The notes under the pieces: generated by a model
Told to the model about the DNA's origin: nothing
What the model saw: the letters and a program-made list of their open reading frames with translations, nothing else
Database searches by the model: none
Shown: positions 1 to 64,000 of the stretch, piece after piece
Numbering within the stretch: the stretch's first letter is position 1
Layout: the number at the start of each line of letters is the position of its first letter
Translations under genes and position numbers: made by a program
Sequence record: PP496439.1
Length of the DNA: 64,000 nt
Reading direction: 5' to 3' (one strand)

Positions 1-2
1 AT

Positions 3-371
3 GAAGCTCTGGGTAAGTCCAGCGTGCTGCTGGACACTGTAGACCGGCTACGGAATGCAGGTATCGTGGTGGACGTTATGAGCCCCGGAGATGTCCGTAA
101 GCTGGAGGGGGTGGAGTCCAACCCCTTGGATGGTGTTCATCTTCCAATGGATTTCTCCGCCCTAGAGGAACGGGCAGCTCGGTCTATGTTCTTCGACTCC
201 TATCAGGATCTGTCGGGTACGGATACCGGTTCAGACAGGAATCAGTTCAGACATACGCCGACCGCCCGCATCACCTCGCATCCGTTGAGAGCTCTGGACT
301 ACATCCAGAAGGGCAGCGGCAAACTTTCCAAGGGCATGAAACTCATGCTGAAAAAGCAAAGGGGTTGGTAA
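3..371 (+). CDS. Hypothetical protein, probably 5'-truncated by the window edge
   Basis: Frame is open from base 3 to TAA at 369-371. The track's GTG start at 24 is internal. No recognisable motif. Confidence 0.6.
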   Translation, partial: EALGKSSVLLDTVDRLRNAGIVVDVMSPGDVRKLEGVESNPLDGVHLPMDFSALEERAARSMFFDSYQDLSGTDTGSDRNQFRHTPTARITSHPLRALDYIQKGSGKLSKGMKLMLKKQRGW

Positions 372-372
372 C

Positions 373-1002
373 ATGATCATCAATACTGCGAAGAAGATAC
401 TGGAGCAGGAAGTTCAGCCTGCTTTGTGTAAGCTCAACCTGTCGGACCGTACCGACATCGGCTGCTTCCTCCTGAATGATCTGGGAAGGATCAACGCCAA
501 TCACGACATGATCATTGGTGGCCTGTTCAACCAAGAACTGTGTCTGGCTTTCTACATGTTGCTGAATTCAGATGTGGCGACTTCGCTGGAACAGGCTGTC
601 AGTGCTGACGTGATCAAAGAAATCAATACCATGAAGGCGTATATCTATCACCAGAAGGGTTTGATCGGCGGGCGACTTCCCGAACCAACCTTGCTGTTAC
701 GGGCACTGACCAACCCTCTGGTATCCCCTGCCGTGCGTGATCCATTCTTCAGTGGGCAGCGACATTATCAGACGTGTAGCGATACCCGGTTTCGCTTCAA
801 TGCTCAACACGCCAAAGCACCGGAAGGGTCAGTAAAAGAACTGGCTGCGAAGTACGGGGTGTCGATCAGTGAGGTGCGCCGGTTGAAAGCTGCGGGCCAA
901 CTACATACCCTCGGCCAGTCAGCCGAACCCCAACCAGACGCGGCTGCCGACGAACAAAAGGTAGCCCAAACCAAAGCCCTGCTTGAGAGCTTACTGCCAT
1001 GA
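373..1002 (+). CDS. Hypothetical protein with C-terminal helix-turn-helix-like segment
   Basis: 209-aa ORF. GSVKELAAKYGVSISEVRRLK resembles an HTH. ATGA overlap with the next gene. Confidence 0.6.
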   Translation: MIINTAKKILEQEVQPALCKLNLSDRTDIGCFLLNDLGRINANHDMIIGGLFNQELCLAFYMLLNSDVATSLEQAVSADVIKEINTMKAYIYHQKGLIGGRLPEPTLLLRALTNPLVSPAVRDPFFSGQRHYQTCSDTRFRFNAQHAKAPEGSVKELAAKYGVSISEVRRLKAAGQLHTLGQSAEPQPDAAADEQKVAQTKALLESLLP

Positions 1003-2021
1003 CAGATGCAACGTTGGACACGTACGGTGACCTGCTGGTCGAAAATGCTACCAAGATCGTTGCTGATTTCTTGGAGAACGTGATCACTCCGGTTACACTG
1101 GCGTTGGAGAAAGACTACCCGGCCAAGTTCAAAATCCTCAAGACCAGGCTGGCTCAAATGGCTGGCAGCGCAATGAGCCTCCCCGTAGCCGTTGTGGCAA
1201 TGCGTAACCTTCCGTTCTACGTGTTGCTGAGTTCACCGCGTCAGGTCAGTCACATCATCACTCTTGCCAAAGCCATGATGCCCGAAGGATTGCCGTTGAA
1301 GGCTCTAGGGGCCAAGTACCACGAAGACGTTATTGCCGCTCTGACTAGGGTACTGGTTGAACGTGGTGTAGGTGACATGTTTCTCGGCAATCGAATAGCT
1401 GATCTGCCCAAGTCGCCGGTAACGGAAGCCGAACGGAAGGAAGATCCATTCGCCAACGTAGATCACGACTCCGATCACGTGCATGAATTGAGCGAGATGC
1501 TGTCTCCGGCTGGCGTCCCATGGTACATCTCCAACGACCGGATCAAAGCCGACCGCAAGGACGCAGGCGGTGCGATGGACGCTGCCATGGTGATGGTTAG
1601 CGAGCGCCACGCCAAACGACACCTGGTCGAGCTGGTGAACGCTGCGCTGCTATTCAAGCCGCCGGTCAAGCACCCGTACCCTATCTCGGAGTATTCCGCC
1701 GAAGATTGGTGGGTGAAAGAGATTGAGGGCATTGCGTCGTCTCTGGTGCCGTTGACTGCAGATCAGTACCGCGCTATCCACATCGCCCGGAACTTCGCCC
1801 GTCTGGTGTTCGACACCGTAGCGGCACCTAGCGATGACCAGATCGTTTATCAGTTCCGCTCGCGCTGGGAAAAGGAAGGAGAGTGGACTGACTGGATGAC
1901 CGCCCGGAAGGAAGATTTCGATACGCTAAAGAAGAAGTTCGCCGAAGACCTAGCCCTAAAGCTGTACGAGTTCCGTCTCCTGCGCGTTATTCCTGAGGTG
2001 ATCAATGCCGACTCCAACTGA
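999..2021 (+). CDS. Hypothetical protein (340 aa)
   Basis: Long ORF with phage-like codon use and ATGA coupling to the upstream gene. Confidence 0.75.
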   Translation: MTDATLDTYGDLLVENATKIVADFLENVITPVTLALEKDYPAKFKILKTRLAQMAGSAMSLPVAVVAMRNLPFYVLLSSPRQVSHIITLAKAMMPEGLPLKALGAKYHEDVIAALTRVLVERGVGDMFLGNRIADLPKSPVTEAERKEDPFANVDHDSDHVHELSEMLSPAGVPWYISNDRIKADRKDAGGAMDAAMVMVSERHAKRHLVELVNAALLFKPPVKHPYPISEYSAEDWWVKEIEGIASSLVPLTADQYRAIHIARNFARLVFDTVAAPSDDQIVYQFRSRWEKEGEWTDWMTARKEDFDTLKKKFAEDLALKLYEFRLLRVIPEVINADSN

Positions 2022-2289
2022 ACAGACACTACCCACGGTCGCATCACTAGATGATATATCATCTAGTGGCACCTACCGGGTGGACTACACCATCGTTATG
2101 CAGATGAATTTCACCCCTGATTTCATGTCCCGCGTCAAGTTCATACGGGACATCATGGACTCGGAAACCAAGAAGCTGGTCTCTCAGCAGGTGGGATTCG
2201 AAGACGGTAGCATCTTCACTCGTACCCACGGGGAAGATGGGGACTGGACGTATGGGCCGTGGGTGAAGGAGGTGTCAGATGTATCGTAG
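2005..2289 (+). CDS. Hypothetical protein (94 aa)
   Basis: ORF overlaps the upstream stop region; GAGG precedes the ATG. Confidence 0.6.
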   Translation: MPTPTEQTLPTVASLDDISSSGTYRVDYTIVMQMNFTPDFMSRVKFIRDIMDSETKKLVSQQVGFEDGSIFTRTHGEDGDWTYGPWVKEVSDVS

Positions 2290-2293
2290 CGCA

Positions 2294-2449
2294 GTGAAGT
2301 ATAAAGACCACGGCTATCTTGCTCCGGGTAGCCGTGCGTTCGAACTCTACCACGACAAGTCTGACAAAGGCCACAAGTTGCTGGATCAGCACATGGCCGA
2401 GGTGGACGCCGCGTGGCGCAAACTGGAGGGGCGCAAGAATGGAAAGTAA
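2294..2449 (+). CDS. Small hypothetical protein (51 aa, MKYKDHGYLAPGSRAFELYHDKSDKGHKLLDQHMAEVDAAWRKLEGRKNGK), absent from the ORF track
   Basis: Translated by hand from GTG at 2294 to TAA at 2447-2449. It fills the gap between genes, has coding-like codons and overlaps the next ATG at 2439. Confidence 0.55.
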   Translation: MKYKDHGYLAPGSRAFELYHDKSDKGHKLLDQHMAEVDAAWRKLEGRKNGK

Positions 2450-2891
2450 ATGGGTACTGGTCAAGTCCAGCTTGCTCACTTCATTGATGGTCATTCTGAT
2501 TATCTCCGGGTACTACATGTTCACGGTCGGCCAGCACCGAAGCGAAAAGGTAATGCGTTACGCCTCAATGGTGGACACCAGCGCAGACTCCAGCCGTCAC
2601 AAGTCCAACTACTCGTACAACACGTCTGGTTACTTCCGCGACGAAGAGACCAACGCGTTTTTTCGCGACGACATCTCGGACAAGCTGTACCGGCAGTTCG
2701 AGTCCGGAGGCAACAAGCCTATCCGCATGAGCTGGCCTTACAGCATAGACAAGCGTGAGCAGACCAGTTCAGGTGTCTTCTATATGATGGGTGGGGTGAT
2801 ATTAGAGGCCATCGCGATCATCATACTCATCCATCTGACCATGGTGGCGTGGGCCAAGCACGTACGGGAGCGCAAACCTGATGTGGATTGA
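2439..2891 (+). CDS. Membrane protein with two predicted TM helices
   Basis: ATG at 2439 follows GGAGGGG. Hydrophobic stretches LLTSLMVILIISGYYMFTV and VFYMMGGVILEAIAIIILIHLTMVAW. The track start at 2319 is probably too early. Confidence 0.7.
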   Translation: MESKWVLVKSSLLTSLMVILIISGYYMFTVGQHRSEKVMRYASMVDTSADSSRHKSNYSYNTSGYFRDEETNAFFRDDISDKLYRQFESGGNKPIRMSWPYSIDKREQTSSGVFYMMGGVILEAIAIIILIHLTMVAWAKHVRERKPDVD

Positions 2892-3264
2892 TTACGTCTG
2901 GGGTTACAAGCTGTTTGGTGGCCTGTACGAAACAGTGCGGGTCAAGGTCCAAAGCGAAGAGATGGACAAACTGGATAACGTCTTCCTCAGTGAAACGGAT
3001 GCCCGTAAAGCAGTCGAGACGTTGAACTACAAACGCATTCAAGGTGCCGTTACCTACTTGCACGCTCTCAACAAACTCGACACCGAATCGGTGCAGGGTG
3101 AGCAGGCTGTGTACAACGTGACTGCAGGGTATGGCGAACCCGACGCGTGTATAGACGGTTACGAAGATAGGTTGCTGCTCAGAACCAAGACGGCATGCCT
3201 GATTCGCTTTGACCGCCGTATCACTCAGAGCTCACGCAACATTCCCTTTCCGGAGATCCTATGA
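2881..3264 (+). CDS. Hypothetical protein (127 aa)
   Basis: ORF in the plus-strand cluster with overlapping start/stop. Confidence 0.6.
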   Translation: MWIDYVWGYKLFGGLYETVRVKVQSEEMDKLDNVFLSETDARKAVETLNYKRIQGAVTYLHALNKLDTESVQGEQAVYNVTAGYGEPDACIDGYEDRLLLRTKTACLIRFDRRITQSSRNIPFPEIL

Positions 3265-3857
3265 ATTCTTACGAGATTAAAGAGGTACAGGTGGGTGTCC
3301 ATCGCAACAACCCAACCTTTAAGTTAATGCGGCGGATACCTAGTCATACGCATCGTGGACATATCATCTCGGACGAGCAGTTCCGGGTTAAGATGGACAC
3401 CATTATGCTGCTTGACCTGGCCCATATGTCCGAAGCCGAAGTGAATGCAAAGGTGGAGGAAGACTGGATCAAGCATCTAAACTTCAGTCTTCCTAACGGC
3501 GAAGGTGAATACCCGTGCCTGAAACTTACGGACGAGGAGATAGCTGCCCATCGTCGCGCTGACCCAGAATCGCGACGAGTGATGAAGTATGCCAATGAAG
3601 AGAATGGAAACTACAGTAACCAGTGCGCGCACTGTAGTTCTATGTTCATCGGCTACAAGGGGTTCGGTTCCTGCCAGCTATGCAGCGACCTTTTAACTTT
3701 TCGCCGAGATCAGCGTGAGTTTGAGTTCCACGCTAAAGAGAACCTGGGGCTGAGCACGAAGAAGCTGGCGTCTGGGGAATACCAATCATTCGGTGCTCAG
3801 ATGGCGTGGGTTACCTGGCAGTACACGGGTGGATACAACAGTGGTGGAAACAAATGA
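3261..3857 (+). CDS. Hypothetical protein with CxxC...CxxC zinc-finger motif
   Basis: GNYSNQCAHCSSMFIGYKGFGSCQLC; ATGA overlaps at both ends. Confidence 0.7.
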   Translation: MNSYEIKEVQVGVHRNNPTFKLMRRIPSHTHRGHIISDEQFRVKMDTIMLLDLAHMSEAEVNAKVEEDWIKHLNFSLPNGEGEYPCLKLTDEEIAAHRRADPESRRVMKYANEENGNYSNQCAHCSSMFIGYKGFGSCQLCSDLLTFRRDQREFEFHAKENLGLSTKKLASGEYQSFGAQMAWVTWQYTGGYNSGGNK

Positions 3858-4303
3858 GCGACGATAAAGATCGAGTAGTTGAAGACCGTGACTATCAACA
3901 GCCGGTCAACGTCGGCACCGTAGTTGCTGACCAGCCAGAAGTTGGCACGGTAGACGGACGTAAGATCGTCGTTGTCGGGGCCGGTAGTGGAGGATCTGTG
4001 TTCGGGTGTAGCCGCAGTGAAAGAATAAGTCCGGCTCGGCGCAGCATAGGGCTGGCCGTTGCAGCAATGGCTCTTGCTGGTTCCATGGCTATGCCGTCAA
4101 ACCGTGAATTCGAGCCTTCCCGCCGACGTAAACCTGAACGCGTGGTACCTCGGGTGTTCCCCAAAGAGTGGTACATGGACGAGGGAGGTCACTACAAAAA
4201 GACCCCGGTAACCGAGGACGATCATGCTGCCGTCTCCGCTGCCGAAGCCAAGCGCCAACGGAAAGCTAAGAAGCTCGCCGCCACCCAATCGAAGGAATCT
4301 TGA
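3854..4303 (+). CDS. Hypothetical protein
   Basis: ATG at 3854 overlaps the upstream stop (ATGA). Basic C-terminus AAEAKRQRKAKK. Confidence 0.65.
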   Translation: MSDDKDRVVEDRDYQQPVNVGTVVADQPEVGTVDGRKIVVVGAGSGGSVFGCSRSERISPARRSIGLAVAAMALAGSMAMPSNREFEPSRRRKPERVVPRVFPKEWYMDEGGHYKKTPVTEDDHAAVSAAEAKRQRKAKKLAATQSKES

Positions 4304-4305
4304 TC

Positions 4306-4734
4306 ATGGCACCGCAAAAGAAAGCCAAGCCTGCACCCAAGAAGACAGTCCCCGGTCGAGACGATGGCAAGTTCGTCGCTCGGCTAGGCGCCCTCCGTGA
4401 TCTGGTTGCCGCACGGGCCAAGGAACAAGGCGTCAGCATGAACACATGGCTGGTCAGCGCAGTGGCTCAGGTCCTTGGCGTGGAAAAGGATGAAGATGGT
4501 AATCAGTTGCTCCTGCCTCATCTTGGACAGACCCAGCCTCCGTTAGTACCCGGCATGACGGTACGCAACAAGAAGGCACCCTATCAGGTGTTCCAAATCA
4601 ACACGTTCTCCATCAGCCGATCCGTTGAGGCCGCGAAGCAGGTGGATCAACGTCCGTTCATCAAGGTGTACGGTATCGATCTTAAAACCGGTAAGGGCGT
4701 CTCAGCGCAGTTGAACGACGTGCAGGTGGTGTAA
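4306..4734 (+). CDS. Arc/HicB-like ribbon-helix-helix DNA-binding protein
   Basis: GKFVARLGALRDLVAARAKEQGVSMNTWLVSAV matches the Arc-type RHH pattern (beta strand, helix, G-x-S-x-N, helix). Confidence 0.65.
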   Translation: MAPQKKAKPAPKKTVPGRDDGKFVARLGALRDLVAARAKEQGVSMNTWLVSAVAQVLGVEKDEDGNQLLLPHLGQTQPPLVPGMTVRNKKAPYQVFQINTFSISRSVEAAKQVDQRPFIKVYGIDLKTGKGVSAQLNDVQVV

Positions 4735-4735
4735 C

Positions 4736-5014
4736 ATGGGTACTCGGGCAGATGCATATCGCCAGCTCAATAAAGATATGACCAATACGTTGAACCGCCG
4801 CCAGCGTCTTGACCGAACCGTGGACATCCTGCTGCGAGCCCTTGGCGTGGACGACGATGCCGCCGACAAGATGTTGGACGAAGTACAGTCTTGTGACTTC
4901 CGGTCGATGGGGAAACTCCTGCAAGAGAAGTTCCCGGATAGCCCGGACATCGAGTGGTGTCTGAAGACGCATCAAGGTTACGACACCGTTCAAGTTGAGA
5001 GGGATAAACCATGA
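4736..5014 (+). CDS. Hypothetical protein (92 aa)
   Basis: ORF abuts its neighbours, ATGA overlap downstream. Confidence 0.6.
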   Translation: MGTRADAYRQLNKDMTNTLNRRQRLDRTVDILLRALGVDDDAADKMLDEVQSCDFRSMGKLLQEKFPDSPDIEWCLKTHQGYDTVQVERDKP

Positions 5015-5319
5015 AGGATCTTCAGGAACACTTCGCAGAGAACTTCGAACGTACTGACCTGACTGGCGCGATCCATTGGGCGCAGAAGTGGTACAAGGAA
5101 ATGGAACAGGTGCTTCCGGGCGAGGATAAAGCCCAGTTCACCTGTCGAGTAATGGCTGGGCACATTTCCGACTACCTGGAAGGGTACACCGGAGTGGAGA
5201 TAGAATCATATAATCAAGGCTCATGGCACGACAACGCTACCTACATGGACACGAAGTATGGTTCTACGGTCTACAGCTTTATGCTGGGTGGTGAGTACCC
5301 ACCCGTTGAGAAGTCCTAA
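5011..5319 (+). CDS. Hypothetical protein (102 aa)
   Basis: ORF with GAGG upstream and phage-like codons. Confidence 0.65.
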   Translation: MKDLQEHFAENFERTDLTGAIHWAQKWYKEMEQVLPGEDKAQFTCRVMAGHISDYLEGYTGVEIESYNQGSWHDNATYMDTKYGSTVYSFMLGGEYPPVEKS

Positions 5320-5323
5320 TTAC
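5311..5323 (+). promoter_or_regulatory. Candidate phage late-promoter motif AAGTCCTAATTAC
   Basis: Identical 13-mer occurs on the minus strand at 11627-11639; related AAAGGCCTAATTAT at 41987-42000 and CTAATTAC at 50268-50275. All lie upstream of gene starts. This copy overlaps a stop codon. Confidence 0.45.
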
Positions 5324-5357
5324 TGACTGATGATTCAACTCACTCAGGAAGATAGTT

Positions 5358-6038
5358 ATGACCATTTCGCTCTCGAAGTTCGTTGTCACCACGCCGATGA
5401 CCGCCAAGGTAGTTAAGGGTAAGAACATTGCCCTTACGGTCAAGGGTGACGATGCCTGTTCCCGTTGTGCGGAGTTCATCTCGGTCACCCCCGACGGCGA
5501 ACTAGACCTGTTCGCCCCGACCCATGGCGCGGCCACCGAGTCGGTACACAGAACCCGTACCGAACTGATGGAAGCAGATTACTGGGCTTTGGATTCTGCC
5601 GCCCACCACTGGCTGCGTCTGGCGATGACCGTCAAGTGCGTCAACAAAGGCGGCCGTGTCGTGATCGGCCAGTGCCATGTGGAAGATAGCAACAACCCGC
5701 TGATCAAGATCTTTTGGGACAAGGAGTCCATCAAGATCGGTTTCCGTGAAAAAGAAACCGAAGAGCCAGTGACCACCACGGTGTGCCGTGGCGTAGAACT
5801 GGGACAGCGGTTCACTCTGGCACTGCACATCACCAAAGCGGGCAGCGTCTCGCTGAACGTGTCGGTGGATGGCAAGAAGTACAACTTCACGGAAAAGATG
5901 GACCCAACGTGGAAAGACTTCAAGTTCAACTTCCACGCCGGCCTGTACAACCAGCTGGACTACTCGGACAAGATCCCCACCACTGACTGCTCCCGTGCGA
6001 CCATCCACACGCTGGACGTAGACCACGACGCAGCCTAA
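5358..6038 (+). CDS. Polysaccharide lyase family 7 (alginate lyase 2)-like protein
   Basis: The three PL7 motifs appear in order: RTELME (canonical RxELR), GQCH (QIH/QVH), FHAGLYNQ (YFKAGxYxQ). No signal peptide. Confidence 0.8.
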   Translation: MTISLSKFVVTTPMTAKVVKGKNIALTVKGDDACSRCAEFISVTPDGELDLFAPTHGAATESVHRTRTELMEADYWALDSAAHHWLRLAMTVKCVNKGGRVVIGQCHVEDSNNPLIKIFWDKESIKIGFREKETEEPVTTTVCRGVELGQRFTLALHITKAGSVSLNVSVDGKKYNFTEKMDPTWKDFKFNFHAGLYNQLDYSDKIPTTDCSRATIHTLDVDHDAA

Positions 6039-6136
6039 GCCCCACCAGCCGCCGCAGGCTGAATGATCCACTAGTGACATGGGCCATCGGTCCGGTTATC
6101 CACTAGCGTTCAGCCTGCGAGCGTATACGCGCCCAC

Positions 6137-6185
6137 AAAAAAAGCCCCACCATCCGGTCAAGTGCCGAGTGAGTGGGGCTTTTTC
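6137..6185. terminator. Bidirectional intrinsic terminator between convergent units
   Basis: AAAAAGCCCCAC-(22 nt)-GTGGGGCTTTTT, with A- and T-tracts on opposite sides. Confidence 0.8.
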
Positions 6186-6188
6186 GTC

Positions 6189-9044
6189 TTACATGGTTAC
6201 CAGAGTTACGAAACGGTTGGACATTGCGCGAGCTGTCAACAGAGTTGCCAACAGTCCGGTGTCTGCCCGATACTTCAACACCACCTTGTACACTTTGCCC
6301 GGTGTCAGACCAGTCGCCACGTATTCCCAAGAGCAAGTAGCGGCAGTCGCCGAGTAGCAGCTTCTGTCGTCACTGGCCGCGAGCACAACCGTAGCACCTT
6401 CGGTCATTGTAAAACTGACCCGAGTACCTGCTGCACACTGAGCCCCGAAGGTGACCCTGATAATCCCGGACAGCCCACACGTTATCTGCGCAGTCGGTCC
6501 TACCGTGGTCAGATCCACGAAGCCCACACTGAGAGTAGCCTCTGATGTGTTGAGCACAGCGTTGACCAGCGAGGTACTGTTCGGCGGAATGGCGTAGGTT
6601 CCATCTGCCTTGAGGAACTTGCCGGTGTCAGCAATCTTCGGAGCCGGAACCAGACCATGCTTGCCGTCGGCAGTTGCAGTAGATCCCACCATGTCGGCCA
6701 GCCCGGCCAGTACGTTCGCCATGAAGGTGGAACTGTCCTTGACCGACATCAGGCTACGTCCGTAGTCCGTGGTCAGGAATGCCTTCACCGAACTCGCCAG
6801 TGCATCCCCCATGAGCACAGCGTTCTCAGGAAGGGCCAACGCTGAGATGTTGCTAAGGACGGTAGCCTTGGCTTGATACCCCGACAAATCTGGGGGCGCT
6901 ACGACGGGTTGCCCACCTTCCAGCTCCACCGTGGTTACCTTGATGGCGTTGTCCGGCAGTGTAGGTTCCGTTACCAGCCCATTGGTTTCCGTACCTTTGC
7001 GAAGCTTGAACGTACCCGTCGTGTCCGCGTAGATCAAATCAATCCGTTGCTGACTGGTACCTGCTGCGGCAATCGTGAACGTCACCGAGGTACCGTTGAT
7101 GGTGTAGGTATTTCCTTTTATCCGCCACTGGATCTGAGTGCCACTGCGCAGCGTCAGGGTCACATTCAATCCCGTCTGTGTGACTTCCAGCGGGGTCAGC
7201 AATCCATCTGCCAGCCCGGCTTTCAACGCCAATGACTGCGTGATCGTATCCAGCGCCTGCTGAACCGTTTTGGAGATAGGCTTGTCCGTGTCCGGCGTGT
7301 TGTCTACCTTATCCAGTCCGATGTTTGTCCTCACCTGAACTTTCTGGGCGTCGGCCAAGGTCTGGGCGTTATACCGAACCAGCTCGGTGATTCCCAGATT
7401 GGTGCGTACCTGTGCACGCTGCTCTGCAGTGAACACCTGATCGGCATCGTACCGGAGGAAGTACCCGGTCAGCAGATCACGCAGCGACGGGCTGTCACCT
7501 AACCCCAACATCTTCAGGCCGAAATCGCTGTAAGGTATATTGACGTTGCTACCGTCCAGCTTGAAGCCTAGGATCGTGGCGGGCGTAGTTCCCATCTTGG
7601 CGAGCGCATCCAGCACGTTACTCTTGGCTTGGAACCCCGATAGGTCCGGGGGCGTAACCATCGGTTGTGCACCTTCCACAAAAACCGAGGTGATACGAAT
7701 GGTGCTATCGGGTAAGGCAGGTTCAACGGCAGTTACATTGGACTCCACGCCTTTGAGGACGTGCACAGTGCCGGTCGTATCCCCGTACAGAAGATCATAT
7801 CTCTGCATGCCAACGCCCGACGCGTCCAAGACAAAGGATACTGAAGGTGTAGGGGACGTGTAGGTAACTCCGTCGATCCGCCATTGCAGGTTGCTGCCGT
7901 TGTCACTCGCCAATCCAATCAGCAGGCCATTGCTGCTGGTCGAGATTGGAGTCAGCAATCCATCCTGAAGGTCAGCCTTTCCGTCCAGCAAGGCGAGGAT
8001 GTGGGACAACTGATGCAGGACCGAGGTGGGGATCGGCTTGTCGATGTCCGCTGTATTATCTACCTTGTCCAGGTGCAAGTCAGCCAGTGTTACAGCGCCT
8101 GTCAGCCCATTGATCGATGCGACGACCAGACTGTCCTTGAGCCGGTCCCAGCTTTCCCCGTTGGAGATAATCCAGTCCCCAATCTGCCAGTCCTTGTTGC
8201 CGTCGATACTGGTAGATCCCGCCACCTTGACGATGTAATACAGACCCTTGTTCGCTGTGCTAGCCGCAGGCATGGCTGGCAAGTTCTTATCCGCATCCCA
8301 CGTCCCCGCGTACCGCAGGCTACCGAGAATGGATTCCGGAAGATAGGATAGGTCGATCTTACGATTGCTATCCAGTGGCACCAGCCCACCTGACTGACCC
8401 AGCAGAAGAGCGTCCAACTTGGCGTCCAAAGCCATCTGTTGCGGTAGGGATACAGGCTTCTGAGAATCGGGGATATTGCTTACGTGTTCCAGGCCCACGG
8501 CGGCGGGGGTCAGCACATCTAGCAGACGGTCGCCCCGAATGTACTGCCGGAAGGTACCCAACGGGATCAGGGAGCTGATATCTGGTGCTGTCACCTTACC
8601 CAAGTCCGCGAGGGTTCCGTCGGTGTACATCACCATCAGGTTACCCGCAGCGTTGATCATCGACGTGGAGATACCCCGTCCAGCAGACCCTTTGACCATA
8701 CCCGCGTACTCTTGATCCCCGTTGGCGTAGGTGATCAGCAAGCGACCGTCAGCTGTCACTTGCGTTTTCTGCACCACCTTACCCGTGGTATCACTACCGG
8801 CATCCGAGGTGAGTTGATCCTGTGCTGTTAGGAAGGACTCGTAGCTGGTCATCAAAGACGGACGTGAGCAGATCAACAGATTACGGGTGACCAACTTGGC
8901 GAGTTCTTTCCAGTTCTTGTCAACAACTGCTAAAGACACGTAGTACCACTCGTCTACGCGCATGCGTTTTCCATTGACCTGTACGTCTTGCTTCACATTC
9001 GGAAATTTCCGGAAGCCTACTAATACGTTATCCATTATACGCAC
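6189..9044 (-). CDS. Accessory fibre/virion appendage protein (951 aa) with an internal duplication of about 190 aa
   Basis: Fibre-type motifs (DGRLLITYANG, LDKVDNTxDxDKP twice, GLVPAP) and a beta-rich C-terminus. The N-terminus is paralogous to 9113..11509. Confidence 0.75.
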   Translation of the reverse strand: MRIMDNVLVGFRKFPNVKQDVQVNGKRMRVDEWYYVSLAVVDKNWKELAKLVTRNLLICSRPSLMTSYESFLTAQDQLTSDAGSDTTGKVVQKTQVTADGRLLITYANGDQEYAGMVKGSAGRGISTSMINAAGNLMVMYTDGTLADLGKVTAPDISSLIPLGTFRQYIRGDRLLDVLTPAAVGLEHVSNIPDSQKPVSLPQQMALDAKLDALLLGQSGGLVPLDSNRKIDLSYLPESILGSLRYAGTWDADKNLPAMPAASTANKGLYYIVKVAGSTSIDGNKDWQIGDWIISNGESWDRLKDSLVVASINGLTGAVTLADLHLDKVDNTADIDKPIPTSVLHQLSHILALLDGKADLQDGLLTPISTSSNGLLIGLASDNGSNLQWRIDGVTYTSPTPSVSFVLDASGVGMQRYDLLYGDTTGTVHVLKGVESNVTAVEPALPDSTIRITSVFVEGAQPMVTPPDLSGFQAKSNVLDALAKMGTTPATILGFKLDGSNVNIPYSDFGLKMLGLGDSPSLRDLLTGYFLRYDADQVFTAEQRAQVRTNLGITELVRYNAQTLADAQKVQVRTNIGLDKVDNTPDTDKPISKTVQQALDTITQSLALKAGLADGLLTPLEVTQTGLNVTLTLRSGTQIQWRIKGNTYTINGTSVTFTIAAAGTSQQRIDLIYADTTGTFKLRKGTETNGLVTEPTLPDNAIKVTTVELEGGQPVVAPPDLSGYQAKATVLSNISALALPENAVLMGDALASSVKAFLTTDYGRSLMSVKDSSTFMANVLAGLADMVGSTATADGKHGLVPAPKIADTGKFLKADGTYAIPPNSTSLVNAVLNTSEATLSVGFVDLTTVGPTAQITCGLSGIIRVTFGAQCAAGTRVSFTMTEGATVVLAASDDRSCYSATAATCSWEYVATGLTPGKVYKVVLKYRADTGLLATLLTARAMSNRFVTLVTM

Positions 9045-9063
9045 CTATAACCGGATTGAAGAT

Positions 9064-9096
9064 AAAAAACGGGGAACCAGTTTAAGGGTTCCCCGT
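9064..9096 (-). terminator. Intrinsic terminator after the SGNH fibre gene
   Basis: 10-bp stem ACGGGGAACC/GGTTCCCCGT followed by a U6 tract on the minus strand. Confidence 0.7.
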
Positions 9097-9112
9097 GGGA
9101 CTCAGATTAAGG

Positions 9113-11509
9113 TTAGATATGCTTTCGTGGGGCGAACTGGCCGATACGAACCACCGAGTCTTGAGCAACGTTCTGCGCGAAGTAAACGGTAACACGAACA
9201 GTCACCGCAGTCTCCGTGCCGTCCCACGTGTAGCGCTGAGTCTCCAGCGATGTCAATGGAACAACAGCTGGCAAGGTGTAAGGATCTACGTACTTGTCAC
9301 CGTCTCGGAAGTAGAACACGGTCGATGCGGAGTTGACAGGTTTGGTTACCAGCACCTCAGCAGTTACTCCGAGAATACCGGACGTAGTACCGTCTACCCG
9401 AATCGCACCCACCAGACTGAACACGTCGCCCACGGCCATGTTGGCAAGTGAGAAGGTAGTCGTCGGGGAGAACGCCAGATACGCGGCGGCTACACTAGGT
9501 GTACCCCCGAACTGAATGACCTGGTATTCACCGGGGCCGTCAGTACGTACTTCTTTGCTCCAGGTGGTAGTCAACCCGGTGAACGCTGAGCCTGCAGCCT
9601 TGAAGCCAGTCGCAACCACCGAACCTGCTGTGGGGTTGACCGAAGCCGTAGACATGTTCGAGGAACCGAGCAGCAACGGATTCGCGCCGAGAGATCCGGT
9701 CTTGTTAACCGCGCTGTAGAGGTCACCCGAGTCAACTGGCAGGTCAACTGGCAGGAACTCCAGTCTACGAACCAATGGCAGGTAGGGTTGAGCGAGCTTG
9801 AACGCACCTTGTACGTGTGGGTGCAAGCCATCACGCAGGTCGGCTTCCACGATAGCGTCCCAGGTATTGACTACCGGAGTCCACTTCGACACCTCGTTGG
9901 TGATCCAGTTGTGCACTTCGATGTGATCTGCGAGGGCTTGGCCGGTAAGGACCTTATCACCAAAGCGAGGCGTCTCGTTACCCACGATAACGATCTTGCC
10001 AGCACGTTGCAGGCGGCGGATGATTGCCGTGATGTTACGCTTGGAATCACCTGCAGTCATTGCTGGGGCAGAAGCGGTACGGTCGTTGGTACTTCCGAGG
10101 AAGAACACGATATCACCCACCGCAGCCGCAACTGCCTCGACACGTGCCAACATCTCAGCAGTGTTCTGGCCGCCGATACCGAAGTTCAGCGTGTAAGGCA
10201 ACCGGATCACGCCGGTGAGCATGGCTACCCAGTTGTAGATACCATAGTTCTTGGTCGAGAACGCGGTGGACGATGCGGTTGCCGCTAGGCCTGTAACCGC
10301 GTGGTTCATCTCTGTACGGCTGTCACCAAAGAGGATAACTTCCCGGAGCAAAGGTCGGGACGGGAACACCAGCTTGTTCCAAGATCCATTGGATCGAGTG
10401 AACTGACCTGGAAGTGATGCACTCACATCCGAGATCAGACCGGATAGATCTGTTTTACTTGCCAGCCCTGCCAGATCTGTTCTACTCGCCAGATTAGCGA
10501 TTTCGGTCTTGGTCGCAGCCCCTGACACGCCCTGACTCAGCGTACTAAGCGAGGTGGACAACCCGTTGATCGTGTTGATATCTTGAGTGCCGGTATGAGT
10601 ACCCCGGTCACGCAGACTTGCATCGGTGTCGTTCTTGGTGGCTCCGACGGCAACGCCCGTGAGCTTGTCTTTGTCTGCGGTTACGTAAGCATTGGTATCA
10701 GGGTTACTTTCGTACAGCGTCTTTACCTGGGAAGCTGTCACCGGGGTGGCGCTGCTGGAACTCAAGACCCATTTGTTGTCCGACGCGTCCCATATGTATC
10801 GGGCTACATCTGCACCTGCAACGTCCACGTCAGCATAGTTACCAGCGACCGGCAGCGATACGCCTGCGGTGAGTGCGGACAGCGACGTGAACGTACCTCG
10901 GAACATCGGACCTTCGACACCCGCAAGCTTGGTCTTTTCCGCTGGGGTGAAGTTGGACTGGGACAGTGAATAGCCCGTCTGCTTTTCTACCTTGGTGTCC
11001 AACAAGTTCTGCAGGACGGCCCGAACGTAGGCATCGTCATAGTTGAACAGTTCGGCAAGCTTATTCTTCTGAGCCGCGTCGAAATCGTTGGTGGATAGCA
11101 TCTTGCCGGGGACTACGGCAACCGCACCGAGGTCAGCAGCCGTCTTCGGAATGTAGGGGGCATCAACCAGATCCCCGAACAACCCGGTGGTAGCCACCTT
11201 GGCGAGTCCGGGAATGTTACCGCCGCCACCGGAACCATCACCTGCCGCGACTGCCGCTGCCGTACTGGTGCTGATCGAGGGGTCCATGACCCGACGGTGG
11301 AACTCTTGAGCGTTGGAGTATGAGAGGATAGAGTCTTCGGAGCAAACCAACAAGCCCCGTGCTACCTGAGTCCTCAACATCTCAAAGCTTTGCAGTACGA
11401 ATTTTTCCGAAGGGTAGAAGAAATTACCCTCCGTCAAAGTAGTACCTTCGATGGACAGTCCCTTCGGGGCGGAGGCCGTTCGTTTGAAACCAATAGATGA
11501 TGCTGCCAT
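9113..11509 (-). CDS. Fibre/tailspike protein with SGNH/GDSL hydrolase (esterase/deacetylase) domain
   Basis: All SGNH blocks are present: FGDSRT, NFGIGGQNTAEML, GSTND, DGLHP. N-terminal fibre repeats (LSTNDF, EKTKLAGV). Confidence 0.85.
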   Translation of the reverse strand: MAASSIGFKRTASAPKGLSIEGTTLTEGNFFYPSEKFVLQSFEMLRTQVARGLLVCSEDSILSYSNAQEFHRRVMDPSISTSTAAAVAAGDGSGGGGNIPGLAKVATTGLFGDLVDAPYIPKTAADLGAVAVVPGKMLSTNDFDAAQKNKLAELFNYDDAYVRAVLQNLLDTKVEKQTGYSLSQSNFTPAEKTKLAGVEGPMFRGTFTSLSALTAGVSLPVAGNYADVDVAGADVARYIWDASDNKWVLSSSSATPVTASQVKTLYESNPDTNAYVTADKDKLTGVAVGATKNDTDASLRDRGTHTGTQDINTINGLSTSLSTLSQGVSGAATKTEIANLASRTDLAGLASKTDLSGLISDVSASLPGQFTRSNGSWNKLVFPSRPLLREVILFGDSRTEMNHAVTGLAATASSTAFSTKNYGIYNWVAMLTGVIRLPYTLNFGIGGQNTAEMLARVEAVAAAVGDIVFFLGSTNDRTASAPAMTAGDSKRNITAIIRRLQRAGKIVIVGNETPRFGDKVLTGQALADHIEVHNWITNEVSKWTPVVNTWDAIVEADLRDGLHPHVQGAFKLAQPYLPLVRRLEFLPVDLPVDSGDLYSAVNKTGSLGANPLLLGSSNMSTASVNPTAGSVVATGFKAAGSAFTGLTTTWSKEVRTDGPGEYQVIQFGGTPSVAAAYLAFSPTTTFSLANMAVGDVFSLVGAIRVDGTTSGILGVTAEVLVTKPVNSASTVFYFRDGDKYVDPYTLPAVVPLTSLETQRYTWDGTETAVTVRVTVYFAQNVAQDSVVRIGQFAPRKHI

Positions 11510-11626
11510 AATACTCTCCAGTTCGGTCCTGACTACGTTGTATGTCTATACCACCTTTGATTAGGTGGGACGGAATGCCCGAAAACAGATCTGGGAAATA
11601 ACGTCCTGATTTAACCTGGTATGCGT

Positions 11627-11639
11627 GTAATTAGGACTT
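11627..11639 (-). promoter_or_regulatory. Candidate late-promoter motif AAGTCCTAATTAC upstream of the SGNH fibre
   Basis: Intergenic, just downstream of a terminator, identical to 5311-5323. Confidence 0.5.
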
Positions 11640-11649
11640 TCAGACAAAT

Positions 11650-11682
11650 AAAAGCCCGCACGGCGGGGGCCAATGCGGGCTT
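11650..11682 (-). terminator. Intrinsic terminator
   Basis: AAGCCCGCA/TGCGGGCTT stem followed by a T-rich tract on the minus strand, directly after the 11686 stop. Confidence 0.7.
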
Positions 11683-11685
11683 AGA

Positions 11686-12894
11686 TTATGCAGAGGGTAC
11701 AGGATCCCAACTAACCTTGAATACTTTTCCGAGGTATTTGACAACCCGGCTGTAGTTCTTGGACTCGTCCATAATGCCTATCACGTAGTTGAGCACGTCA
11801 CCCCGGATCTGTGACTGACTCCACGCTTGGGGTACACCTTTCATGTAGTCCTGTGCTGGACCTGGAATCCACTTGGCGCTGGCTGCGGAGTGCAACGTCA
11901 GGTTAGTAGCACTCATCTCTGTCAGCTTGATCGCACCCAAGTCCCGGAGGACCAGCATCAAGGTGTTGATTGCCCGGTAGCTTGGCAGGTCCATATTGCG
12001 GCATACGCCTTGAACCGTGGCGAAGTCGATGAACTCATTGGGCTTGAACATTTCCGCAGGCTTAGGGTAATGATCGATAACCTTGAATGGTTCGTAGTAC
12101 GGCCCCTTCTCAGTCTTAGGCGGTTCCTTTTCCATGGATCTAACCAGATCGTCGATAGCCTCCGGACACATTGAGTTCTCACGTCGCGGTTCGCTGACGA
12201 TGGTTGCCAACACCTTAGGGGCATCCCACTTGGCTGGCTCTTTAACTGACAACGGCGGCGATGGGTCAACGGCCAGCACTGGCGCTGGAACTTCCGGTTT
12301 GGCCGGGGTCACCGGCTTCGCAGGCTGCGTTTTGGGCGGCTTTGCTGGTTTGGCCGGGGATTGTGTAGCTTTCGGCAGTTTGTTCAAGGCGGAGCGTTTC
12401 ACGGGCTTGCGAGTGGCGAGCATGATGTCGAGCGTGTGCTTGGTCTCAGGACACTTGCACGCGTTCATCAGATCCACGATGGCGTTGATCGGCATCATCA
12501 TGCTCTCAGCTTGCAATTCTCCGTCAGGAATCTTGATCGGTTTGCTTTGGCCTGGCTGACGTACTATCTCAAAGTGCAGCAGGTTATCAGCCAGTCCCGG
12601 AATGTTGGCCCAGTACTCACAGACGGCTTTGATGTCATCGTGAGTCTTCGGCAGTTGAAGCAGATGCTTGCGCAGGGACGCGCCGGAATAGGTGAGCCCG
12701 CAAGACTTGAGTGCCGAAGCAATCTGCTCGAATGAGGCGCCATACGTACGCATCCTGACAATACCCGGTAATGCCTTGTCCAACAACAACTGTACTTCTT
12801 TTCTTAACTTACGCGGCCCATCATAGTCGTACTCTTCAGCCAGCTTTAGGAACTGGTCAAGGTCGAACTGTGGTTTATCAGTTGTGTCTTTCAT
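11686..12894 (-). CDS. Hypothetical protein with N-terminal HTH-like domain and Pro/Lys-rich linker
   Basis: GASFEQIASALKSCGLTYSGASLRKHL resembles plasmid StbA/TraK-type HTH domains. PAKPAKPPKTQPAKPVTPAKP linker. Confidence 0.7.
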   Translation of the reverse strand: MKDTTDKPQFDLDQFLKLAEEYDYDGPRKLRKEVQLLLDKALPGIVRMRTYGASFEQIASALKSCGLTYSGASLRKHLLQLPKTHDDIKAVCEYWANIPGLADNLLHFEIVRQPGQSKPIKIPDGELQAESMMMPINAIVDLMNACKCPETKHTLDIMLATRKPVKRSALNKLPKATQSPAKPAKPPKTQPAKPVTPAKPEVPAPVLAVDPSPPLSVKEPAKWDAPKVLATIVSEPRRENSMCPEAIDDLVRSMEKEPPKTEKGPYYEPFKVIDHYPKPAEMFKPNEFIDFATVQGVCRNMDLPSYRAINTLMLVLRDLGAIKLTEMSATNLTLHSAASAKWIPGPAQDYMKGVPQAWSQSQIRGDVLNYVIGIMDESKNYSRVVKYLGKVFKVSWDPVPSA

Positions 12895-12956
12895 TTAGGG
12901 TAGTCTCAAAGTGGGAGGAACCTACGCATTGCAGGTCCACCCCGGTTGCTTCGGTG

Positions 12957-13250
12957 TTACTCTGACGAGACGTTGACGATGGTTACGCCTTCACATTCCT
13001 TCAGGCGATTGATGAACTCCTGAATAGCCTCTGCTGGGTCCACGTAGAATATCTGGCGGGCCACAGCTTCTACGTCGAAGAAGCTAGCGTCGGTATGAAC
13101 TGCCAGACGACTAACGCTTCGTATGGTGGACTGCTGACTACCCGATTCCGTATCTACATCAACGGACCCGGACAGGGTTACCATAAAGATAGTAACCTCC
13201 GTCGATGTTCCCGGCTCAGAATCCACATTTGGATCTTGTGTATCATTCAT
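12957..13250 (-). CDS. Hypothetical protein (97 aa)
   Basis: ORF whose start overlaps the recA stop. Confidence 0.6.
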   Translation of the reverse strand: MNDTQDPNVDSEPGTSTEVTIFMVTLSGSVDVDTESGSQQSTIRSVSRLAVHTDASFFDVEAVARQIFYVDPAEAIQEFINRLKECEGVTIVNVSSE

Positions 13251-14799
13251 CTTCTACTTCCTCTTCTTCCTCATCCAGACCAGCGCCGGACAAGTGGTTG
13301 AAATACAACTCCAGGCCACGGCCCGAAGAAATCTGTGCGGCCAGCACTTCACGGATGTCGAAGTCTTTCACTTCCCATTCTGCCGTCAGCTCCTTGCGGG
13401 CCTTGCCTTTGAACAGGACCAGTTGTTTCAGATCCTCCCACGTCAAGTCCAGCTCAGGGATAGACTTGCTGTCGGCATGCAGCGTGAAAGACTTCATGTT
13501 GCCGGACAGCTGACCGGTCATACGCAGGTAGTACCACGTATCCCAGACCGGATCGAAGCCACGACCTTTACCACTGGCGTCGCTGATCCACAAGCGCTGC
13601 CAGATTTCAAGGTTGTCAACCCCGTACTTGTTCTTGATCGCCTTCATATTGATGAAGCGATAAGTGTCTGTACCGGACGCGCCTACGCTTGGCTCTTCCA
13701 TCGTGGCGCCAGTGGCCGAGATGAAGTCCGGGCAGGCGCGAGGGGTTTGCATGATCCGTGCACCGGTGGCGTGTTTGATCGCCATGCCGCCAGGTTCATA
13801 GTTCGGGTTACCCATTCGCATGCCCGGATTCTGACGGATCTGGTTGATCGACACCACGGTCGCCATTTTCTTCCGCAGTCGGCCCCACACCTTCTTGATG
13901 TGCTTGGAGTGCATACGTGCATCCAGAGCCATACCCCGGCTACCGTCACCGTCTTCCCCTTCGTCTTCCTCGGTGGTCATCGAGGCAATGGAGTCGAGCA
14001 GGATCAGACACTGCATCATGCCGCCGTTGGGCGACTTCATCCGCAGCTTGCCTTTGTAGACGGTGTACTTGCCCTTGAACTTGCTCATGTTCTCTTTGGT
14101 GCGGTCATACAGCAGATACCACTCGCCGTTGATATGCACCTTGTCGGGCAGCTTTTTCAGGATCGACGACATCACCTTGTAGAACTTCTCGCCCGACGAT
14201 TCGTTGTAGTAACGAACGCGAGGTGGGACTACGTAGTTGCCTTTATCGTCCTTCACGCCGAACATACGCTTCATGCTGATCTTGATGCCTTGGGCTTCGA
14301 GCATGTTGACGATGTAGTCTTCGGCACCGGTGTTCTCATAGTCCCACCAAAAGGACATTGGAACGCCAGCCAAACAGATGGAACCCAACCACGACATCAG
14401 GTTGGTGGACTTGCCCGAACCTTCCGGCCCCGAGAAGTTATACCAGCCACCGGGATAGATACCACCCGCCAGCATCAGGTCGGTGCACAGCATCCCTGTG
14501 GACACTCGCCCTTCCCGGAGGATCTCCAAGTCCGATACACCTTGGACGATGTTGAAGTGTTCCTCCACCTCGTCGATCATGGCAGTGACGCCCATCATCT
14601 CAAGGATTTCGTCTACCATGTCTTCGCGAGACTTGGGTGGCGCTTCAACCTTTGCAGCGGCTGCTTTGTTGGCCCCACGCTTCGCGGGTACCTTGGCGTC
14701 CTCGATCAGCTTTTCCGCAAGTGCGCTGACCTTTTTCTTGGTTGCTACCGTCGCAGTCTTGACGGGTTTAGCTTTAGCTCTGGTAGTGGCTGCTGCCAT
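13243..14799 (-). CDS. recA: RecA/UvsX-like recombinase
   Basis: VSTGMLCTDLMLAGG, Walker A SGPEGSGKST, Walker B ILLDSIASM, INQIRQNPG, EPGGMAIKHATGARI. Ala/Lys-rich N-terminal extension and acidic C-tail. Confidence 0.9.
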   Translation of the reverse strand: MAAATTRAKAKPVKTATVATKKKVSALAEKLIEDAKVPAKRGANKAAAAKVEAPPKSREDMVDEILEMMGVTAMIDEVEEHFNIVQGVSDLEILREGRVSTGMLCTDLMLAGGIYPGGWYNFSGPEGSGKSTNLMSWLGSICLAGVPMSFWWDYENTGAEDYIVNMLEAQGIKISMKRMFGVKDDKGNYVVPPRVRYYNESSGEKFYKVMSSILKKLPDKVHINGEWYLLYDRTKENMSKFKGKYTVYKGKLRMKSPNGGMMQCLILLDSIASMTTEEDEGEDGDGSRGMALDARMHSKHIKKVWGRLRKKMATVVSINQIRQNPGMRMGNPNYEPGGMAIKHATGARIMQTPRACPDFISATGATMEEPSVGASGTDTYRFINMKAIKNKYGVDNLEIWQRLWISDASGKGRGFDPVWDTWYYLRMTGQLSGNMKSFTLHADSKSIPELDLTWEDLKQLVLFKGKARKELTAEWEVKDFDIREVLAAQISSGRGLELYFNHLSGAGLDEEEEEVEDE

Positions 14800-14822
14800 G
14801 GAGATGTACCTGCGTCGTAAAT

Positions 14823-14864
14823 AAAAAATGGGGCACCGACCAGCGAACCGGCAGATGCCCCATT
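14823..14864 (-). terminator. Intrinsic terminator downstream of the readthrough extension
   Basis: AATGGGGCA/TGCCCCATT stem, 20-nt structured loop, then a U tract. Confidence 0.7.
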
Positions 14865-14880
14865 AGGGTTGCGCAACAGA

Positions 14881-15057
14881 TCACTTACGTGACTTGCGAC
14901 GCTTCGCTTTGACCGTACTCACCGCCTTGAAGCCGGGCTTATTGTAGTCCGGTCTGGCATCGGCGGCGAGGTTGAACAACCCCCCGCTGCTCGGGTCAAA
15001 GCCTTTGGCGGATCGGCCCTTCGGCTTACCGCCGCCGGACTTACCGCCGGCCTGCAG
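14881..15057 (-). other. In-frame 58-codon basic extension after the TGA of the acidic protein (stop-readthrough candidate)
   Basis: LQAGGKSGGGKPKGRSAKGFDPSSGGLFNLAADARPDYNKPGFKAVSTVKAKRRKSRK then TGA at 14881-14883. No ATG in this frame; codons AAG/GGC/GCC match the upstream gene. Confidence 0.6.
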
Positions 15058-15861
15058 TCACTCGATGTCGAGTTCGATCTTCAGCTTTTTGGCCGCTTTG
15101 ACGATCTTGTCCTTGCCCGCTTCGACAACTTTCTCGACGATGGCGTCGGTGTCGTCCTTGCGGCCGATGGTGATCTTCAGTGCTTTGGCCAGCGACTTCA
15201 GTTCGTCTTCGTCCAGCTCTTCGAGGGCGTCTTGGAGTTCTTCTTCCTCCTCTTCTTCCTCCTCGTTTTCTTCTTCCTCTTCTTCGCCGTCGCCCAGTTC
15301 GATTTCCAGCTCTTCAGCTGCGTCACGAACGTCGTCTTCGTCTTCTTCGAGGATCAGCGCGATGATCGCGTCTTCGTCGTCTTTCTTGCCGACTTTGATT
15401 TCCAGCTCTTTGGCCAGCGCTTTGAGGTCTTTCAGGGAAAGTTCACCGAGTTCGGCTTCGAGGTCGCCTTCCTCTTTTTCGTCTTCTTCCTCCTCCTCCT
15501 CCTCGTTTTCTTCCTCTTCCTCTTCGGATTCCTCCAGTTCGAGGTCGATGTCCAACGCGTCGGCCGCGTCTTCGATGTCCGACTGGGACGCCGCTTCGGC
15601 CAGAGCTTCGGCCATGGCTTCTTCGTCAGCGCCCTTGGCGAACTTGACCTTCAGCTTCTTGCCCAGCTGCTTCAGCTCGTCTTCGTCCAGATCGGCCAGC
15701 GCTTCGATCAGTGCTTCCTTGTCGTCGCCCTTTTCACCGCCGCCTTCTTCGTCCAGCTCTTCCGCCAGTTCAGCGATTTCGGCGAATGCTGCCTTGGCCT
15801 TTTTGTCCTTGGTCGCTTCTGCTGCTGCTTCGGCCAGTTCGATGATTTTTTCAACAGACAT
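15058..15861 (-). CDS. Highly acidic protein (about 40% D+E) with three helical repeats and poly-Glu spacers
   Basis: Repeats LDEDELKQLGKKLKVK / LSLKDLKALAKELEIK / LDEDELKSLAKALKIT (Rho-N/HeH-like). RBS AAAGAGG. Confidence 0.85.
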   Translation of the reverse strand: MSVEKIIELAEAAAEATKDKKAKAAFAEIAELAEELDEEGGGEKGDDKEALIEALADLDEDELKQLGKKLKVKFAKGADEEAMAEALAEAASQSDIEDAADALDIDLELEESEEEEEENEEEEEEEDEKEEGDLEAELGELSLKDLKALAKELEIKVGKKDDEDAIIALILEEDEDDVRDAAEELEIELGDGEEEEEENEEEEEEEEELQDALEELDEDELKSLAKALKITIGRKDDTDAIVEKVVEAGKDKIVKAAKKLKIELDIE

Positions 15862-15959
15862 GGTACATCCTCTTTACGGGTAGGGTGCCAACTAAGGCTC
15901 TTTAATCAACGGGGCGCCGTTTGGCTCACCCCGTTATACGAATGATTTACAGCGGTCTT

Positions 15960-17048
15960 TCAGCGACGACTTGAACGCGAGGATCTTGTCGACGTTTTCT
16001 CTTTGTCGCGGCTGGTACGGCTGCTGCGTTCCGACCGGCTCGACGTTGATTTACCGGACTTCTCCGGCTTATCAGCTTTGACCTTGGTTTTCTCGCGGCG
16101 GGAAGTACGCTCGGGCTTCTCTTCACGGCTGCTGCTACGCTTGCTGCCTCGCAGTGGACGATCCGATTCACGCTTTCGCTTGCTGCCCCGGTCGAGATCC
16201 TTACCGGCCTTCTCTTCCTCTTCCTCGACTTCCTCGGCATCCGGAGCCTTGGATTCCAAACTTGCCACTTCCTTTACAGCATCTGCGTAGGACATTGGCT
16301 GGTCGAGGTTGCCGAGGATGTCCCATTGCAGATACTTCTGCTCGGTACGGGACAGCGGAGTATGGCCTGTGCTGGAATCCAGCTGCACGTCATACATGTC
16401 CGACGCCGACTTCGCGTCTTTATCGTAGGACACCAGAATGTCACGACCGAACTCGGGATCACCCAGCGGCATGATCTGCACGCCCTGCTTGGTTTTCACC
16501 TTGTTGGTGTCTTCCAGCTTCTTGATCTTGCCAGCGATACGGTCGGTAACCCGCATGACGCGAACCGGGGTCCACGAGGCGCTGTTGATGTTGTCCACGA
16601 AGCCGGTCTTCTTCTCGTTGGCCGAGTGCTCGGGGACACGCTTCGGCTCGCTGTCTTGCAGTTCCCGCACGATGACCGGTACGTAGTAGTACTTCTTGGT
16701 CTGCTTGGGATTGCTGATCTCAGCGAACGGGCAGTCGATGGTGGTGTCGAAGGTATCCGCGTCCCGGTCGAAGTTCAACGGGGTATGCGAGATATCGAAC
16801 TCACCCTTCGGCGTAACGATCTTGATCGAGTACACCACATCTGGAATCGGATCACCGACGATACGCACAGCGATGAAAGCACCACCTGGCGGGTATTCGA
16901 TCATCTTCACTTTCTTGTTGAAGTACACCCGCTTGCCGCCGGTCTGGCCAGCATTGGTCGCACCGAAACCTTTACGAGCTGGGGCAGCACCAACGCTACC
17001 ACCTCCGCCAGTACGGCTACGACCGGTTCTTGCACTGTCACGTGCCAT
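15960..17048 (-). CDS. Putative gp32-like single-stranded DNA-binding protein
   Basis: Position next to recA. Core resembles the gp32-like family (KKYYYVPVIVR, VRVMRV, DPEFGRDILVSY, MYDVQ). Termini are R/G- and R/S-rich. Confidence 0.6.
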   Translation of the reverse strand: MARDSARTGRSRTGGGGSVGAAPARKGFGATNAGQTGGKRVYFNKKVKMIEYPPGGAFIAVRIVGDPIPDVVYSIKIVTPKGEFDISHTPLNFDRDADTFDTTIDCPFAEISNPKQTKKYYYVPVIVRELQDSEPKRVPEHSANEKKTGFVDNINSASWTPVRVMRVTDRIAGKIKKLEDTNKVKTKQGVQIMPLGDPEFGRDILVSYDKDAKSASDMYDVQLDSSTGHTPLSRTEQKYLQWDILGNLDQPMSYADAVKEVASLESKAPDAEEVEEEEEKAGKDLDRGSKRKRESDRPLRGSKRSSSREEKPERTSRREKTKVKADKPEKSGKSTSSRSERSSRTSRDKEKTSTRSSRSSRR

Positions 17049-17107
17049 GGGACATCCTCTTTCGGTTAGCTTACATCCCGTATTTACAGGATCTGATTTG
17101 GGGTGGA

Positions 17108-17617
17108 TTATTTCGGATCTGAAACTGGCTGCATGTCCATTAATTTACCGGACACCAGCACGAACATCTCCAGAAAAGCGCGGGTAACCACGTTCTTCTT
17201 ACGCTGGGACTCTTGAATCCGCAGCATGGAGTTGAAGGTGGCCAGCCGCAACGATGCCGAGGCGCTAAGCGCTGCATCGAAATACTCGGTCAGAGCCATT
17301 CCTTCCAGAACCTTGAAAGGAACCCCGGTAGTCTTCCAATCAACGGGTAGGACCACGGAGTCTGCGTCACCGTTATAATTAGGCCACCCCGGCTTGCCCA
17401 GGCTTGGAACGTATACCGAATCCTTATCCAGACCGGACTTACCAATCTCGGATAGCACGCGGTCCACCTGCATGTCGAACCACGCCCGTAGCGTAGAATC
17501 CATGGCCTCGAACTGGGCAAGACTCATAGTGGACAGGATCACCGGGGTCAGTACTGTCTCGTTCGTGAACACCGGCAGTTCTTTATCGAACGGTGTGCTC
17601 TCGTCGTTACTGAGCAT
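17108..17617 (-). CDS. Hypothetical protein (169 aa)
   Basis: ORF in the operon, overlapping the upstream stop. Confidence 0.7.
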   Translation of the reverse strand: MLSNDESTPFDKELPVFTNETVLTPVILSTMSLAQFEAMDSTLRAWFDMQVDRVLSEIGKSGLDKDSVYVPSLGKPGWPNYNGDADSVVLPVDWKTTGVPFKVLEGMALTEYFDAALSASASLRLATFNSMLRIQESQRKKNVVTRAFLEMFVLVSGKLMDMQPVSDPK

Positions 17618-18152
17618 CGTTGTTACCTTTGGCGACGTGCATCAGGTGTTGATCCCAGTTCTCCATGGTGGGGGAGCTCTCATCCTGAGCCATGCTCGAA
17701 TAATCTACGAGCTGCTTTTTGCCTACCCAGTCCTTGAAGGCTTCTACCGCAGGCGATGCATCGTGACGGGCGCTGAGAGTGATAACTTCATCACGGGTGG
17801 TCAGGAAGCCGAGGAAGTCCATGATTGCCATCTGCACCAGCTCGGTATTGATACGAGACTGATCCGGGTGCGGCTGGTAGTTCTGGCTGAACTGGGTCTT
17901 ACCAATGACATCGAGCCGACGCTGACCATGCTCATCCAGCTCTTTCTGCAAGCGGACCAGTCCGTCCAGTCCTGCATAACCTGGGTGTTCGGCGGCTTGT
18001 GCAGCGGAATCAATCGCGGTCTTGACGGCTGCATGTTGATCTGGAGTCAGTTCCTCCACTTTGGCGTATGCGACGCCTGTGGTGTTCAGCTGCTTGATCT
18101 GATCTTCGGTCAGTTGCGCGCCCATGGAGGGGTAGTCTTTCTTGTCAGTCAT
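17607..18152 (-). CDS. Hypothetical protein (about 181 aa)
   Basis: ATG at 18152 follows GAGG; the track start at 18206 is possible. Confidence 0.7.
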   Translation of the reverse strand: MTDKKDYPSMGAQLTEDQIKQLNTTGVAYAKVEELTPDQHAAVKTAIDSAAQAAEHPGYAGLDGLVRLQKELDEHGQRRLDVIGKTQFSQNYQPHPDQSRINTELVQMAIMDFLGFLTTRDEVITLSARHDASPAVEAFKDWVGKKQLVDYSSMAQDESSPTMENWDQHLMHVAKGNNDAQ

Positions 18153-18223
18153 GTCAGATGCCTCATTAGGGTAGGAACACCAGAGATCGTACAGTGGTGT
18201 GTGCATTGGGGTAGGGCCTTATG

Positions 18224-19183
18224 TCAGTCCAAGTTGAATGCTGACCTAGCATAACCAACTGGGTCTGCGTATACGCATAGTTGGTAGATGCGGTCCGTAC
18301 TGTTCTGCTCCACGATAGCTTCCTCGTAAGACGGAACCGAAACCTCTTCCACCGAAGGATCGTCCATTCCCGTATACAGATTGGTTTGGCCCTCACCTTC
18401 TACCGCTTCCACGCTCGGGACGTAATACGCCAGCCCCAGGTAGTGGTTGAACTCGTTGCTGGTCTTGGCGTCCTTGACCCAAAACTCAAGGTAGGATGTG
18501 AACGTACCCTTACTGACCTTGTACTTGTTGATCGCCCGCAAGGTGGCCAGCATGTAGTTCTGGGCCATGTCGTTGATGTCCACCTTGATCTTGGACATCG
18601 TGACTTCCTTGCGCACCTTGGAGAACAACCAGCGGCTGTACTTCTTGGCGATCAGCTTGCGCAACTCGTTGGCCAGACCATACCACATGATCACCTGACG
18701 CCGGGCTGACCATAGATCACGGTGACCGGTATAGCGAACGCTGGCTTCGATCTCCGACTTGCTCCGTACCAGCGTGTGATAGTTCGCCTTGGTAGCGGAC
18801 GCCAACTCAAGGCACACCCCATCGTAGCCTTCCGTTCTTTCAAGGAAGGCCTCGATGATGGCGTGATACATCGTTCTTTCCAGCTGCATATCGAAGAACA
18901 GGGTCAGCTTTTCCTGTGGATCTTTCACCGACAGGAATCCGGCCATCAGGGATACAACATCACCCCGTGAGAAGGAGGATAGCTTGCGGCGCTTGTTCAT
19001 CATCTGCCACGACATGGTAGTGGACACCACCTCATCGGCGATCAGCGTTGTTTGGAAGATGACCAGTAATGCCCGGCCAATGAGGTCATCAAGTAGGCCA
19101 AACATCTGTGCACTGGTCAGGGTGAGGTCGTATGGATTATTTTGCTTCATCCACGACATCACATCTTGATGGTGACCGGCCAT
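18224..19183 (-). CDS. Sigma70-like RNA polymerase sigma factor lacking region 4
   Basis: DMAQNYMLATLRAINKYKVSKGTFTSYLEFWVKDA aligns with RpoD region 2 ([36 protein letters not shown]). The protein ends about 70 aa later. Confidence 0.75.
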   Translation of the reverse strand: MAGHHQDVMSWMKQNNPYDLTLTSAQMFGLLDDLIGRALLVIFQTTLIADEVVSTTMSWQMMNKRRKLSSFSRGDVVSLMAGFLSVKDPQEKLTLFFDMQLERTMYHAIIEAFLERTEGYDGVCLELASATKANYHTLVRSKSEIEASVRYTGHRDLWSARRQVIMWYGLANELRKLIAKKYSRWLFSKVRKEVTMSKIKVDINDMAQNYMLATLRAINKYKVSKGTFTSYLEFWVKDAKTSNEFNHYLGLAYYVPSVEAVEGEGQTNLYTGMDDPSVEEVSVPSYEEAIVEQNSTDRIYQLCVYADPVGYARSAFNLD

Positions 19184-19192
19184 GACCTACTC

Positions 19193-19354
19193 CTAGTTGA
19201 GCGCTTTGAGTGATTTCTTCTTCTGGAAGTCATCCCACATCACGTCGTACTCTTCACGGGTGATACCCGGCTTGGCAATCTTGGCGATGTCCCAGAATTC
19301 GTCCTTAGTCATCAAAGACAGTTTTTCTGCATCCTCTCCCGGTAACTTTTCCAT
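19193..19354 (-). CDS. Small hypothetical protein (53 aa)
   Basis: ATG at 19354 follows the SWIM gene stop; MEKLPGEDAEKL... Confidence 0.55.
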   Translation of the reverse strand: MEKLPGEDAEKLSLMTKDEFWDIAKIAKPGITREEYDVMWDDFQKKKSLKALN

Positions 19355-19356
19355 GA

Positions 19357-19809
19357 TCAGTATCCTTTGGCCTTGATAGCCATGAGTAGGCGCAAGACGT
19401 GCTTGCATACCAGTGGAACCATCGAGGCGTTCTTGACGATGGGCTTCTCACCGTTGGAGTACACGATGTCGGCGGCACCTACGCGGTACAGCGCCACTTC
19501 CCACGTGAAGCAATGGTCTTCGCAGTCGCACTCCACCTTGATACCCGCAGCCCGGCTCACCTTGGAAGCACGATCAAGCGCGGTGATCTTCACGCGGCGC
19601 TTCTGCGGGTTGGTGTTGATCCGGGTGCGACGACTCTTGGCCGTGCACTCGACGACGAGGTTACCTTCCTTGTCAACGGTGCGCTTCGGGGAATACAGGC
19701 GAACGTCACGGCTGCGCTCATACGTGTAAGGCATGTAGCGCGTTGTCTCGTTGATCAGCTTTTTGAGGGGCAACCCCTTCTTACTTTTTTGCTTTACTAC
19801 GCTCGCCAT
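19357..19809 (-). CDS. SWIM-type zinc-finger protein
   Basis: VECDCEDH...VCKHV (CxC...CxH). Basic N-terminus; likely start MASVVKQK at 19809. Confidence 0.7.
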   Translation of the reverse strand: MASVVKQKSKKGLPLKKLINETTRYMPYTYERSRDVRLYSPKRTVDKEGNLVVECTAKSRRTRINTNPQKRRVKITALDRASKVSRAAGIKVECDCEDHCFTWEVALYRVGAADIVYSNGEKPIVKNASMVPLVCKHVLRLLMAIKAKGY

Positions 19810-21382
19810 CGCTCTGCTTCCTTCTCTTAGCAACCCGATCCCGCGCTTCCTTGGAAGCCTTCGAGCCACGTTTGGTTGAAGTACTGGATGCCTTGGTATG
19901 ACCCTTCGGTGCCCCGGTCTTGGACTTCACGCCGTGCTTGACCTTGGCTACCGTGTCGGACTCGTAACGCTCCAGAATGCTGGTGATACGGTCACGTGCG
20001 TCTTCCTCGGTCATCTCCGGAACAGGAGCCCCGTTCTCGTCCAGCACCTGTGTTTCAGGAACTGCGCCGAACAACGACGAGGTCTTGCCGGGGCCAGTGG
20101 TCGGCAGCGAGTTCAGGAAGAAGGAATACTTGTTCCGAGTCGCGTCGTAACCTACGTCCACTACGCTGTCGATCAGATCGTACAGCTTCATCGACTCACC
20201 CTTGCCGCCGCGAGTCTTCAAGTGACCGTTGACCACTTCACGCACTTCCTTATCGGTAGAGTTCATGATGATCTCAGTCATCGATGTCACAATCCGATTG
20301 TAGGTGTACATGTTGTGGTAGGCCAGCAGGAAGGTGGAAACGTTGCCGCCAATCACGCTGAGAACGTCGGTGTACTTGATCGCGGTGCACACTGGGCAGT
20401 TGCACGGCAGATGGTTGAACGGGCTCGGGCTGTTCACCTTGTCGAACATCTTGAAGAAGCCCGGCGGGGTGCTGATGTGCTCTTGGAAGTAGTAGCCCTT
20501 GGATACCGATTCCTGCAACCACGTAGAGGCGTCACTAGTGATCAGCGGGGCCAGGCCTTTCTTCGCCATGTAGATCAGTGGATAGACCAGCGAGAGCTTG
20601 GCGACACCGAGCATGTGGTACTGCTCGTATTTGCGACCGGTAACCATCTGCTGGATGATCTTGGCAATGGCGGTCATCTGGGTATCGTAATACGTGCCAC
20701 CCATGGCCAGACGAGTTATGTCGTCACGCTCTACCAGTTCACGGTAGCGGCTTACTTCTTCCTGCGTGTTACCGTGGAAGATGTTCATCAGCTCCAAACT
20801 GGGACGCTTGTTCTGCATCATCAGTTCGGTGTTTGCAGCCTGCACTCGACCCAAGCGCTGATACAACTCTGGATCGTTGAAGTGCATCGGGATATCGAGC
20901 ACGATACCGATGTCTGCATTGTTGTTGTACCACTGGATGATCTCCATCGGGTCTAGGTAGTCGAGACGACCCATACCGAGCTGGAAACCTCCGGAGTCCG
21001 CGACGATGTGTCGAGACTTGTCAGCGAATGCAGTCACGTCACCTTTACGAGTGTTGTGAGAGATACTGTCTTTGTTGATGTGCTGGGTGTAGTTGACCAT
21101 GTACTGGCTGACGCCCATGTCTCGCGCCGTCAGATCGTCAAACGCACTCATGTGATACATCTCGTCGAACGACCCATCTGCCCAGCGCGTGGACACAGCA
21201 TGGTGGGTATTGGACACGATGAACAGGTCACGGTCGGGGCACTTGAGGAAGATGTGGTTGCCCCCGATTTCCACTAAGTCGATCTTGTTGGGGTTCTTGG
21301 CGTAACGGACGTATACCGAAATGCCTCCATGCGCGGGGTAGAACACTCCAGCAGGCACCAGTTTGAATTGACCAGGCGTCAC
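19781..21382 (-). CDS. Queuine/archaeosine tRNA-guanine transglycosylase family protein (TGT/DpdA-like)
   Basis: DSGGFQ, VLDIP, AMGG, HMLG, SDAS (catalytic Asp), Zn site CNCPVC...HN. GTG start with AGGAG. Lys/Arg-rich C-tail. Confidence 0.85.
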   Translation of the reverse strand: MTPGQFKLVPAGVFYPAHGGISVYVRYAKNPNKIDLVEIGGNHIFLKCPDRDLFIVSNTHHAVSTRWADGSFDEMYHMSAFDDLTARDMGVSQYMVNYTQHINKDSISHNTRKGDVTAFADKSRHIVADSGGFQLGMGRLDYLDPMEIIQWYNNNADIGIVLDIPMHFNDPELYQRLGRVQAANTELMMQNKRPSLELMNIFHGNTQEEVSRYRELVERDDITRLAMGGTYYDTQMTAIAKIIQQMVTGRKYEQYHMLGVAKLSLVYPLIYMAKKGLAPLITSDASTWLQESVSKGYYFQEHISTPPGFFKMFDKVNSPSPFNHLPCNCPVCTAIKYTDVLSVIGGNVSTFLLAYHNMYTYNRIVTSMTEIIMNSTDKEVREVVNGHLKTRGGKGESMKLYDLIDSVVDVGYDATRNKYSFFLNSLPTTGPGKTSSLFGAVPETQVLDENGAPVPEMTEEDARDRITSILERYESDTVAKVKHGVKSKTGAPKGHTKASSTSTKRGSKASKEARDRVAKRRKQSDGERSKAKK

Positions 21383-21406
21383 TGCGCGTACTCCTATGTA
21401 AGGGTT

Positions 21407-21441
21407 AAAAACCCGCGTCCCAGTTTCCCAGAACGCGGGTT
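21407..21441 (-). terminator. Intrinsic terminator
   Basis: AACCCGCGT/ACGCGGGTT stem plus U tract between 21476 and the TGT-like gene. Confidence 0.7.
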
Positions 21442-21475
21442 GGTTACACGCTATTTACAGGCGTGTTGGCCCTAC

Positions 21476-22054
21476 TTACTTCGAGTCGGCAGCTTTGGCT
21501 TCTTTCTTGGCTTCCTTTTCGGCAGCCTCGGAATCAGCCTTGGTGAAGATAGCTTGGATCAGGTGTGCGGCCGCGCGTGGGTTGTGCGAGTTGCGATCCA
21601 GAATAGTACGGATCTCTTGCAGGCTGGCACCCGCGCCCGACTTGCCGGAAGTGGACTTCGCGCCTTCGTCGTGAGCATTGATCTCGACGGCGTGGAGTTC
21701 GTCCTTGGTCAGCAGGGTCAGGCCGTTGGCTTGAACGTAGCGGTCTACGACCAGCTTCGTGTCGGACTCAGACAGGTCCTCCGGGTCGAACGACTTGAGC
21801 ATGGGGTCAGTACTGACTTGACCTTCCACGTCGGAACCGATCACGTTGGTGGCTTTGGCCAGGTCTTCCGGGGTGGCTTTGTCTTTCGCAGCCGCTTGAC
21901 CTGCACCGCCGGTATCGACCGCGCTCGCATCGGAAGAAGTAGAAGGAGTGGGCTTGGCCGAGGTTTCAGACTTGGCAGCAGTTTCCTTCGCTTCGGTGGT
22001 CGCTTTGGTTTTGGTCTTTTCTTCGGCAGCAGGTTTCGAGGATTTAGCAGTCAT
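21476..22054 (-). CDS. Hypothetical protein with Ala/Lys/Thr low-complexity N-terminus
   Basis: ATG at 22054 follows GGAG; highly biased codons. Confidence 0.75.
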   Translation of the reverse strand: MTAKSSKPAAEEKTKTKATTEAKETAAKSETSAKPTPSTSSDASAVDTGGAGQAAAKDKATPEDLAKATNVIGSDVEGQVSTDPMLKSFDPEDLSESDTKLVVDRYVQANGLTLLTKDELHAVEINAHDEGAKSTSGKSGAGASLQEIRTILDRNSHNPRAAAHLIQAIFTKADSEAAEKEAKKEAKAADSK

Positions 22055-22135
22055 GGTGAATCTCCTAACATTGGAATTACCACCCAAGAGGCCTCTCGGT
22101 GTGGGATGTTGCAGTGCAGCACTTGCGGTAGACGG

Positions 22136-23233
22136 TTACTCCGGGTTCCGGTCGAAGCCTTTGCCACGCATGGCGGTGAAGCTCTTCTCAACCAGCCGGT
22201 GGATCGATTTCGGCAGCTTCTCACCCATGGCGTACCAGCGCACGGCTTCACAGAAGAATTCCGATGGGTTCTTCTGGCTGTACTCACCGATAGGTGATTC
22301 CATGATGTTGACCGGCAGGTCAGTGGTCGGCCACACGGCGTCGGGCACCAGATTGCCGGACAGGAGGATGTTCAGCTTCTCCTCATCCAGATAGTGGTTC
22401 TCGCCGACGTACGTGATTATCGCTGCCAGAGCCGCTTCATCTTTCTCGTTCATGCTGGCGTAGGCCAGTTCGGTGTTGCCCTTCTTGATCAGCGTACGCA
22501 CGATCCGATCCAGCTGCTTCTTCGACGCCGTATCTTCGATTACGTACTTGTGGTACTCGCTGATCCAGAGTGCCTGAATGGAATCAGGCATCAGTCGGCT
22601 CATCAGTCCGTGGGCGAACTCATGCGCAACCAGATGCTGCACGTAGTTGACGTTCTGAGCTTCCTTCGGTCGCAGGCGAACACGGTCCATTGGATCTTTC
22701 GCCATGTTCACCGTGGTGTAGTCGCCGTCGTATTTACCTTTCGGCTCATGCAGCTCGATGCGCAGCGGGAAGATAGCGTCCAGCCCCCAGCCTTTGTACT
22801 GCTCGTACACCTTGTCCAGCCCGGTCATCAAACCTTTGAAGCTGGCTTCGTCCAGATCGGGGATGTAGCTGAACACCGGACCGTAAGGCTTGTCGTCGAA
22901 GCTGTCGTGGCGCAGCAGAATGGTGCAACCGTAGACGCTGCCCGGCTCGGGGCGTGGGCCAAGGTTGAGGATGACTTGAGCGTGCGGGACACGGGTGAGC
23001 ATCTCGTCGTCCAGCTCGTAGTCTTCCGACTTGTTCAACGCACCCAAGTCGGCGCCGGTGACTTCGGAACCTTTGAGGCTGTACACGCGCAAGGCCAGCT
23101 TGCGGTACTTGGTCTCACCGCCCTCGTCATCATTCTTGGCCGACTTGCTGATCTTGACGATCACGATATCCCCGGCGTTGACCGGGACCAACGGCACCTC
23201 TGGAGCTGCCTTATTACGGTCTTTCTTTTTCAT
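22136..23233 (-). CDS. Zincin-like metallopeptidase
   Basis: VAHEFAHGL (HExxH) plus a downstream EYSQKNPSEFFCE third-ligand motif of the ATLF/MtfA type. Confidence 0.7.
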   Translation of the reverse strand: MKKKDRNKAAPEVPLVPVNAGDIVIVKISKSAKNDDEGGETKYRKLALRVYSLKGSEVTGADLGALNKSEDYELDDEMLTRVPHAQVILNLGPRPEPGSVYGCTILLRHDSFDDKPYGPVFSYIPDLDEASFKGLMTGLDKVYEQYKGWGLDAIFPLRIELHEPKGKYDGDYTTVNMAKDPMDRVRLRPKEAQNVNYVQHLVAHEFAHGLMSRLMPDSIQALWISEYHKYVIEDTASKKQLDRIVRTLIKKGNTELAYASMNEKDEAALAAIITYVGENHYLDEEKLNILLSGNLVPDAVWPTTDLPVNIMESPIGEYSQKNPSEFFCEAVRWYAMGEKLPKSIHRLVEKSFTAMRGKGFDRNPE

Positions 23234-23252
23234 CGGTAGGGTCTCTTGCGGA

Positions 23253-23540
23253 TTAAAGGTTGGCAGCGAGTAGTTCGCAGAACTGCTGCACGGTTAAGTA
23301 CTGGGCCTCGGACTGCTTGACCAGTTCACTGACCAACTTATCTGGAACGTCACAAGCAATGCCTTCGTAGTCCTCCAATGCCATGGCAAACTCTACCCAG
23401 TCCAGCGAGTCAAGGCCCATATCGATAACCAGTGTGTCTGGCTGGGCCATGTAAGGAGCGGTGTTAACGTTCAACCTCGGTGTGGGCAGCGCGTGCAGAC
23501 ATTGGATGACAGCAGATGTTACAACATTGATGTGAAGCAT
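23253..23540 (-). CDS. Acyl carrier protein-like
   Basis: DMGLDSLDWVEFAMALED...TVQQFCELL matches AcpP DLGADSLDTVELVMALEE...TVQAAIDYI. The phosphopantetheine Ser is retained. Confidence 0.85.
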   Translation of the reverse strand: MLHINVVTSAVIQCLHALPTPRLNVNTAPYMAQPDTLVIDMGLDSLDWVEFAMALEDYEGIACDVPDKLVSELVKQSEAQYLTVQQFCELLAANL

Positions 23541-23602
23541 GTATCTTACCTATGACGAATACGAACAAACCCGCCAGACAGTAGCCTAGCGGGTGCTGGG
23601 GT

Positions 23603-24223
23603 TTAGTTTACCGCGACTTCAACCTCGGGTGCTTCCGGGATCGCATTGTCTCGGATACGGGCCGCCCAAGGCTTGTCAGCGAACGTGCCCCGTTTAAGGT
23701 GAAGGTGCGGCAGGATCGGATCAGGGATTGCCTGATTGGGCAGCAGCGTCGTCTCGATGCGCTTTCCATTACGCTTGCGGGCGCCCAGCTGAAAGATGTA
23801 CGTTGGGACTCGACTGCCCGCCACCACCTTCGGGAACCTGCTATTCAGGGTAAGCTGATGTTCTACGTCTTTTGCTTGATGCAGGAACACTACGCCGACC
23901 AGGTTGGGATTCGCCAAGATAACGACATCCCGTTTGACCCCGGCCAACTTGTTGTACTCTTTACCGTCAGCCCGATACGCAATCTCACACGGTTCGGACA
24001 TATCGCCCCACGGCATCTCCACGCCGACCGGATCGTTCCCCAACTCATCCAGACAGTATGAAGCGGCATGGGTTTCAGCACCTCGGCAGCGGCTGTTAAT
24101 GATCGCCACCTCTTTCGGATTGAGTCCCATGTGTTGAATCACAGAGTTCAAGCATGCAACCATCAAAGGATAGGTCGTGAAACCATAATCCCCGATCACG
24201 GCGATCAGCTTCTTATCGGACAT
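23603..24223 (-). CDS. SLOG-superfamily (DUF2493/YspA-like) protein
   Basis: IAVIG-x-YGF...RCRGAETHA...PW...YNKLAGVKRD mirrors the SGGARGAD...PADW...AGxxRN pattern. Confidence 0.65.
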   Translation of the reverse strand: MSDKKLIAVIGDYGFTTYPLMVACLNSVIQHMGLNPKEVAIINSRCRGAETHAASYCLDELGNDPVGVEMPWGDMSEPCEIAYRADGKEYNKLAGVKRDVVILANPNLVGVVFLHQAKDVEHQLTLNSRFPKVVAGSRVPTYIFQLGARKRNGKRIETTLLPNQAIPDPILPHLHLKRGTFADKPWAARIRDNAIPEAPEVEVAVN

Positions 24224-24270
24224 GGTAGTGCTCCTACAGGTAGACTTATGGGTAGTGTTGACCCATTGAA

Positions 24271-24891
24271 TTAGTAGGTATAACGGGGAGCTGCTGGAGT
24301 CTCAGGAACGACCAGTTGGTGCGTAGGGAAGAGTGAACCGATCACGATGCGGAAGTATTGGCCTTCGCCGCACTCCGGGATGTTGAACGACATGAAGAAC
24401 TTGCCGTCGTCCTTGTCGGTGCCGCTTTCCAGCCCCATATCCTCCCAGCGCAGGATCTTCTGAGCTTCCAGATACTTGGTATCAGCGATCTCGACGATGG
24501 TGACTTCGCGCAGCATGGTCATAAGGCTGGCGCTACCCCGCAGTGCCTTGAGTGGCAAGCGATAATACTCGTAGCACAGATCGTTGAGCACCTTGAGGAA
24601 CGTCACGTCGCTTACCTTGGGCAGCTTGGTGAAGTCCACCGTGTGAGAGTAACCTTGTGAACCGAGCTTGCCGCTGACGTTGCGAGACATAACAATCTCC
24701 CGTTGTGACATTCCCTTGTGGATTTTAGCCAAGGCTTCCCGAACGTCGTCCTGCGCATCACGGGCGGCTTGCTGCGCCTCGGTCAGCGGCTTGTGATGAT
24801 GGCCGCGACGAGAGCTGGCGTGCTGGAAGGCGTCGTTGTTGGACGCGTTGTGCTGAGTGCGGTATGCCGGGGTAGGTGCTGGAATAGTCAT
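24271..24891 (-). CDS. Hypothetical protein (about 206 aa)
   Basis: ATG at 24891; the track start at 24933 overlaps the upstream gene. Confidence 0.7.
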   Translation of the reverse strand: MTIPAPTPAYRTQHNASNNDAFQHASSRRGHHHKPLTEAQQAARDAQDDVREALAKIHKGMSQREIVMSRNVSGKLGSQGYSHTVDFTKLPKVSDVTFLKVLNDLCYEYYRLPLKALRGSASLMTMLREVTIVEIADTKYLEAQKILRWEDMGLESGTDKDDGKFFMSFNIPECGEGQYFRIVIGSLFPTHQLVVPETPAAPRYTY

Positions 24892-24901
24892 GGTCTTGTT
24901 C

Positions 24902-26002
24902 CTATAGGTTGCGGACTTTAATGAGGTTGCCACTGGATGCGGCGATTAACATGGTCTTGGTTAGCCCTCGCTTGCTGAAGCACAAATCGTCTTCGGCCAG
25001 CGGGCAGCTGAAATAATCATTCTTCATGATCTCGTCGTGATCCGCCTTGCAGTGGCAGGGACGCAACTTTTCGATCTTGTCGAATGTGGTCAACAATGCT
25101 GATTTACTGCGAACTTTCAACAAGTCCCTCCAGAGCTCCCATCCCAGCTCATATTCTGCCATGAGTTTTCGCAGTTGGCGCTTCTCTTTATCTGGCAGGA
25201 TATCACCCACAATAACGCGGCGATGGAAGTTGTCTCGGGTGATGTAGATAAGCATCCAGCCTTCGATGACGATGTTGTGCATCATCTCAAGCAGCACGAT
25301 GTACGACTTGATCTGCGGCACGTTGGCTTTGGCTGGGAACACCCCACCCTCTTTCTGATGCTTCATCACCTTGTAGCTGGACGTGGTCTTGTAGTCGATC
25401 ACGTAGTACTTGCCGTCGAGCCAGAGCAACCCGTCGGTGTGGCCGGTGATGTTCTTGCCGTACCGAACTGCCAGCTCTTCATAGCGGAAGAACTTGTGAC
25501 CACACTTGACGCACTTGCCGGGATGGGGTGAGAACTCGTGGTTGTGTTTGCACTTCTTGCAGTAGTAGTCACCGACGATGGCCCGCTTGAGGCCCTTCAT
25601 AAATTTCTGGCGACTAAGCTTATTCTTCGTGGCGGTATCAAGGACCTTGGCGTTGCGGCGTGCTGAATCTCCCATGGCGAACGGGGTCAGGCTGACAGCG
25701 TGCTGGAACGTCTCGTGCACCGCCGTACCGATGGACGTATAAAAGCCACCACCGACAACTTCTTCCTCACGTTCCATGACCAGACCGCTTTCCAGTGTGG
25801 CGATGGCGTGATAGATCGGGCAGAACGGGAATGAACTGGGGTGAAGGTCCATTACCCGTGTTTCAGACATATGGCGAACGTCCGTGACTTTGCACGCCTC
25901 CGCCATGATGCGTTCCATTTCCTTGAGCGCATCGGCCATAGGACCGGACACCACCTGATGCCTGCTCACTAACCCGATGTTTGCTTTTCCGAAACCTTTC
26001 AT
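24902..26002 (-). CDS. Cas4-like PD-(D/E)xK exonuclease with inserted Zn ribbon
   Basis: HPSSFPFCP, GTAVHE, GHTDG, IDYKT, QIKSY, C-terminal Cys cluster (CHC...CP...C). Insert CKKC...CVKC. Confidence 0.8.
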   Translation of the reverse strand: MKGFGKANIGLVSRHQVVSGPMADALKEMERIMAEACKVTDVRHMSETRVMDLHPSSFPFCPIYHAIATLESGLVMEREEEVVGGGFYTSIGTAVHETFQHAVSLTPFAMGDSARRNAKVLDTATKNKLSRQKFMKGLKRAIVGDYYCKKCKHNHEFSPHPGKCVKCGHKFFRYEELAVRYGKNITGHTDGLLWLDGKYYVIDYKTTSSYKVMKHQKEGGVFPAKANVPQIKSYIVLLEMMHNIVIEGWMLIYITRDNFHRRVIVGDILPDKEKRQLRKLMAEYELGWELWRDLLKVRSKSALLTTFDKIEKLRPCHCKADHDEIMKNDYFSCPLAEDDLCFSKRGLTKTMLIAASSGNLIKVRNL

Positions 26003-26026
26003 GGGGTACTCTTTTAGGTCGGGTAA

Positions 26027-27184
26027 ATGTTCGATAATTATGGGCTATTTACCGAGGTAATGGCAATGGCCAGCCACGTCAAGCAAGATTATGCAGCGAT
26101 CAGTGCGGCGCACCGTACGATCCTGCGGGAGATCGAAAGAATCCCCGGTCGTAAGAAGCATAAGCCGACCAACATCGAGATTCAGTGCCCGTTCCACCCC
26201 GGAGACAATACGCCGTCCTGCGGCATTTATATAGGCACGGGCGGCACGCTACCCCTAGGTTGGTTCTACTGTTTGGGTTGTGGTGCCAAAGGTCCGTGGA
26301 ATAAGCTGGCCGAGAAGTTGAAGCTGCAAACCATTGCAAGGTCTGATACCAAACGGGACAGTGCCTCCGTATCCAGTACGGAAATGGATCGGGCCAGATT
26401 GAAGTGTATGGGCGCTGACAAGACCGGGGTGGATCAGTATGCCAGTGTGATGCGTCTGGGAATGCCTAAGCCGTTCGACAGGCCCCAGTGGCGGGGTATC
26501 AGTGGCGCCTTGATGAGGGACTTGGGTGCACAGATAGCGGTGGATACGACCAGCAAACGACTGCGGGAGGTACTGCTACTGCCACTAACTCTATATGGGG
26601 AATTGGTTACTGTCATCAAGGCAGCGATGTACAAAGTGAAGGGTGACCTGAGCTATGTCGTGTATGACGAAGCAGATACCAAGACGAAAGGGTTGTTCGG
26701 CTTCGACCTAGTGGTGGATATGCTGAACAAAGGCAAGTATCAGTGGGTGGTGCTGGTGGAAGGTCAGCGGGACGCATTGCGCCTGATCCAGTACGGCATC
26801 CCGGCCATCGCCATCCTTGGCACCCAGAGCTGGACAGCGGAGAAGCGTGACCTGCTGGTGGGCTTGGGTACAGGGGTGGCCGTGATGATGGATGGTGACC
26901 CGGCAGGTGTGGCAGCGGCTAGGAAGATAATGCCGGACTTGCGCCGTCTAACAGAAGTCCGGGAAATTGATCTGATGCCGTTGACCGAGGAATTCGGACA
27001 GAAGGTGGACCCCGGCAACATGCCCATCTGGAAAATCAAGGAGCTGCAGGCGCTAAATGTCAGCAGCCGTAAACTTCGGGGGCGCAGAGTTCCCCGGTAC
27101 AGTCGCAGGCAGGAACGTGTCGATAAGCAAACACGTCAAGGCCAAGTTAATCGATATCAAGTTGAACTGGAGCAGTCAGAATGA
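26027..27184 (+). CDS. dnaG: DnaG-like DNA primase
   Basis: CHC2 zinc finger CPFH...FYCLGC; TOPRIM VLVEGQRDA and MDGDPAG. Confidence 0.9.
   Translation: MFDNYGLFTEVMAMASHVKQDYAAISAAHRTILREIERIPGRKKHKPTNIEIQCPFHPGDNTPSCGIYIGTGGTLPLGWFYCLGCGAKGPWNKLAEKLKLQTIARSDTKRDSASVSSTEMDRARLKCMGADKTGVDQYASVMRLGMPKPFDRPQWRGISGALMRDLGAQIAVDTTSKRLREVLLLPLTLYGELVTVIKAAMYKVKGDLSYVVYDEADTKTKGLFGFDLVVDMLNKGKYQWVVLVEGQRDALRLIQYGIPAIAILGTQSWTAEKRDLLVGLGTGVAVMMDGDPAGVAAARKIMPDLRRLTEVREIDLMPLTEEFGQKVDPGNMPIWKIKELQALNVSSRKLRGRRVPRYSRRQERVDKQTRQGQVNRYQVELEQSE
26045..26053 (-). promoter_or_regulatory. Candidate middle-promoter motif GGTAAATAG
   Basis: Related GTAAATA(C/G) at 17080-17087, 21451-21458 and 57192-57199, and GTAAATC at 15944-15950, all upstream of replication-type genes. 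Confidence 0.35.
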
Positions 27185-28185
27185 AACGTAGTTCATGGAG
27201 TGCCATCTTTCGCTACACGTGGGCGGACATGTTCAAGGGCATGGGGCCAGATTGGGCTCGTACGTGGAAAGACATACACGGGAGTATATACGGACCCAAT
27301 ACGCCGCTTACGTGGGTTCTTAAAGCGATCATCACCGTTATGATCATCTTAGTGTCCATGGTGGTGTTCGTTATCCCCTTGATGATCACCGTATTCTTTG
27401 GTAACCTTTGGGAGAACTACAGACGGTTCCGGACTCCAGACACGCACTATGCTGCCGGTCGCCGTACGAGAAGAAAGCTTGATCTCCTCCTTCGTGCGTA
27501 TAACGTCGTAGATGTAGATAGGCAGAAAGGAACTCGGCCAATGATACGAGACGTATCCTTCGATCCGTTCTGGGGTGACTTCGTTCGACGGTGGATCTCA
27601 GTAGCTTCCGATAAACCTGTGAATTACGACCATATCCCCAAACCGGATACGTCCGGGGTCATTCCAGCCGTGCGCCCGCTTGTGCGTAACGCTGCAGGCG
27701 GGGCTTCCGACATTCCGGTGTCCCAACGTACCGTTCCACGCATATCGAAGCGCCTGCGTCGTCCTGTGAAGCTCGTTCCCGTGTCCGTGAATGTCACGAC
27801 GGTGGAAGGTGAGAGTTGTCCGATTGGGCACAACTGGACAATCACGGAAGAGATTGTTGCAGGTAGGGTGTCGCCGGGTGTCGAAGTCAAGATCGGCCGC
27901 ATGTACAGGGAACCCGAGGGAGAGGAAGTCAAAACTGCACAAGTCCCTTTCAAAGCCGGGGAGACGTGGATTGATCCTAGATCAATTCCGCGAGCTTACT
28001 CTATGTCAGCTGTGGGAGGTGGTGGTAGAGGTATAGTTAACGGAACCCCTTTGGATTCTCAATCCCGACCCAGCTATTATATCGGAGGTGGCCGCTGGAC
28101 TTACGACTATGCGGAAGCGATCCGGTTCAAGCTGTTCTTTGAGGAACTGGTAAAAGATTTGGTTAATGTAATAATTGAGCAATAA
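27181..28185 (+). CDS. Hypothetical membrane protein (334 aa)
   Basis: Hydrophobic segment VLKAIITVMIILVSMVVFVIPLMITVFF; ATGA-coupled to primase; locally AT-richer codons. Confidence 0.7.
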   Translation: MKRSSWSAIFRYTWADMFKGMGPDWARTWKDIHGSIYGPNTPLTWVLKAIITVMIILVSMVVFVIPLMITVFFGNLWENYRRFRTPDTHYAAGRRTRRKLDLLLRAYNVVDVDRQKGTRPMIRDVSFDPFWGDFVRRWISVASDKPVNYDHIPKPDTSGVIPAVRPLVRNAAGGASDIPVSQRTVPRISKRLRRPVKLVPVSVNVTTVEGESCPIGHNWTITEEIVAGRVSPGVEVKIGRMYREPEGEEVKTAQVPFKAGETWIDPRSIPRAYSMSAVGGGGRGIVNGTPLDSQSRPSYYIGGGRWTYDYAEAIRFKLFFEELVKDLVNVIIEQ

Positions 28186-28248
28186 GAAATAAAAACCCCC
28201 AAGCATTCTCGGACATAGCGCCGGTGGCTTGGGGGTTTTTATTTCTTA
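28183..28248. terminator. Bidirectional terminator with a 22-bp perfect inverted repeat
   Basis: TAAGAAATAAAAACCCCCAAGC-(22 nt)-GCTTGGGGGTTTTTATTTCTTA. Confidence 0.85.
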
Positions 28249-28692
28249 CTTGACAGCTCCGCCGACAATTGCGGCCGCAGGGCTGTACTTGGCCATCGGG
28301 TCTTCCGGCAAGGGAACGTCTTTGCACTGGTCCTCCTTGAGGTCACGCCGGTAGTAGCACAGGAGTACCTTGTCCGACTTGATGTACCCCATGATCGATT
28401 GCAGATTGACACCCATGCTCAGGTAGTCCTGCCATGACAGTGCCACGAACGTGGTCTTGCCATCAGCGACTTGCTTCTCGAACTCATCGATGTTCTTGTC
28501 GCTGACCACTTTCCACGTGACCGACTTAAGGCTTAGCGCTTGCTGCCTTGGTGGATGGAACTGGGGGATTACTCCCGCATCTTCCGCCGGTTGCACATTG
28601 GAGGTCGTTGAGCACGCTGTTAGAAGCATTGTTAATACGACGCTCAACAAGGGTAGGCTTCTTGCGTACGACTTCTTCAGTCTTTTTATCAC
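28246..28692 (-). CDS. o-spanin (Rz1-like lipoprotein)
   Basis: Lipobox LLTAC after a signal peptide; overlaps the 3' end of the i-spanin in another frame. Confidence 0.8.
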   Translation of the reverse strand: MIKRLKKSYARSLPLLSVVLTMLLTACSTTSNVQPAEDAGVIPQFHPPRQQALSLKSVTWKVVSDKNIDEFEKQVADGKTTFVALSWQDYLSMGVNLQSIMGYIKSDKVLLCYYRRDLKEDQCKDVPLPEDPMAKYSPAAAIVGGAVK

Positions 28693-29029
28693 GGTGACTC
28701 TCCAATTTATCGGTAGCGGTTTCTTTCTCGCTGCGGATGATGTTCAACTGTTCGTTGACCGCGTTGGCAAAGAGCTGGGTAGACGTGGCGGACGTTTGCA
28801 GCCGGGAAATCTGGAACGCGGCTTGACCCAGTTGCAGGTCACGTTGCGCGATAGTTCCCGCCTGCTTTTGGTTTTCTTCCTGAAGATGATACACCACTAG
28901 AATGCTGGCACCCAGTAGCGTTGCCAGAACAAGCGTAACCCCGATCATCACCTTGCCCAGCATTGAACCGATTAGGCTCTTGCTGCCGGTAACCACCGCT
29001 TCCTCCACGGTATCGATCACGTTACTCAT
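28526..29029 (-). CDS. i-spanin (Rz-like)
   Basis: N-terminal TM helix, long coiled coil, position between holin and lipoprotein. Confidence 0.8.
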   Translation of the reverse strand: MSNVIDTVEEAVVTGSKSLIGSMLGKVMIGVTLVLATLLGASILVVYHLQEENQKQAGTIAQRDLQLGQAAFQISRLQTSATSTQLFANAVNEQLNIIRSEKETATDKLESHRDKKTEEVVRKKPTLVERRINNASNSVLNDLQCATGGRCGSNPPVPSTKAASAKP

Positions 29030-29342
29030 TGGTAGGATCTCTAGTTATGATTACAGATGGGGGAGGGCCATTGTCGAACTTCCCGTTAGGTCCGGTTTCC
29101 ACGTAGAACTTGAAATAGGCCGCAGCAGAGCCGACGGTGGCAGCTAAGATTGCAGCAGCCCCCAGCCCATCCATGGACGACGCCTTCATCCAGTTGATAA
29201 CATCAAATGACAGCTTCATCCAGAAGAACAGCAGCAGGATGGGGAAGATCCGCCATGCGACCATGATGTATTGCACGTGGTCCACGAAAGACCTGAACCA
29301 CGGATTTAGTTGTTGCGGATCAGGTTTCTGTGACGAAGCCAT
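29022..29342 (-). CDS. Putative holin (2 TM helices)
   Basis: WRIFPILLLFFW and GLGAAAILAATVGSAAAYF; position in the lysis cassette. Confidence 0.7.
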   Translation of the reverse strand: MASSQKPDPQQLNPWFRSFVDHVQYIMVAWRIFPILLLFFWMKLSFDVINWMKASSMDGLGAAAILAATVGSAAAYFKFYVETGPNGKFDNGPPPSVIITRDPTNE

Positions 29343-29814
29343 ACGGCACCCCTTGCAGTGTTTGAACTAGCGCTTGTACATCGAAGCAGGGACTCTCAGT
29401 CGGTGGCTGTCCTTCCACCTGGGGATGTTCCTTGGCCCCGCGTATCTCCGTGAGGGGAATCCTGTACTTGCTGACCAGACTGTCCAGCAGATAGCACAGC
29501 GATTCCTTTTGCACCGGCGTGAAGTTGTCCACCCACTCGCCTTTGTTGTTCAAGCCCCCGATCAAGCAGATACCCAAGTTGCCCTGAGCCTTGTTCGGGG
29601 TGTGCATGCCGATCGATCTGTCGTCCCGGCCATTGATCACGTTCCCGTTAGGAAGTATCAGGTAGTGAAAGTCAATGAACAGGCCGGTGTGTGAACACTT
29701 GCGCTTCGGGTCTGACTGGCAGGACTTCATAGTCTGGGAGTTCAGGAATTCAAGCCATGAGAACCCCGTCATCTTTTCAGTCCCGGAGCAATGGATTGTT
29801 ACCTCTGAGATCAT
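29320..29814 (-). CDS. T7-lysozyme/Amidase_2-fold protein (endolysin position; Zn ligands degenerate)
   Basis: TIHCSGT, FHY, NGR, GICLIGG, FTPVQ, CFDV. The canonical GH..D/KxCP positions read GAKE/ESP. Confidence 0.8.
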   Translation of the reverse strand: MISEVTIHCSGTEKMTGFSWLEFLNSQTMKSCQSDPKRKCSHTGLFIDFHYLILPNGNVINGRDDRSIGMHTPNKAQGNLGICLIGGLNNKGEWVDNFTPVQKESLCYLLDSLVSKYRIPLTEIRGAKEHPQVEGQPPTESPCFDVQALVQTLQGVPYGFVTET

Positions 29815-30281
29815 TATAACTCCCCTTGTAGCAATTGGCGGGTGTTGCCAGTCTTCCCGGTCAAGCCAAGGTTCTTAGTGAAGAAATCAAACAGTACTTT
29901 GCCCGTGACCGCGTGGTTCTTAGGCATAACTTCCACCCCGTTCTCGCGAAGGCACTCGGAGATGAGTTCGAAGCAGTACCACCTGTCCTTGGAGTGAATG
30001 TGCAGGAACCACAAGGCGATCCCGAGGAAGTCGTACTTACGGCCTCTGTTCCGTAGCAAGAATTCCTTGGCATCCATCTGTGGGAAGTCGAACACCATGA
30101 TGGTGCGATCCATCTCATGCTCCGGGAACGTGTTGATGTCGAGGTGACCCCGAGCCATGTTCGAGTCCCAGACTTCGTCTCCCTGCACAATGGACGCATG
30201 CGAAACAGGATAGCCTGTGCCGATACTGACAGCCATCGATGCGATATCGTAGACATAGGCTTGATGAAGAATAACGCGCAT
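29814..30281 (-). CDS. Permuted papain-like amidase (YaeF/YiiX, NlpC/P60-related)
   Basis: SHASI (His), GRKYD, WYCFELI (Cys) in permuted order. Stop and next start overlap as TAATG. Confidence 0.7.
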   Translation of the reverse strand: MRVILHQAYVYDIASMAVSIGTGYPVSHASIVQGDEVWDSNMARGHLDINTFPEHEMDRTIMVFDFPQMDAKEFLLRNRGRKYDFLGIALWFLHIHSKDRWYCFELISECLRENGVEVMPKNHAVTGKVLFDFFTKNLGLTGKTGNTRQLLQGEL

Positions 30282-30366
30282 GATCCTAACCTTCCCTTTT
30301 GAACTGACTTACTGGTACCTGTATGATGTCGCGGATTGGGATAGGCAATCCTTTGCCTGTTCTTGC

Positions 30367-30927
30367 TTACCAGACGATAACGTTCAACTCTTCCCGAGTT
30401 CCTGCCACTTTGATCTGGTTTTCCAGCTGATCCTTCCGGACTAAGGTATCCAGTATAAAGGCTTTGGCATCTTGCCCCACCTTTTGAATCTGGTCCTTGT
30501 TGTGCATCCGGTACTGACTCACGTTGTCCGAATCGGTGCACCAGAACGGAGTCTGCCAGTTGTCATCTTTACTCAACAGCGAATCCACGACGGATGCTGT
30601 CAGGTTGGCCTGATCCGTAACCTTGGACGGGTACGTGTAAGACTTACCCAGCGCCGTGCTGACAAAGCCACTGGTGATCGCTACGGCACACGCCTTGGCA
30701 ATGATGTCCAGCTTGTTCTCTCGCAACAATTCCACGTCGATCATCTCAACGGGGGTAAGAGGTGCTTCGAACTGACCAGAACGGTATGTCCATCCCACTT
30801 GAACAGGTGAATCATCGCGAAGGCGTTGAAGTGTTCGGTTTGCTTCAGGTTTCCAATCGGATATACCATCCCACATCGCAATAGATTCCACGACGCCCTT
30901 GTAGATTACTGCGTAGTTGTCACTCAT
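30367..30927 (-). CDS. Tail fibre assembly chaperone (Tfa/DUF4376-like)
   Basis: Directly after the fibre; VQVGWTY..GQF..P; FVSTALG..YTY.S...DQANL; C-terminal LNVIVW. RBS AAGGAG. Confidence 0.8.
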   Translation of the reverse strand: MSDNYAVIYKGVVESIAMWDGISDWKPEANRTLQRLRDDSPVQVGWTYRSGQFEAPLTPVEMIDVELLRENKLDIIAKACAVAITSGFVSTALGKSYTYPSKVTDQANLTASVVDSLLSKDDNWQTPFWCTDSDNVSQYRMHNKDQIQKVGQDAKAFILDTLVRKDQLENQIKVAGTREELNVIVW

Positions 30928-30937
30928 TGTATCTCCT

Positions 30938-30959
30938 TAACTGGGCCGAAGCCCAGTTA
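30938..30959 (-). promoter_or_regulatory. cUUCGg tetraloop hairpin immediately 5' of the chaperone RBS
   Basis: Minus strand TAACTGGGC-TTCG-GCCCAGTTA followed by AGGAGATACAATG. Confidence 0.7.
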
Positions 30960-30979
30960 TCTAACTTGGGTATTGAGGG

Positions 30980-33900
30980 TTACCACTGGAGGAAGATTAC
31001 GCCTGCTTTACCTGCGCTGCCGTTCCCGCCTTTTGCCGCGCTGACGTTGGCGTAGTTCTGGCGAGTATACGCACCGCCACCGCCACCGCCACCTGCACCG
31101 TAACCAATCGAGGCTGACCCGTTGCTACCCGGACCGTTGGCCTGACGACCACCACCACCGCCCGTACCCCAAGGAGTACCTGCACCGGCACCGCCCGCGC
31201 CGCCCAGATACAAGCCGGGGGCGTCTTGTCCGTCGGTAACACCGGGAACAAGGCTGATACCACCTGCACCTGAAGCGGTGCCACCTACTGAACCACGTGT
31301 ACCCCCACCTAGGGTAAGAAGTGTGGTAGCTCCGAGTTTGAACGTGGTAGCACTACCGTTACCCCCTTGCAGACCTGCACCTGCCTCACTACCTACCACA
31401 CCTTGAGCCAAAGCCGGTCCACCATTACCTCCTGCGCCACCGCCACCGATGGTAATGGTATAGGTGCTTCCCGGTACTACCGTGATCGGAGTAAGAACTG
31501 CATACGTACCACAACCACCACCCGAACCCCCACCTGAGCCACTGTCTGAGGCGCCACCGCCCCCCGCACCACCGCCACCGCCACCGCAACCCGAAAGGTA
31601 AACAGTGGTCACACCTGCTGGACACAACCAAGAGCCACTAGCAGTAAACGTCTGAACGCCGGTGAATTGCCCGATCATGTCTTGCGGCGCTACGATCGAA
31701 CCCCGGTCAACGATCCAGTAGGAGGTGCCACTTGTTGCCAGCTCCAATGTCTCCAGTGGTTGCATGGTGATCTGCTGCACCGAACCAGAGTCACTGATGG
31801 TTGCACCGGACGGAGCTACAATCGTCTGAACCGTGGAAGTCGGGTTGCGGAACACGAAGGTTGCACCCGGAAGCAACGTGGTAGGATCTGGGAGCGTTAC
31901 TGTGATTCCACTACCCGCCAGGTTCAACCAGTAGCCGGAATGCGAGACGTCCAACGTGATGCTAGCGGATACCCCGACACCGACACCTTTGAACTTACGC
32001 GACTGCGAGAAGTTCAAGTTCTGTGCATAGGCCGTGTTAGCCAGACGAGTGCTGTTGTCCGTGGTAGGTGGTGTAGGTGCGGTCGGAGTTCCGATTAATG
32101 AAGGCGAGTCAGTGGCTACCGCCTCGTTCCACGCAGTCCAGTTTCCACCTGCCTGACTCCGCCAGAACATCCTGTTGTTGGAGTTAAGAGCAGTAGCAAT
32201 CTGTAGGCAACCCCCACCATTGTAAGGTACCACGATGACTGAGAAGTTAGACGAGATCGGAATGTTGGCCGTGGTAGACTGAGCGCGGTACAAGCCACCC
32301 AATACAGCCTGGTTCATGTCGTTGCCGGTGACGATGTTGCTGACCAGCGTGCCCAGGCCCCATGCTGCCAACTGGTTCTGAACGAACGCGGTGTTAGCGA
32401 TGGTCAGGTCGGTATCACCCAGCGCAGCTGTAGGGGCCTGCGGGTCACCAGTGAATACCGGAGAATCTGTAGTAGCCAGTTCTTTCCATGGGAACCAGGC
32501 ACCATCATGCTTGACCCGCGTGAAGGTACGGTTGCGGCCCGACGGGAAGATCGAGCTGGCGTACTGCGTTACTCGAAACGCCCCAGGCACACCAATGGTG
32601 ATCAGGGTGAAGGCTACTGCTGTCGTACCCGCAACACCCAAGAGTGGACGGTTGTAGGTAGTCGAGTTGGTTTCCGTACCTTCGGCCTTAACGAAGGAGT
32701 TCAACGGGGCGTCGTTGAAGTTCAGAGTGTCGCCGCTGATCGCGGAACCACCCAACCCAGATGCACCCATCAAACCTTGCACGAAAGCGGTGTTGGCAAT
32801 ACTCAGGTCGTTGTCTGCCAACGATGCTGTTGGAACCTTCGGGTCGCCAGTGAACGTTGGCGAATCCAGACTGGCAATCTCACGCCATGATGACCACTGT
32901 GTAACGTTGTTCACCTGCCCGTTGGACACCCGCTGGAACATGCGGTTGTTAGCCTGCGGCATGAAAATCTGCTGGGTGTAATACAGAGCGTTAGTGGCAA
33001 CAATCACAACGCCGGACAGATAGTTCACGCCGTTGATCGTGATAGTCGAACTAACCTGATACGTACCACCCTCGGTTAGCGTACCAACGTCGGCAACAGT
33101 ATCGTCCATGTCTGACGTACCAATACCGTACCGCGCCAAGACATTTCGGACGAAGTTCGTGGTAGCAACCGAGGTGTCGTTGTCTGTGGTTACCGGCGTC
33201 GGAGCCTTAGGATCCCCAGTGAAGACCGGGGAGTCCAGCGCTGCGAACTCTTTCCACCCACCCCACGAATTCGACGCACGAACACGCCAGAAGATGCGGG
33301 TAGGGTTCAACGGCGAGGCCCAGATCTGCAACGCGGCGCTACCATCTCCGAACGGAGTATGGATCAGCAGGCCATTAGACGCAATCGGAACACCGGTGGC
33401 AGTGGTAGATGAGTTGTAGTAGAAGCCACCCAGTGTCACGGCGTTCAGGTCGGTGATGTTGGCTGCACCTGCTGTGCCAATACCGAACATCGCCATGGCT
33501 GCTCTTACGAACGCCGTGTTTGCCACCGAGGTGTCGTTGTCGGTGGCCGCAGCAGTCGGAGCCTTGGGATCGCCGGTGAACGTCGGCGAGTCAATCGTCG
33601 CCTTGGTAGCAATCAGGTTGTTCATCGTGGTTGCGAAGTTGGGATCGTCTCCCAGTGCCGCAGCCAGTTCGTTCAAGGTGTCCAATGCGCCCGGCGAAGA
33701 ATCGATCAACGCCGCAATCGCCAGCTTCACGAAGGCCGTGGTAGCAACCGAGTTGTCATTGTCTGTCAGCGGCGGAGTTGGTGCCTTGGGATCACCAGTG
33801 AACGTCGGGCTGTTGATCGGTGCGTACGCCGTCAGGTCAACTCGGGTACTGCTTACGAGTTGGAAGCTCGCCCCGTCGTAGAACACGTCATGCACCTTAC

Positions 33901-35020
33901 CTACCGACAGCTCGCCGCCTGTGAGGGCATCCGTACCATTGGACGTAATTGCCTTGGCGCCCAAACTGTTCAGGTTCAGGGTAGCTGCACCGGTGTTGGC
34001 GGTAGCAACCTTGAGCTGAAAGCGCTGGCCTGCTGCGTAGCTGGTGAACGCTTGCCCGAATGCACCCGCTGTCGGGATGCTGTAGGTCAGTACGTTGGCA
34101 CTCGGCTGACCTACCTGACCGAGGTAAGTGAGTCCGGCACCGCGTTGAGCTGCGGTCTTGACGAAGCCCGCATGGGTGGCATCATCTACCACACGCCAGC
34201 CAGTAGTGGCGTTGACGTACTGGTAGCCTCGCACCCCATTGATCGACTGGATGTAGTCTGAACCTACGACCACACCTTCTAATGCTTGGCCCGTAGCCGC
34301 CGTGATCTTGATCGGATACAGGTTGGAGTTGGCCGAGTAGTCGCCTACGAACACCAGGTCACCAACCCGGCCTTGTGGCAGGGCTACCGAAGGTGCGGCA
34401 ACGTTGTTGGTGTTATTGACCCACAACATCTCACCGTTGTTGACTGGCAAGGCAGTGGCGATAGCTACCGCGATCCGGCTGTTACCGAAGCCGCCGACAC
34501 CCATCTGACCTACAGCCAGTTGAGCGTCCCACGAGGCACCGTTCCAGATGAACCGGTAATCCGCATAGGGGGTTGCCATGACGAAGTTAGGCAGGCCAGC
34601 AACTACGGCGCCGTTACCCGAGATGGTAACCGGGTACGTACCGATGGTGCCACCGGTTACCTGAACACGGACCGCATCGCCGACGACCAGAGCAGTACGC
34701 TTGGTGGTGTCGGTCTGATTGGGCACCTGCTTATCCGTAGGTAGCATCAGAGTAACTGGATTGAGCAGCGCCTGATGCTGGTACATGCCGTTGGCGAACA
34801 GCAGGGTGTTGTTGTCCGAGCCATTGGTCTGAAGCAGTGTCAGATAGGCACCCATGGCTTGCTGCAACATCTCGGTGCTTTGGTACAAGCTATACAGCGG
34901 CCTGTTCAGCACACCTTCCGTGGGTACGGGCGGTTCTTGAATCGAACCGTCAGCATGCTCGCCGTCTTTAAACCAGCCGACCAGTGCCTTTGGAATGAAT
35001 TTGAGTAAGTTATTAGCCAT
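30980..35020 (-). CDS. Long tail fibre (1346 aa)
   Basis: Six SPxFTGDPxAPT...DNDxSxAxTAFV repeats, four following knob-like modules ending WxxWxE, and a Gly-rich C-terminal domain. Confidence 0.9.
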   Translation of the reverse strand: MANNLLKFIPKALVGWFKDGEHADGSIQEPPVPTEGVLNRPLYSLYQSTEMLQQAMGAYLTLLQTNGSDNNTLLFANGMYQHQALLNPVTLMLPTDKQVPNQTDTTKRTALVVGDAVRVQVTGGTIGTYPVTISGNGAVVAGLPNFVMATPYADYRFIWNGASWDAQLAVGQMGVGGFGNSRIAVAIATALPVNNGEMLWVNNTNNVAAPSVALPQGRVGDLVFVGDYSANSNLYPIKITAATGQALEGVVVGSDYIQSINGVRGYQYVNATTGWRVVDDATHAGFVKTAAQRGAGLTYLGQVGQPSANVLTYSIPTAGAFGQAFTSYAAGQRFQLKVATANTGAATLNLNSLGAKAITSNGTDALTGGELSVGKVHDVFYDGASFQLVSSTRVDLTAYAPINSPTFTGDPKAPTPPLTDNDNSVATTAFVKLAIAALIDSSPGALDTLNELAAALGDDPNFATTMNNLIATKATIDSPTFTGDPKAPTAAATDNDTSVANTAFVRAAMAMFGIGTAGAANITDLNAVTLGGFYYNSSTTATGVPIASNGLLIHTPFGDGSAALQIWASPLNPTRIFWRVRASNSWGGWKEFAALDSPVFTGDPKAPTPVTTDNDTSVATTNFVRNVLARYGIGTSDMDDTVADVGTLTEGGTYQVSSTITINGVNYLSGVVIVATNALYYTQQIFMPQANNRMFQRVSNGQVNNVTQWSSWREIASLDSPTFTGDPKVPTASLADNDLSIANTAFVQGLMGASGLGGSAISGDTLNFNDAPLNSFVKAEGTETNSTTYNRPLLGVAGTTAVAFTLITIGVPGAFRVTQYASSIFPSGRNRTFTRVKHDGAWFPWKELATTDSPVFTGDPQAPTAALGDTDLTIANTAFVQNQLAAWGLGTLVSNIVTGNDMNQAVLGGLYRAQSTTANIPISSNFSVIVVPYNGGGCLQIATALNSNNRMFWRSQAGGNWTAWNEAVATDSPSLIGTPTAPTPPTTDNSTRLANTAYAQNLNFSQSRKFKGVGVGVSASITLDVSHSGYWLNLAGSGITVTLPDPTTLLPGATFVFRNPTSTVQTIVAPSGATISDSGSVQQITMQPLETLELATSGTSYWIVDRGSIVAPQDMIGQFTGVQTFTASGSWLCPAGVTTVYLSGCGGGGGGAGGGGASDSGSGGGSGGGCGTYAVLTPITVVPGSTYTITIGGGGAGGNGGPALAQGVVGSEAGAGLQGGNGSATTFKLGATTLLTLGGGTRGSVGGTASGAGGISLVPGVTDGQDAPGLYLGGAGGAGAGTPWGTGGGGGRQANGPGSNGSASIGYGAGGGGGGGAYTRQNYANVSAAKGGNGSAGKAGVIFLQW

Positions 35021-35090
35021 TTAAAGAATCCCTGAATCAGTGGTGGCTGTACATCTGAGGAGCCTAGGCCTTAGGCGAATATGATTGGGA

Positions 35091-35687
35091 TCAAGCAAAC
35101 ACAATCGTCCACCTTAGGACTAACTTGCGCTGGTTGGTCTTGACCAGTGCGGGGAACGTCTCGCGGCAAAACAGGTTGCCGTTGGTGCAAAACATCCCTG
35201 CTTCGGTATACGCCAGACCAGCCGACGGCGTGGTGGGGTTGTTACCTTCGGACTTGTCAATGACCAGCGTGTACTGAACCTGGGTCTCGCTGCCGGTCGG
35301 CTGATACGTGTAGTCTTTCGGATCGACCGACGTGTTGAAGAGCTTGCTGAACACCGTGGAAGATACGTCCAGCAGGCCAACGTCAGTTTCTTTCGGCGCA
35401 ACCGGGGTCATAATGTCGCCGGTGGTCAGGTTGTGACCTTTGGTACCGAACTTGAACGACGCAATGGAATAGGCTGCATCTGCTGACGCCAGCAAATGGG
35501 CCAGCGCCTTGGCACCGAGCGTTACCACGAGGTTGGGTTTGAAGTGCACCAGTCGAGTGATGCCGTCTTCCTCGATGTACGCTTCCACCTGACCACGGCA
35601 CTTGATTCCCTCAGCCTTGTCCATGCCGATACCCGTTTCCATTGCTGCGATGGCCTGAATGGCTTCTACGGTCTGATGCGTGCTCAT
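35091..35687 (-). CDS. Baseplate/tail-fibre attachment (collar-like) protein
   Basis: YTEAGMF...LFCRETFPALVKT...LRWTI pattern typical of fibre-proximal baseplate proteins; gene position. Confidence 0.65.
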   Translation of the reverse strand: MSTHQTVEAIQAIAAMETGIGMDKAEGIKCRGQVEAYIEEDGITRLVHFKPNLVVTLGAKALAHLLASADAAYSIASFKFGTKGHNLTTGDIMTPVAPKETDVGLLDVSSTVFSKLFNTSVDPKDYTYQPTGSETQVQYTLVIDKSEGNNPTTPSAGLAYTEAGMFCTNGNLFCRETFPALVKTNQRKLVLRWTIVFA

Positions 35688-36880
35688 GTGGTCTCCTCAG
35701 CTGGGGCATAGTCTACCCATTCAGCGTTAATATAATCGTGTGCGTAGATGTTGGAACCACCGATCCACTTGCCTTGGGTTGCCGGGGTTGCTCTCACTAC
35801 ATCGGGATTGTTGATGTAGAACCCACCGATGACCGGCATGCCTCGCCCATTACGACTTGGCTCGCTGATATTGGTGACGATCTCACCTGCGTCGAATTCT
35901 AGCACTGACAGCGAAGACGAAGGAATCGCCGGTTGCGTTATCAATACCTCAATGTCGAAATCTAGAGTAAGCTCTAGGGCCTTGATGCGGGGTTCAACCA
36001 CGTCATGGTAGCTTTCGATTGAATTAGCATCGAGGTACTTTTTGACGATATCCCGGAAGTCCGCACCGTAGAAGTCCATCTCGTACTTGTCGTACCAGCC
36101 GTCCAAGGCATTGATCGGTTTGTTCCGATGGTCGCCTCCGATAGTCGGGTAGGGGTACGGCAGCGGTGCACCCTGACCGATGAAGAAGCCCCCTATATCG
36201 AACGGCGGGTACGGGTAGTCTCGTAGCTTGCCGACACGAAACGGCTGGCGGATGTCTTCGTTGATTTGTTCCTCGATGTCTTCCGTGAAAGGAACAATGT
36301 CTTTGATGTTGACGCCCAGTTTGAAGCCGATGATGTTGGAGCAGACCCACATGAACTCTCGGGCCAGCACCAGCAACTGTGCTTCGGTCAGCAGGTCAGG
36401 GGCGGACGTAGGAGAAGCCTCAAGTCCGATCAGGATCTCGCAGTTGTTCAACCCAACCAGCTCCGGGTCATCTGCCCACGCCACACCGTTGGCGGTTTGC
36501 AGTTCTATCTCCCGCTGAACCCGCGTACCTTCGTAGATAATCGCACCAATGCCCAGCAGGCGGAGGATGAACACCAGTCCACGTGACGTACCTTTCAACC
36601 GGTAGATCATGCGAGTGACGCCGACCAACGATCGGTCTTCAATGGCAGCACCGGCGGCACTCAGGATGCGCTTGATCTCATCCGCACCAAACTCGTCTGC
36701 GCCGATGCCCGGATCATAGGCGTCACCTTGAATGTTGAACCGGTCTACCATCTCCTCCACGTTCGCATAGTGGTTGGTCAGCGAGATGAAGTCCATGATC
36801 GCTGCCACTTTCTGGAACACAGGGTGATTACGTTGTTGCTCTGGAACCAGCTGAATGCTTGGTAGGATCTCCATAGCCAT
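35684..36880 (-). CDS. Baseplate wedge protein (gp7/P2-I-like)
   Basis: IYRLKGTSRGLVFILRLLG motif; follows the gp6-like gene. Confidence 0.65.
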   Translation of the reverse strand: MAMEILPSIQLVPEQQRNHPVFQKVAAIMDFISLTNHYANVEEMVDRFNIQGDAYDPGIGADEFGADEIKRILSAAGAAIEDRSLVGVTRMIYRLKGTSRGLVFILRLLGIGAIIYEGTRVQREIELQTANGVAWADDPELVGLNNCEILIGLEASPTSAPDLLTEAQLLVLAREFMWVCSNIIGFKLGVNIKDIVPFTEDIEEQINEDIRQPFRVGKLRDYPYPPFDIGGFFIGQGAPLPYPYPTIGGDHRNKPINALDGWYDKYEMDFYGADFRDIVKKYLDANSIESYHDVVEPRIKALELTLDFDIEVLITQPAIPSSSLSVLEFDAGEIVTNISEPSRNGRGMPVIGGFYINNPDVVRATPATQGKWIGGSNIYAHDYINAEWVDYAPAEETT

Positions 36881-36883
36881 GGT

Positions 36884-38416
36884 TTAATCCTCTGTAACGA
36901 CGGTGTAACCCGTTGAGAGATCACCGTCATCAGGCCCAAAGTTAGCCAATTGGGTTTCGTCCGTGGTGAAGGAAACGTTCAACTCTCCGGGAATGAAGTA
37001 CTGGTAGAAGCGCAACTTCTTATCCTTGATCGGGGTCTTGACATACACCCGAGTAACCTTGTCCAGTTTCTGCCCAATACCGCCGGTGAAGAACGTCCCA
37101 CCCAGCTTGTAGCATTGGGCCAGACGTTGCTTGGCGATAGCAGCTTCCAGCGCCGTGGTGTCGGCCGTCTTATCGATTACCAGTACCAGCTCAAGGTCAA
37201 CTCGTACCGCAACCGAATCGATCCACACAATGCCTTCAGCACTGATTTTGAACTTGGCCAGATAGTCCAGCAAGGCCAGCTCTTCAAGCGGGGACAGGGA
37301 ATGGGTATCGTCGAACAGGTAGGCGATGGCGCACCGGCAGCAACCTTCCTGCTTGCCGTCGTCCCACGTACCCCCCGCAACTTCACAGGCTTCCTTGCTC
37401 CACTTGTCATCGAGGTTGCATTCACCCCGGTGGAACTTGGCATCGATCATACCTGGGTACGACTTCACCAGAGCTTCGTGATCGCTCGGGGTCACCATAC
37501 GCCTTTGAGTTGAGTGGTACGCCGGGGCCAGTGTAGCGATCTTTTCCAGTGTGTCAGCGGGGTAAAACGGGGTGGACGTCTCGATGGCTTGCGGCGTCAT
37601 AAAGCCTGAATCCAGCGACACCTTGGGCAGCGTCAGGTTGAAGCTTGCCAGCACACGGGTATCTACCACCCGCAAATAGGACAATGACACCTTACCGTTG
37701 AATGGCAACCGGTAGCCGATGGCCCCGTCACCTGATTTCAAGGCCAGCGCGTCGGGAAGGGTAGCAACAGGTAATGCACCTTCATACATGTCGTCGGTGA
37801 ACTTGCTGGTAGGGACCACCTGATCCTCTACCGTCACCTGAACGAAATTGTTGTCCACGGTCATGATGTCTTCGACAGGAATCACGAACGTGTAGAAGTC
37901 TGTGTCGGAGTCCACGAACGTTTCAATTGTCTCCCACGTGCCCAGCAGCAGGGTAAGCTTGTGCGTACCGACTGCAAGATACTGGGACTCTCGCAAGGAA
38001 AGCGGTTGGCTGTCAACGTAGCCGAACGGCACTTCTCGCAGGAAGTAATTCGCTTTGGTAACCTGAACCGTGACGTCGATGGTCATGGCTGTACACCTGT
38101 TGACCGGGTAGTCAAGGTGATACGCGATGTTCAGGATCGTGCTCTGAAGTTTTGCGGTGACCAGCGAGCGTTCCCGTAGCAGGGACATACTGTGGAAACG
38201 CAAAAATGTCCCCAGGCCAGCAGCCAATTCCTTGACAACCGTACCTGTGGACATGCTGAAGTAGTCTTTCCACTTTGCTGCGTCGTCTTGACCGTCCAGA
38301 AATGTATTCAGGTCGTCCAAGATCGTAGCTTGGGAAATGCGGCTGGGATCAATGATGGTGGTGCCCATACGTTCCTCGAATCGGTTAGGAGGCTGGGCGT
38401 TTAAGATCGCCGCCAA
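36884..38416 (-). CDS. Baseplate wedge protein (gp6/baseplate J-like)
   Basis: LVTAKLQSTILNIAYHLDY, QRRMVTPSDHEAL; adjacent to gp25-like. Confidence 0.8.
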   Translation of the reverse strand: MAAILNAQPPNRFEERMGTTIIDPSRISQATILDDLNTFLDGQDDAAKWKDYFSMSTGTVVKELAAGLGTFLRFHSMSLLRERSLVTAKLQSTILNIAYHLDYPVNRCTAMTIDVTVQVTKANYFLREVPFGYVDSQPLSLRESQYLAVGTHKLTLLLGTWETIETFVDSDTDFYTFVIPVEDIMTVDNNFVQVTVEDQVVPTSKFTDDMYEGALPVATLPDALALKSGDGAIGYRLPFNGKVSLSYLRVVDTRVLASFNLTLPKVSLDSGFMTPQAIETSTPFYPADTLEKIATLAPAYHSTQRRMVTPSDHEALVKSYPGMIDAKFHRGECNLDDKWSKEACEVAGGTWDDGKQEGCCRCAIAYLFDDTHSLSPLEELALLDYLAKFKISAEGIVWIDSVAVRVDLELVLVIDKTADTTALEAAIAKQRLAQCYKLGGTFFTGGIGQKLDKVTRVYVKTPIKDKKLRFYQYFIPGELNVSFTTDETQLANFGPDDGDLSTGYTVVTED

Positions 38417-38768
38417 CGGAATAGTTACCGTCTAAGCCTTGGATGTAGAAGTTCAGCTGGACGTAATACATCTGGGCGTCCATGTAAGGGATAACCGAAG
38501 ACGACTTCATGTCCAACCGGAGGCGGGGTTCATACTTCTGAATGCCCCCGATGAAGTGAGCCATGATCATCGAGGCCGTATCGGAATTGATGGGCTCGAA
38601 TAATAGGTCTCGAAGATCGGGATCGATGTCAGGACGAAACAATCGCTGCTTCTGCCCGGTGTTCATCAAATTGTCCAGCGCCTGATAAACCGCTGACTCA
38701 TTGAACTGGAGCGGAAGCCCAGACAATGGATCGTTGCTCAAGTCGCTGTAGAGTACCGTGATCGCCAT
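38385..38768 (-). CDS. Baseplate wedge initiator gp25-like
   Basis: YSDL...ALDNLMNT...QRLFRPD...LLFEP...YEPR. Confidence 0.85.
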   Translation of the reverse strand: MAITVLYSDLSNDPLSGLPLQFNESAVYQALDNLMNTGQKQRLFRPDIDPDLRDLLFEPINSDTASMIMAHFIGGIQKYEPRLRLDMKSSSVIPYMDAQMYYVQLNFYIQGLDGNYSVGGDLKRPAS

Positions 38769-38904
38769 AGTCCGGCTCCAGCGTGCCGCCCGTATACGCT
38801 CACAGGCGGGGTTTTACGTGATGAGTGGTTAAATGGTACGTCCCGATAAATAACGAGCCCGCCTGCCGCCGCTGGGGGCCGTTACAGTTCAACCTGATTC
38901 CACG

Positions 38905-39405
38905 TCAGTTCTTGCCGCGTAGTTCCAGTGTGCTCGCCGACGAAGCCGTCGGAAAGAACTCTACTACAGGGTCTCCCTTGGAATCAGTGAAAAGCCGCTC
39001 CGGTAGATTAACCTCAGGGATTGTCGTTGCAGCGTTGGACGCCGCTGACGGAGATAAGCTACTGGGAGGTGGAACGGCTACCATTTTTTCCTTGTCGTCT
39101 CCTTCCTTACTTCGGGAGGAGTTGAACCTGCTATACAACTCGCTGATTTGACTCTGTTGATTTCGGAACTGCTCCGTGGTTTCCCGGTTGAACTTGGTCT
39201 GGGTAGACACGAAGGAGATTACCGTCTTCTTCAAAGCATCGATGTCAGCGCTAACAGGAGCCTGCTTGGCATAGCGATCTTCCACAAAGAAATACATGGA
39301 GAACAACGCAATGACAATGGCTATTACTTGGGTAGGCGAGAGACGGATGGCAGAAACTTCTGTGTTAGGAGAAGGTGTGCCTCCGCTTGCGGGTTGACCA
39401 GCCAT
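38905..39405 (-). CDS. Hypothetical protein with single TM helix and coiled coil
   Basis: QVIAIVIALFSMYFFV followed by a heptad-like segment. Confidence 0.65.
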   Translation of the reverse strand: MAGQPASGGTPSPNTEVSAIRLSPTQVIAIVIALFSMYFFVEDRYAKQAPVSADIDALKKTVISFVSTQTKFNRETTEQFRNQQSQISELYSRFNSSRSKEGDDKEKMVAVPPPSSLSPSAASNAATTIPEVNLPERLFTDSKGDPVVEFFPTASSASTLELRGKN

Positions 39406-39443
39406 ACTACCGTCCTCTACAGGCCATCAGGCAGTGGGTTAGC

Positions 39444-40451
39444 TCAGGCGAGGAATCTGTGTAAGCCCGAGGAATATTTGTTCAGGTACATGGTCATCAC
39501 CTTATTGGACGCGGTGGTGGCTCGGTTACCTGATCGGTTAAACGACATATGCAACCAAGGTCGGTTCCCGTGTTCAAAGATGAACTGGTCATAATTGATG
39601 TTGTCTTTGACCCAATTGGCACGATCCCAATATTCTTGATTGCTAATGCCGGGCCACTGTACATCGATGGCTTGTCCCGTCTCATGCTGGGACCTACCAT
39701 TCTGCTGTGTACGGAAACCGGAGTTGAAGGAGAAACCTGGGTAGGCGTCCCACAACGGTTCCAGTATATGCTCGGCCAATGCCTTGAGGTTGCAAACTAT
39801 CTCCTGTTCCGTCAAGCCCCGTTGAGCCTTGATGGTGTGAGGGAAAGCAGTCTTGATCGATACGTTAGCCAACGTAAACCTTGCGGATAGACGCAGCCCG
39901 TAATCCAGCGGTAGAGTAATCATGGCGCAGTCAGTGATAGGTGTAACTCGGTCCGGCGGGGGCACCTTGTTCTCTTCCTGTGCGGGTGTGTCTATTGGCG
40001 GTGGCGGTGAAGTCTGGGGTGCCGGTGGATAACTCTGCTGCGGAGTACCGGGACTGGTCTCGTATTCATCAGCGAAAGCGTCGTAACCGGCAGTCCGAAT
40101 AAGCTTGGCTGCATTCTCAGGGCTGTTCTGATCCACCGGAATAATAGTGGCAGCGATAATCTCCACCTTACCCTTATCCGATGTACCGTCACCTACCAGC
40201 ACAGTAGGTGAGCCTGTCATGGGTGCGTCATTGTCTTGGAACCCGTCACCCAGTCGGGCAACTGGTAGTCCGTTGGTGAACACCGTGGCACTCCCAACTC
40301 TTTGCGAAGTAGGTCCGGGTGGGCCAATCCAGGTATCGCTGACCCGTACAACAGGGAAGCCATTGACCATGTGATTCGGGGATCCAGACACTGCCACCCG
40401 TTTAGCGTTTGACAAGTCTGGGCCTTGCCGGGCCACTGGTTTCAATGCCAT
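39444..40451 (-). CDS. PAAR-like spike tip fused to a peptidase M15A domain
   Basis: N-terminal VARQG/VVRVSD/VARLGD with GSxxVxxNG repeats. C-terminal NSGFR...SQHETGQAID...WLHMS. Confidence 0.85.
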   Translation of the reverse strand: MALKPVARQGPDLSNAKRVAVSGSPNHMVNGFPVVRVSDTWIGPPGPTSQRVGSATVFTNGLPVARLGDGFQDNDAPMTGSPTVLVGDGTSDKGKVEIIAATIIPVDQNSPENAAKLIRTAGYDAFADEYETSPGTPQQSYPPAPQTSPPPPIDTPAQEENKVPPPDRVTPITDCAMITLPLDYGLRLSARFTLANVSIKTAFPHTIKAQRGLTEQEIVCNLKALAEHILEPLWDAYPGFSFNSGFRTQQNGRSQHETGQAIDVQWPGISNQEYWDRANWVKDNINYDQFIFEHGNRPWLHMSFNRSGNRATTASNKVMTMYLNKYSSGLHRFLA

Positions 40452-40460
40452 GTGCCCACC

Positions 40461-41099
40461 TTAAGGGTTGTCCTGAATCATGCCAGCCTTACGAGTCTCG
40501 ATACCGATGGTGTTGGTATCCTTAGCTCCTTCTACATTCTCAGCCAGATTGCCTTTGACCAGTACCGCGCTGTCACCCACCACTTGCCGTGAGAAGTTCC
40601 TGCCGACAACCTCGATCAAGTCCCGCTTGGCAGTTCTGATGATGTCACCGTCGTTGGTGAATACTTCCTTACTGCCGGTGTGGTGGATGAACGTCACCTC
40701 CCCACTGGTCAGGTCCGTGATCCACTGGTTACCAGACGCATCAATCTGGCCGTAAGTGGTCGGGTAGTTGGTGCCCGACACATCCGTCTGCTGCGTGCCC
40801 GCCGACTTCCAGAACCCCGTGTATACTGGGAAGTGGGGATCTTGGCTGGGGAACTCGATGATCAGTTCAGATCCGACGATAGGCACTCCGAAGGAACTGG
40901 TGCCACCTCCGCCACCCTGATCAGCAGGAACCTGAGCGTAGCACCATGGCAGGGAATCCACGTCTCCGTCGATGAACGGCGGAATGCGACACTTAACCCG
41001 TGAGATGCCACGTGGGTCTTGGTTGGTGACCACGATGCCTTTGAGCGGCTGATCGAAGAACCGCCGGGGTTTCATCACTTGATTGATAGAAAAGAGCAT
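40461..41099 (-). CDS. Baseplate central spike gp5/VgrG-like (OB-fold, no lysozyme domain)
   Basis: GIVVTNQDPRGISRVKCRIP...LPWC...FGVPIVGSELIIEF...PVYTG. Confidence 0.85.
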   Translation of the reverse strand: MLFSINQVMKPRRFFDQPLKGIVVTNQDPRGISRVKCRIPPFIDGDVDSLPWCYAQVPADQGGGGGTSSFGVPIVGSELIIEFPSQDPHFPVYTGFWKSAGTQQTDVSGTNYPTTYGQIDASGNQWITDLTSGEVTFIHHTGSKEVFTNDGDIIRTAKRDLIEVVGRNFSRQVVGDSAVLVKGNLAENVEGAKDTNTIGIETRKAGMIQDNP

Positions 41100-41117
41100 G
41101 GAAACCTCTCGTGCCGG

Positions 41118-41939
41118 TTAGAAATATTCCGGCTTGAACTGCTCGATCTGAACCGCGAATTCCTTTTTCAACTTCTCCTGACGATCCTGATCTTCCATCA
41201 CGATGATGTGGCGACGGAGCTTCGAGCACGCGGTCAAGTCACCGGCAGCACGTTCCAGGTCACGGGCGTAATCCTCAAGCTCGCTGATCTGTTTATCCAG
41301 CTTGAACGTGGTCTCACCCTTCACATACTTCTGGATGTAGAACTTGCGCATCTGCTTGTCGTACAAGCTGCGGTAGGTCTTCTCGTATTCCGCCAGCGCA
41401 TCCGCCGGTTTCATTTTGAGCGGACCTTTACGCACCTTGTCGGTCTTGATGGTATGAACGGTGTCCTTCGTTTCCACCTGCTTGATCGTCGGGATCAGCG
41501 GATTGTTCTTGTCCGCTTTGGTTTGCGTAGGAATCTGCGCTTTAGGCTTTTCCTTGGCAACCTTGACGGTGGTGTCTACCTTTGGCCGTGCACGACCGAG
41601 GAAGCCAGCAACATCATCTGCGCTAACCCACTTCGGCAGTTCCTTGACCGGCAAGGCAGTCTTGCGCACCTTATTGCTGGTGCACTTGCCCAGTACCCAC
41701 TTGCGGGTGGCCGGGAACTCTGCGACTTCGCCGTCGTCGAAGCGGATGAACAAAGTCTTGTCCGCCACGCTGCGTTTGGATACGGTGCCGATGAAGATCA
41801 GCGGGTCTTGCTTCTTGCCGTCGTAGTTGATAACGAGCCGGTCACCTTTCTTGAATTCATCAATCAGGGCTGACGTTTCGATCTCTTGCTTGTCGTGCGA
41901 CGACGTAGAGCGGGCCGGGTTAAGAGTCCGAATGCTCAT
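41118..41939 (-). CDS. Hypothetical protein with N-terminal Tudor-like domain
   Basis: GDRLVINY...FIGTV...FIRFDDGEV; paralogous to the N-terminus of 58766..59914. Confidence 0.75.
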   Translation of the reverse strand: MSIRTLNPARSTSSHDKQEIETSALIDEFKKGDRLVINYDGKKQDPLIFIGTVSKRSVADKTLFIRFDDGEVAEFPATRKWVLGKCTSNKVRKTALPVKELPKWVSADDVAGFLGRARPKVDTTVKVAKEKPKAQIPTQTKADKNNPLIPTIKQVETKDTVHTIKTDKVRKGPLKMKPADALAEYEKTYRSLYDKQMRKFYIQKYVKGETTFKLDKQISELEDYARDLERAAGDLTACSKLRRHIIVMEDQDRQEKLKKEFAVQIEQFKPEYF

Positions 41940-41986
41940 TATTTTCTCCTGTTCGGGCGCTGTGCCATGTCATTCAAATCATGCCC

Positions 41987-42000
41987 ATAATTAGGCCTTT
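41987..42000 (-). promoter_or_regulatory. Candidate late-promoter motif AAAGGCCTAATTAT
   Basis: Intergenic; near-identical to AAAGTCCTAATTAC at 11627-11640. Confidence 0.45.
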
Positions 42001-42007
42001 TGCGTGT

Positions 42008-43171
42008 TTAGCGAACGTTGCCTTTGATGGCAGCTGGCGCTTCCCGACTCATCTCAACCCGAGTAACCATATCGCCGTTGACGATCCGTCTTGCGACCAT
42101 GTTGACCAAGTACATCCCGGTATACGTCTCCGAGGTTTGCTTGTTCTGGTTATTAACCTCAAGCTCATCATCCTTGAACAGTACCAGATCCAGCAGTCGC
42201 ACCGGATAGAACTCGTTCTTGAACGACACGTCCACCGTACAGGCGGAGTAGCTGCACAGATAGTTCAAGTTGTTGATGTAAGACTCGTTATACCGGGCGT
42301 GCACGTTGTCCCCTGCAAAGGAGTTCGGCACTCGGCGAATCTTTACATCCGCGTTCCGGCCCAGTGTCTTGGACGCGGCCAGCAGCGTTGATACCGTACT
42401 GCTCTTACCGATGCTACCCCCACTGTCCAGGTTATACTCCAGCGTTTCCAGACCGTACCCTGCGAACTGATTCAGCAGGCCGTTGGACAACTGGATCGTG
42501 TACTCACCTTGGATAGGGATTTGTACGCTTGCTGCCTTTTGTTCTGGCGAGGATGCCCCATAGTTGAAGATGTAGGCCGGAGCCAAGCTCAACATGGACT
42601 TCAGACTGCGGAACCGGAAGATGGAATCCGACGTGATGCCGATCAGAGGAACGTTGTTCAGCCCCACGTCAGTGCGCAGCCAGGTGCTGTTGACGAACGC
42701 ACGGTCTGTCGTGTACGGTTGAATCCACTTCATCTTGTCCACGGAAGCGGGCAGATTGGTGTCGAACTTCATGTTGTTCCGTTGGGCAACCCCGGCCATC
42801 ACCTCGACACCCGACATCAGCTTGGTGATCTGCTGGTGGCAGTCGTTCACATAAGACGGATGGTACGCCAGCCCGGACAGGTTGAACACATACTCCGACT
42901 GACCATTCCGTTTTACCTTGGGGTTCAGAATCCAAAGGCGATAGTCCATCATGTTGTCCGCTGTCCGACCAATGGAGATCGTCAGCGGATTGCCTTCGTT
43001 CATGTTGTACATCACTTCCTTGTTGCTAGTCGAGAACGTCATCTCGAACTGTGGAAGCTCGCCCCCGGCACGTTCGATGATCTGGAAGTCAGTGAGCTGA
43101 TCCCCGGACAAGAAGTCCTTGATGGTGCCGATGGATGCCGAGAGTCGCCACTGACCGTTAACGCCGATCAT
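42008..43171 (-). CDS. Baseplate hub (gp27/gp44-like)
   Basis: Size, position between gp53-like and gp5, C-terminal YTGMYLVNMVARRI...TRVEMSR. Confidence 0.7.
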   Translation of the reverse strand: MIGVNGQWRLSASIGTIKDFLSGDQLTDFQIIERAGGELPQFEMTFSTSNKEVMYNMNEGNPLTISIGRTADNMMDYRLWILNPKVKRNGQSEYVFNLSGLAYHPSYVNDCHQQITKLMSGVEVMAGVAQRNNMKFDTNLPASVDKMKWIQPYTTDRAFVNSTWLRTDVGLNNVPLIGITSDSIFRFRSLKSMLSLAPAYIFNYGASSPEQKAASVQIPIQGEYTIQLSNGLLNQFAGYGLETLEYNLDSGGSIGKSSTVSTLLAASKTLGRNADVKIRRVPNSFAGDNVHARYNESYINNLNYLCSYSACTVDVSFKNEFYPVRLLDLVLFKDDELEVNNQNKQTSETYTGMYLVNMVARRIVNGDMVTRVEMSREAPAAIKGNVR

Positions 43172-43557
43172 AATGGAGAACTCCCGTAGGACGTGGTAGG
43201 CACACCTGAAGACTTCAGCGGCTTTAGTCGGAAGTACAAGTCTTCCAAGTCAGATAGGCGGAAGTAGTTCATCACGGTGCCCACCTTCAGCTCGGTGAAC
43301 AGGCACTTGTTGTTGTAGTGCATCAGCAAGGCCCAATAGTCCACGGAGCCGTAGATGGTATAGGACAAGAACTCAGGGTGGTACTCGTCTTCCGCACCGA
43401 CCAGCAGTGTGCCTGCCTTTTCCAACAGCGATACCTGCTTGAGGAATACACTGCTCAGGGGGTCATACATCTCAACCCCACCGGCGCTGACCGTCTGGAT
43501 GAATTTCTCCAGATCGTAGCGGCCATCACCTTTTCCTTCGTCAATGATGAAACCCAT
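43168..43557 (-). CDS. Baseplate wedge gp53-like (LysM-like)
   Basis: PEFLSYTIYGSVDYWALLMHYNN pattern. Confidence 0.8.
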   Translation of the reverse strand: MGFIIDEGKGDGRYDLEKFIQTVSAGGVEMYDPLSSVFLKQVSLLEKAGTLLVGAEDEYHPEFLSYTIYGSVDYWALLMHYNNKCLFTELKVGTVMNYFRLSDLEDLYFRLKPLKSSGVPTTSYGSSPL

Positions 43558-43565
43558 GACTCACC

Positions 43566-44441
43566 TCAATTAAGCTTGGCCGCGCCGGAAGTCAATAGGT
43601 CCTTCAACTGCGCTGTGGTCTTGGTGCCTATTGCGGTGGCACTGGCATAAGACTTATCGAACTCAGATGATATCTGAGCCAGCCGTTGCTGATTGGTAAG
43701 CGAAGGGGTTGCGGCGGCAACGGCTGGCGCAGAGGCTGTAGCCGTGATGCTGGACAGCAGACCCAGCCCTACGTCGCGGAAGAAGGCGAGGAACTCTTGA
43801 TCGGAAACCAGACGGTACGGTTGCACCGTCAGGGAACCTGTGGCGTACAGCGGCGTGCCGTCAACGGTGACTGCCTGCGAGAATTCGAAGTTGGCATCCA
43901 CCAAGATCAGGTTGGTGGCGCGGAACCACTGCCCGATCTCCAGCGTCCACGTACCCTGCGCTTCGGACTTACCCGAAGGCAAGTATCCGCCCGGCGGGGT
44001 GAGGAATGCCGAGAGGAAGGAATCTACGCCTACCTTTTCGTTCTTACCTTCACCGATCCGAGGGTACAAGTAGCTTTGCAGCTTGGCGGACTTTAGGTGG
44101 ACGGGTTCCTCACTCTCGTTGTACCGCACGATAGCCACCTGAAGTGGGAACGTCGGGCGCTGTGTGCCGTTCCAGGTAGACACCGTGTTGAGCAGCGTCT
44201 TAATTTGGAAGGTCTTGAAGTCCGTACCGAAGGCGATGTTGGTCGCCGTGGTCAGCTCCGTGAGCTTCTGGGACTTGTCGTTGAAGAATTGTTCAAATGG
44301 ACTCTCATAGTTGGCCGAAGAGTTGATACCGAACGGCGCTGTGATGATGCACTTGAACTGATAGAGGTCTAACTGGTGGGAGAGGCGAATCGTATGATCC
44401 GCACTCCCCATCAGCGCAGCGTAATCTAAACCGGCGCTCAT
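43566..44441 (-). CDS. Tail tube cap/baseplate-tube junction (gp48-like)
   Basis: Tube-protein-like fold cues (WNGTQRPTFP...LEIGQW...NFEFSQ...PLYATGSL); follows the tape measure. Confidence 0.6.
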   Translation of the reverse strand: MSAGLDYAALMGSADHTIRLSHQLDLYQFKCIITAPFGINSSANYESPFEQFFNDKSQKLTELTTATNIAFGTDFKTFQIKTLLNTVSTWNGTQRPTFPLQVAIVRYNESEEPVHLKSAKLQSYLYPRIGEGKNEKVGVDSFLSAFLTPPGGYLPSGKSEAQGTWTLEIGQWFRATNLILVDANFEFSQAVTVDGTPLYATGSLTVQPYRLVSDQEFLAFFRDVGLGLLSSITATASAPAVAAATPSLTNQQRLAQISSEFDKSYASATAIGTKTTAQLKDLLTSGAAKLN

Positions 44442-44450
44442 GGTATCCCC

Positions 44451-47400
44451 TTAGAAGGATGAATTGTTGACCATCATCACCATAATGTCATCGATGTTCT
44501 TGGCCGCTTTGGTCGTACCATTACCAGAGTTGCTGCCCCCACCACCGGATTGAACCACTTGTGGTGCAGGTTGTTCTTTAACCGCATTGGTGGTACGGTC
44601 CTGTGTCTGAATGAGTGCTGCCGTCTGTGCAGTCTGCAACTGCGACTTGCTCTCATTTAGATTGCTGCGTGCGGAACCAACGTCCTGCAGGTTGCTGTTG
44701 GCTGCACTCAGGGACTTGAACTCACCTGTGACAAGGGGTGCCGAAGATTCTACTGGCTTGATCATCGACAGGCGTTGTGCTGGTTCGGTCAGGACACCTT
44801 TGCTAACCTGGGGGTCCAGCATCACTGCCGGATCGGTAGGCTTGCTCTGGGTTATAGGAACCGGACCCGTAATTCCTTTGGTTGCCGACATTGGCTGATT
44901 AGCCGCAGGCGTGGACACAGTGGTGGCTGGCAGCGGAGTAATGCCTGGAATGAATGGCGTGGTAGGTGCAGCGTCGCCTTTAACCGGTACGTCGGTAGCC
45001 GGGCCAGCCTTGCCGATAGCCAGTGGCGCTATTACCTTGCCGTTGGTATCCACCTTTGGTACGGTCATGGACGTACTGATCGCAGCATCCACCTTGTTCT
45101 TCATATCCTTGCTGTACTTCTGGTTGTTCTCCGTACCATTCCAGGCGTCAAGCATTTCGATGTCGGAGATCTGACCTTGGTAGCCTTCCTGACGGAACAC
45201 TGCCTTGGCAATCGCCATCATCGTCGGCTGGTCGTTAGGATCCAGCTTCTGGTTTGGATCGATACCGGTTTCCTTCGAGACGGCCGTGACATAGCCACTG
45301 GTATCGTTCTCGTTCGGCGGTGTCAGCTTGTTGACCAACTGCTTCAAGGTCATGCCTTCCGCAGACACGTGCTTACGCGCCAGCTTGAACCACGCCCTCG
45401 CACCGTGCACGACAGTATCGAACTTCTCGAAGCCACCTTCCTGACCGACTTCACCTACCCACTGGTTCTTGTCGCTGGCCCGGATGTTACCTGGGTTGAA
45501 GTTCCGGGTTGCCAGTGTGGCTTGTCCTTTGAGTGGCCCAGAACCGGAACCCTGATACGATACGCTCTGATCCAGCGTACCCGGCTGCGGCAGAACAGGA
45601 ATGGCTTGTCCCTTGATGTTCGGCGATGCGCTGAAGTCTTCGGCAGGGCTGGATACGGACTGTTCTTTGTCGAACCAGTTCATCGGGTTGATGCGGGTTG
45701 CCAGATCCTTGGCTTTCTGCACCATATCTGCAATACGGTTCGGGTTGCTGAAGAAGTCGATGGCCGCACCGATGGCGATACCCGTCGGGCCAAAGATTGC
45801 ACCCTTGAGTCCACCTTCACCAAGGTAATCCTTAGCGGTGTCCAGCATGTTCGTGCCGAGCTTGGTCACAGAGTCCAGTGTACCCGACGCCAGATCCTGT
45901 ACCGACTTCCAGCCCTCCGTGCCCCACGTTGTGACAGTATCCCAGCCTTTGCTTAGGCCGGTCATCATGTCATTAGTGAAACCTTCCATGTACTTCGATG
46001 CTTTGTCCAGGCCACCCGCTACGGTGTCGGTGACGAACTTGGCTGCAGGCCCTAGTACATCGGTAACCTTGTCCAGCCCCGCATAGATATCTTTGGTGTC
46101 GATCAAGCCGAACGACAACCCCGAGGCAATAGAGGACAGTGCCGCTTGAGACTTCTGACCGAACGTGGCTTCTTGACCCGGCTTCAACCCAGCAATGTCT
46201 GCTGCGTTGTTCCAACCGTCGAACCCATCGTAGGCCGCCATCGCAGCAATACCAATAGGACCTAAGAGTTTGCTGGCGCCGGAAAGCAGCCCTCGACCTG
46301 CCAGCCGTGCTACCTTACCCCCAGCTTTGGCTAACCCAACGCCTCGACTGGCAAGCTTACCTGCACGCGTGGCTGGCCTTGGCCGGGCCGACGGGACGTG
46401 GGGCTCACCAGCAGATGGACCAGTTGGATGCGGCGTAGAAGAGTTACGAGGACGAACCGATCCGGTGGCTGTATCCAGAACAGCGTCAATGTTGTCATCT
46501 GTTTGGTCACGACCACGACGCAGCCCAACCAGACTACCAATAGCCCCTGCACCAGCACCTACAAAAGCTGCCATCTTGCCGACGCGGCCCGTAGCGAAGC
46601 GGCCAACACCTTTGGCAGCACGTCCCAGCCGACTGCCACCCCGAGCAGCACCTTCCGCTGTACCCCTTGCAGCTCCTTTGCGTGCAGCACGGCCTGTGAG
46701 GATAGCCGAACCAGCGGCACCCAGACCCCCCACGATACCGTCGGACAATCCTAGAGCAGCGTCGAAGTTACCCAAGCCTAGAGCATTGAGCAAGCCAGAG
46801 ATTGCGGTGGACGCTACGCCTTTACCAGCGGCAACGATGCCGGGGTTACGGACGAAGCGATCACTCAATTTGTTCTTTTGCAGCCCAGTCTCTACGTCGC
46901 TATGATCCAGCAATGACTCATCGAACTTCTCATTCAACTCTTTAAGGTTGAATACGATCTTTTCGTCAGTAGTATCCGACTGAACTTTCTGCAAGATGTT
47001 GGCAACTTTCTTGCTGGTGTGAGCATTCAGCTTACCGTCTGCCCGAAACGCTTTCTGCATAGCCACCACTTGCGCAGCGAATTGCGGAATGGCAGACAGC
47101 TGTTTGATCACACCTTGCATCGCATCCTTGCGTTCATTCAGGCTACCGTTCTTCAACGTCTTGATAGCACCCGCGATGTCCGCGTCTACCGACTGGCGTT
47201 GGAATGCAACCTTCTCATATCCCTTGAGCATGGTTGCAATCTGAGCGTATTCCTTCTCCGAGATGTCGCTGTTATGCGACAGGAGCTTCTCGATGTCCTT
47301 TAACTGCGGGTTCTCTTTCAGCTGGCGCGACTGGCGCAGGAAGCCAACGGTCTCCCCCGCAATAGTGCTCCGGTAGTTCTTACCCAGTCGGCGGTCCGTG

Positions 47401-47966
47401 ATACGATCAGTCATCTGGCTGACGACTTTGTTGCTGTCTACGTGCGCAATCGGAGAAACCGCTTTGAGATCGATAGCTACCGCTTTGGCAGACTCGACAA
47501 CGGCGTGTGCCTGATCAGAGTCAACCGACTTCCGGTTCAACACATCTTCGTACAGCTTGCGCTCGGGACCGGACCGGAACTTCTGAAGACGCTCCAGTGC
47601 ATCCATCTGGTCCTGAATGGTCTTTTGCAGGGACTCATCACCCTGCTTCTGAGCCTTCTTCATCTGCTTCATCAGTTCCAGCTGGGTCTTGCTGTAATCC
47701 AGCAGATCCGACTGGTTGCTCACCGAGTCCAGAATGGTGGTCAACTGATCATGCAAGCCTTTACCCATGAGGAAGGTGGGCACCATGGATTTCATGGCAC
47801 GCTTGAGCACGTCAACGCCTTCCGTGAAAGCACTAGAGGCCAATGCGTTTGACCGCTCGGCCATCTTGAGTTGCTTTTCACTCATCTTGTCCCGATCAAT
47901 GGAACTCGGGTCGATGTTGTTGCTCTTGAGGATGTCTAAGTACGTTTCATTGATTAGGGTCGGCAT
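44451..47966 (-). CDS. Tape measure protein with internal lysozyme-like domain
   Basis: Helical, Ala/Gly-rich; LLGPIGIAAMAAYD; internal RNFNPGNIR...PPNENDTSGY motif; follows the chaperone pair. Confidence 0.85.
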   Translation of the reverse strand: MPTLINETYLDILKSNNIDPSSIDRDKMSEKQLKMAERSNALASSAFTEGVDVLKRAMKSMVPTFLMGKGLHDQLTTILDSVSNQSDLLDYSKTQLELMKQMKKAQKQGDESLQKTIQDQMDALERLQKFRSGPERKLYEDVLNRKSVDSDQAHAVVESAKAVAIDLKAVSPIAHVDSNKVVSQMTDRITDRRLGKNYRSTIAGETVGFLRQSRQLKENPQLKDIEKLLSHNSDISEKEYAQIATMLKGYEKVAFQRQSVDADIAGAIKTLKNGSLNERKDAMQGVIKQLSAIPQFAAQVVAMQKAFRADGKLNAHTSKKVANILQKVQSDTTDEKIVFNLKELNEKFDESLLDHSDVETGLQKNKLSDRFVRNPGIVAAGKGVASTAISGLLNALGLGNFDAALGLSDGIVGGLGAAGSAILTGRAARKGAARGTAEGAARGGSRLGRAAKGVGRFATGRVGKMAAFVGAGAGAIGSLVGLRRGRDQTDDNIDAVLDTATGSVRPRNSSTPHPTGPSAGEPHVPSARPRPATRAGKLASRGVGLAKAGGKVARLAGRGLLSGASKLLGPIGIAAMAAYDGFDGWNNAADIAGLKPGQEATFGQKSQAALSSIASGLSFGLIDTKDIYAGLDKVTDVLGPAAKFVTDTVAGGLDKASKYMEGFTNDMMTGLSKGWDTVTTWGTEGWKSVQDLASGTLDSVTKLGTNMLDTAKDYLGEGGLKGAIFGPTGIAIGAAIDFFSNPNRIADMVQKAKDLATRINPMNWFDKEQSVSSPAEDFSASPNIKGQAIPVLPQPGTLDQSVSYQGSGSGPLKGQATLATRNFNPGNIRASDKNQWVGEVGQEGGFEKFDTVVHGARAWFKLARKHVSAEGMTLKQLVNKLTPPNENDTSGYVTAVSKETGIDPNQKLDPNDQPTMMAIAKAVFRQEGYQGQISDIEMLDAWNGTENNQKYSKDMKNKVDAAISTSMTVPKVDTNGKVIAPLAIGKAGPATDVPVKGDAAPTTPFIPGITPLPATTVSTPAANQPMSATKGITGPVPITQSKPTDPAVMLDPQVSKGVLTEPAQRLSMIKPVESSAPLVTGEFKSLSAANSNLQDVGSARSNLNESKSQLQTAQTAALIQTQDRTTNAVKEQPAPQVVQSGGGGSNSGNGTTKAAKNIDDIMVMMVNNSSF

Positions 47967-47976
47967 GGCCTGTTAC

Positions 47977-48186
47977 CTATTTCCGCTGGATCAAATTGGA
48001 GAGCATCTTCAACATGTTAGCGTTGCGGTCAGCCTCCTCTTTGAGACGGATCGTTAACAGGTTGTTCAGCTTCACCAGTCTGTCGTACGGCATAAATTGA
48101 ATGTGGAAGGCATCAACTATCCCTTCCGCGGCCAAATCGCAAGCCATTTTTAGAAGTAGGCGTGGCTCCACGAAAGGGTGTGACAA
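47977..48186 (-). CDS. gp51-like tail/hub assembly chaperone C-segment (probably reached by +1 frameshift)
   Basis: FMPYDRLVKLNNLLTIRLKEE resembles the gp51-like MxPWER...LL...LxEE pattern. Overlaps the upstream ORF by 74 nt with no good RBS. Confidence 0.6.
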   Translation of the reverse strand: MSHPFVEPRLLLKMACDLAAEGIVDAFHIQFMPYDRLVKLNNLLTIRLKEEADRNANMLKMLSNLIQRK

Positions 48187-49120
48187 GCATCGAGTCCTCC
48201 TTCACCTCGACACGAACATTTTTGATGACCCGTTCAATGAACTGCGGATAGAAGTTCTTTTGACCTTCCTCTTTCTCCGCTTCCATTTTTACCCAATCTT
48301 CGTTGAGCACTTTCTCTTTGACCGGGACGATCAAGTCCGAGATACCGTGGTAGAGCATGGTATCGATGGCCGTCAGCATCATCATCCGCTCGCCTGTAGC
48401 GTCGGCCACCAGCTTCAACATGGGCTCAAGGTCCTGATCACTGCCCAAAGCCAACCATGCGTGAGCCTGATTGATATCCTTGCGAACTTCTTCCGGGACA
48501 TTGAGGTAGGCCAAATGCTGGCGCAGAGTGACCGGCATGAACTCGATGCTCTGCATGCGACCGCTGATCTCAGTATCGAGAATGATCGGCAACTCTACGG
48601 TGAGTTCATCGAATTCCAGCTGAGATGCACGCATGATGTGGTGACATTCTACCTCATCCACCACGAAGGACAGCTGCACCTCTTCCGTACCCATGGTGGA
48701 GAACTTGCGGTACATCGCGATGCAGATGAAGTCACCCATAGTCAGGTCGAGCGGATCGATCCCGGTGGCAGTAATGCCGTCGAGAATGTGCATGAAACGC
48801 TCAATCTCGGAGAACCGCCCTTCACTGACCGTTTCAATCTCGGCAAACGTGTAGGGACGGTAAGACACCGTGACGCCCGCCGGGTAGGGGCGGAACTGGC
48901 TCGGCAGTTCCTTCATCTGGAACCACGGCACGTCCACTTCTTCAGTGGTGAGCTTCTGAGGGGGCAGTGGCTCGGGTGCTGCTTGCATCATGGAGGCCAA
49001 GCTTACTGCATCACCATCCACGGAGTCTTGATCAACGTCGCCCCAATCAAGGCTTTCCTTCTTAGGGTCGGGCGTATCCGCCTGCCGTTGGTGTGGGGGA
49101 ATGGGGTTCTGGGTGAACAT
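48113..49120 (-). CDS. gp26-like baseplate hub/tail assembly chaperone
   Basis: LPSQFRPY...VSYRPYTFAE...LTMGDFICIAMYRK; upstream of the tape measure. Confidence 0.75.
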   Translation of the reverse strand: MFTQNPIPPHQRQADTPDPKKESLDWGDVDQDSVDGDAVSLASMMQAAPEPLPPQKLTTEEVDVPWFQMKELPSQFRPYPAGVTVSYRPYTFAEIETVSEGRFSEIERFMHILDGITATGIDPLDLTMGDFICIAMYRKFSTMGTEEVQLSFVVDEVECHHIMRASQLEFDELTVELPIILDTEISGRMQSIEFMPVTLRQHLAYLNVPEEVRKDINQAHAWLALGSDQDLEPMLKLVADATGERMMMLTAIDTMLYHGISDLIVPVKEKVLNEDWVKMEAEKEEGQKNFYPQFIERVIKNVRVEVKEDSMLVTPFRGATPTSKNGLRFGRGRDS

Positions 49121-49147
49121 TATGGTGACCTCATTTATAGGTAGGGT

Positions 49148-50230
49148 TTAGCTGAAGAACTGACCGATACTCGTCTTGGCCGACTTGTAGCCACTGGCTA
49201 CCTGGTTTGCACCGCTGTTGATCGCGTTGTTAGCTGACTGCGAGATTCCACTAGTGGCGCTGTCGAACTTGCTGGAGACGGCACCGATGGCACTGGTGTA
49301 AGCACTGCTGACATCGTTCTGCAGGGTGGTCAAGCCGGTAGAGATGCGGTCGATGGCACTGTTGGCCGTGCTACTCAGCCCCGCAGCACTCTTGAGCAAG
49401 CTGGTCGCCGTTCCAGATGGATCCAGGTCGCTACGGGTTGCACCTGGCGAACCGATGACCTCAAGCTTGAGCACGTACTGGCTCAAGTCCCCTTGTGACT
49501 TGCCGGAGAACGTGAGCGTACCGGAAGGAACTACCTTGTACGGTCTAATCTCTACAGTGTCCTTTTGCCGGGACATCTTCTTGATGTACAGCATCTTGTA
49601 CGCATCACCCATGGGCACGATACGACCCCCTGACCCGCCGATGTTCTGGTTCATCCACGTGGTGAAGTAGTTGAACAGACTATTGACATGATCGTCCAAG
49701 AAGACAATCTGGATCGACATGGCGTGCGTACCTTCCATGATGGTGATCGTGGTAGGCCCCATCTGGAAGTCACGGGTGGTCACGTGCGCAGCGTCTTCCT
49801 CGATGTCAATTACCGGGAGCCAAGACTGGAAGTACGAGGGCAGCGCATTGGCGTCGGCCAGCTTGATGTCCCAGAGCTGATCCGTGTTCCACTCCACCTG
49901 TTGCAAGTCCAGCACGTTCTGCAAGTAACCGGAGTGTGCCGGGATAGGAGGTGAAGCGTTGGCATAGTTGCCGATGCTTCCCTGAAACAGCCCGAGGGAC
50001 GTCAGCCCGCTCTTGATGGCCCCCAGTGACAGGGAGTTGTCACCTGTGAGTCGATACAACTTGTCGTTGATCTTTTGTTCAACGTAGCCACCCAGCCTAC
50101 TCTGAATGGTGTTGCCAATGATGCCTGTTACCGCGCCAAGTGATCCACTCTTGCGATAGGTACTGATTGCCTCGATACCCGTAGTGAATGCCCCCAGCGC
50201 GCTATTGGTCTTTAGACTGAAAAGGCCCAT
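49148..50230 (-). CDS. Tail tube initiator (gp54-like)
   Basis: ATG at 50230 follows AGAGG. Tube-like core (IQIVFLDDHVNSLFNYFTTWMN) and a Ser/Thr-rich tail. Confidence 0.6.
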   Translation of the reverse strand: MGLFSLKTNSALGAFTTGIEAISTYRKSGSLGAVTGIIGNTIQSRLGGYVEQKINDKLYRLTGDNSLSLGAIKSGLTSLGLFQGSIGNYANASPPIPAHSGYLQNVLDLQQVEWNTDQLWDIKLADANALPSYFQSWLPVIDIEEDAAHVTTRDFQMGPTTITIMEGTHAMSIQIVFLDDHVNSLFNYFTTWMNQNIGGSGGRIVPMGDAYKMLYIKKMSRQKDTVEIRPYKVVPSGTLTFSGKSQGDLSQYVLKLEVIGSPGATRSDLDPSGTATSLLKSAAGLSSTANSAIDRISTGLTTLQNDVSSAYTSAIGAVSSKFDSATSGISQSANNAINSGANQVASGYKSAKTSIGQFFS

Positions 50231-50302
50231 ACCGATATCCTCTTGTATGTAGCGGCGGCGCATACACGTAATTAGCGTAAGGGCTTAGTTGCCACACAGA
50301 CG

Positions 50303-50337
50303 AAAAAAGCCCGCGCAGCTTGTGGCCGGGCGGGCTT
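50303..50337 (-). terminator. Intrinsic terminator
   Basis: AAGCCCGC/GCGGGCTT stem plus U6. Confidence 0.7.
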
Positions 50338-50358
50338 GAGGTGGTGCAAGTACAGGGT

Positions 50359-50850
50359 CTAGCGTTTGCTTAGCAACCCCATTATCGCCAGCAGTCGATC
50401 CTTAGTTGTGGCTTCGCCTGATGCGATTGGGGGCGTTTCCGGGGTTTCCTCCACCGCTGATACGTCCAATGGGGTGATCGTGCCGCCTGCGGCTTCCTGC
50501 GTTGGTTCCGGTGCGTCAGCCACGGCCAGCGCATCGACCCACGTTGAATCTGCGGGACCACGTTGCACGTCCCGGCCAGTCAGATCCACATTGGTTGCGA
50601 CGATGAGTTGATCGTCTTGGGCGTCAACTGCCCCGCCCTTCTTCATGGACAACACCGAAATGATCTCCTTGACCAGCAGTACGTCATTCAGGTTGATTTG
50701 CTTGGGGTAGCGTTGCACACTCTTACTTCGCATGTAGGCCACGTAAGCGCGAGTGGTAGGTGCATCCCACACACCAGGTTCATAATCGTCGTGCAGCAGA
50801 CCACGGCGTATGAACGCCCGCTGCACCTTGGCTAGCAAGGCGGTATCCAT
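50359..50850 (-). CDS. Hypothetical protein with possible peptidoglycan-binding-like N-terminus
   Basis: VQRAFIRRGL...GVWDAPTTRAY resembles PG_binding_1 (LQ..L...G...DG.FG..T..AV). Confidence 0.6.
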   Translation of the reverse strand: MDTALLAKVQRAFIRRGLLHDDYEPGVWDAPTTRAYVAYMRSKSVQRYPKQINLNDVLLVKEIISVLSMKKGGAVDAQDDQLIVATNVDLTGRDVQRGPADSTWVDALAVADAPEPTQEAAGGTITPLDVSAVEETPETPPIASGEATTKDRLLAIMGLLSKR

Positions 50851-50871
50851 TCAACAGTTCCTCTTGGTAGG

Positions 50872-50901
50872 CAGGGTGGATGGGAATTCCCATCCACCCT
50901 G
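50872..50901. repeat. Perfect 30-bp palindrome
   Basis: CAGGGTGGATGGGAATTCCCATCCACCCTG, intergenic, no U-tract. Confidence 0.9.
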
Positions 50902-50910
50902 TATCACGTG

Positions 50911-53900
50911 TTACGCCACCTCACGCAGCTTCCACTTGGTTTCGGCCTTGACTGCTTTCGCCAGTGCCCGACCGGCAGCAGCCTCGCTGATCTTGCCGAG
51001 GTCTGTGTTGCCGTCCTGCGTTTCGAGTACGTAGCCAGCCTTGGTCTTGACCAGTGCAATGAAGCGCGTGCCAGACTTGGTTTGGAAGCGACGGATCGTC
51101 TTGCCGGTTACTTCGGTGTTCACCTTGGCAGCGGGTGTACGCTTCTTCGTGCGCAGCGTCAGCGACTTGATCGTTTCCATGACCTCGTCGTAGTTGCCCA
51201 CACTTACACCTGAACGCACGATGGCGTCCAGTTCTGCCTTGGCTTCCGCCTTGCTGTTCGACAGGATGAACCACTCGCTGTCCGAAGACTCCCACTTGAC
51301 CGTAGGAACGATAACCTTGCGACGCACCTGTACAGCCGATGGTTGCTTAGTCATGTCTACCAAGATCCAGCATTCACCTTCGTAGAACATCACGTATGGA
51401 CGCAGTTCACCTTTCGGCACCGCGCGCTTGCGGTCCAGGTGGAAGTTGCGAACGTCGGTGTCGAGTGCAGCCTCGAAGTTCAGGAGTCGGCGCTTGCCTT
51501 GTGTGAACGCGGCTAGTGCGGATTCCAGATCCTTCAAGTAGCGCGGCTGAACCTCGAAGTTCTCTTTCAGCTTGTCGATGACGCTGGACAACGCCCGATA
51601 GGTCGGCACGATTGCATAAATGAACTTCCCGGTCTCGCGGAAGCCCAACTGCGTAGCCATCTTGTCCGTGACATCCGGGTCTTCGCGATCCAATGCCAGC
51701 TGGATCATGTTGTTCAACACACCTGGGTACACGTAGATCTCACCATCAAGATCACGGTTACGTTCCACCACGGCTTTCTTGACCGGGGCATCCGGGATCG
51801 GCGCGGGTGCGTCTTCCGGTTCCTCGGTGTCGTCTTCCTCCGGTTCCTCTACCACTGGATCGGATTCAGGCGTCGAGTACTGGGTGGCGCGTTCCGGCAT
51901 GCCCACCATCTCTGCCAGTCGCTGGCGTACGGTCACCTTGTTCGGCTTGAGGATCACGAACACCGCCAGCTTGTTAACCGAGACCGTGCCGATTTCCTTG
52001 ATCTTCACCTTGAGGGTGTTTTTCCCGGAGCTGATAACCTCTCCATCCCCGTACTCGGTGTGAACCTGCAAACCTTTCATGTCGGCTTCATCAGCCGTCA
52101 AGTCATTGTCTGCCAGCCAGTCGGATACCGGAATGATACCCAGCGCGTCTGTGAACGGCAGCTGCATGTTCGAGGTGTACGGCACCGTGATCAGCGCGGA
52201 GCCCGGCAGGTTACCCGCTGTCGGAATCTCCTTGGCTTTTGTTGGGCCGTCGTACGTCTTGAGAAAGTCGGCGTATTCATCCCGGCGGATCTTGGTGTAC
52301 TGCCCGTAAGCATCTACGTAGCTGAACAGCGAACCCTGATCGTCTTCCGAACCGAACTTGTTGGCGTCCATGATCGAATCAAGAGTCATGCTGACCAGCG
52401 GCAGGTTAGGCAGCTTGTCGTAACGAGCGTCCGACGCCTGGAAGCGAACCATCGTCAAGAGCTTCGACATCATCCGTGCCGTCTTGGTCACGTCGATAGT
52501 GCCGTCGGCAATGATGCGGTCGAAGAAGATCTTGCTGCGTGCACCATACTTGTTCTTCGGGTCGGGGCGGTTGAGTCGCGACTGCCCTTGTTCGAATTCC
52601 CCCGGCGACCATACCGAGTCCGTCGAGATCAAGCGGTTGACGAACTGGAAGTTGTGGCCTGTGTTCAGGGATGTCTCAACCCCGATCAAGCCGATGATAC
52701 TGTCATCCTTCTCGAACTTCGGCAGCAGCTTGTCCTTGTCTGCGGCGTAGTACAGGATAACCTTCTTCTGGAGGTCAGGTGGAAGCGATGCGTGCAATGC
52801 CTGAGCCGATGCCACATACGCACAGAAGATCAGCACCTTTCCGTTCGTTTTGTCGCGGCTGTGCTCATCGAACAACCGGATGATCTCTTTGGCTTTCGGG
52901 CTGATACGATCCGAGCCCTGCAATACCTTGTCACCAACCTTATCGTGCGCCGGTGCCGAGATGAACATTTCCAGTCGCTGCAAGTACGGACGCAGCAGCA
53001 TCTCGATGTTGGCGACGTTTTCCTCACCTTCATCCGACGCTTTCAGTTTCTTCATCAGATCCGCATCGGCCATGATGGCTTCGACGGCATCATTCAGAAT
53101 GTCCTGATAAACGGCCATCTGTTTCTTCGACAGCGACACCTTGTGGAACGTCTCAGTGGCCGCTGGCAACAATGCTGCCCACTCCCGCCGGGACACACGC
53201 ACGTAGTCTGCTGCGCTGTTCATCTGGGTACGCACGTCACGCTCGGCGTTGTTCTTCCAGCTGAGCGGTTTCCCTTGGAACGTCTCGGCAGCGTACCGCT
53301 CGATGAAGTCCTTCTTGGAACCGAACGTCGATGGCGACATGATCGAGAACTGACCTGCCGCATCCGTCAGTTGCCCGTGCACGTAGGTACCTGTGGTCTG
53401 ACGGAGGTTATCCGACAGGGTGGCCTGCGCCCGTACCGAGGAAGATCGTGCACTGTCCAAGTTGGCCAGATACTGCGATTCGTCCATGGACAAGTAGATC
53501 CACTCGAAGCGGCGCATCAGCTCTGAGTTGTTCGACAGGATCAGATCGGTGTTGCCGTACTGAATGCTGTACTGCCCGTTCTTGGGGAAGTCGAAGTCAC
53601 ACAGAACCAACGTGTTGACCGGCGCGTTGTAGATCAAGTTGTACATGTAGTCGTGACCGTAACGGTTGATCACGTCTGTGGACAGCACGATCACGTTGAC
53701 CGAACCTTGGGTCAAGTAAGTGATGTCCTCGATGTAGTTCTTGATCAGGTTCTTCGGGCACATCATCAGCGGACGCTTCTGCTGCTGGCCTTTCAGATCG
53801 CCACGCTCGTAATACTGACCGAGGGTGTACAGGCAGTCCAACACGTTCATCAGCGTCTTACCGCCGCCCGCATCCACGTGGTCAACCTTCTTGTCCGGCT

Positions 53901-56670
53901 GGCGCTGACCCGACACAATGGGTCGGATCTGGTGAGCCAGTGCGGAGAAGTCGGAACGGATGAACGGAACCGGTGACACTTCCGTCTCGTCGTTGACCTT
54001 GACCGGGTTCAGCGAATACTTCGCCTGCTTGGCCGCTACTTGGGACTTCAGTTCGTCCTTGGCCGACTGGTCTGCATACTTCGCCATGGCAAAGATAGAA
54101 GCCACACCTTGCATACGACTGGTGACCGACAACACGTTACTGGTGCCGATGGCCTTCGGATCGCTGAGGACCTTGAACAACGCGTCCGTACCGTCTTGCA
54201 TGGCTTCGACCGCAATACGGCCAATGCCTCGGAGCATAGGGATATTGGAATCCGCAGTCAGATGGCTGAGTCGCAGGTCCTTATACACCTCTTCGAACGG
54301 GTAATCGCCAATGTCGATGTCCCGATCAACCAGACGCTTCGACAGCGAGGACACGGATTGCAGCACCTCGTGGATAGTTGGGTTGCCCCCAGCCGGGAAC
54401 AGGAAGTCTTGAACGCTCTCACCCAGCACGTCAGTCACTGTGGGGGGTACGTCGAAGTCACCTTCCTCGAAGTAATCCGTAACCTTCTTGCCCTTGTAGT
54501 TCAACCACGCGGTCAGCGAGTTACGCAGGTAGCCGAACGACAGCGACTTGGGCGCAACATACTGTTCCAATGTCTTGCTGTATTCCATGACGCTGGCCGG
54601 GGAATAAGCCGAGACGTCATACGTGACCAGTCCACCAGACGAAGTGGTGTAGCTGAGGATGTCCGCGCCCCAGTCAGTGAAGATGTAGTAGGAGCGTAGA
54701 CGGCCTTGAGCGAATTGCTTGATAACCAGATTATCCGTCTTGGCGTTGTCCGGGATCATGTACTGGTTCTGGATGCTGATCTCAGGAGTTTCCTGACCCT
54801 CAACCTCTTTGAACTTCGCTTTGACGCCACCCATGCCCACGTCTTGGCGGGTGTATTCGTTGTCTGCGAAGGCACCGCGATACGAATCCTCGATGGCCTT
54901 CTCGTACTGCGCAACGATCTGTGGATCAGCGGTGGGCACGAACACCAGGTCAGCATCGGGACCAACCATCATCTGGTCACCGTTCAAACGCGAACGCTGC
55001 GGCATTGCGCGGGTATCTGCGATTGCCTTGCCCACGGCACGATAGAACGATGCATCTGTCTTGGCGAACGAGTACTGCGCGTCAGTCATCTGATACGCCC
55101 ACTCGGCCACGTCAACCGGGGCGGGTGGAGAGTGCTGAGTCACGAACGCAGCCACGTCTTCCGAGATAGTGAACTCGGAGAAAGCAACAACCTCAGCGTC
55201 GCCCGCTTCACCGATGTTAGACAGACGACACATGAACGAGCGGGACTTCAGACGCGCCATCGCATCCTTGTAGTCCGCCTTGTCTACCACGTCAGTCTGC
55301 AGTGACGGTGGCACTGGCATCTTGTTGGACGTCAACCAGCCATTGAGGCGGGTCATCGGCGTGTTTTCCAGAAGCCAGTTGATGAAGTCAACCGGTGCCT
55401 TTGGCATGGTTGGTTCTTCCGGCGCGCCCGCAGTCAGGTTGCCGTCCAGCCCCCGGTACGCATGGTTCCAGTTCTTGAGCAGGCGCTCCAGAATCTTGCC
55501 GCCGACTTCCTGCCGCACTTTTTCAAAGGACGGTTTGTCTTCCTTCGAATAGGCGAAGATGATCTTGGCGACCATGCTCTCGTTGACATCAGACCAGTTG
55601 TTGTCGTAGTCCAGATCTTCGATGCGATACTTGCGCAGCACATCTAGCTGTTGCTGGTTGGTGAAGCTGCAATACATCACGTTCTCACCAAGGGTACGAC
55701 GCACGTACGGCATCTTACCGGCGGTGCCCGTGCCATTGAGGAAGCTTACCTCATTGGTGCTTTGTACGCCTGCATCACCACGGGGTGGTGATACTTCGAT
55801 CAGCAGGTTGAGCCCACCAACCAGTTCCTTCAACCCATCTTTCTCGAAGGCGAAGTCGTTCTCGCCCATCAAGATTTCCTTGTCGATGAACGGACTGTTC
55901 AACGCAGATTTGAAGTTGACAGGAATGCGCAACCGCATCTGGCGAGTCATGTCGTCCAACGCCAGCGGATCTTCCATGAACTTGCCCAGTGCAGTCTTGA
56001 GCAGTTCCAGTTGGCTGGTCATCAGTGCGTCGACCTTGGTCTGCATCCGGCTACGCTCGTCCAGCGGCAGATACACCATGGCATTTTGCAGGATCTTAAC
56101 ACGCGGGACAACGTAGGCCATGTCGATTCTGCTTTCGACGCAAATGCCGATTGCGTCAAGCATCTCAGGGACCGAGAATCCGGGGATGCGGGACTCTTTG
56201 ACGTTGCTGCCCATGGCCGGGATAGCCAGCGTGAAGTCACCTCGACCATTCGCCGTCACCTTGGTATACGGCGCCAGCGTACGCATGCCTTCCGACATCT
56301 CGTCCCACTTATCAGCCTTGATCGTAGCACTGTTGGCACGGAAGGAGGCCGGAGGGTTAACGCTGTAGTCCTTGAACTCCAGGCTTTCTTTCATGTCCTG
56401 CAACAGACGCTTGCCATTGTCGAACAACTTCGGCAGCTCGGTCTCGAACAAGTTCGGTACCTTGGACAGTTCGTCCATCAGCGATGCGCCGCCCACGGAC
56501 AGAACCGCGTACGCCATGCTGTGCAGGTCACCAAGCTTGTAGTCGTACGTTGCTTCGTAGTCTTCAGGCTCTTCAACCGGCTCGGCCAATGGTGCTGCCA
56601 GCGAGCGTAAGCGTTCCGTCTCTTCCGGGGCGCGACTACGCCGTTTTGATTTCTTGCTCATGGATTGCAC
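50911..56670 (-). CDS. Very large SNF2-like SF2 helicase/ATPase (1919 aa)
   Basis: DAGGGKT (I), LMMCPKNLI (Ia), DESQ (II), TGT (III), LSKKQMAVY, KVLIFC (IV), TGHNFQ (V), WSP...QGQSRLNR (VI). Confidence 0.85.
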   Translation of the reverse strand: MQSMSKKSKRRSRAPEETERLRSLAAPLAEPVEEPEDYEATYDYKLGDLHSMAYAVLSVGGASLMDELSKVPNLFETELPKLFDNGKRLLQDMKESLEFKDYSVNPPASFRANSATIKADKWDEMSEGMRTLAPYTKVTANGRGDFTLAIPAMGSNVKESRIPGFSVPEMLDAIGICVESRIDMAYVVPRVKILQNAMVYLPLDERSRMQTKVDALMTSQLELLKTALGKFMEDPLALDDMTRQMRLRIPVNFKSALNSPFIDKEILMGENDFAFEKDGLKELVGGLNLLIEVSPPRGDAGVQSTNEVSFLNGTGTAGKMPYVRRTLGENVMYCSFTNQQQLDVLRKYRIEDLDYDNNWSDVNESMVAKIIFAYSKEDKPSFEKVRQEVGGKILERLLKNWNHAYRGLDGNLTAGAPEEPTMPKAPVDFINWLLENTPMTRLNGWLTSNKMPVPPSLQTDVVDKADYKDAMARLKSRSFMCRLSNIGEAGDAEVVAFSEFTISEDVAAFVTQHSPPAPVDVAEWAYQMTDAQYSFAKTDASFYRAVGKAIADTRAMPQRSRLNGDQMMVGPDADLVFVPTADPQIVAQYEKAIEDSYRGAFADNEYTRQDVGMGGVKAKFKEVEGQETPEISIQNQYMIPDNAKTDNLVIKQFAQGRLRSYYIFTDWGADILSYTTSSGGLVTYDVSAYSPASVMEYSKTLEQYVAPKSLSFGYLRNSLTAWLNYKGKKVTDYFEEGDFDVPPTVTDVLGESVQDFLFPAGGNPTIHEVLQSVSSLSKRLVDRDIDIGDYPFEEVYKDLRLSHLTADSNIPMLRGIGRIAVEAMQDGTDALFKVLSDPKAIGTSNVLSVTSRMQGVASIFAMAKYADQSAKDELKSQVAAKQAKYSLNPVKVNDETEVSPVPFIRSDFSALAHQIRPIVSGQRQPDKKVDHVDAGGGKTLMNVLDCLYTLGQYYERGDLKGQQQKRPLMMCPKNLIKNYIEDITYLTQGSVNVIVLSTDVINRYGHDYMYNLIYNAPVNTLVLCDFDFPKNGQYSIQYGNTDLILSNNSELMRRFEWIYLSMDESQYLANLDSARSSSVRAQATLSDNLRQTTGTYVHGQLTDAAGQFSIMSPSTFGSKKDFIERYAAETFQGKPLSWKNNAERDVRTQMNSAADYVRVSRREWAALLPAATETFHKVSLSKKQMAVYQDILNDAVEAIMADADLMKKLKASDEGEENVANIEMLLRPYLQRLEMFISAPAHDKVGDKVLQGSDRISPKAKEIIRLFDEHSRDKTNGKVLIFCAYVASAQALHASLPPDLQKKVILYYAADKDKLLPKFEKDDSIIGLIGVETSLNTGHNFQFVNRLISTDSVWSPGEFEQGQSRLNRPDPKNKYGARSKIFFDRIIADGTIDVTKTARMMSKLLTMVRFQASDARYDKLPNLPLVSMTLDSIMDANKFGSEDDQGSLFSYVDAYGQYTKIRRDEYADFLKTYDGPTKAKEIPTAGNLPGSALITVPYTSNMQLPFTDALGIIPVSDWLADNDLTADEADMKGLQVHTEYGDGEVISSGKNTLKVKIKEIGTVSVNKLAVFVILKPNKVTVRQRLAEMVGMPERATQYSTPESDPVVEEPEEDDTEEPEDAPAPIPDAPVKKAVVERNRDLDGEIYVYPGVLNNMIQLALDREDPDVTDKMATQLGFRETGKFIYAIVPTYRALSSVIDKLKENFEVQPRYLKDLESALAAFTQGKRRLLNFEAALDTDVRNFHLDRKRAVPKGELRPYVMFYEGECWILVDMTKQPSAVQVRRKVIVPTVKWESSDSEWFILSNSKAEAKAELDAIVRSGVSVGNYDEVMETIKSLTLRTKKRTPAAKVNTEVTGKTIRRFQTKSGTRFIALVKTKAGYVLETQDGNTDLGKISEAAAGRALAKAVKAETKWKLREVA

Positions 56671-56671
56671 C

Positions 56672-57148
56672 TTACTTGACTAAGCCGTTGTTGTTGACCA
56701 GTAGATCCCAGTACGGAATCGGCGGGGTGATCTTGCGGCGCTGGAAGAAAACCAGAATGGTCTTGGCCACCTTGATGCGGTCGTAGGGCTTCAACCCTTC
56801 GATGAGCGTGGGACCGTACAGCGTCTCCGCCAGATTGCTAGCTTCCCGATCCGTGTAGCCATCGAGGTTGGTGCCGATGACCGTACACAATCGATCAACT
56901 GGCATGTCCAAACCTTTTTCGTACAGCTGGACGTGCATCTCGTTGATCTGCCCGCGAAGACGACGCAGCGTGTTGTACAACTGCGTGATCTGCTGGGCGT
57001 TGAGCTGGGGCACGTCCATGGTGCCTGAATCATCGGCGCCGGGGATAGGGGCCACCAGATTCTCAGCGATGGTCACATCCTTGATCAGCCTGTCGTACTG
57101 GTCAAGCATGGTGACGCTGATACTCTTGATTCCTTTACCTTTGTTCAT
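56672..57148 (-). CDS. Hypothetical protein (158 aa)
   Basis: ORF abutting the helicase start. Confidence 0.7.
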   Translation of the reverse strand: MNKGKGIKSISVTMLDQYDRLIKDVTIAENLVAPIPGADDSGTMDVPQLNAQQITQLYNTLRRLRGQINEMHVQLYEKGLDMPVDRLCTVIGTNLDGYTDREASNLAETLYGPTLIEGLKPYDRIKVAKTILVFFQRRKITPPIPYWDLLVNNNGLVK

Positions 57149-57195
57149 ACTAGTGCTGCTCCTACTCTCGAATTGGCATGTGTCAATACGGCTAT

Positions 57196-57606
57196 TTACC
57201 GTTTGTTTTGCCGTGCGATCTTCTTCCGCTGCTCATCTTTATATAGGTGACCATGCAGGAAATTCTTGGAATGACACGCGGGGCATAACGGGATCAGGTT
57301 GGACTTGCTGTCGGTGCCGCCACGGGATGCCTGCTTGATATGGTGCAGCGCGAGCCGCCCACCGTCAGGGATCTTGCTCTGGTGAATGCCACAGCGACCG
57401 CAGCAGTTGTTGAAGACCGCTTTGACTTCCTTCTTACGGTCCTTCCACTCGTCCGTCTTGAGCCCGCCCAAGTACGTTGCCTTCTTGGCTCGCTTGACGA
57501 TACCGGTCTTGCTGATACCCGAACCAGTCGATGGGCGTGCAATCTTGATGCCCGGCTTGCCCGGTTTACGGGGGCCACTGATCCGGGCACGGGGCGGCGT
57601 TTTCAT
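57196..57606 (-). CDS. HNH endonuclease
   Basis: CGRCG...LHHIKQASRGGTDSKSNLIPLCPACH. Confidence 0.9.
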   Translation of the reverse strand: MKTPPRARISGPRKPGKPGIKIARPSTGSGISKTGIVKRAKKATYLGGLKTDEWKDRKKEVKAVFNNCCGRCGIHQSKIPDGGRLALHHIKQASRGGTDSKSNLIPLCPACHSKNFLHGHLYKDEQRKKIARQNKR

Positions 57607-57609
57607 AGC

Positions 57610-58359
57610 TTACTCCAGAAACGATTTCAAGTCAACGTTGATCTTCCCGTACATTTCCTCGGTCTTCTTACCCATGTCGCGGAAACATTGCAGCACGGCG
57701 TCTTCAACCTTGGCCCAACGCTTGTCCTTGATATGCGGTGCCAGTGCAGTCTTCAGCATGTTGGCCTGACTCACGTACATGTGCGCGAAACCGATGAAGA
57801 TCGGGTACATCACCTTCTCGCTGATGTTGGCCGCGAGGTTGCTTTGCTCCTGATTCGCCTGCATGTCGTTGATCAGTTCGCGGATCGAGTTGATCATGGC
57901 GTTCAGAGAATAGACAGCGGACTGCGAGCCTTCCGTGTTCCGTACCCGGAGTTCGAGGATGGGAACCATGTCGATCAAGGTGATCAGCATGCGTACCTGG
58001 AACATGGAAAAACCCCGATCTTTTTCCTCAGCGGACGAGATCAGGGACATGATTTTGCTTGAATCGGTGCCGAAGATAGACTCCAGCATTTCCGGGTCAA
58101 CCTCCAGTTCACCACCTTCCGCCATGGAAGTTTTCATCTTCACCAAGTAATCCCGAAGGTCATCCGGGTTCTTACTGGATACAACGTCAACCCCGGTGAA
58201 CCCGCAGGCATCACATACGGGATCATCGTTGAGTATCTCGGAGGACAACTCATCTGGTGCACGGCATTTGGTACACCGGCACTTGTATGTATCTTTGGTC
58301 AAAGTCTTCACGACACGGAACGCGCCGTAGGTGGCCTTCACCTTGATTGGATCAGCCAT
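57610..58359 (-). CDS. Hypothetical protein with N-terminal zinc ribbon
   Basis: CTKC...CDAC followed by a helical domain. Confidence 0.7.
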   Translation of the reverse strand: MADPIKVKATYGAFRVVKTLTKDTYKCRCTKCRAPDELSSEILNDDPVCDACGFTGVDVVSSKNPDDLRDYLVKMKTSMAEGGELEVDPEMLESIFGTDSSKIMSLISSAEEKDRGFSMFQVRMLITLIDMVPILELRVRNTEGSQSAVYSLNAMINSIRELINDMQANQEQSNLAANISEKVMYPIFIGFAHMYVSQANMLKTALAPHIKDKRWAKVEDAVLQCFRDMGKKTEEMYGKINVDLKSFLE

Positions 58360-58759
58360 GGTTGAGCACCTCTAATACATTCACGGTAGACAGGAAGTGT
58401 TTGGTCGGCGGGTTGGTCTGGAACAAGCTAAGCATCTGTGGCTGGATCCACAGGAACCTGTCGTGTTCGTCGTTCAAAGTGATGGGTGGCACATGAGTCA
58501 GATTAATCAGGACGTACACCCGGTCGGCATCCAGCTTATCCGCCTTGATGCGTTTCCACGGCTCGCTCTTGATCGTGTGCCAGCCCAACTCCTCTGCCAG
58601 TTCCCTGCGCAATGCGACCGCTGCCTTCTCCCCCGAGTCCAACCGACCACCGGGGAGATTCCACGTTCCTGCGTTATTCACCTTAGCGCTGCGGCGTGCC
58701 AGTAGCACATCGCCTGTTGCAGTGTTTCGAATGATGGCGTACACGCCGCGCTTTTCCAT
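58352..58759 (-). CDS. NUDIX hydrolase
   Basis: Nudix box GGRLDSGEKAAVALRRELAEELG. Confidence 0.92.
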   Translation of the reverse strand: MEKRGVYAIIRNTATGDVLLARRSAKVNNAGTWNLPGGRLDSGEKAAVALRRELAEELGWHTIKSEPWKRIKADKLDADRVYVLINLTHVPPITLNDEHDRFLWIQPQMLSLFQTNPPTKHFLSTVNVLEVLNHG

Positions 58760-58765
58760 ACCTAC

Positions 58766-59914
58766 TTATCCTTGACGTGAAGCCCATGCTTCCAGAATCT
58801 TTTCCGCTTGCTCCGCTACATCACCTGCGAACTTCGGATTGGGTTTCTGTTGCTTCGAGCTCTTGACAGCCCACTGACCAATCTGAATCGTCGGACACGC
58901 TGGAACACCGGTCTCTTGGGTGGAGGCCATGAGTTGTGCAAACTCGACTGTCCCATTTACTGCTTTGTTCAAGACTTCACGTGCGAAGCTGTTCAGACGC
59001 TCCGCTGAAGCAGTGCCGGCCTTGAACGCCATGGTGACGATGAACGACGTAGTGCTCTTGTCCACCGCGATGACAAGCGGCAGGGTATCCGTGATGCTAC
59101 CTGAGGCGCTGGAAGCCGTAATGCGCTGCACGTCACCGCTGGCCAGACCCTTGAGTGCGTCCAGCTCTTTCTTGCCGAGTGAAGTCATGGCCGCTTTGAT
59201 CTTGTCAAGGCTGGTGTAGTCTTCGATGCGGAACGTGGACTTGTCTTTCAGCAGGGTGAACTCCTTGCGGAATCCGGTCTTGGAGCCGATGTAGATGGCG
59301 AACGTGTCGTCTTCGTACGAACGGTACACCGCGTAGTTCTTGTCGCCGGGGTCTGCGAAGAAGAACTGGTGAATGACACCCCGCGCCGAGTCCAGCGTGC
59401 CCTTGGCGACTTCCTTGAACTGCAACGTCTTGACCAGTTCGGAGAACGCCTTGCGCAGCTTGCCGTACGTACTGTCTTCATCGCCGTACAGAATGAACAC
59501 GTCTTTGCCGTTGGGGCTGGCCTTCACCTTGTCCAATCCGAGCGATTCGGTGAGCTGATCCACGTAGCGTCTGACCACGGTGCTGCGGCCAGTGTCCGGG
59601 TTGAGCTTCTCGAAGTCCTCCGGCACTACCCACTTGGAGAGCTGGCTGGCCGGGATCGGTTTGGTACGGGCGGTGAGAATGGCAGCGCGGCCGATGATGC
59701 CAGACATATTCATCATGGCGTAGTACATTGCCACGTCATCATCGTCGAACAGCACCTTGATGCTGTCTTTGCCCCGGTACTTGGAAAACTCTGTGATCAC
59801 CACAGTGTAGTAATACGGGTCGCTCTTATCACCGTAGTTGACGATGATGCGGTCATTGATCTTTACGGGTGGGAGAGCCGCAGCCACCACGATTTCTGCA
59901 TGTACTAGGGGCAT
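58766..59914 (-). CDS. Hypothetical protein with N-terminal Tudor-like domain
   Basis: NDRIIVNYGDKSDPYYY...VLFDDDDV; paralogous to 41118..41939. Confidence 0.75.
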   Translation of the reverse strand: MPLVHAEIVVAAALPPVKINDRIIVNYGDKSDPYYYTVVITEFSKYRGKDSIKVLFDDDDVAMYYAMMNMSGIIGRAAILTARTKPIPASQLSKWVVPEDFEKLNPDTGRSTVVRRYVDQLTESLGLDKVKASPNGKDVFILYGDEDSTYGKLRKAFSELVKTLQFKEVAKGTLDSARGVIHQFFFADPGDKNYAVYRSYEDDTFAIYIGSKTGFRKEFTLLKDKSTFRIEDYTSLDKIKAAMTSLGKKELDALKGLASGDVQRITASSASGSITDTLPLVIAVDKSTTSFIVTMAFKAGTASAERLNSFAREVLNKAVNGTVEFAQLMASTQETGVPACPTIQIGQWAVKSSKQQKPNPKFAGDVAEQAEKILEAWASRQG

Positions 59915-59952
59915 GATTTATTACCTTGAGTTGCGTGTCCACATGCGTTAAA

Positions 59953-60501
59953 TTAGACAGGCGGGAAAGTGAAGGCCGTGTGGCGGGTTACTTCAGAGCC
60001 ACTGGCATTGATGGCGTCATCGATGAATGACAAGACCTCCCAGTCACGGTCTTCCGCATACCGGGTCAGCGTGATTCGGGCCAGATCGGGAAGGGATACC
60101 GGCGGACATTCAACCTCACTCAGTGGATCCGTTTGGGACACTGCACCCTGTAGCTCGTCAACCACCATCACGACGCCTGTGATGTTACCGCTGGCGTGCA
60201 TGTTCAGTAGGATGTCTACTAAGGTGCCTATGACGCGTGCCTGATCGTCTCGGTCCGCCATCAAGGCCATTACCACATTGCCGTAGGTTTCAGGGATCGA
60301 CAGGTTCCACACGGTGTCCAGCGGGTATGCCGGGGTAGGATCGATCAGCAGGTCAGCGTCCACTCGATCTAGATCGATGCGAAACTGCGGCATGTTAGGC
60401 AGCGCTACCGTGGCCTGCATTTTGTTGGGCGCCTGCAGTGACCAGTTCCACTGCAAGGGCTCGAAATAGGACAACACAACCTGTTTGGCTTGTTTAATCA
60501 T
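59953..60501 (-). CDS. Hypothetical protein (182 aa)
   Basis: ORF after a terminator, GAGG upstream. Confidence 0.7.
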   Translation of the reverse strand: MIKQAKQVVLSYFEPLQWNWSLQAPNKMQATVALPNMPQFRIDLDRVDADLLIDPTPAYPLDTVWNLSIPETYGNVVMALMADRDDQARVIGTLVDILLNMHASGNITGVVMVVDELQGAVSQTDPLSEVECPPVSLPDLARITLTRYAEDRDWEVLSFIDDAINASGSEVTRHTAFTFPPV

Positions 60502-60523
60502 TGGAATGTCACCTCACACATAC

Positions 60524-60555
60524 AAAAATGGGGGATGAACGTGTCATCCCCCATT
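60524..60555 (-). terminator. Intrinsic terminator
   Basis: 12-bp stem AATGGGGGATGA/TCATCCCCCATT plus U tract. Confidence 0.75.
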
Positions 60556-60578
60556 GGGTGCTTCGTCTGCGCTACCGA

Positions 60579-60851
60579 TTAACGGTCGCCCAGTTTGATC
60601 TTGACTGGAGCACCAACCTTGCTACGTTTGCGAGTGACGCGCAGGTCACCCTTGGCTTTCCGCGAGCGGCGCAGCTTGGCCCGTTTCAGGATCTCGGACT
60701 TGTTCTTGCGGTAGTACTGCTTGCTCGCCAGCTTGCGGGCAGCTTTGTTCTTGCGAGCTTCCATCAGCGCCTTTTTGCGCTCAGCGGCAGTACGGGGTTT
60801 GGTACGACGGGTCAGGCCATTGCCTTTCAGCTTCAACCGTTTCATAGCCAT
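60579..60851 (-). CDS. Small, very basic protein (36 K+R of 90 aa), putative DNA-condensing protein
   Basis: Composition; RBS GGAGAG; own terminator. Confidence 0.75.
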   Translation of the reverse strand: MAMKRLKLKGNGLTRRTKPRTAAERKKALMEARKNKAARKLASKQYYRKNKSEILKRAKLRRSRKAKGDLRVTRKRSKVGAPVKIKLGDR

Positions 60852-60867
60852 GGTGGTATCTCTCCAG

Positions 60868-62847
60868 TCAATTGATTCCGTACTTTTTGATAAAAGCGGA
60901 ATAAGGGGTTTTATCGCCTTCGAAGGAATTGACCTTCGAGTTACTTGCCCCGTCTTTGTAGATCAGGGTCGTGGTAAGGTTCGCGCTGAACGGCCCAATG
61001 ACGCCGCCGTTCTTCACGATGAACTCGTTTACCTTGCTGTCCCTTACACCGGTCAAGTAGAAGCGCTGACCTTTGAACAACTGGGACGCCACCCGAACCT
61101 TCTTCGGTGGCTTCGGCAACACGTACGTCAATCCAGCCTTGGTATACGCCATGAAGGCCGTCATGAAGGCCGGAAGTGCTGCAATGAACTGATCCGCACG
61201 CTTAGGTCCGAATCCATCCAGTTCTGCCAGCTTTTCCCGCAATGCCTCACGGGAAGCTTTGGTCCGCTGCAAGCCCGTAGGATCACCCAGGCTCAACGCT
61301 GCCGGTTTCAGCAGTGTGAGTCCCATCCCGTGGCCGAACGCCCCGCTGGCGACCATTAGGTCGGCTAGGTCAACGTCCACCACACGGTCGGCCAGCGCCG
61401 CAACGAACTTCTTAGCCGTCGGGGCACCGAAACCAGCTTGCTCGACCAGTTCTTTGGCGAACCGGATAGGGGTTTTGGTCACTTTACGAATTAGGCCCTG
61501 TACGCCGCCAACGTCCATGTACTCTAGCATAGCGTCAAACGTGGCTTCCTTGAACCCTTCCAGGCCGAGCGTCACGAAGAAGAACGTCATGGACTTCGTA
61601 AGCTGTTGCTCTCCGCTACCAATGGTGCGGATGTTAACCCCGTTCTCATCCCAGTCGTACGACCCCGACTTGGGCAGATCGGCTTTACGTGCGGGGGTGA
61701 CCACACCTGTGATGTAGGGGATCACGTCACCAGACCGGACTAGGGTGATGACGGCGCCTTTCCCGATCTTGTTGTCCTTGATGAACTTGGCGTTATGCCC
61801 TGTGGCCCACGTAACTTTGACACCCGCCAGTCGTACGGGAGTTATCTTGACGCGGGGCTTGAGCGTCCCGTATCTTGATTCGTTCCACTGGACTTCCTCA
61901 ACAGTTGCTGTTGCCACCTCGGACATCAGTGCGGACTTGAAGGCGAACTGATAGTCCGGGTTACCTGAACCCGAGGGGACACGACCCACCTTGGTCGTGG
62001 ACACGATGATGCCGTCCATCTCGTATATCGACTTCTTGCGGCGGTCCAACAGGTAATCGGTCAGCTCATTGACATCCAGTCGCAGTACCTTCTTGACCGT
62101 AGGGATCAGGAAGCCCATTGCCTTGAGTTTGGCGAACTGCTTGTCCACGTCCATGGCAGGCTTGACGATCTGGTACATGACCACTTTGATCTTCTTGCCC
62201 TTGAACACCGGCGGAATGATCTTGCTGTTCGCGGCACCGGCCACCAGATTGCGGGGGTTGGCGAACTCGTCCTTGAACTGCTCGAAGGTGGCCACCGGCA
62301 TAATCAACTCACCACGGCCTTGCCAGCCATTGGGGATTGGGGGCAAGTCCAGATAGGGGGCCACGTGGCTGATGTCCAAGCCTTGGTTCCCGTCGCCACG
62401 GGTGTACAACTCCGGCTTCTTGGGATTGGTTGTTCCCTTGATGCCGATGGAGATGCCGTCCAGCTTGTCCGACAGCACGTAGGGGCCTGGGTTAGCTACC
62501 GCCCAGCGCAGGATGGACTTCTCGTCCAGATACTTGTTCATGCTGCCCATGCCGAACGGTAGTGACGTCTTGTTCAGCTCGTTGGACTTCGAACCCACCT
62601 GATACAGCTTCTTGTCCACGGTGAGGATGACGGTCTCGAACTTGTCGAACTCTGCGTCGCTGACAACAGGCACACCGGCGTAGTATGCGTCTTTCAGCAG
62701 TAGGTAGGCATCGGCCAGCTGCTTCTTGGGCACGGACTTCGCCGCTTCCACCTGCATGGCTTTGTTAGCCATGTGGATGATACCTAACACGAAGTCTTTC
62801 AGTTCTTGGCGACCTTTCTTGGTGCCTATGGTGAACTTGGTCGCCAT
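60868..62847 (-). CDS. ligA: NAD-dependent DNA ligase
   Basis: YY...SDAEFD (Ia), KLDG, RGDG, GRGE, NPRN, MDGI, FAFK, OB-fold RSGDVIP, HhH, C-terminal BRCT. Confidence 0.93.
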   Translation of the reverse strand: MATKFTIGTKKGRQELKDFVLGIIHMANKAMQVEAAKSVPKKQLADAYLLLKDAYYAGVPVVSDAEFDKFETVILTVDKKLYQVGSKSNELNKTSLPFGMGSMNKYLDEKSILRWAVANPGPYVLSDKLDGISIGIKGTTNPKKPELYTRGDGNQGLDISHVAPYLDLPPIPNGWQGRGELIMPVATFEQFKDEFANPRNLVAGAANSKIIPPVFKGKKIKVVMYQIVKPAMDVDKQFAKLKAMGFLIPTVKKVLRLDVNELTDYLLDRRKKSIYEMDGIIVSTTKVGRVPSGSGNPDYQFAFKSALMSEVATATVEEVQWNESRYGTLKPRVKITPVRLAGVKVTWATGHNAKFIKDNKIGKGAVITLVRSGDVIPYITGVVTPARKADLPKSGSYDWDENGVNIRTIGSGEQQLTKSMTFFFVTLGLEGFKEATFDAMLEYMDVGGVQGLIRKVTKTPIRFAKELVEQAGFGAPTAKKFVAALADRVVDVDLADLMVASGAFGHGMGLTLLKPAALSLGDPTGLQRTKASREALREKLAELDGFGPKRADQFIAALPAFMTAFMAYTKAGLTYVLPKPPKKVRVASQLFKGQRFYLTGVRDSKVNEFIVKNGGVIGPFSANLTTTLIYKDGASNSKVNSFEGDKTPYSAFIKKYGIN

Positions 62848-62858
62848 CTAGATCGTCC

Positions 62859-63443
62859 TTATATGGGAATGGTGTCTATGTCAGCGAACCGCTGCATGCA
62901 CCACTTGACGTAGGGTTTTACCTGCTCTGGCCATCGCTTCGTATACCCACGGGCGTACAACTCTACCATGCCGGGTACAGCCTCATAGTAGTTGCCGAAG
63001 GGATACACATCGAAGTTCTTGAGTTTCAAGCCGAGCAGCTGCATCAGTAATTTACCGTTCTGGATAGTCGTGGCATACGCCGGATTATCGTAGGTAAACC
63101 CCTTACGCCACTCGTTGAACTTCGGGTCTTGCGGGTTCTGGCCGAGCAAGGACAGCAGCAGGTCCCCGCTACGCAGTTGTTGCAGTGTCGTCCCTTCCTT
63201 CTCCAGCAGTGCGTGCGTACACTCATGCAGCAAGGTGGCCCAAGCTTTCGGCTCGGTGAAGAAGGAGTCCCGGAGTAAGCAGGTGCCGCCGGTGAATGAA
63301 GCGGTAGGCTGGCCGTTGCCCGGAATCAACGTGAAGGTGTGAGTCCTTGCATAACCGTAGACGGGCGCCCGCATGTTCTGCGGCATCTTGTCGATGATCT
63401 TCAGTAACGCCGAGTTGTCAACCTCTTTCCCGCTTCGATCCAC
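62859..63443 (-). CDS. Putative zinc metallopeptidase (HExxH)
   Basis: LLHECTHALL and a distal YYEAVP glutamate. Confidence 0.55.
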   Translation of the reverse strand: MDRSGKEVDNSALLKIIDKMPQNMRAPVYGYARTHTFTLIPGNGQPTASFTGGTCLLRDSFFTEPKAWATLLHECTHALLEKEGTTLQQLRSGDLLLSLLGQNPQDPKFNEWRKGFTYDNPAYATTIQNGKLLMQLLGLKLKNFDVYPFGNYYEAVPGMVELYARGYTKRWPEQVKPYVKWCMQRFADIDTIPI

Positions 63444-63448
63444 CGTCG

Positions 63449-63997
63449 TTACTTTGGGACCTCGGCAACCTCCATCAGGTGTGCCACTTCCGCAAAGTTC
63501 TCAGCGCTGGACAGAGCCGACATGCGTTCCCGGTACAGCTGAATCTCGATGGGTTCCTCCAGCTCTTTCAGGAACTTTTCCAGCTTGGTCTTGAACCGCT
63601 CAGTGTACGGCTTCTGAATGGTGATGTGTGCCTTGTAGTCGGGAAACGTCGGCGCCGCACCGATGCCCAGTAGCTGGTTGTGCAGGTCAGTCAGTTCCTT
63701 GCAGTTGACCAGCAGGACCAGAGTGTCATCCTTGGGGCCGAACACGTCAACACCTGTCACCTCAGCGGTGTACTTGTGCGACGGATTGAGAACGCCACGG
63801 GCCGCTACGTCGTCGATGGTTGACGAAGAGTACATAACGGTGCAGTGCAGCTCAGACATCGGCATCACGTCCGGCTCACGATCTTGGCCGTACTTGCTCA
63901 GGGTCATCAACATCTTGGCGAGGGTCAGCTTGGAATCCGGGTGGATCTTGACATCCACGTAAGAACCTTCCTTGATCAACGACCGGGCCGTCTCCAT
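63449..63997 (-). CDS. acb1: Acb1/T4 57B-like 2H phosphoesterase (anti-CBASS nuclease); start could lie beyond the window
   Basis: GSYV.VK, LHCTVMYS, TLVLLVN...LH, GAAPTFPDYKAHITI, LYRE parallel T4 Acb1 (GLYV..K, IHSTICYS, TLVLVLD, GATHDFDDYTPHITL, LDREY). Confidence 0.85.
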   Translation of the reverse strand: METARSLIKEGSYVDVKIHPDSKLTLAKMLMTLSKYGQDREPDVMPMSELHCTVMYSSSTIDDVAARGVLNPSHKYTAEVTGVDVFGPKDDTLVLLVNCKELTDLHNQLLGIGAAPTFPDYKAHITIQKPYTERFKTKLEKFLKELEEPIEIQLYRERMSALSSAENFAEVAHLMEVAEVPK

Positions 63998-64000
63998 TAC

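Follow-up and report, generated by a model that had tools for sequence, protein, structure and literature searches.

Background

The closest described precedents for an esterase that prepares a polysaccharide for a second, backbone-cleaving enzyme are bacterial, and their targets are acetylated polysaccharides of plants. The acetyl-mannan esterase CEX (6hh9/6hfz), a two-domain enzyme acting on acetylated mannans, is paired with mannanases, Axe2 is paired with xylanases, and pectin acetyl-esterase with pectate lyase is another such esterase-plus-depolymerase pair. Pseudomonas alginate is O-acetylated through the AlgI/J/F/X pathway, and this acetylation hinders lyases. The arrangement proposed here is like that of CEX and Axe2 in that deacetylation would let the backbone-cleaving enzyme act, and it is unlike those systems, which serve bacterial nutrient acquisition, in that the genes are phage-borne, the esterase is fused to a fibre, and the case for cooperation comes from gene linkage.

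In phages, SGNH esterases are known from fibres and tailspikes such as coliphage G7C gp63.1, those of Pseudomonas aeruginosa N4-like phages (PMC12625404) and Pectobacterium phage Possum (PMC9569702), and the solved tail fibre 9lna, while the classical phage alginate lyases are those of PT-6 and an Azotobacter phage (reviewed in PMC5380687). The window analysed in the present work is the 64,000-nucleotide stretch comprising bases 62001-126000 of PP496439.1, the record of Pseudomonas phage vB_PpuM-Amme-1, a P. putida jumbo phage with a whole genome of 202,198 bp. As for the classical phage alginate lyases, the host of Amme-1 makes alginate (PMC4287175). An initial annotation of the window proposed that an SGNH esterase fibre and a PL7 lyase, marked by an identical 13-nt upstream motif, form a co-expressed system which deacetylates and then cleaves alginate.

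The lyase and the esterase fibre

The genes and domains concerned are the following.

5358 to 6038, plus strand: PL7 polysaccharide (alginate-type) lyase, 226 aa, annotated 'hypothetical protein' (Amme1_00093)
6189 to 9035, minus strand: fibre annotated 'minor tail protein' with 948 aa, given as 951 aa with a GTG at 9044 in the open reading frame listing, and called the 951-aa fibre below
9113 to 11509, minus strand: SGNH1, modular tail fibre, 798 aa, annotated 'lipase' (Amme1_00095)
about 11240 to 11509: SGNH1 N-terminal anchor, residues ~1-90
10358 to 11239: SGNH1 fibre shaft, residues ~91-384
9758 to 10357: SGNH1 SGNH esterase domain, residues ~385-584
9116 to 9610: SGNH1 beta-sandwich resembling a carbohydrate-binding module (CBM), residues ~634-798

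Both enzyme genes are real. The lyase matches PF08787 (Alginate_lyase2) at 1.7e-37 (129.8 bits, cut-off 29.7), its residues 3-223 of 226 aligning to profile positions 1-225, and it matches phrog_31475 at 2.8e-57. The nearest solved relatives are PA1167 of P. aeruginosa (1vav, 2.2e-12) and A1-II' of Sphingomonas (2cws), which the phage enzyme resembles in being a single domain of ~225 aa with the PL7 beta-jelly-roll signature, and from which it differs in lying on a deep branch and in having His for the Lys of YFKAG (FHAG). The motifs R-x-E-L, Q-x-H and G-x-Y-x-Q are present, and R67/E69, Q105/H107 and Y197, which align with PA1167 and A1-II', are invariant in 7 of 7 aligned homologues; on these residues the lyase looks catalytically competent. 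Identity to chromosomal Pseudomonas PL7s is ~25-40%. The protein has no signal peptide-like or fibre-anchor extension, the PL7 domain filling nearly the whole chain, which is in line with the earlier suggestion that the lyase is soluble. It would be a PA1167-like alginate lyase, small and standing alone, that the cell most likely synthesises and then releases on lysis.

The esterase domain matches PF13472 at 5.6e-14 (53.5 bits, cut-off 32.9), and residues S397, G447, N475, D560 and H563, which represent the four SGNH blocks (Ser of GDS, Gly, Asn of GxND, Asp and His of DxxH), are invariant in 25-27 homologues, so that this enzyme also looks catalytically competent. An AF2 model of the SGNH module (pLDDT 87) has the SGNH alpha/beta/alpha fold followed by a beta-sandwich. 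In Foldseek it matches best to esterases of the CEX/Axe2 type, which remove acetyl groups from polysaccharides (6hh9/6hfz, CE3, Axe2), and to phage tail fibre 9lna; similarity to the alginate-specific SGNH-like proteins AlgX and AlgJ was absent among the top PDB matches of the module. A single-sequence search of SGNH1 gave no detectable similarity to a solved fibre, and the likeness of the SGNH domain to solved proteins is at the profile or fold level only.

The remainder of SGNH1 is that of a fibre. The phage encodes a second, different SGNH fibre (SGNH2), and the N-terminal anchor is common to SGNH1, SGNH2 and the 951-aa fibre (~70 aa in the last case), which itself has PHROG tail and tail-fibre matches. 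The shaft has 59 homologues whose ends are Peptidase_S74, Collar, T7-fibre or pectate-lyase domains. In the related phage Peetri the identity of the orthologue to SGNH1 is 86% over the first quarter and 23-26% over the distal half, while the PL7 gene (85% identical) and the 951-aa fibre are conserved. By these comparisons SGNH1 is a modular fibre whose attachment part is conserved and whose distal part, the enzymatic one, can be exchanged. It shares with the known SGNH fibres and tailspikes the N-terminal attachment, the distal SGNH domain and beta-sandwich, the catalytic Ser/Gly/Asn/Asp-His set, and the exchange of the distal part among relatives. LC-MS/MS has placed a homologue of the SGNH module, PhiPsa374 gp053 (34% identical), in the virion (PMC9796965), and the proposal that the esterase is virion-borne is probably correct, given this homology and the fibre-like architecture. 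Unlike the known SGNH fibres, the module (phrog_6102) also occurs free-standing, as a protein of 400-460 aa, and its linkage to a PL7 lyase recurs.

Terminators and gene layout

PL7 is the final gene of a co-directional block of 16 genes. In Amme-1 the PL7 and SGNH1 genes are convergent rather than tandem, with the 951-aa fibre gene in between, and the hairpins of the region are as follows.

6050 to 6123, plus strand: extra hairpin, long and very stable, after the PL7 stop and ahead of the terminator (150-nt fold z = -6.4)
6139 to 6184, bidirectional: intrinsic terminator with A7, GC-rich stem GCCCCAC...GTGGGGC and T5
9059 to 9096, minus strand: terminator-like hairpin (hairpin proper 9069-9096) with a 10-bp stem of which 7 pairs are GC, and a T-run
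11647 to 11667, minus strand: terminator-like hairpin CCCGCCGTGCGGG with CTTTTATTTG, ending the upstream gene 11686-12894

The lyase and esterase units had been described as converging on one bidirectional terminator. This is correct for PL7 and the 951-aa fibre gene, which have the terminator at 6139-6184 in common, but not for the SGNH1 gene, which has its own terminator-like hairpin: the strong hairpin at 9069-9096 sits between the end of SGNH1 (9113) and the 951-aa fibre gene.

The 13-nt motif and a genome-wide promoter-like class

5311 to 5323, plus strand: motif copy 1, AAGTCCTAATTAC, core CTAATT at 5316 to 5321
11627 to 11639, minus strand: motif copy 2, core CTAATT at 11629 to 11634, with the full extended consensus CTAATTacacgCAT

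The two exact copies are present as first reported, and the 13-mer is absent elsewhere both in the window and in the 202,198-bp genome. Copy 1 is separated from the PL7 ATG (5358) by 34 nt, and 9 of its 13 nt are coding, being the last two codons and the TAA stop (5317-5319) of an open reading frame at 5011-5319. Copy 2 lies 117 nt upstream of the SGNH1 ATG (11509) and immediately 3' of the terminator of the preceding gene, in a 176-nt intergenic region which is ~95% conserved among relatives, Peetri included.

An exact 13-mer repeat, taken alone, is commonplace: 272 such pairs occur in the window, where Markov simulations give ~116. What makes the motif pair non-random is where it lies and how its core behaves across the genome; by our own arithmetic, ~1e-4 chance 13-mer matches are expected between these two upstream stretches. 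Across the genome, 14 of the 26 copies of CTAATT lie in gene-upstream stretches and are oriented with the gene, where 0.9 would be expected (p = 3e-14); this oriented upstream space makes up 3.5% of the sequence and contains 7.6% of the copies of hexamers of the same composition. The sites stand typically 40-55 nt (the modal distance) from the start codon, often right behind a terminator, and conform to a wider consensus of approximately AAG-N2-CTAATTAc-N3-gCAT. Eleven of the 12 alignable sites are retained in Peetri. With its oriented upstream enrichment, spacing and conservation in relatives, the CTAATT element is, in sequence terms, promoter-like.

A reading of the motif match as a product of chance, or as a scar left by recombination, in either case without regulatory function, would accord with the abundance of 13-mer repeats and with the deletion or replacement boundaries which coincide with the motif in the relatives SKa-4, Aura and Peetri. 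It is made very improbable by the oriented enrichment of the core, by the retention of that core in Peetri, and by the fact that non-homologous cassettes bring a CTAATT copy of their own, the replaced cassette in Peetri carrying CCTAATTA.

The opposite reading, that of the initial annotation, takes the 13-nt motif as a dedicated operator or promoter of a two-gene anti-biofilm regulon. The PL7/SGNH1 pair does have the longest contiguous identity of all class-A site pairs, and the full 13-mer is confined to these two sites, but the lengths form a continuum (13, 12, 12, 10 and 10 nt) and the core is common to 12-13 further upstream sites. In relatives CCTAATTAC alone is retained at both sites: site 2 of Peetri reads AACCACCTAATTAC and site 1 of Aura reads TAGATCCTAATTAC, the 5' AAGT being conserved in neither. 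Site 1 is, moreover, partly coding sequence, and the same element precedes SGNH2 and baseplate genes. We give hardly any credence to a dedicated switch. On this evidence the 13-mers belong to a phage promoter-like element with at least 14-15 sites, mostly ahead of virion-structure genes; they are two of its near-consensus copies and not a private signal for two genes.

Late promoters that consist of a single element and are recognised by a phage sigma factor are known from the T4 gp55 type. The CTAATT element resembles these in being short and AT-rich with no conserved -35, in its distance from start codons and in its preference for structural genes, and Amme-1 also encodes a sigma-like protein, which matches phrog_17569 at 2e-35 and, weakly, Sigma70_r2. 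The element is unlike the T4 late element in sequence and in that some sites stand before non-structural genes such as those for ribonucleotide reductase and a helicase. We infer the promoter function and timing of the sites from these features, a literature search having found no transcriptome for the Amme-1 genus: host RNA polymerase may recognise the signal with the phage's own sigma-like factor, and PL7 and the SGNH fibre would probably be switched on in the same, probably late, gene class. For PL7 the case for motif-driven expression is weakened because copy 1, a class-A promoter-like site, lacks the downstream CAT present at most other sites and overlaps the end of an open reading frame; a sigma70-like promoter that lies 6.5 kb upstream could instead supply PL7 transcripts by read-through.

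Linkage of lyase and esterase across phages

PL7 and SGNH1 lie ~3.1 kb apart in 9 of 9 phages of the Amme-1 genus. In phage AH02 the PL7 gene (phrog_31475) is followed in tandem by the SGNH module (phrog_6102) after 130 nt, and in an unrelated IMG/VR phage (L155/L156) the tandem gap is 12 nt, so that, in raw locus counts, the gene pair occurs in three linked lineages. Their PL7s are 24-33% identical to one another, form deep branches, and do not group with the chromosomal and Psa21-like jumbo-phage PL7s, which cluster tightly. The two genes co-occur throughout the genus and in these two further phages, but most loci of either kind are partnerless: an SGNH module is missing within 8-10 kb of PL7 at 41 IMG/VR and 80 chromosomal loci, PL7 is missing at 19 other IMG/VR and 35 metagenome loci of SGNH, and more than 100 phage records have the esterase module without PL7. 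In phage phiK7A1 the PL7 gene sits in the replication module, 40 kb away from the SGNH gene.

Do the two enzymes share a substrate?

In view of the physical linkage of both families in three mutually unrelated phage lineages, a common target of esterase and lyase is most likely, namely an O-acetylated polyuronate, for which Pseudomonas alginate is the obvious candidate. The esterase would remove acetyl groups and the lyase would cut afterwards, while the O-antigen recognition required for infection would fall to other fibres. We infer this common substrate and order of action from gene linkage, and the deacetylate-then-cleave pairing is a plausible proposal.

The shared-substrate reading is weakened because the genus cannot infect mutants lacking O-antigen, because most PL7 and SGNH loci are partnerless, because the SGNH module has no AlgX/AlgJ likeness, and because the Amme-1 genes are not in tandem. 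The rival account is that the two proteins are independent, SGNH1 being a receptor-binding fibre that deacetylates O-antigen or LPS in the manner of G7C gp63.1 and PL7 a host-derived accessory lyase. PL7 would then end an early-type gene block, the proximity of the genes would reflect accessory-gene hot spots, and the motif would indicate membership of the promoter class. In its favour, O-antigen-less mutants are resistant to the jumbo-phage genus of Amme-1 (cluster G3, CEPEST collection), and there are well-documented SGNH tail fibres whose target is O-antigen or capsule (PMC12625404, PMC9569702). The exchange of the SGNH distal module in Peetri, the only member of the genus that lyses P. syringae B728a, with PL7 and the 951-aa fibre kept, is a pattern typical of receptor specificity, alginate chemistry being barely host-variable. 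The same account is favoured by the many partnerless PL7 and SGNH loci, by the presence of the second SGNH fibre, by the virion homologue in PhiPsa374, an LPS-dependent phage without PL7, and by the distant PL7 gene of phiK7A1. A literature search found no data on O-antigen structure or acetylation for PaW85/KT2440.

Independence must be set against the tandem pairs in two further unrelated phages, which are hard to attribute to chance because PL7 is found in just 15 of 50,697 phage records, and against the age of the SGNH-linked PL7s, which are old divergent branches and not recent host captures. We regard independent action as a serious but somewhat improbable account. The best joint explanation, which combines a promoter class, a modular esterase fibre, a free PL7 and a shared O-acetylated polyuronate, has a little less than an even chance of being right.

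A further proposal, offered tentatively and with more doubt than confidence, is that PL7 (phrog_31475) and the SGNH/beta-sandwich module (phrog_6102) form an old, recurrent Pseudomonas-phage unit which deacetylates and then cleaves alginate, and whose esterase has been grafted onto a fibre in Amme-1. If this is true, then phrog_6102, which is widely annotated 'lipase', would be the first phage-encoded family of alginate O-acetyl-esterases, and its presence in many Pseudomonas phages would be explained.

Organization of the locus

The window corresponds to bases 62001-126000 of PP496439.1, the record of Pseudomonas phage vB_PpuM-Amme-1, with 100% identity over 4500-12500. Amme-1 is a 202,198-bp myovirus whose isolation host is a derivative of P. 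putida PaW85; it belongs with eight other sequenced phages to a new jumbo-phage genus (cluster G3 in the CEPEST collection; bioRxiv 10.1101/2024.03.26.586772). The region that carries its PL7 lyase gene and its fibre-esterase gene SGNH1 contains the following features.

5358-6038, +: PL7 gene, annotated in the record as 'hypothetical protein' (Amme1_00093)
6050-6123, +: long, very stable hairpin in the stretch from the PL7 stop to the bidirectional terminator
6139-6184: bidirectional terminator common to PL7 and the 948/951-aa fibre gene
6189-9035, -: 951-aa fibre gene (948 aa as annotated), neighbour of PL7, annotated as 'minor tail protein'
9069-9096: strong terminator-like hairpin 3' of SGNH1
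9113-11509, -: SGNH1 gene, annotated as 'lipase' (Amme1_00095)

In the initial annotation the PL7 and SGNH1 units were taken to converge on a single bidirectional terminator; the terminator is real, but the gene that shares it with PL7 is the 951-aa fibre gene, and SGNH1 has a hairpin of its own. The hairpin that follows PL7 (z = -6.4 for a 150-nt fold) contains two copies of ATCCACTAG and has no Rfam match. An Rfam scan of 4500-13000 gave matches at noise level throughout, so that the conserved leader of SGNH1 corresponds to no known RNA family. This 176-nt region 5' of the gene (11510-11685) retains about 95% identity in the related phage Peetri despite the replacement there of the distal half of the gene, and it holds a second CCTAAT within a CCACC...GGTGG hairpin that is followed by TATAGACATA; so long a leader may provide further regulation.

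A predicted sigma70-like promoter heads the 16-gene co-directional block in which PL7 comes last, with no terminator between the two; a scan with the sigma70 consensus returned only weak 9/12 matches, at a frequency near shuffle expectation. The ORF just 5' of PL7 (5011-5319) is missing or replaced in the related phages SKa-4 and Aura and, as judged by coverage, in Illi-2, Lauda and Pori-4 as well; homology returns about 15 nt before the stop of this ORF, and the 13-nt motif discussed below and the PL7 leader are therefore kept.

The shared motif and the promoter-like classes

The 13-nt motif AAGTCCTAATTAC, which the initial annotation placed upstream of both genes, is found exactly at 5311-5323 (+) and 11627-11639 (-) and nowhere else in the genome. 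The first copy reaches into ORF 5011-5319, over its two final codons and its TAA stop, and ends 34 nt 5' of the PL7 start, while the second lies directly after the terminator of the gene at 11686-12894, 117 nt before the SGNH1 start. The possibility that the motif marks the boundary of a duplicated cassette was rejected because the identity between the sites ends at exactly 13 nt on either side. Conservation at both sites in the relatives is limited to CCTAATTAC. The window contains 272 pairs of exact 13-mers, compared to about 116 in Markov simulations, and given this number a 13-nt repeat has little meaning by itself.

The core of the motif, CTAATT, occurs 26 times in the genome on both strands. 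Oriented gene-upstream space makes up 3.5% of the sequence, so that 0.9 copies are expected there, and 14 of the 26 are found upstream of a gene and in its orientation (binomial p = 3e-14); hexamers of the same base composition place 7.6% of their copies in this space. A fifteenth site precedes gene 00003. The sites lie mostly 40-55 nt before the start codon, often directly after a terminator, and their flanks show weaker preferences for AAG two or three bases 5' and for A, A, G and CAT 3'. In Peetri, whose DNA is about 84% identical, CTAATT is kept at 11 of 12 alignable sites, and a non-homologous replacement cassette in that phage carries its own copy of CCTAATTA. The genes preceded by the core are mostly structural or late-looking (neighbours of the terminase, portal and protease genes, baseplate and tail genes, the head-tail module, both SGNH fibres and PL7), together with a few of another kind, namely those for ribonucleotide reductase and a helicase. 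Further copies in the window are as follows.

24269-24274, -: CTAATT upstream of Amme1_00110
41989-41994, -: CTAATT upstream of Amme1_00129 (baseplate region)
50270-50275, -: CTAATT upstream of Amme1_00136
59951-59956, -: CTAATT upstream of Amme1_00143
17377, 36022 and 61489: three intragenic copies of CTAATT

From this distribution we infer that CTAATT serves as a promoter element for genes of a single temporal class, probably late genes, and that the two 13-mers are near-consensus copies of it; Amme-1 encodes a sigma-like protein. The proposal that the 13-mer is a signal private to the two units does not survive this comparison, since the core recurs in 14 oriented gene-upstream stretches and the 13 nt shared by the PL7 and SGNH1 sites, although the longest run among all site pairs, are followed by runs of 12, 12, 10 and 10 nt and so form the top of a continuum. 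A regulon restricted to the two genes is accordingly very improbable, and we consider it just as improbable that the match arose by pure chance. Membership of the motif class would assign PL7 and SGNH1 to a single large expression class, probably a late one. Two features make the PL7 copy atypical, namely CTG where CAT is usual and an overlap with the 3' end of an ORF, and since PL7 also ends a 16-gene block its timing is less certain than that of SGNH1.

A second intergenic class, GGTAAAT[A/G], was also detected: genome-wide, 22 of 53 GTAAAT copies are gene-upstream in the orientation of the gene (p = 2e-18). These sites stand mainly before replication, recombination, nucleotide-metabolism or queuosine genes, in most cases at 34-50 nt from the start, and they probably represent a separate, middle or early, promoter class. 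The copies in the window are these.

22731-22738, -: GGTAAAT[A/G]
26022-26029, +: GGTAAAT[A/G]
26046-26053, -: GGTAAAT[A/G]
57193-57200, -: GGTAAAT[A/G]

Predicted activities of the two proteins

The match of the PL7 protein (226 aa) to its family profile runs end to end. Among proteins of solved structure it lies closest to the alginate lyases PA1167 and A1-II', and the Arg/Glu, Gln/His and Tyr residues are kept in 7/7 aligned homologues. No additional domain suited to virion anchoring was found in it, and on this sequence evidence it is best read as a free lyase of the alginate type. Homologues of about 223 aa with 35-41% identity occur as single genes on the chromosomes of many Pseudomonas species, P. 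putida strains among them. NCBIfam returned no family for PL7, SGNH1, the 951-aa fibre or SGNH2, a second SGNH protein of the phage.

Four parts can be distinguished in SGNH1 (798 aa). The first, up to about residue 90, recurs in the 951-aa fibre and SGNH2, and residues from about 90 to 384 resemble the shafts of 59 database proteins, which carry Peptidase_S74, Collar, T7-fibre, YadA or pectate-lyase domains at their other ends. Residues 385-798 correspond to phrog_6102, with invariant SGNH catalytic residues, and are modelled by AlphaFold (pLDDT 87) as an SGNH fold followed by a beta-sandwich. The best structural matches of this module are polysaccharide O-acetyl-esterases and one phage tail fibre, and proteins of the AlgX/AlgJ type are absent from the top structural and profile match lists; the PDB matches came from a profile search, a single-sequence PDB search with SGNH1 having returned only noise. 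In the LPS-dependent phage PhiPsa374, a homologue with 34% identity is abundant in the virion (PMC9796965). The shared anchor, the shaft, the esterase fold and the virion homologue bear out the earlier assignment of the gene as a fibre, and SGNH1 is thus best described as a modular tail fibre which, as far as sequence and model indicate, would carry a polysaccharide O-acetyl-esterase.

SGNH2 (Amme1_00228, 544 aa; record 188213-189847, outside the window) matches PF13472 at 4e-12 and phrog_19495/8480 and carries the common N-terminal anchor (about 85 aa); a copy of CCTAATTA stands 43 nt 5' of its gene. Amme1_00168 (928 aa, hypothetical; record 143758-146544, outside the window) has 32% identity to a 1010-aa counterpart in Peetri and is another fast-changing large protein, which could be relevant to host range; it has no Pfam or PHROG match, and the same scans of the replaced Peetri cassette genes gave nothing useful.

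Linkage of lyase and esterase across phages

PL7 and SGNH1 lie about 3.1 kb apart in 9/9 G3 phages. The 39-kb P. koreensis phage AH02, which is unrelated, encodes a phrog_31475 lyase and, 130 nt further on, a full-length phrog_6102 esterase; the pair stands between ninG and the holin gene, the lambdoid 'moron' position ahead of the lysis genes (L011:7998-10286), and the AH02 lyase is extended at its C terminus by about 60 helical residues. In another unrelated phage, recovered from two metagenomes (L155/L156), 12 nt separate lyase and esterase (L156:598-2682), and the pair lies just 5' of the terminase, portal, protease and capsid genes. The three esterase-linked lyases have 24-33% mutual identity and long branches, and they fall outside a tight group formed by the chromosomal lyases and those of Psa21-like jumbo phages (54-62% among themselves), the Psa21-like enzymes being far nearer to the chromosomal ones than the Amme-1 lyase is. 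Few phages have PL7 (15 phage records, against 113 with the esterase module), so that its close linkage with a single esterase family in three cases is probably not coincidental, as judged from uncorrected linkage counts in the three lineages.

The initial annotation proposed co-occurrence of the two genes across related phages as a check. Beside the linked lineages stand many PL7 loci that lack the partner: no esterase module was found within 10 kb at 41 IMG/VR PL7 loci or within 8 kb at 80 chromosomal Pseudomonas PL7 loci. The Psa21 lyase lies among tRNA genes (in the 25 kb of Psa21 read), and that of phiK7A1 lies in the replication module, 40 kb from its esterase. An IMG/VR scan with the AH02 lyase alone gave no matches, and a metagenome scan for SGNH loci gave no further PL7 neighbours; joining a PL7 locus and an SGNH locus from one sample (L050 and L053) into a single contig was rejected, no overlap having been found.

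Shared substrate or independent functions

O-acetylation is a main reason that Pseudomonas alginate resists lyases and that alginate-rich biofilms resist breakdown. The fibre-borne esterase and the free lyase may act on a common O-acetylated polyuronate, most simply alginate, and the recurrent linkage makes this the single most likely function of the pair, a reading that we hold tentatively and at somewhat less than even confidence. P. putida makes alginate under water stress (PMC4287175).

The main rival, a substantial though lesser possibility, is that SGNH1 is a receptor-binding protein which deacetylates O-antigen and has no connection with PL7. G3 phages fail to infect wbpL or wbpM mutants, which lack O-antigen, and the literature search found no O-antigen structure for KT2440/PaW85. 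Several observations count against cooperation or are neutral to it: Peetri has, in place of the distal esterase module, another member of the same PHROG with 23-26% identity, while PL7 (85%) and the 951-aa fibre (89%) are kept; SGNH2 is present in 4/9 genus genomes and absent from Peetri; esterase modules far outnumber PL7 genes in phage records; and most PL7 loci have no esterase nearby. Peetri is the sole G3 member that lyses P. syringae B728a (bioRxiv 10.1101/2024.03.26.586772). What independent functions do not readily accommodate is the close linkage of lyase and esterase in three phage lineages.

Novelty and implications

The Amme-1 phage and its genes are already public; SGNH fibres with which phages deacetylate O-antigen or capsule are well known, and so are PL7 alginate lyases from phages and bacteria. 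What is new is the identification of the lyase, a protein left unannotated in the nine G3 records, the two promoter-like motif classes, and the recurrent lyase-esterase linkage, of which a literature search found no description; in agreement with the initial annotation, it yielded no phage lyase-esterase pair acting on alginate.

CTAATT and GGTAAAT[A/G], the latter standing before replication genes, give this recently described genus of jumbo phages its first regulatory map. If the esterase proves to be an O-antigen deacetylase, it is an ordinary case of a known type of receptor-binding protein. If the widespread phage 'lipase' family instead consists of O-acetyl-esterases for alginate or another exopolysaccharide that partner PL7, hundreds of phage genes would be re-annotated, and cooperation between the two enzymes would offer a natural enzyme pair for studies of matrix turnover and would account for the passage of phages of soil and plant pseudomonads through the matrix.

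Follow-up and report, generated by a model that had tools for sequence, protein, structure and literature searches.

A conserved UGA stop codon and in-frame basic extension behind an acidic protein gene in the SSB-UvsX module of large myoviruses: a candidate for programmed readthrough

Programmed stop codon readthrough is better known in RNA viruses and eukaryotes and has hardly been documented in DNA phages. The frameshift isoforms of tailed dsDNA phages, such as the tail assembly chaperone G/GT and the T7 capsid proteins 10A/10B, arise by recoding at a slippery site. In the phage T4 presynaptic system of gp32, UvsX and UvsY, an acidic segment is expected to modulate interactions among the ssDNA-binding proteins. 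The only phage or bacterial cases of functional readthrough listed in PMC7026636 are the Q-beta A1 protein, with readthrough given as 5% (PMC7026636, Table 1), and one Bacillus enzyme. A C at the +4 position is associated with leaky UGA codons (PMC7026636), and C is the base found there in the phage group from which the present locus comes. This locus lies in the recombination module of a large DNA phage, where a strongly acidic protein gene that ends in UGA is followed, in the same frame, by a short open extension encoding a basic tail. Five lineages that have reached saturation at synonymous sites all retain the UGA, the common frame and the extension, together with protein-level constraint on the extension.

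The acidic protein gene and its extension in Amme-1

The window, a stretch of 64,000 nucleotides, is part of Pseudomonas phage vB_PpuM-Amme-1 (PP496439.1), to which the region is 100% identical, and subtracting 62000 from a record position gives the window position. The phage belongs to a set of nine ~200-kb myoviruses with P. putida as the isolation host, and eight of these make up jumbo cluster G3 (PMC7616413). On the minus strand, which carries all the features described here, the gene order is sigma factor, two hypothetical genes, single-strand DNA-binding protein (SSB; 15960..17048, phrog_15004 match with E = 5e-33), the acidic protein gene Amme1_00099 (15058..15861 including its TGA stop), a 258-nt unannotated gap, and a UvsX-like recombinase gene (13243..14799, identified by its GenBank annotation and profile matches). 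The last 60 residues of the Amme-1 SSB are basic and Ser/Thr-rich, with 23 Lys+Arg versus 9 Asp+Glu.

Amme1_00099 is labelled 'hypothetical protein' in GenBank, and its translation is an acidic helical-repeat protein of 267 aa, built from three or four helix-loop-helix modules with poly-Glu linkers between them. The original prediction had called this protein purely acidic; it is indeed strongly acidic (107 Asp+Glu, pI 4.05) but also contains 33 Lys+Arg. A single-sequence AlphaFold model is all-helical, at a low-confidence mean pLDDT of 62. SAP-like Pfam matches were all below threshold (Fan1_SAP, 14.9 bits versus 27), searches of PHROGs and of PDB sequences yielded no significant family or relative, and no described family reached a curated threshold in the Pfam, PHROGs or PDB sequence searches. 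In the protein database only one distant relative of the acidic protein turned up, P0001, which is found in another context and has no homologous tail, and low-complexity DNA matches in Xanthomonas and Erwinia phages reflect poly-Glu in unrelated contexts.

The 267-codon ORF (15861-15061) is closed by the candidate leaky stop, a TGA at 15058..15060 in the context GAG-UGA-CUG; relatives with the tail keep the TGA at this junction. Behind it the frame remains open for 58 codons (14884..15057) up to a second TGA at 14881..14883. These coordinates agree with those originally given, as does the translated end of the extension, KAKRRKSRK, and the potential isoforms are 267 aa and 326 aa long. The extension consists of a Gly/Lys/Ser linker followed by a conserved core (extension residues 20-41; 14935..15000), which is the best-conserved block of the alignments, and a Lys/Arg-rich C-terminal tail (residues 50-58; 14884..14910), a basic end common to five lineages. 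The Amme-1 extension as a whole has a net charge of +12 and a pI of 11.2. No record annotates it, and eleven deposited genomes leave the tail unannotated.

An open frame of this length is by itself not significant and carries little weight as evidence, since dinucleotide shuffling leaves the stretch open in 13.6-13.8% of cases (P about 0.14). Codon usage is strong evidence beyond chance. The biased codons noticed earlier turn out to be typical for this phage's genes, the extension scoring 0.265 bits per codon where phage genes have a mean of 0.306 (sd 0.175), and this value tops all 2,760 open shuffles. Each half of the extension also scores like a gene, at 0.22 and 0.30 bits per codon, and scores are negative in the other five frames of the stretch. 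When open windows in non-coding frames inside genes are used as the null, 20% reach the observed value, although this is a poor null because such windows inherit the periodicity of the true frame. Long open stretches follow the stop codons of many Amme-1 genes, in most cases because the following gene lies in the same frame; among the 12 others of >= 30 codons that lie outside called ORFs, scores are mostly negative.

Initiation signals are scarce in the Amme-1 extension. There is no in-frame ATG, GTG or TTG ahead of the core, and the only start-like codon, the CTG that forms extension codon 1, has no Shine-Dalgarno pairing (-1.8 kcal/mol, versus -6.0 kcal/mol where the SSB and acidic protein genes actually start); the original prediction had likewise described a lack of an ATG and of a well-spaced ribosome binding site. 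A sigma-70 promoter scan found none inside the extension. The operon's intrinsic terminator (14821..14864), a 9-bp G+C-rich stem with a T-run, is formed by an inverted repeat (14856-14864 / 14827-14835) that is perfect over 9 bp, and the positions of the repeat and T-run bear out its placement behind the second stop codon rather than the first. The UvsX ATG lies 22 nt beyond the terminator. Elsewhere in the genome TGA is a normal stop codon, as had been stated for the window, ending 90 of 216 long ORFs (42%), 29 of them as TGA-C.

Conservation of the stop codon, the frame and the tail

The nine Pseudomonas phages were independently isolated and sequenced, and all of them have an invariant TGA, an open frame and an extension free of indels. 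The core is invariant at the nucleotide level in the nine phages save for two third-position changes. Between Amme-1 and Peetri, 10 of 174 extension positions differ, which is below the rate at four-fold sites in neighbouring genes (94/572, 16%; binomial P = 2e-5), and the stretch is therefore constrained while lying behind a TGA. With few substitutions in this comparison, dN/dS for the extension is 0.47. Only 1/30 of its four-fold sites differs, an unusual degree of conservation, and this suggests that in the Pseudomonas group an additional nucleotide-level (RNA) constraint is layered over the coding constraint.

Are there more distant relatives in which the tail is retained? A tblastn search of phage genomes with the extension returned the Vibrio phages GR7B and GR11A at only E about 8-9, and these weak matches gain meaning because synteny was then checked. 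In both phages a sigma-like gene, an SSB-like gene, an acidic repeat protein gene, an unannotated gap and recA follow one another, with the weak match inside the gap, and their RecA/UvsX proteins are 49% identical to Amme-1 UvsX. The acidic gene of GR7B ends in TGA and is followed by 44 in-frame codons, TAA TAA, and a hairpin with a T-run; that of GR11A likewise ends in TGA, followed by 50 in-frame codons, TAA TAA, and a hairpin with a T-run. Two metagenomic contigs, found via their UvsX homologues, have the same arrangement of TGA, extension, TAA, terminator and UvsX, with 79 codons in L021 (UvsX 53% identical) and 41 codons in L026 (UvsX 49% identical). The extensions of all four distant relatives thus close with TAA. 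The UvsX of L026 also carries an intein.

The five extensions can be aligned from the first codons past the TGA, and each has a Gly/Lys/Ser-rich start, the core and a Lys/Arg-rich end, with a tail net charge of +6 to +12 across all lineages. Residues 20-41 of the Amme-1 extension, FDPSSGGLFNLAADARPDYNKP, align with NYNPSSGGFFNEAPDALEDGNRP of GR7B, and the two phages are 55% identical in the extension versus 38% in the acidic body. Between GR7B and GR11A synonymous sites in the extension are saturated (dS 1.43) while dN is 0.23, giving a dN/dS of about 0.16, with 11/7/21 differences at the first, second and third codon positions (Fisher p = 1.6e-5). Values for the acidic gene are comparable (dS 1.60, dN 0.31), and recA has dS 1.85 and dN 0.13. 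There is no synonymous excess when the GR7B/GR11A extension alignment is read in the other two frames, and with dN low at saturated dS, the frame must therefore be translated and selected as protein. The chance of an open frame in the five extensions is 0.136, 0.016, 0.131, 0.134 and 0.079. The comparison that was originally proposed, looking for a conserved TGA followed by a conserved frame with dN/dS below 1, is positive, and over a far greater evolutionary distance than the nine near-identical phages span.

Other searches added nothing to this set. The extension peptide had no match in IMG/VR or among metagenome contigs, and the window UvsX alone had none in IMG/VR. Pfam, PHROGs and sequence searches gave no family or relative for the tail, and an exhaustive HMMER search with the extension returned only P0002 and P0003, repeat/low-complexity proteins that we judged to be chance motif matches.

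The type of stop codon follows the presence of the tail. The junction stop is TGA in all five lineages with the tail, and the tail is in frame in all five despite lengths of 41-79 codons. In six remoter loci that have an acidic protein upstream of UvsX and no tail, the stop is TAA in 6/6. Five of these six loci are distinct, and their UvsX proteins are up to 47% identical to that of Amme-1, or 39-40% in the loci from a UvsX profile search, which yielded relatives of 39-40% identity only, all without the extension. The exact probability of TGA in 5/5 versus 0/6 is 1/462. Among the other ORFs at the loci of the four relatives, which are richer in A+T, 3/26 end in TGA. At the base following the junction TGA, the Pseudomonas group has C, three of the relatives have A and the fourth has G, so that the UGA-C context emphasised in the original prediction applies to the Pseudomonas group but is not conserved beyond it.

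RNA folding and competing explanations

A strongly folded RNA domain (14881..15063) coincides with the Amme-1 extension, with an MFE of -85.6 kcal/mol and z = -4.5; a repeat of the shuffle test with 200 shuffles gave z = -3.7. Genome-wide, 180 windows of equal size had a mean fold z of -0.23 (sd 1.1) and a minimum of -3.3. The first compact stem-loop (15007-15048) starts 9 nt past the UGA, and a 9-bp perfect inverted repeat (14906-14914 / 14994-15002) is also found within the extension. Fold z in the four distant relatives is between -0.8 and -2.0, so the strong fold is confined to the Pseudomonas group, and the first 75 nt after the UGA of L026 have a fold z of +0.97. No hairpin just past the UGA is conserved across lineages. 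Given the variable +4 base and the group-restricted fold, no shared stimulatory signal was found beyond the UGA itself; readthrough genes commonly have such a signal but do not require it.

What might explain a translated and conserved reading frame behind a stop codon? The tail could be a separate small basic protein of about 36-58 aa, with its own, partly non-canonical start or made by termination coupling at the UGA. Small genes often go unannotated, and dN/dS shows that the frame is translated, wherever the start may lie. The GR11A extension has an in-frame ATG at codon 11 with moderate Shine-Dalgarno pairing (-4.9 kcal/mol), through which the tail could also arise separately in that phage, and GR7B has a GTG with weak pairing (-4.0 kcal/mol). 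However, the L021 extension offers only a TTG without a Shine-Dalgarno sequence, and L026, like Amme-1, has no ATG, GTG or TTG ahead of the core. The candidate starts differ between lineages in both type and alignment position, and the residues ahead of them still align. A separate gene would also have no need to remain in frame with the acidic gene in five lineages with extensions of such different length, nor would it need TGA at the junction wherever the tail is present and TAA where it is absent. We therefore regard a separately initiated protein as unlikely. A different proposal is that the Amme-1 stretch is mainly a structured RNA, a 3'-UTR domain that acts in the stability or processing of the mRNA or controls termination or UvsX expression, and that its coding appearance is a relic with negligible translation. 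The Amme-1 fold lies beyond all 180 control windows, the four-fold sites vary less than those of neighbouring genes, and 4 of the 10 differences from Peetri fall on the two arms of one hairpin, which still forms in Peetri. The relatives have a homologous tail without a comparable fold, yet purifying selection at the protein level is clear in them, and a relic would not hold frame, TGA and residues over lineages saturated at synonymous sites. Rfam contains no family that matches the extension, the best being the sucA motif at 17.3 bits (gathering score 40; E = 1.8). RNA structure and coding can moreover coexist, and an RNA acting mainly in place of a protein appears quite improbable.

Two further explanations can be given very little credence. 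Dedicated decoding of the UGA, as selenocysteine, by a phage suppressor tRNA or through a reassigned code, would fit a stop that is specifically UGA in all five lineages. Nevertheless, there is no match to a SECIS family in Rfam even at E up to 10, the absence of a conserved hairpin past the UGA applies here as well, and ARAGORN detects no suppressor tRNA in the genome, its sole call being tRNA-Gly(gcc). The frequency with which TGA ends ORFs in this genome likewise speaks against reassignment, and dedicated decoding is highly unlikely. The original prediction had itself raised the alternative of a recent nonsense mutation or a sequencing error. That a longer protein was truncated in this way accords with gene-like codon usage in the tail and is just as improbable. 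Nine separately sequenced genomes and four distant lineages all carry this TGA, and purifying selection still acts on the tail downstream of it; both an error and a recent mutation are excluded by how many lineages share the TGA and how deeply they diverge.

A readthrough model and its place among known systems

Programmed, site-specific readthrough of the UGA, yielding a minor isoform of 326 aa, is in our judgement probably the correct explanation of the locus. Readthrough as the route of translation is inferred from comparative sequence data, and the originally proposed pair of isoforms, of 267 aa and 326 aa, gains support from the TGA, frame and tail being kept across five lineages. For UGA leakage in bacteria, tRNA-Trp is the most likely near-cognate tRNA. 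In the proposed mechanism, most ribosomes translating the acidic gene would stop at the UGA (15060-15058) and release the 267-aa acidic protein, and a minority, using a near-cognate tRNA, would decode it and go on through another 58 codons. The 326-aa product would then consist of the acidic protein, a flexible Gly/Lys/Ser linker, the conserved 22-residue core and the Lys/Arg tail, with translation closing at the second stop just ahead of the operon's intrinsic terminator. The longer isoform would be expected at no more than a few per cent. The stable RNA fold that begins 9 nt past the UGA in the Pseudomonas group may raise the rate of readthrough there.

What function could a minor tailed isoform serve? 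The charge switch suggested in the original prediction is one candidate. By means of the tail, a part of the acidic protein may dock onto nucleic acid or onto the SSB/UvsX machinery, whose genes adjoin it on either side. In our working model the acidic protein would interact with this machinery by electrostatic forces, and the core and Lys/Arg tail of the minor isoform would anchor it to nucleic acid or a partner. The core may resemble the short Phe/Ala motif with which BRC repeats and Rad51/RadA protomers dock on the recombinase core, although we give this likeness no weight. In its broadest form, the proposal is that a clade of ~200-kb myoviruses infecting Pseudomonas, Vibrio and uncultured hosts has deeply kept, in its recombination module, a UGA readthrough switch by which a set, small fraction of an acidic protein gains a docking core and a DNA-binding Lys/Arg tail, and so regulates or localises SSB/UvsX filament assembly; we would give this proposal an even chance of being right.

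If the model is true, it would represent conserved, selected readthrough in dsDNA phages, outside the morphogenesis genes and without an RNA stimulator beyond the UGA. A leaky UGA could then be viewed as a stoichiometry device of large DNA phages, taking its place beside the well-known frameshifts. The locus would also point to an undescribed accessory protein of SSB/UvsX, whose activity may depend on the minor tailed isoform. Annotation pipelines that halt at the first stop codon miss such isoforms, and the association of a junction TGA with a tail and of TAA with none suggests a rule for comparative screening. The source paper of the phages (PMC7616413) makes no mention of an extended protein, and full-text literature searches returned no description of this case or of recoding in these phages.

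How does the locus compare with described systems? As in Q-beta A1, a natural UGA ends the gene, an in-frame C-terminal extension follows, here one that probably lacks a start of its own, and the extended product is, as proposed here, a minor isoform at a set ratio. Unlike Q-beta, a small ssRNA phage in which A1 is a virion protein, the present phage is a ~200-kb dsDNA myovirus, and the protein concerned is a probably non-structural acidic protein of an SSB-UvsX module with a short basic extension of 41-79 codons; no sequence relationship was found between Q-beta A1 and the extension. The SacB levansucrase of Bacillus subtilis, the sole bacterial readthrough example in the table of PMC7026636, is a cellular secreted enzyme, unrelated to the acidic protein in sequence and context. 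The stem-loop 9 nt past the UGA in the Amme-1 group is reminiscent of readthrough in eukaryotic viruses with a 3' RNA structure a few nucleotides past the stop codon (PMC7026636, citing Firth et al. 2011), except that neither the structure nor the +4 C is kept in the four distant lineages and that translation here is bacterial. The proposed isoform pair also resembles the frameshift pairs of dsDNA tailed phages, G/GT and 10A/10B, in that a C-terminally extended minor isoform is made from one mRNA (PMC5009743), but here the extension is in the same frame behind a stop codon, there is no slippery site, and the gene is not one of morphogenesis. As in the T4 gp32/UvsX/UvsY system, an SSB gene and then a UvsX recombinase gene are found in the neighbourhood; unlike in T4, the acidic part is a separate protein, and the C-terminal 60 residues of the SSB itself have the basic, Ser/Thr-rich composition described above. 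Stop codon readthrough itself is known; the setting proposed for it here, in the recombination module of a large dsDNA phage, is unusual, and the conservation of the locus is unusually deep.

Variable C-terminal ends among the repeat proteins

Where in this family of charged repeat proteins might function vary? In remoter loci, acidic and basic repeat proteins alternate at the same site upstream of UvsX (L025 1628-2947 and L030; L029 and L031). One type of these proteins finishes in a terminal stretch that we take to resemble the C-terminal tip of bacterial SSB, and another type has a constitutive Lys/Arg tail at its end, with no intervening stop codon. The comparison suggests that the functionally variable part of the family is the C-terminal end.

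For the Amme-1 acidic repeat protein, the database offers a single distant relative, P0001 (L012 6001-7161, JGI contig Ga0502774_0000167; and L013). The P0001 gene also stops at TGA, and the next called gene lies in the same frame, with a GTG start six codons on and a product of 108 amino acids that has a Cys-rich C-terminus. That product is unrelated to the tail encoded after the TGA in the Amme-1 group. The shared frame could be a coincidence, expected in one case in three, or a further junction of the same kind.

Sequence differences within the extension RNA

Amme-1 and the near-identical phage Peetri (L002) differ at ten positions of the extension, four of which lie on both arms of a single hairpin (window 15007-15048, minus strand). 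One of its base pairs changes from C-G to U-A between the two phages, and the differences in Peetri favor another helix of 6 bp there. Nine near-identical sequences are too few for statistics on this pattern. Elsewhere in the Amme-1 genome, beyond the window, ARAGORN identified a tRNA-Gly(gcc) at 8184-8261 of PP496439.1 (L014), within the annotated coding sequence Amme1_00006 (7005-9026); this tRNA is not a suppressor.

Gene calling and neighboring genes

An antisense open reading frame of 303 amino acids (window 14972-15883, plus strand) exceeds the real 267-amino acid gene in length and is an artefact of GAA/GAG-rich sequence; a length-greedy gene caller chooses the wrong strand at the acidic gene. 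Intein or homing-endonuclease domains occur in several of the group's UvsX homologs (the metagenomic L026 1281-3962; P0010, P0013, and P0016), and these homologs are split or lengthened by gene callers.

Amme-1 also has annotated QueC-like, QueE-like, and GTP cyclohydrolase genes beyond the window (PP496439.1 158682-161010 and 193988-197668), and in the Vibrio relatives a TGT-domain gene adjoins the sigma/SSB/UvsX module (L019 1-187, L020 1-260). A set of genes like this is characteristic of 7-deazaguanine DNA modification.

The SSB C-terminus beside the acidic gene

By residue count, the C-terminal 60 residues of the Amme-1 SSB (window 15963-16142, minus strand) are basic and Ser/Thr-rich, with 23 Lys and Arg, 9 Asp and Glu, and 23 Ser and Thr. 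The acidic function may have shifted from SSB to the separate protein of the adjoining gene. Unlike T4 gp32, whose C-terminal region is acidic, the Amme-1 SSB has a basic tail, the reverse of the T4 arrangement.

Follow-up and report, generated by a model that had tools for sequence, protein, structure and literature searches.

How are two overlapping open reading frames (ORFs), placed directly before a tape-measure-like gene and the second without a conserved start of its own, turned into protein? The question is raised by a stretch of 64,000 nucleotides from sequence record PP496439.1 (hereafter the window), on whose minus strand all of its features discussed here are located. The product of the first frame, ORF A (49120-48113), shares 99.7% identity with one from Pseudomonas phage vB_PpuM-Illi-2, and the window matches that P. 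putida jumbo phage, described as a 201-kb myovirus of CEPEST cluster G3 (10.1101/2024.03.26.586772). ORF A encodes 335 amino acids, predicted to be the N part (TAC-N, 'G') of a tail assembly chaperone of the T4 gp26/gp51 family. ORF B (48186-47977) lies in the +1 frame relative to ORF A and ends with a stop at 47977; as the initial annotation had it, the two overlap by 74 nt. A 1171-aa tape-measure-like gene with a lytic domain (44451..47966; phrog_2276, E 2e-18; phrog_873, E 1.5e-33) starts 10 nt after ORF B, and baseplate genes come next. In our reading, to which we assign a probability of roughly 87%, ORF A and ORF B are one tail-assembly-chaperone gene with a +1 ribosomal frameshift at UUU-C, giving predicted forms of 335 and 380 aa. 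Both of these lengths had been proposed before and were recovered here, the longer one when TTTC is read as a single step. The fusion would carry a +1-frame segment of 65 aa (47977..48174) as its predicted C-terminal chaperone domain (TAC-C, 'T'), and its predicted tryptic junction peptide is EDSMLVTPFVEPR.

Our comparison covers 105 loci, 12 of them from isolate phages (of Pseudomonas, Vibrio, Rhizobium, Acinetobacter, Escherichia, and Thermus) and 93 environmental. The motif played no part in collecting loci, which were retrieved by tblastn or by patterns lying in the N-terminal half; N-terminal peptide patterns found the environmental ones. Including the window, this makes 106 sequences, 17 of which are without the full junction; the other 89 contain 55 distinct junctions, reduced to 48 representatives at <70% identity (median 32%). 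Column statistics were computed on 45 of these, with L011, L059, and L088 left out for register shifts; in L011 the TTT is counted one codon before the aligned column. The gene order around the junction is widely shared. Sheath and tube genes are found upstream of the chaperone locus in isolate phages, and a long ORF lies downstream in 40 of the 48 representatives, with the +1 frame usually ending beside it; of the remainder, 5 come from contigs that are cut off. In Thermus phage phiLo, no long ORF is adjacent downstream: its homologue (L012, 3974-4889), annotated as 'DNA methylase', possesses CCG TTT CGT and a +1 ORF, and no tape measure gene comes after it.

Some further features of the neighborhood deserve a short description. 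The gene preceding ORF A (49148-50263) encodes a 371-aa protein whose long C-terminal extension is rich in Ser and Ala, and the gene found at the same place in relatives measures 140-270 aa. At 39444-40451, a PAAR domain is joined via a Pro-rich linker to an endolysin-like peptidase domain. A gene for a 1919-aa helicase-family protein (50911-56670) separates the tail module from an HNH endonuclease gene. The minus strand between 47500 and 50500 showed neither a promoter- nor a terminator-like site, and no tRNA genes were found within the window. A look-up of sequencing runs for the region listed none, which weighs in neither direction.

The first step is to establish what ORF A is. A search against 1.84 billion representatives returned 404 matches, and among 146 aligned homologues PF12322 is matched by 94 and phrog_150 by 93; the window protein alone matches neither. 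The ORF A profile meets T4 gp51 with a probability of 90.7 and T4 gp26 with one of 29, and full-length gp51 aligns with ORF A. Its predicted model (pLDDT 84) has Foldseek matches in BFVD to predicted baseplate hub subunits (E 1e-6 to 1e-3), and no solved structure was matched at E 0.001. Owing to the homologues' PF12322 and phrog_150 matches, the gp51 profile alignment, and the predicted fold matches, we assign ORF A to the gp26/gp51 family. Vladimirov, Gautam, and Davidson reportedly identified T4 gp26/gp51 (genes 26/51) as short and long tail chaperones in 2022. A single-protein scan of viral contigs gave no match, and a scan of GTDB yielded one locus, whose site reads CCC TTT CGC. The family also has its peculiarities. 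Rhizobium phage homologues of ORF A are annotated as 'peptidase domain', and in this phage and its closest kin ORF A has other sequence (48281-48336) where most relatives have two CxxC motifs, as well as an insertion of about 25 residues near the C terminus.

Is ORF B translated at all? If it were not, the open +1 frame and the motif being by-products, one could point out that no Pfam or PHROG family matches more than 2 of its 45 members and that it is without annotation in 2 of the 4 close phages and in several others. The frame itself speaks against this. With 15 codons counted on each side of the site in the 48 representatives, the +1 frame holds 56 stops in the 720 codons before it and 0 in the 720 after it, and it then stays open for 43-80 codons; the -1 frame meets a stop after 4 codons (median). 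In most columns upstream of the site, +1-frame similarity does not exceed zero; it climbs from the site onward. The conservation of frame-0 third positions after the site (T at +20 in 43 of 45) stems from their being the second positions of +1 codons. When the ORF B sequences of 42 relatives, with the window and its two closest left out, were turned into a profile, this retrieved the window's segment at E 4.9e-7 out of 1431 six-frame pieces, in an alignment that begins at the shift-site Phe. Against phage Peetri, the +1 frame exhibits an excess of synonymous changes (8, next to 2 non-synonymous). These comparisons show selection on the +1 frame, as read from its conservation, to begin at the shift site, and the stop counts, the profile match, and the Peetri changes bring the idea of an untranslated ORF B close to refutation; we consider it hardly conceivable. 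The label 'gp51-like', originally given to ORF B, is another matter. It finds no statistical backing (hhalign probability 0.5 with full gp51 and 11.4 with a 3-sequence alignment; hmmsearch E 0.67 or worse), full-length gp51 aligns with ORF A, and the likeness of ORF B to the last 50 residues of gp51 is one seen by eye only.

The candidate shift site itself, CCC-TTT-CGT at 48178-48170 (TTT at 48175-48173), is in frame in ORF A, just as first described. That description had proposed to look for TTT-C at this junction in related phages, and the motif turns out to be kept at the codon level across the 48 lineages. The Phe codon at the site is TTT in all 48 representatives, 47 times directly after Pro and once a codon earlier. 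In Vibrio phage Va2, which has no PFR, TTT-CCC stands one codon earlier and again supplies UUU-C. Other Phe codons of the same genes are TTT in 372 of 576 cases and TTC in 204, and four other conserved Phe columns have TTT in 22/33, 21/30, 29/44, and 27/42. Since TTT amounts to only 64-70% there, synonymous Phe sites are otherwise free. The rule holds for all 12 genes that otherwise prefer TTC and for all 25 representatives below 40% identity. In the window, TTT is rarer than TTC (35 of the 367 Phe codons of 14 long ORFs), and ORF A uses it for 3 of its 15 Phe, at residues 92, 316 (the shift site), and 329, a rarity that takes the TTT at the site beyond chance. The computed probability, 1e-11.6, overstates the certainty, as the representatives are related.

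The bases around the TTT are constrained as well. It is followed by C in 47 representatives and by T in one, so that TTT-C is present in 47 of 48 and in-frame TTT-CGY in 42. Where the site has Arg, the codon is CGT (36) or CGC (6) and no other (42/42), though AGA is the commonest Arg codon of these genes. At the protein level, the Arg column of 146 proteins has R 125 times, H 6, C 5, P 2, and L 2, and never K, a pattern of replacement that would fit a need for C or U as the first base of the codon. Before the TTT, CCN is found in 47 of 48 (CCC 32, CCG 10, CCT 3, CCA 2). At the nucleotide level, this phage and Peetri share an identical block of 81 nt (48159..48239) that spans both the shift site and a Shine-Dalgarno (SD)-like patch upstream of it. 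It is the longest identical run in ORF A, which has 155 differences in 1008 nt (the next longest run is 32), and none of 5000 random placements reached such a length.

The TTT conservation alone is nevertheless no proof because overlapping genes can fix a codon too. After the TTT, frame 0 continues for 19 codons including the stop, and in this dual-coded tail (48113..48172) frame 0 ends TAC-N and frame +1 forms the predicted first helix of TAC-C. The initial annotation regarded these 19 codons as seemingly non-conserved, an impression that does not survive the alignment: the tail bears a conserved R-I-x-F-G (its IRFG dual-coded), with F and G each in 39 of 45 representatives in ungapped register and in 124 and 128, respectively, of 146 proteins. 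In frame +1, L is found in 42 of 45 and A in 36 of 45. The codons for F329/G330 are TTT in 44/44 and GGC in 38/44 (TTT GGC at 48136-48131 in the window) since these are what it takes to encode Phe-Gly in frame 0 together with Leu-Ala in frame +1. Two things follow. The short form would have a selected C terminus of its own, and, dual coding being able to fix a TTT, the argument for the frameshift is carried by the upstream +1 stops and the missing starts.

Those starts have to be considered together with the SD-like patch, AAGGAGG at 48196..48202, which lies 20 nt before the TTT and is a candidate stimulator of the shift or ribosome-binding site of a TTG at 48184..48186. A similar patch is present in 39 of the 48 loci, at 14-23 nt from the TTT in 36 of these 39 (mode 19; full range 14-29 nt). 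The amino acids encoded under it differ between loci (DGG, KED, PEV, GRD), and its mean duplex energy of -9.5 kcal/mol compares with -6.9 for synonymous re-codings, 0 of 300 being as good, and with -3.2 for other gene windows. The patch is thus beyond what the encoded amino acids explain.

Could ORF B then be a separate small gene, with the conserved codons reflecting two overlapping proteins? It had been claimed that the only GGAG is situated 18 nt from the internal ATG. There are in fact two (48200 and 48169), the upstream one within the AAGGAGG, 9 nt before the TTG at 48186 (duplex -11.7 kcal/mol), from which a protein of 69 aa would be made. Because of this spacing, a stand-alone ORF B is possible in this phage, where we consider minor initiation at the TTG possible; AAGGAGG is unchanged in all 4 close phages examined. 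In 2 of the 4 close phages, KoPa-5 and Voja-6, ORF B is annotated with a length of 56 aa, starting at the ATG of 48145..48147, and 6 of 48 representatives including the window have an ATG at this codon, +9. This ATG has no SD pairing upstream (+1.7 kcal/mol), and starting there would omit the conserved Leu at +6/+7 (+6 in 37 of 45) and cut the conserved first helix. Across the family, relatives have no start position for ORF B in common: 7 of 48 are without ATG, GTG, or TTG up to codon +10, 19 are without ATG, and a +1 start with an SD is missing in 29 and scattered over various places in the other 19. Among the 39 relatives with the patch, an open +1 start follows it by 4-12 nt in only 8 (10 when 2 blocked by stops are counted, with 6.3 expected by chance), and 19 have a start in no frame after it, on which grounds the patch was rejected as a family-wide initiation signal. 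Moreover, the +1 frame has a stop at codon -4 in 9 of 45 and at codon -3 in 6 of 45, and Vibrio phage GR11A has a stop at the very position of the window's TTG. We therefore regard a separate gene as improbable. The refuting condition named in the initial annotation, independent initiation together with an unconserved motif, has come out in its favor: the motif is conserved and a conserved ORF B start is missing, which supports the G/GT-type chaperone reading via a +1 frameshift proposed in the initial annotation, albeit with the qualifications given here. Apart from this, frame-0 starts after the patch occur in 14 of 39 relatives (10.1 expected), and the window has an in-frame ATG (M311, 48190-48188) 5 nt after the AAGGAGG; a start there followed by the shift would yield a stand-alone form of 70 aa.

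How might the +1 frameshift proceed? At UUU-C, a minority of the ribosomes would move ahead by one base, the peptidyl-tRNA-Phe re-pairing from UUU to UUC in the P site and decoding resuming at GUG, so that the predicted 335-aa short and 380-aa long forms are both made. In the 32 of 48 representatives with CCC just before the TTT, tRNA-Pro could likewise shift to CCU, and the protein made would be no different. The SD-like patch, mostly 14-23 nt upstream, may stay paired to the 16S rRNA and slow or loosen the ribosome at the site. If lambda G/GT is a guide, the tape measure protein would be coated by many copies of the short form, and a few of the long form would recruit the tail tube protein. 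Two other conceivable stimulators were rejected: downstream RNA structure, of which none was found (mean z -0.3; z 0.37), and a hungry A-site codon, CGU making up 130 of 413 Arg codons and thus not being rare. As neither was found, a low shift efficiency is expected, which would suit a lambda-like ratio; the G to GT ratio of lambda is given as 30:1 (PMC5009743). According to the same source, UUU_Ynn is prone to +1 shifts in bacteria without a following stop.

The fusion could also be real and arise by another route, be it a P-site slip on CCC-U, a -2 shift, or slippage of the RNA polymerase. The enrichment of CCC before the TTT (32 of 47 Pro codons, compared with 102 of 617 elsewhere) would be in line with the first of these, and a slip on CCC-U yields the same peptide, yet 15 of 48 have CCG, CCT, or CCA and still keep TTT-Y. 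A -2 shift would place tRNA-Phe on CCU without re-pairing. Base runs at the site are only three long, and runs of three bases are too short for polymerase slippage. All in all, we judge such a route very unlikely and retain the +1 shift at UUU-C.

The part played by the patch is less clear-cut. In known cases, stimulatory SD sequences are described 3 nt upstream for +1 and 9-14 nt upstream for -1 shifts (PMC5009743), and in vitro, SD pairing is stated to persist up to a spacer of 21 nt, to slow translocation 5-10 fold, and to favor back-slippage (10.1101/2020.04.16.045807). Both the 3-nt position of known +1 stimulators and the tendency of long spacers to cause backward slips speak against a stimulatory effect of the patch on +1 shifts; the patch may serve as a pause or tuning element, and we advance its stimulatory role in the +1 shift as a hypothesis. 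A bolder proposition would combine two ideas. In the first, an SD tether acting over a long range (~18-20 nt upstream) represents a novel type of stimulator for UUU-C +1 shifts in bacteria, used across a wide clade of large myophages; in the second, at least four routes have led to the long form within the gp26 chaperone family (poly-T -1, prfB-like +1, UUU-C +1, and a second gene). We offer this combination tentatively and doubt that both ideas will hold.

The locus shares features with several known systems. Tail-assembly-chaperone frameshifts are widespread, with lambda gpG/gpGT as the model case (PMC5009743); as there, two overlapping ORFs stand just before the tape measure gene, the second has no conserved start of its own, and a short and a long form are predicted. 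Unlike lambda and P2, which use -1, and Mu, which uses -2 (PMC3498833), the shift here would go in the +1 direction at UUU-C, in a gene whose N part is of the T4 gp26/gp51 family. G/GT-type systems are characterized by a fusion that is made at low frequency, contacts the tape measure and tube proteins, and is missing from virions. A canonical -1 slippery heptamer does not apply to ORF B in its +1 frame, the -1 frame being soon closed. With the T4 chaperones gp26/gp51 the system has the PF12322 family and the predicted short and long forms in common, but T4 uses two genes, whereas phages of this clade exhibit the +1 site.

Relatives of gp26 elsewhere end in different ways. Poly-T -1 sites are located at the ends of gp26-like genes in Aeromonas phage 65 (L109, about 3202) and Xanthomonas phage XacN1 (L110, about 3046), where the annotated downstream ORFs start late. 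In Ralstonia phage RP13 (LC554890; L111, about 3017-3034) the gp26-like gene ends AGG GGG TAT CTT TGA C, from which an unannotated +1 ORF extends to the next long gene. Cobetia phage Carin-5 (PV155638; L108, about 3182-3197) has the same layout with CCT (AGG GGG TAC CCT TGA C), and here too a +1 ORF that is not annotated precedes the next long gene. We take both gene ends to be prfB-like +1 cassettes. In phage T5 (L114, 6625-7459), an in-frame TTT CGT occurs four codons before the stop of T5.143, and, from slightly upstream on, the +1 frame stays open through T5.142. For T4-like phages, poly-T -1 sites are stated in PMC12846349.

The initial annotation held UUU-CGN to be a +1 signal best known from eukaryotic viruses. 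The shared UUU_CGN stands, but the signal is not only eukaryotic, considering the bacterial UUU_Ynn (PMC5009743) and a halovirus proposal for TTT-CGn (PMC7230728). With influenza PA-X (UCC_UUU_CGU) and the amalgaviruses (UUU_CGN), the site has in common the UUU_CGU core, the P-site re-pairing from UUU to UUC (proposed here), and the lack of a 3' structure (PMC3498833); unlike PA-X, it would act on a bacterial rather than a eukaryotic ribosome, has CCN (Pro) instead of UCC before UUU in 47 of 48, and contains a CGU that is not rare. In the HF1-group haloviruses, TTT-CGn has been put forward, by proposal only, as a +1 site joining chaperone ORFs (PMC7230728), and in HSTV-2 a +1 shift is rated very likely (PMC5009743). 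There too, the proposed site joins two chaperone ORFs before a myovirus tape measure gene, but those viruses have archaeal hosts and the HF1 group comprises six close genomes, whereas here 48 lineages with bacterial hosts from several phyla are involved; an upstream SD-like patch and a long dual-coded tail further set the present sites apart from those of the HF1 group. Finally, prfB is likewise a case of a bacterial +1 shift (predicted here) with an internal SD-like sequence upstream (PMC5009743), but its SD lies 3 nt upstream and its CUU precedes a stop codon, whereas the spacer here is mostly 14-23 nt and the UUU is followed by a sense codon.

We found no report of this site in these phages in the literature, though +1 cases of this kind may be listed in Vladimirov 2022 and Xu 2004, and neither 'frameshift' nor 'chaperone' was found in the main text of the paper describing the collection (10.1101/2024.03.26.586772). 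Judged by its sequence, the junction is a strongly conserved, unannotated +1 frameshift candidate within a known kind of system. For annotation, this means that ORF A and ORF B would be corrected to one gene; none of the 14 isolate records of the clade examined joins the two ORFs, and several leave out ORF B. Near-identical phages grow on laboratory P. putida, which makes both the shift and the unusual SD spacing directly testable. If the reading is true, a productive UUU-C +1 shift with neither a stop nor a rare codon would be added to the short list of bacterial +1 signals, and the T4 gp26/gp51 pair would be tied, in another phage clade, to the lambda G/GT scheme.
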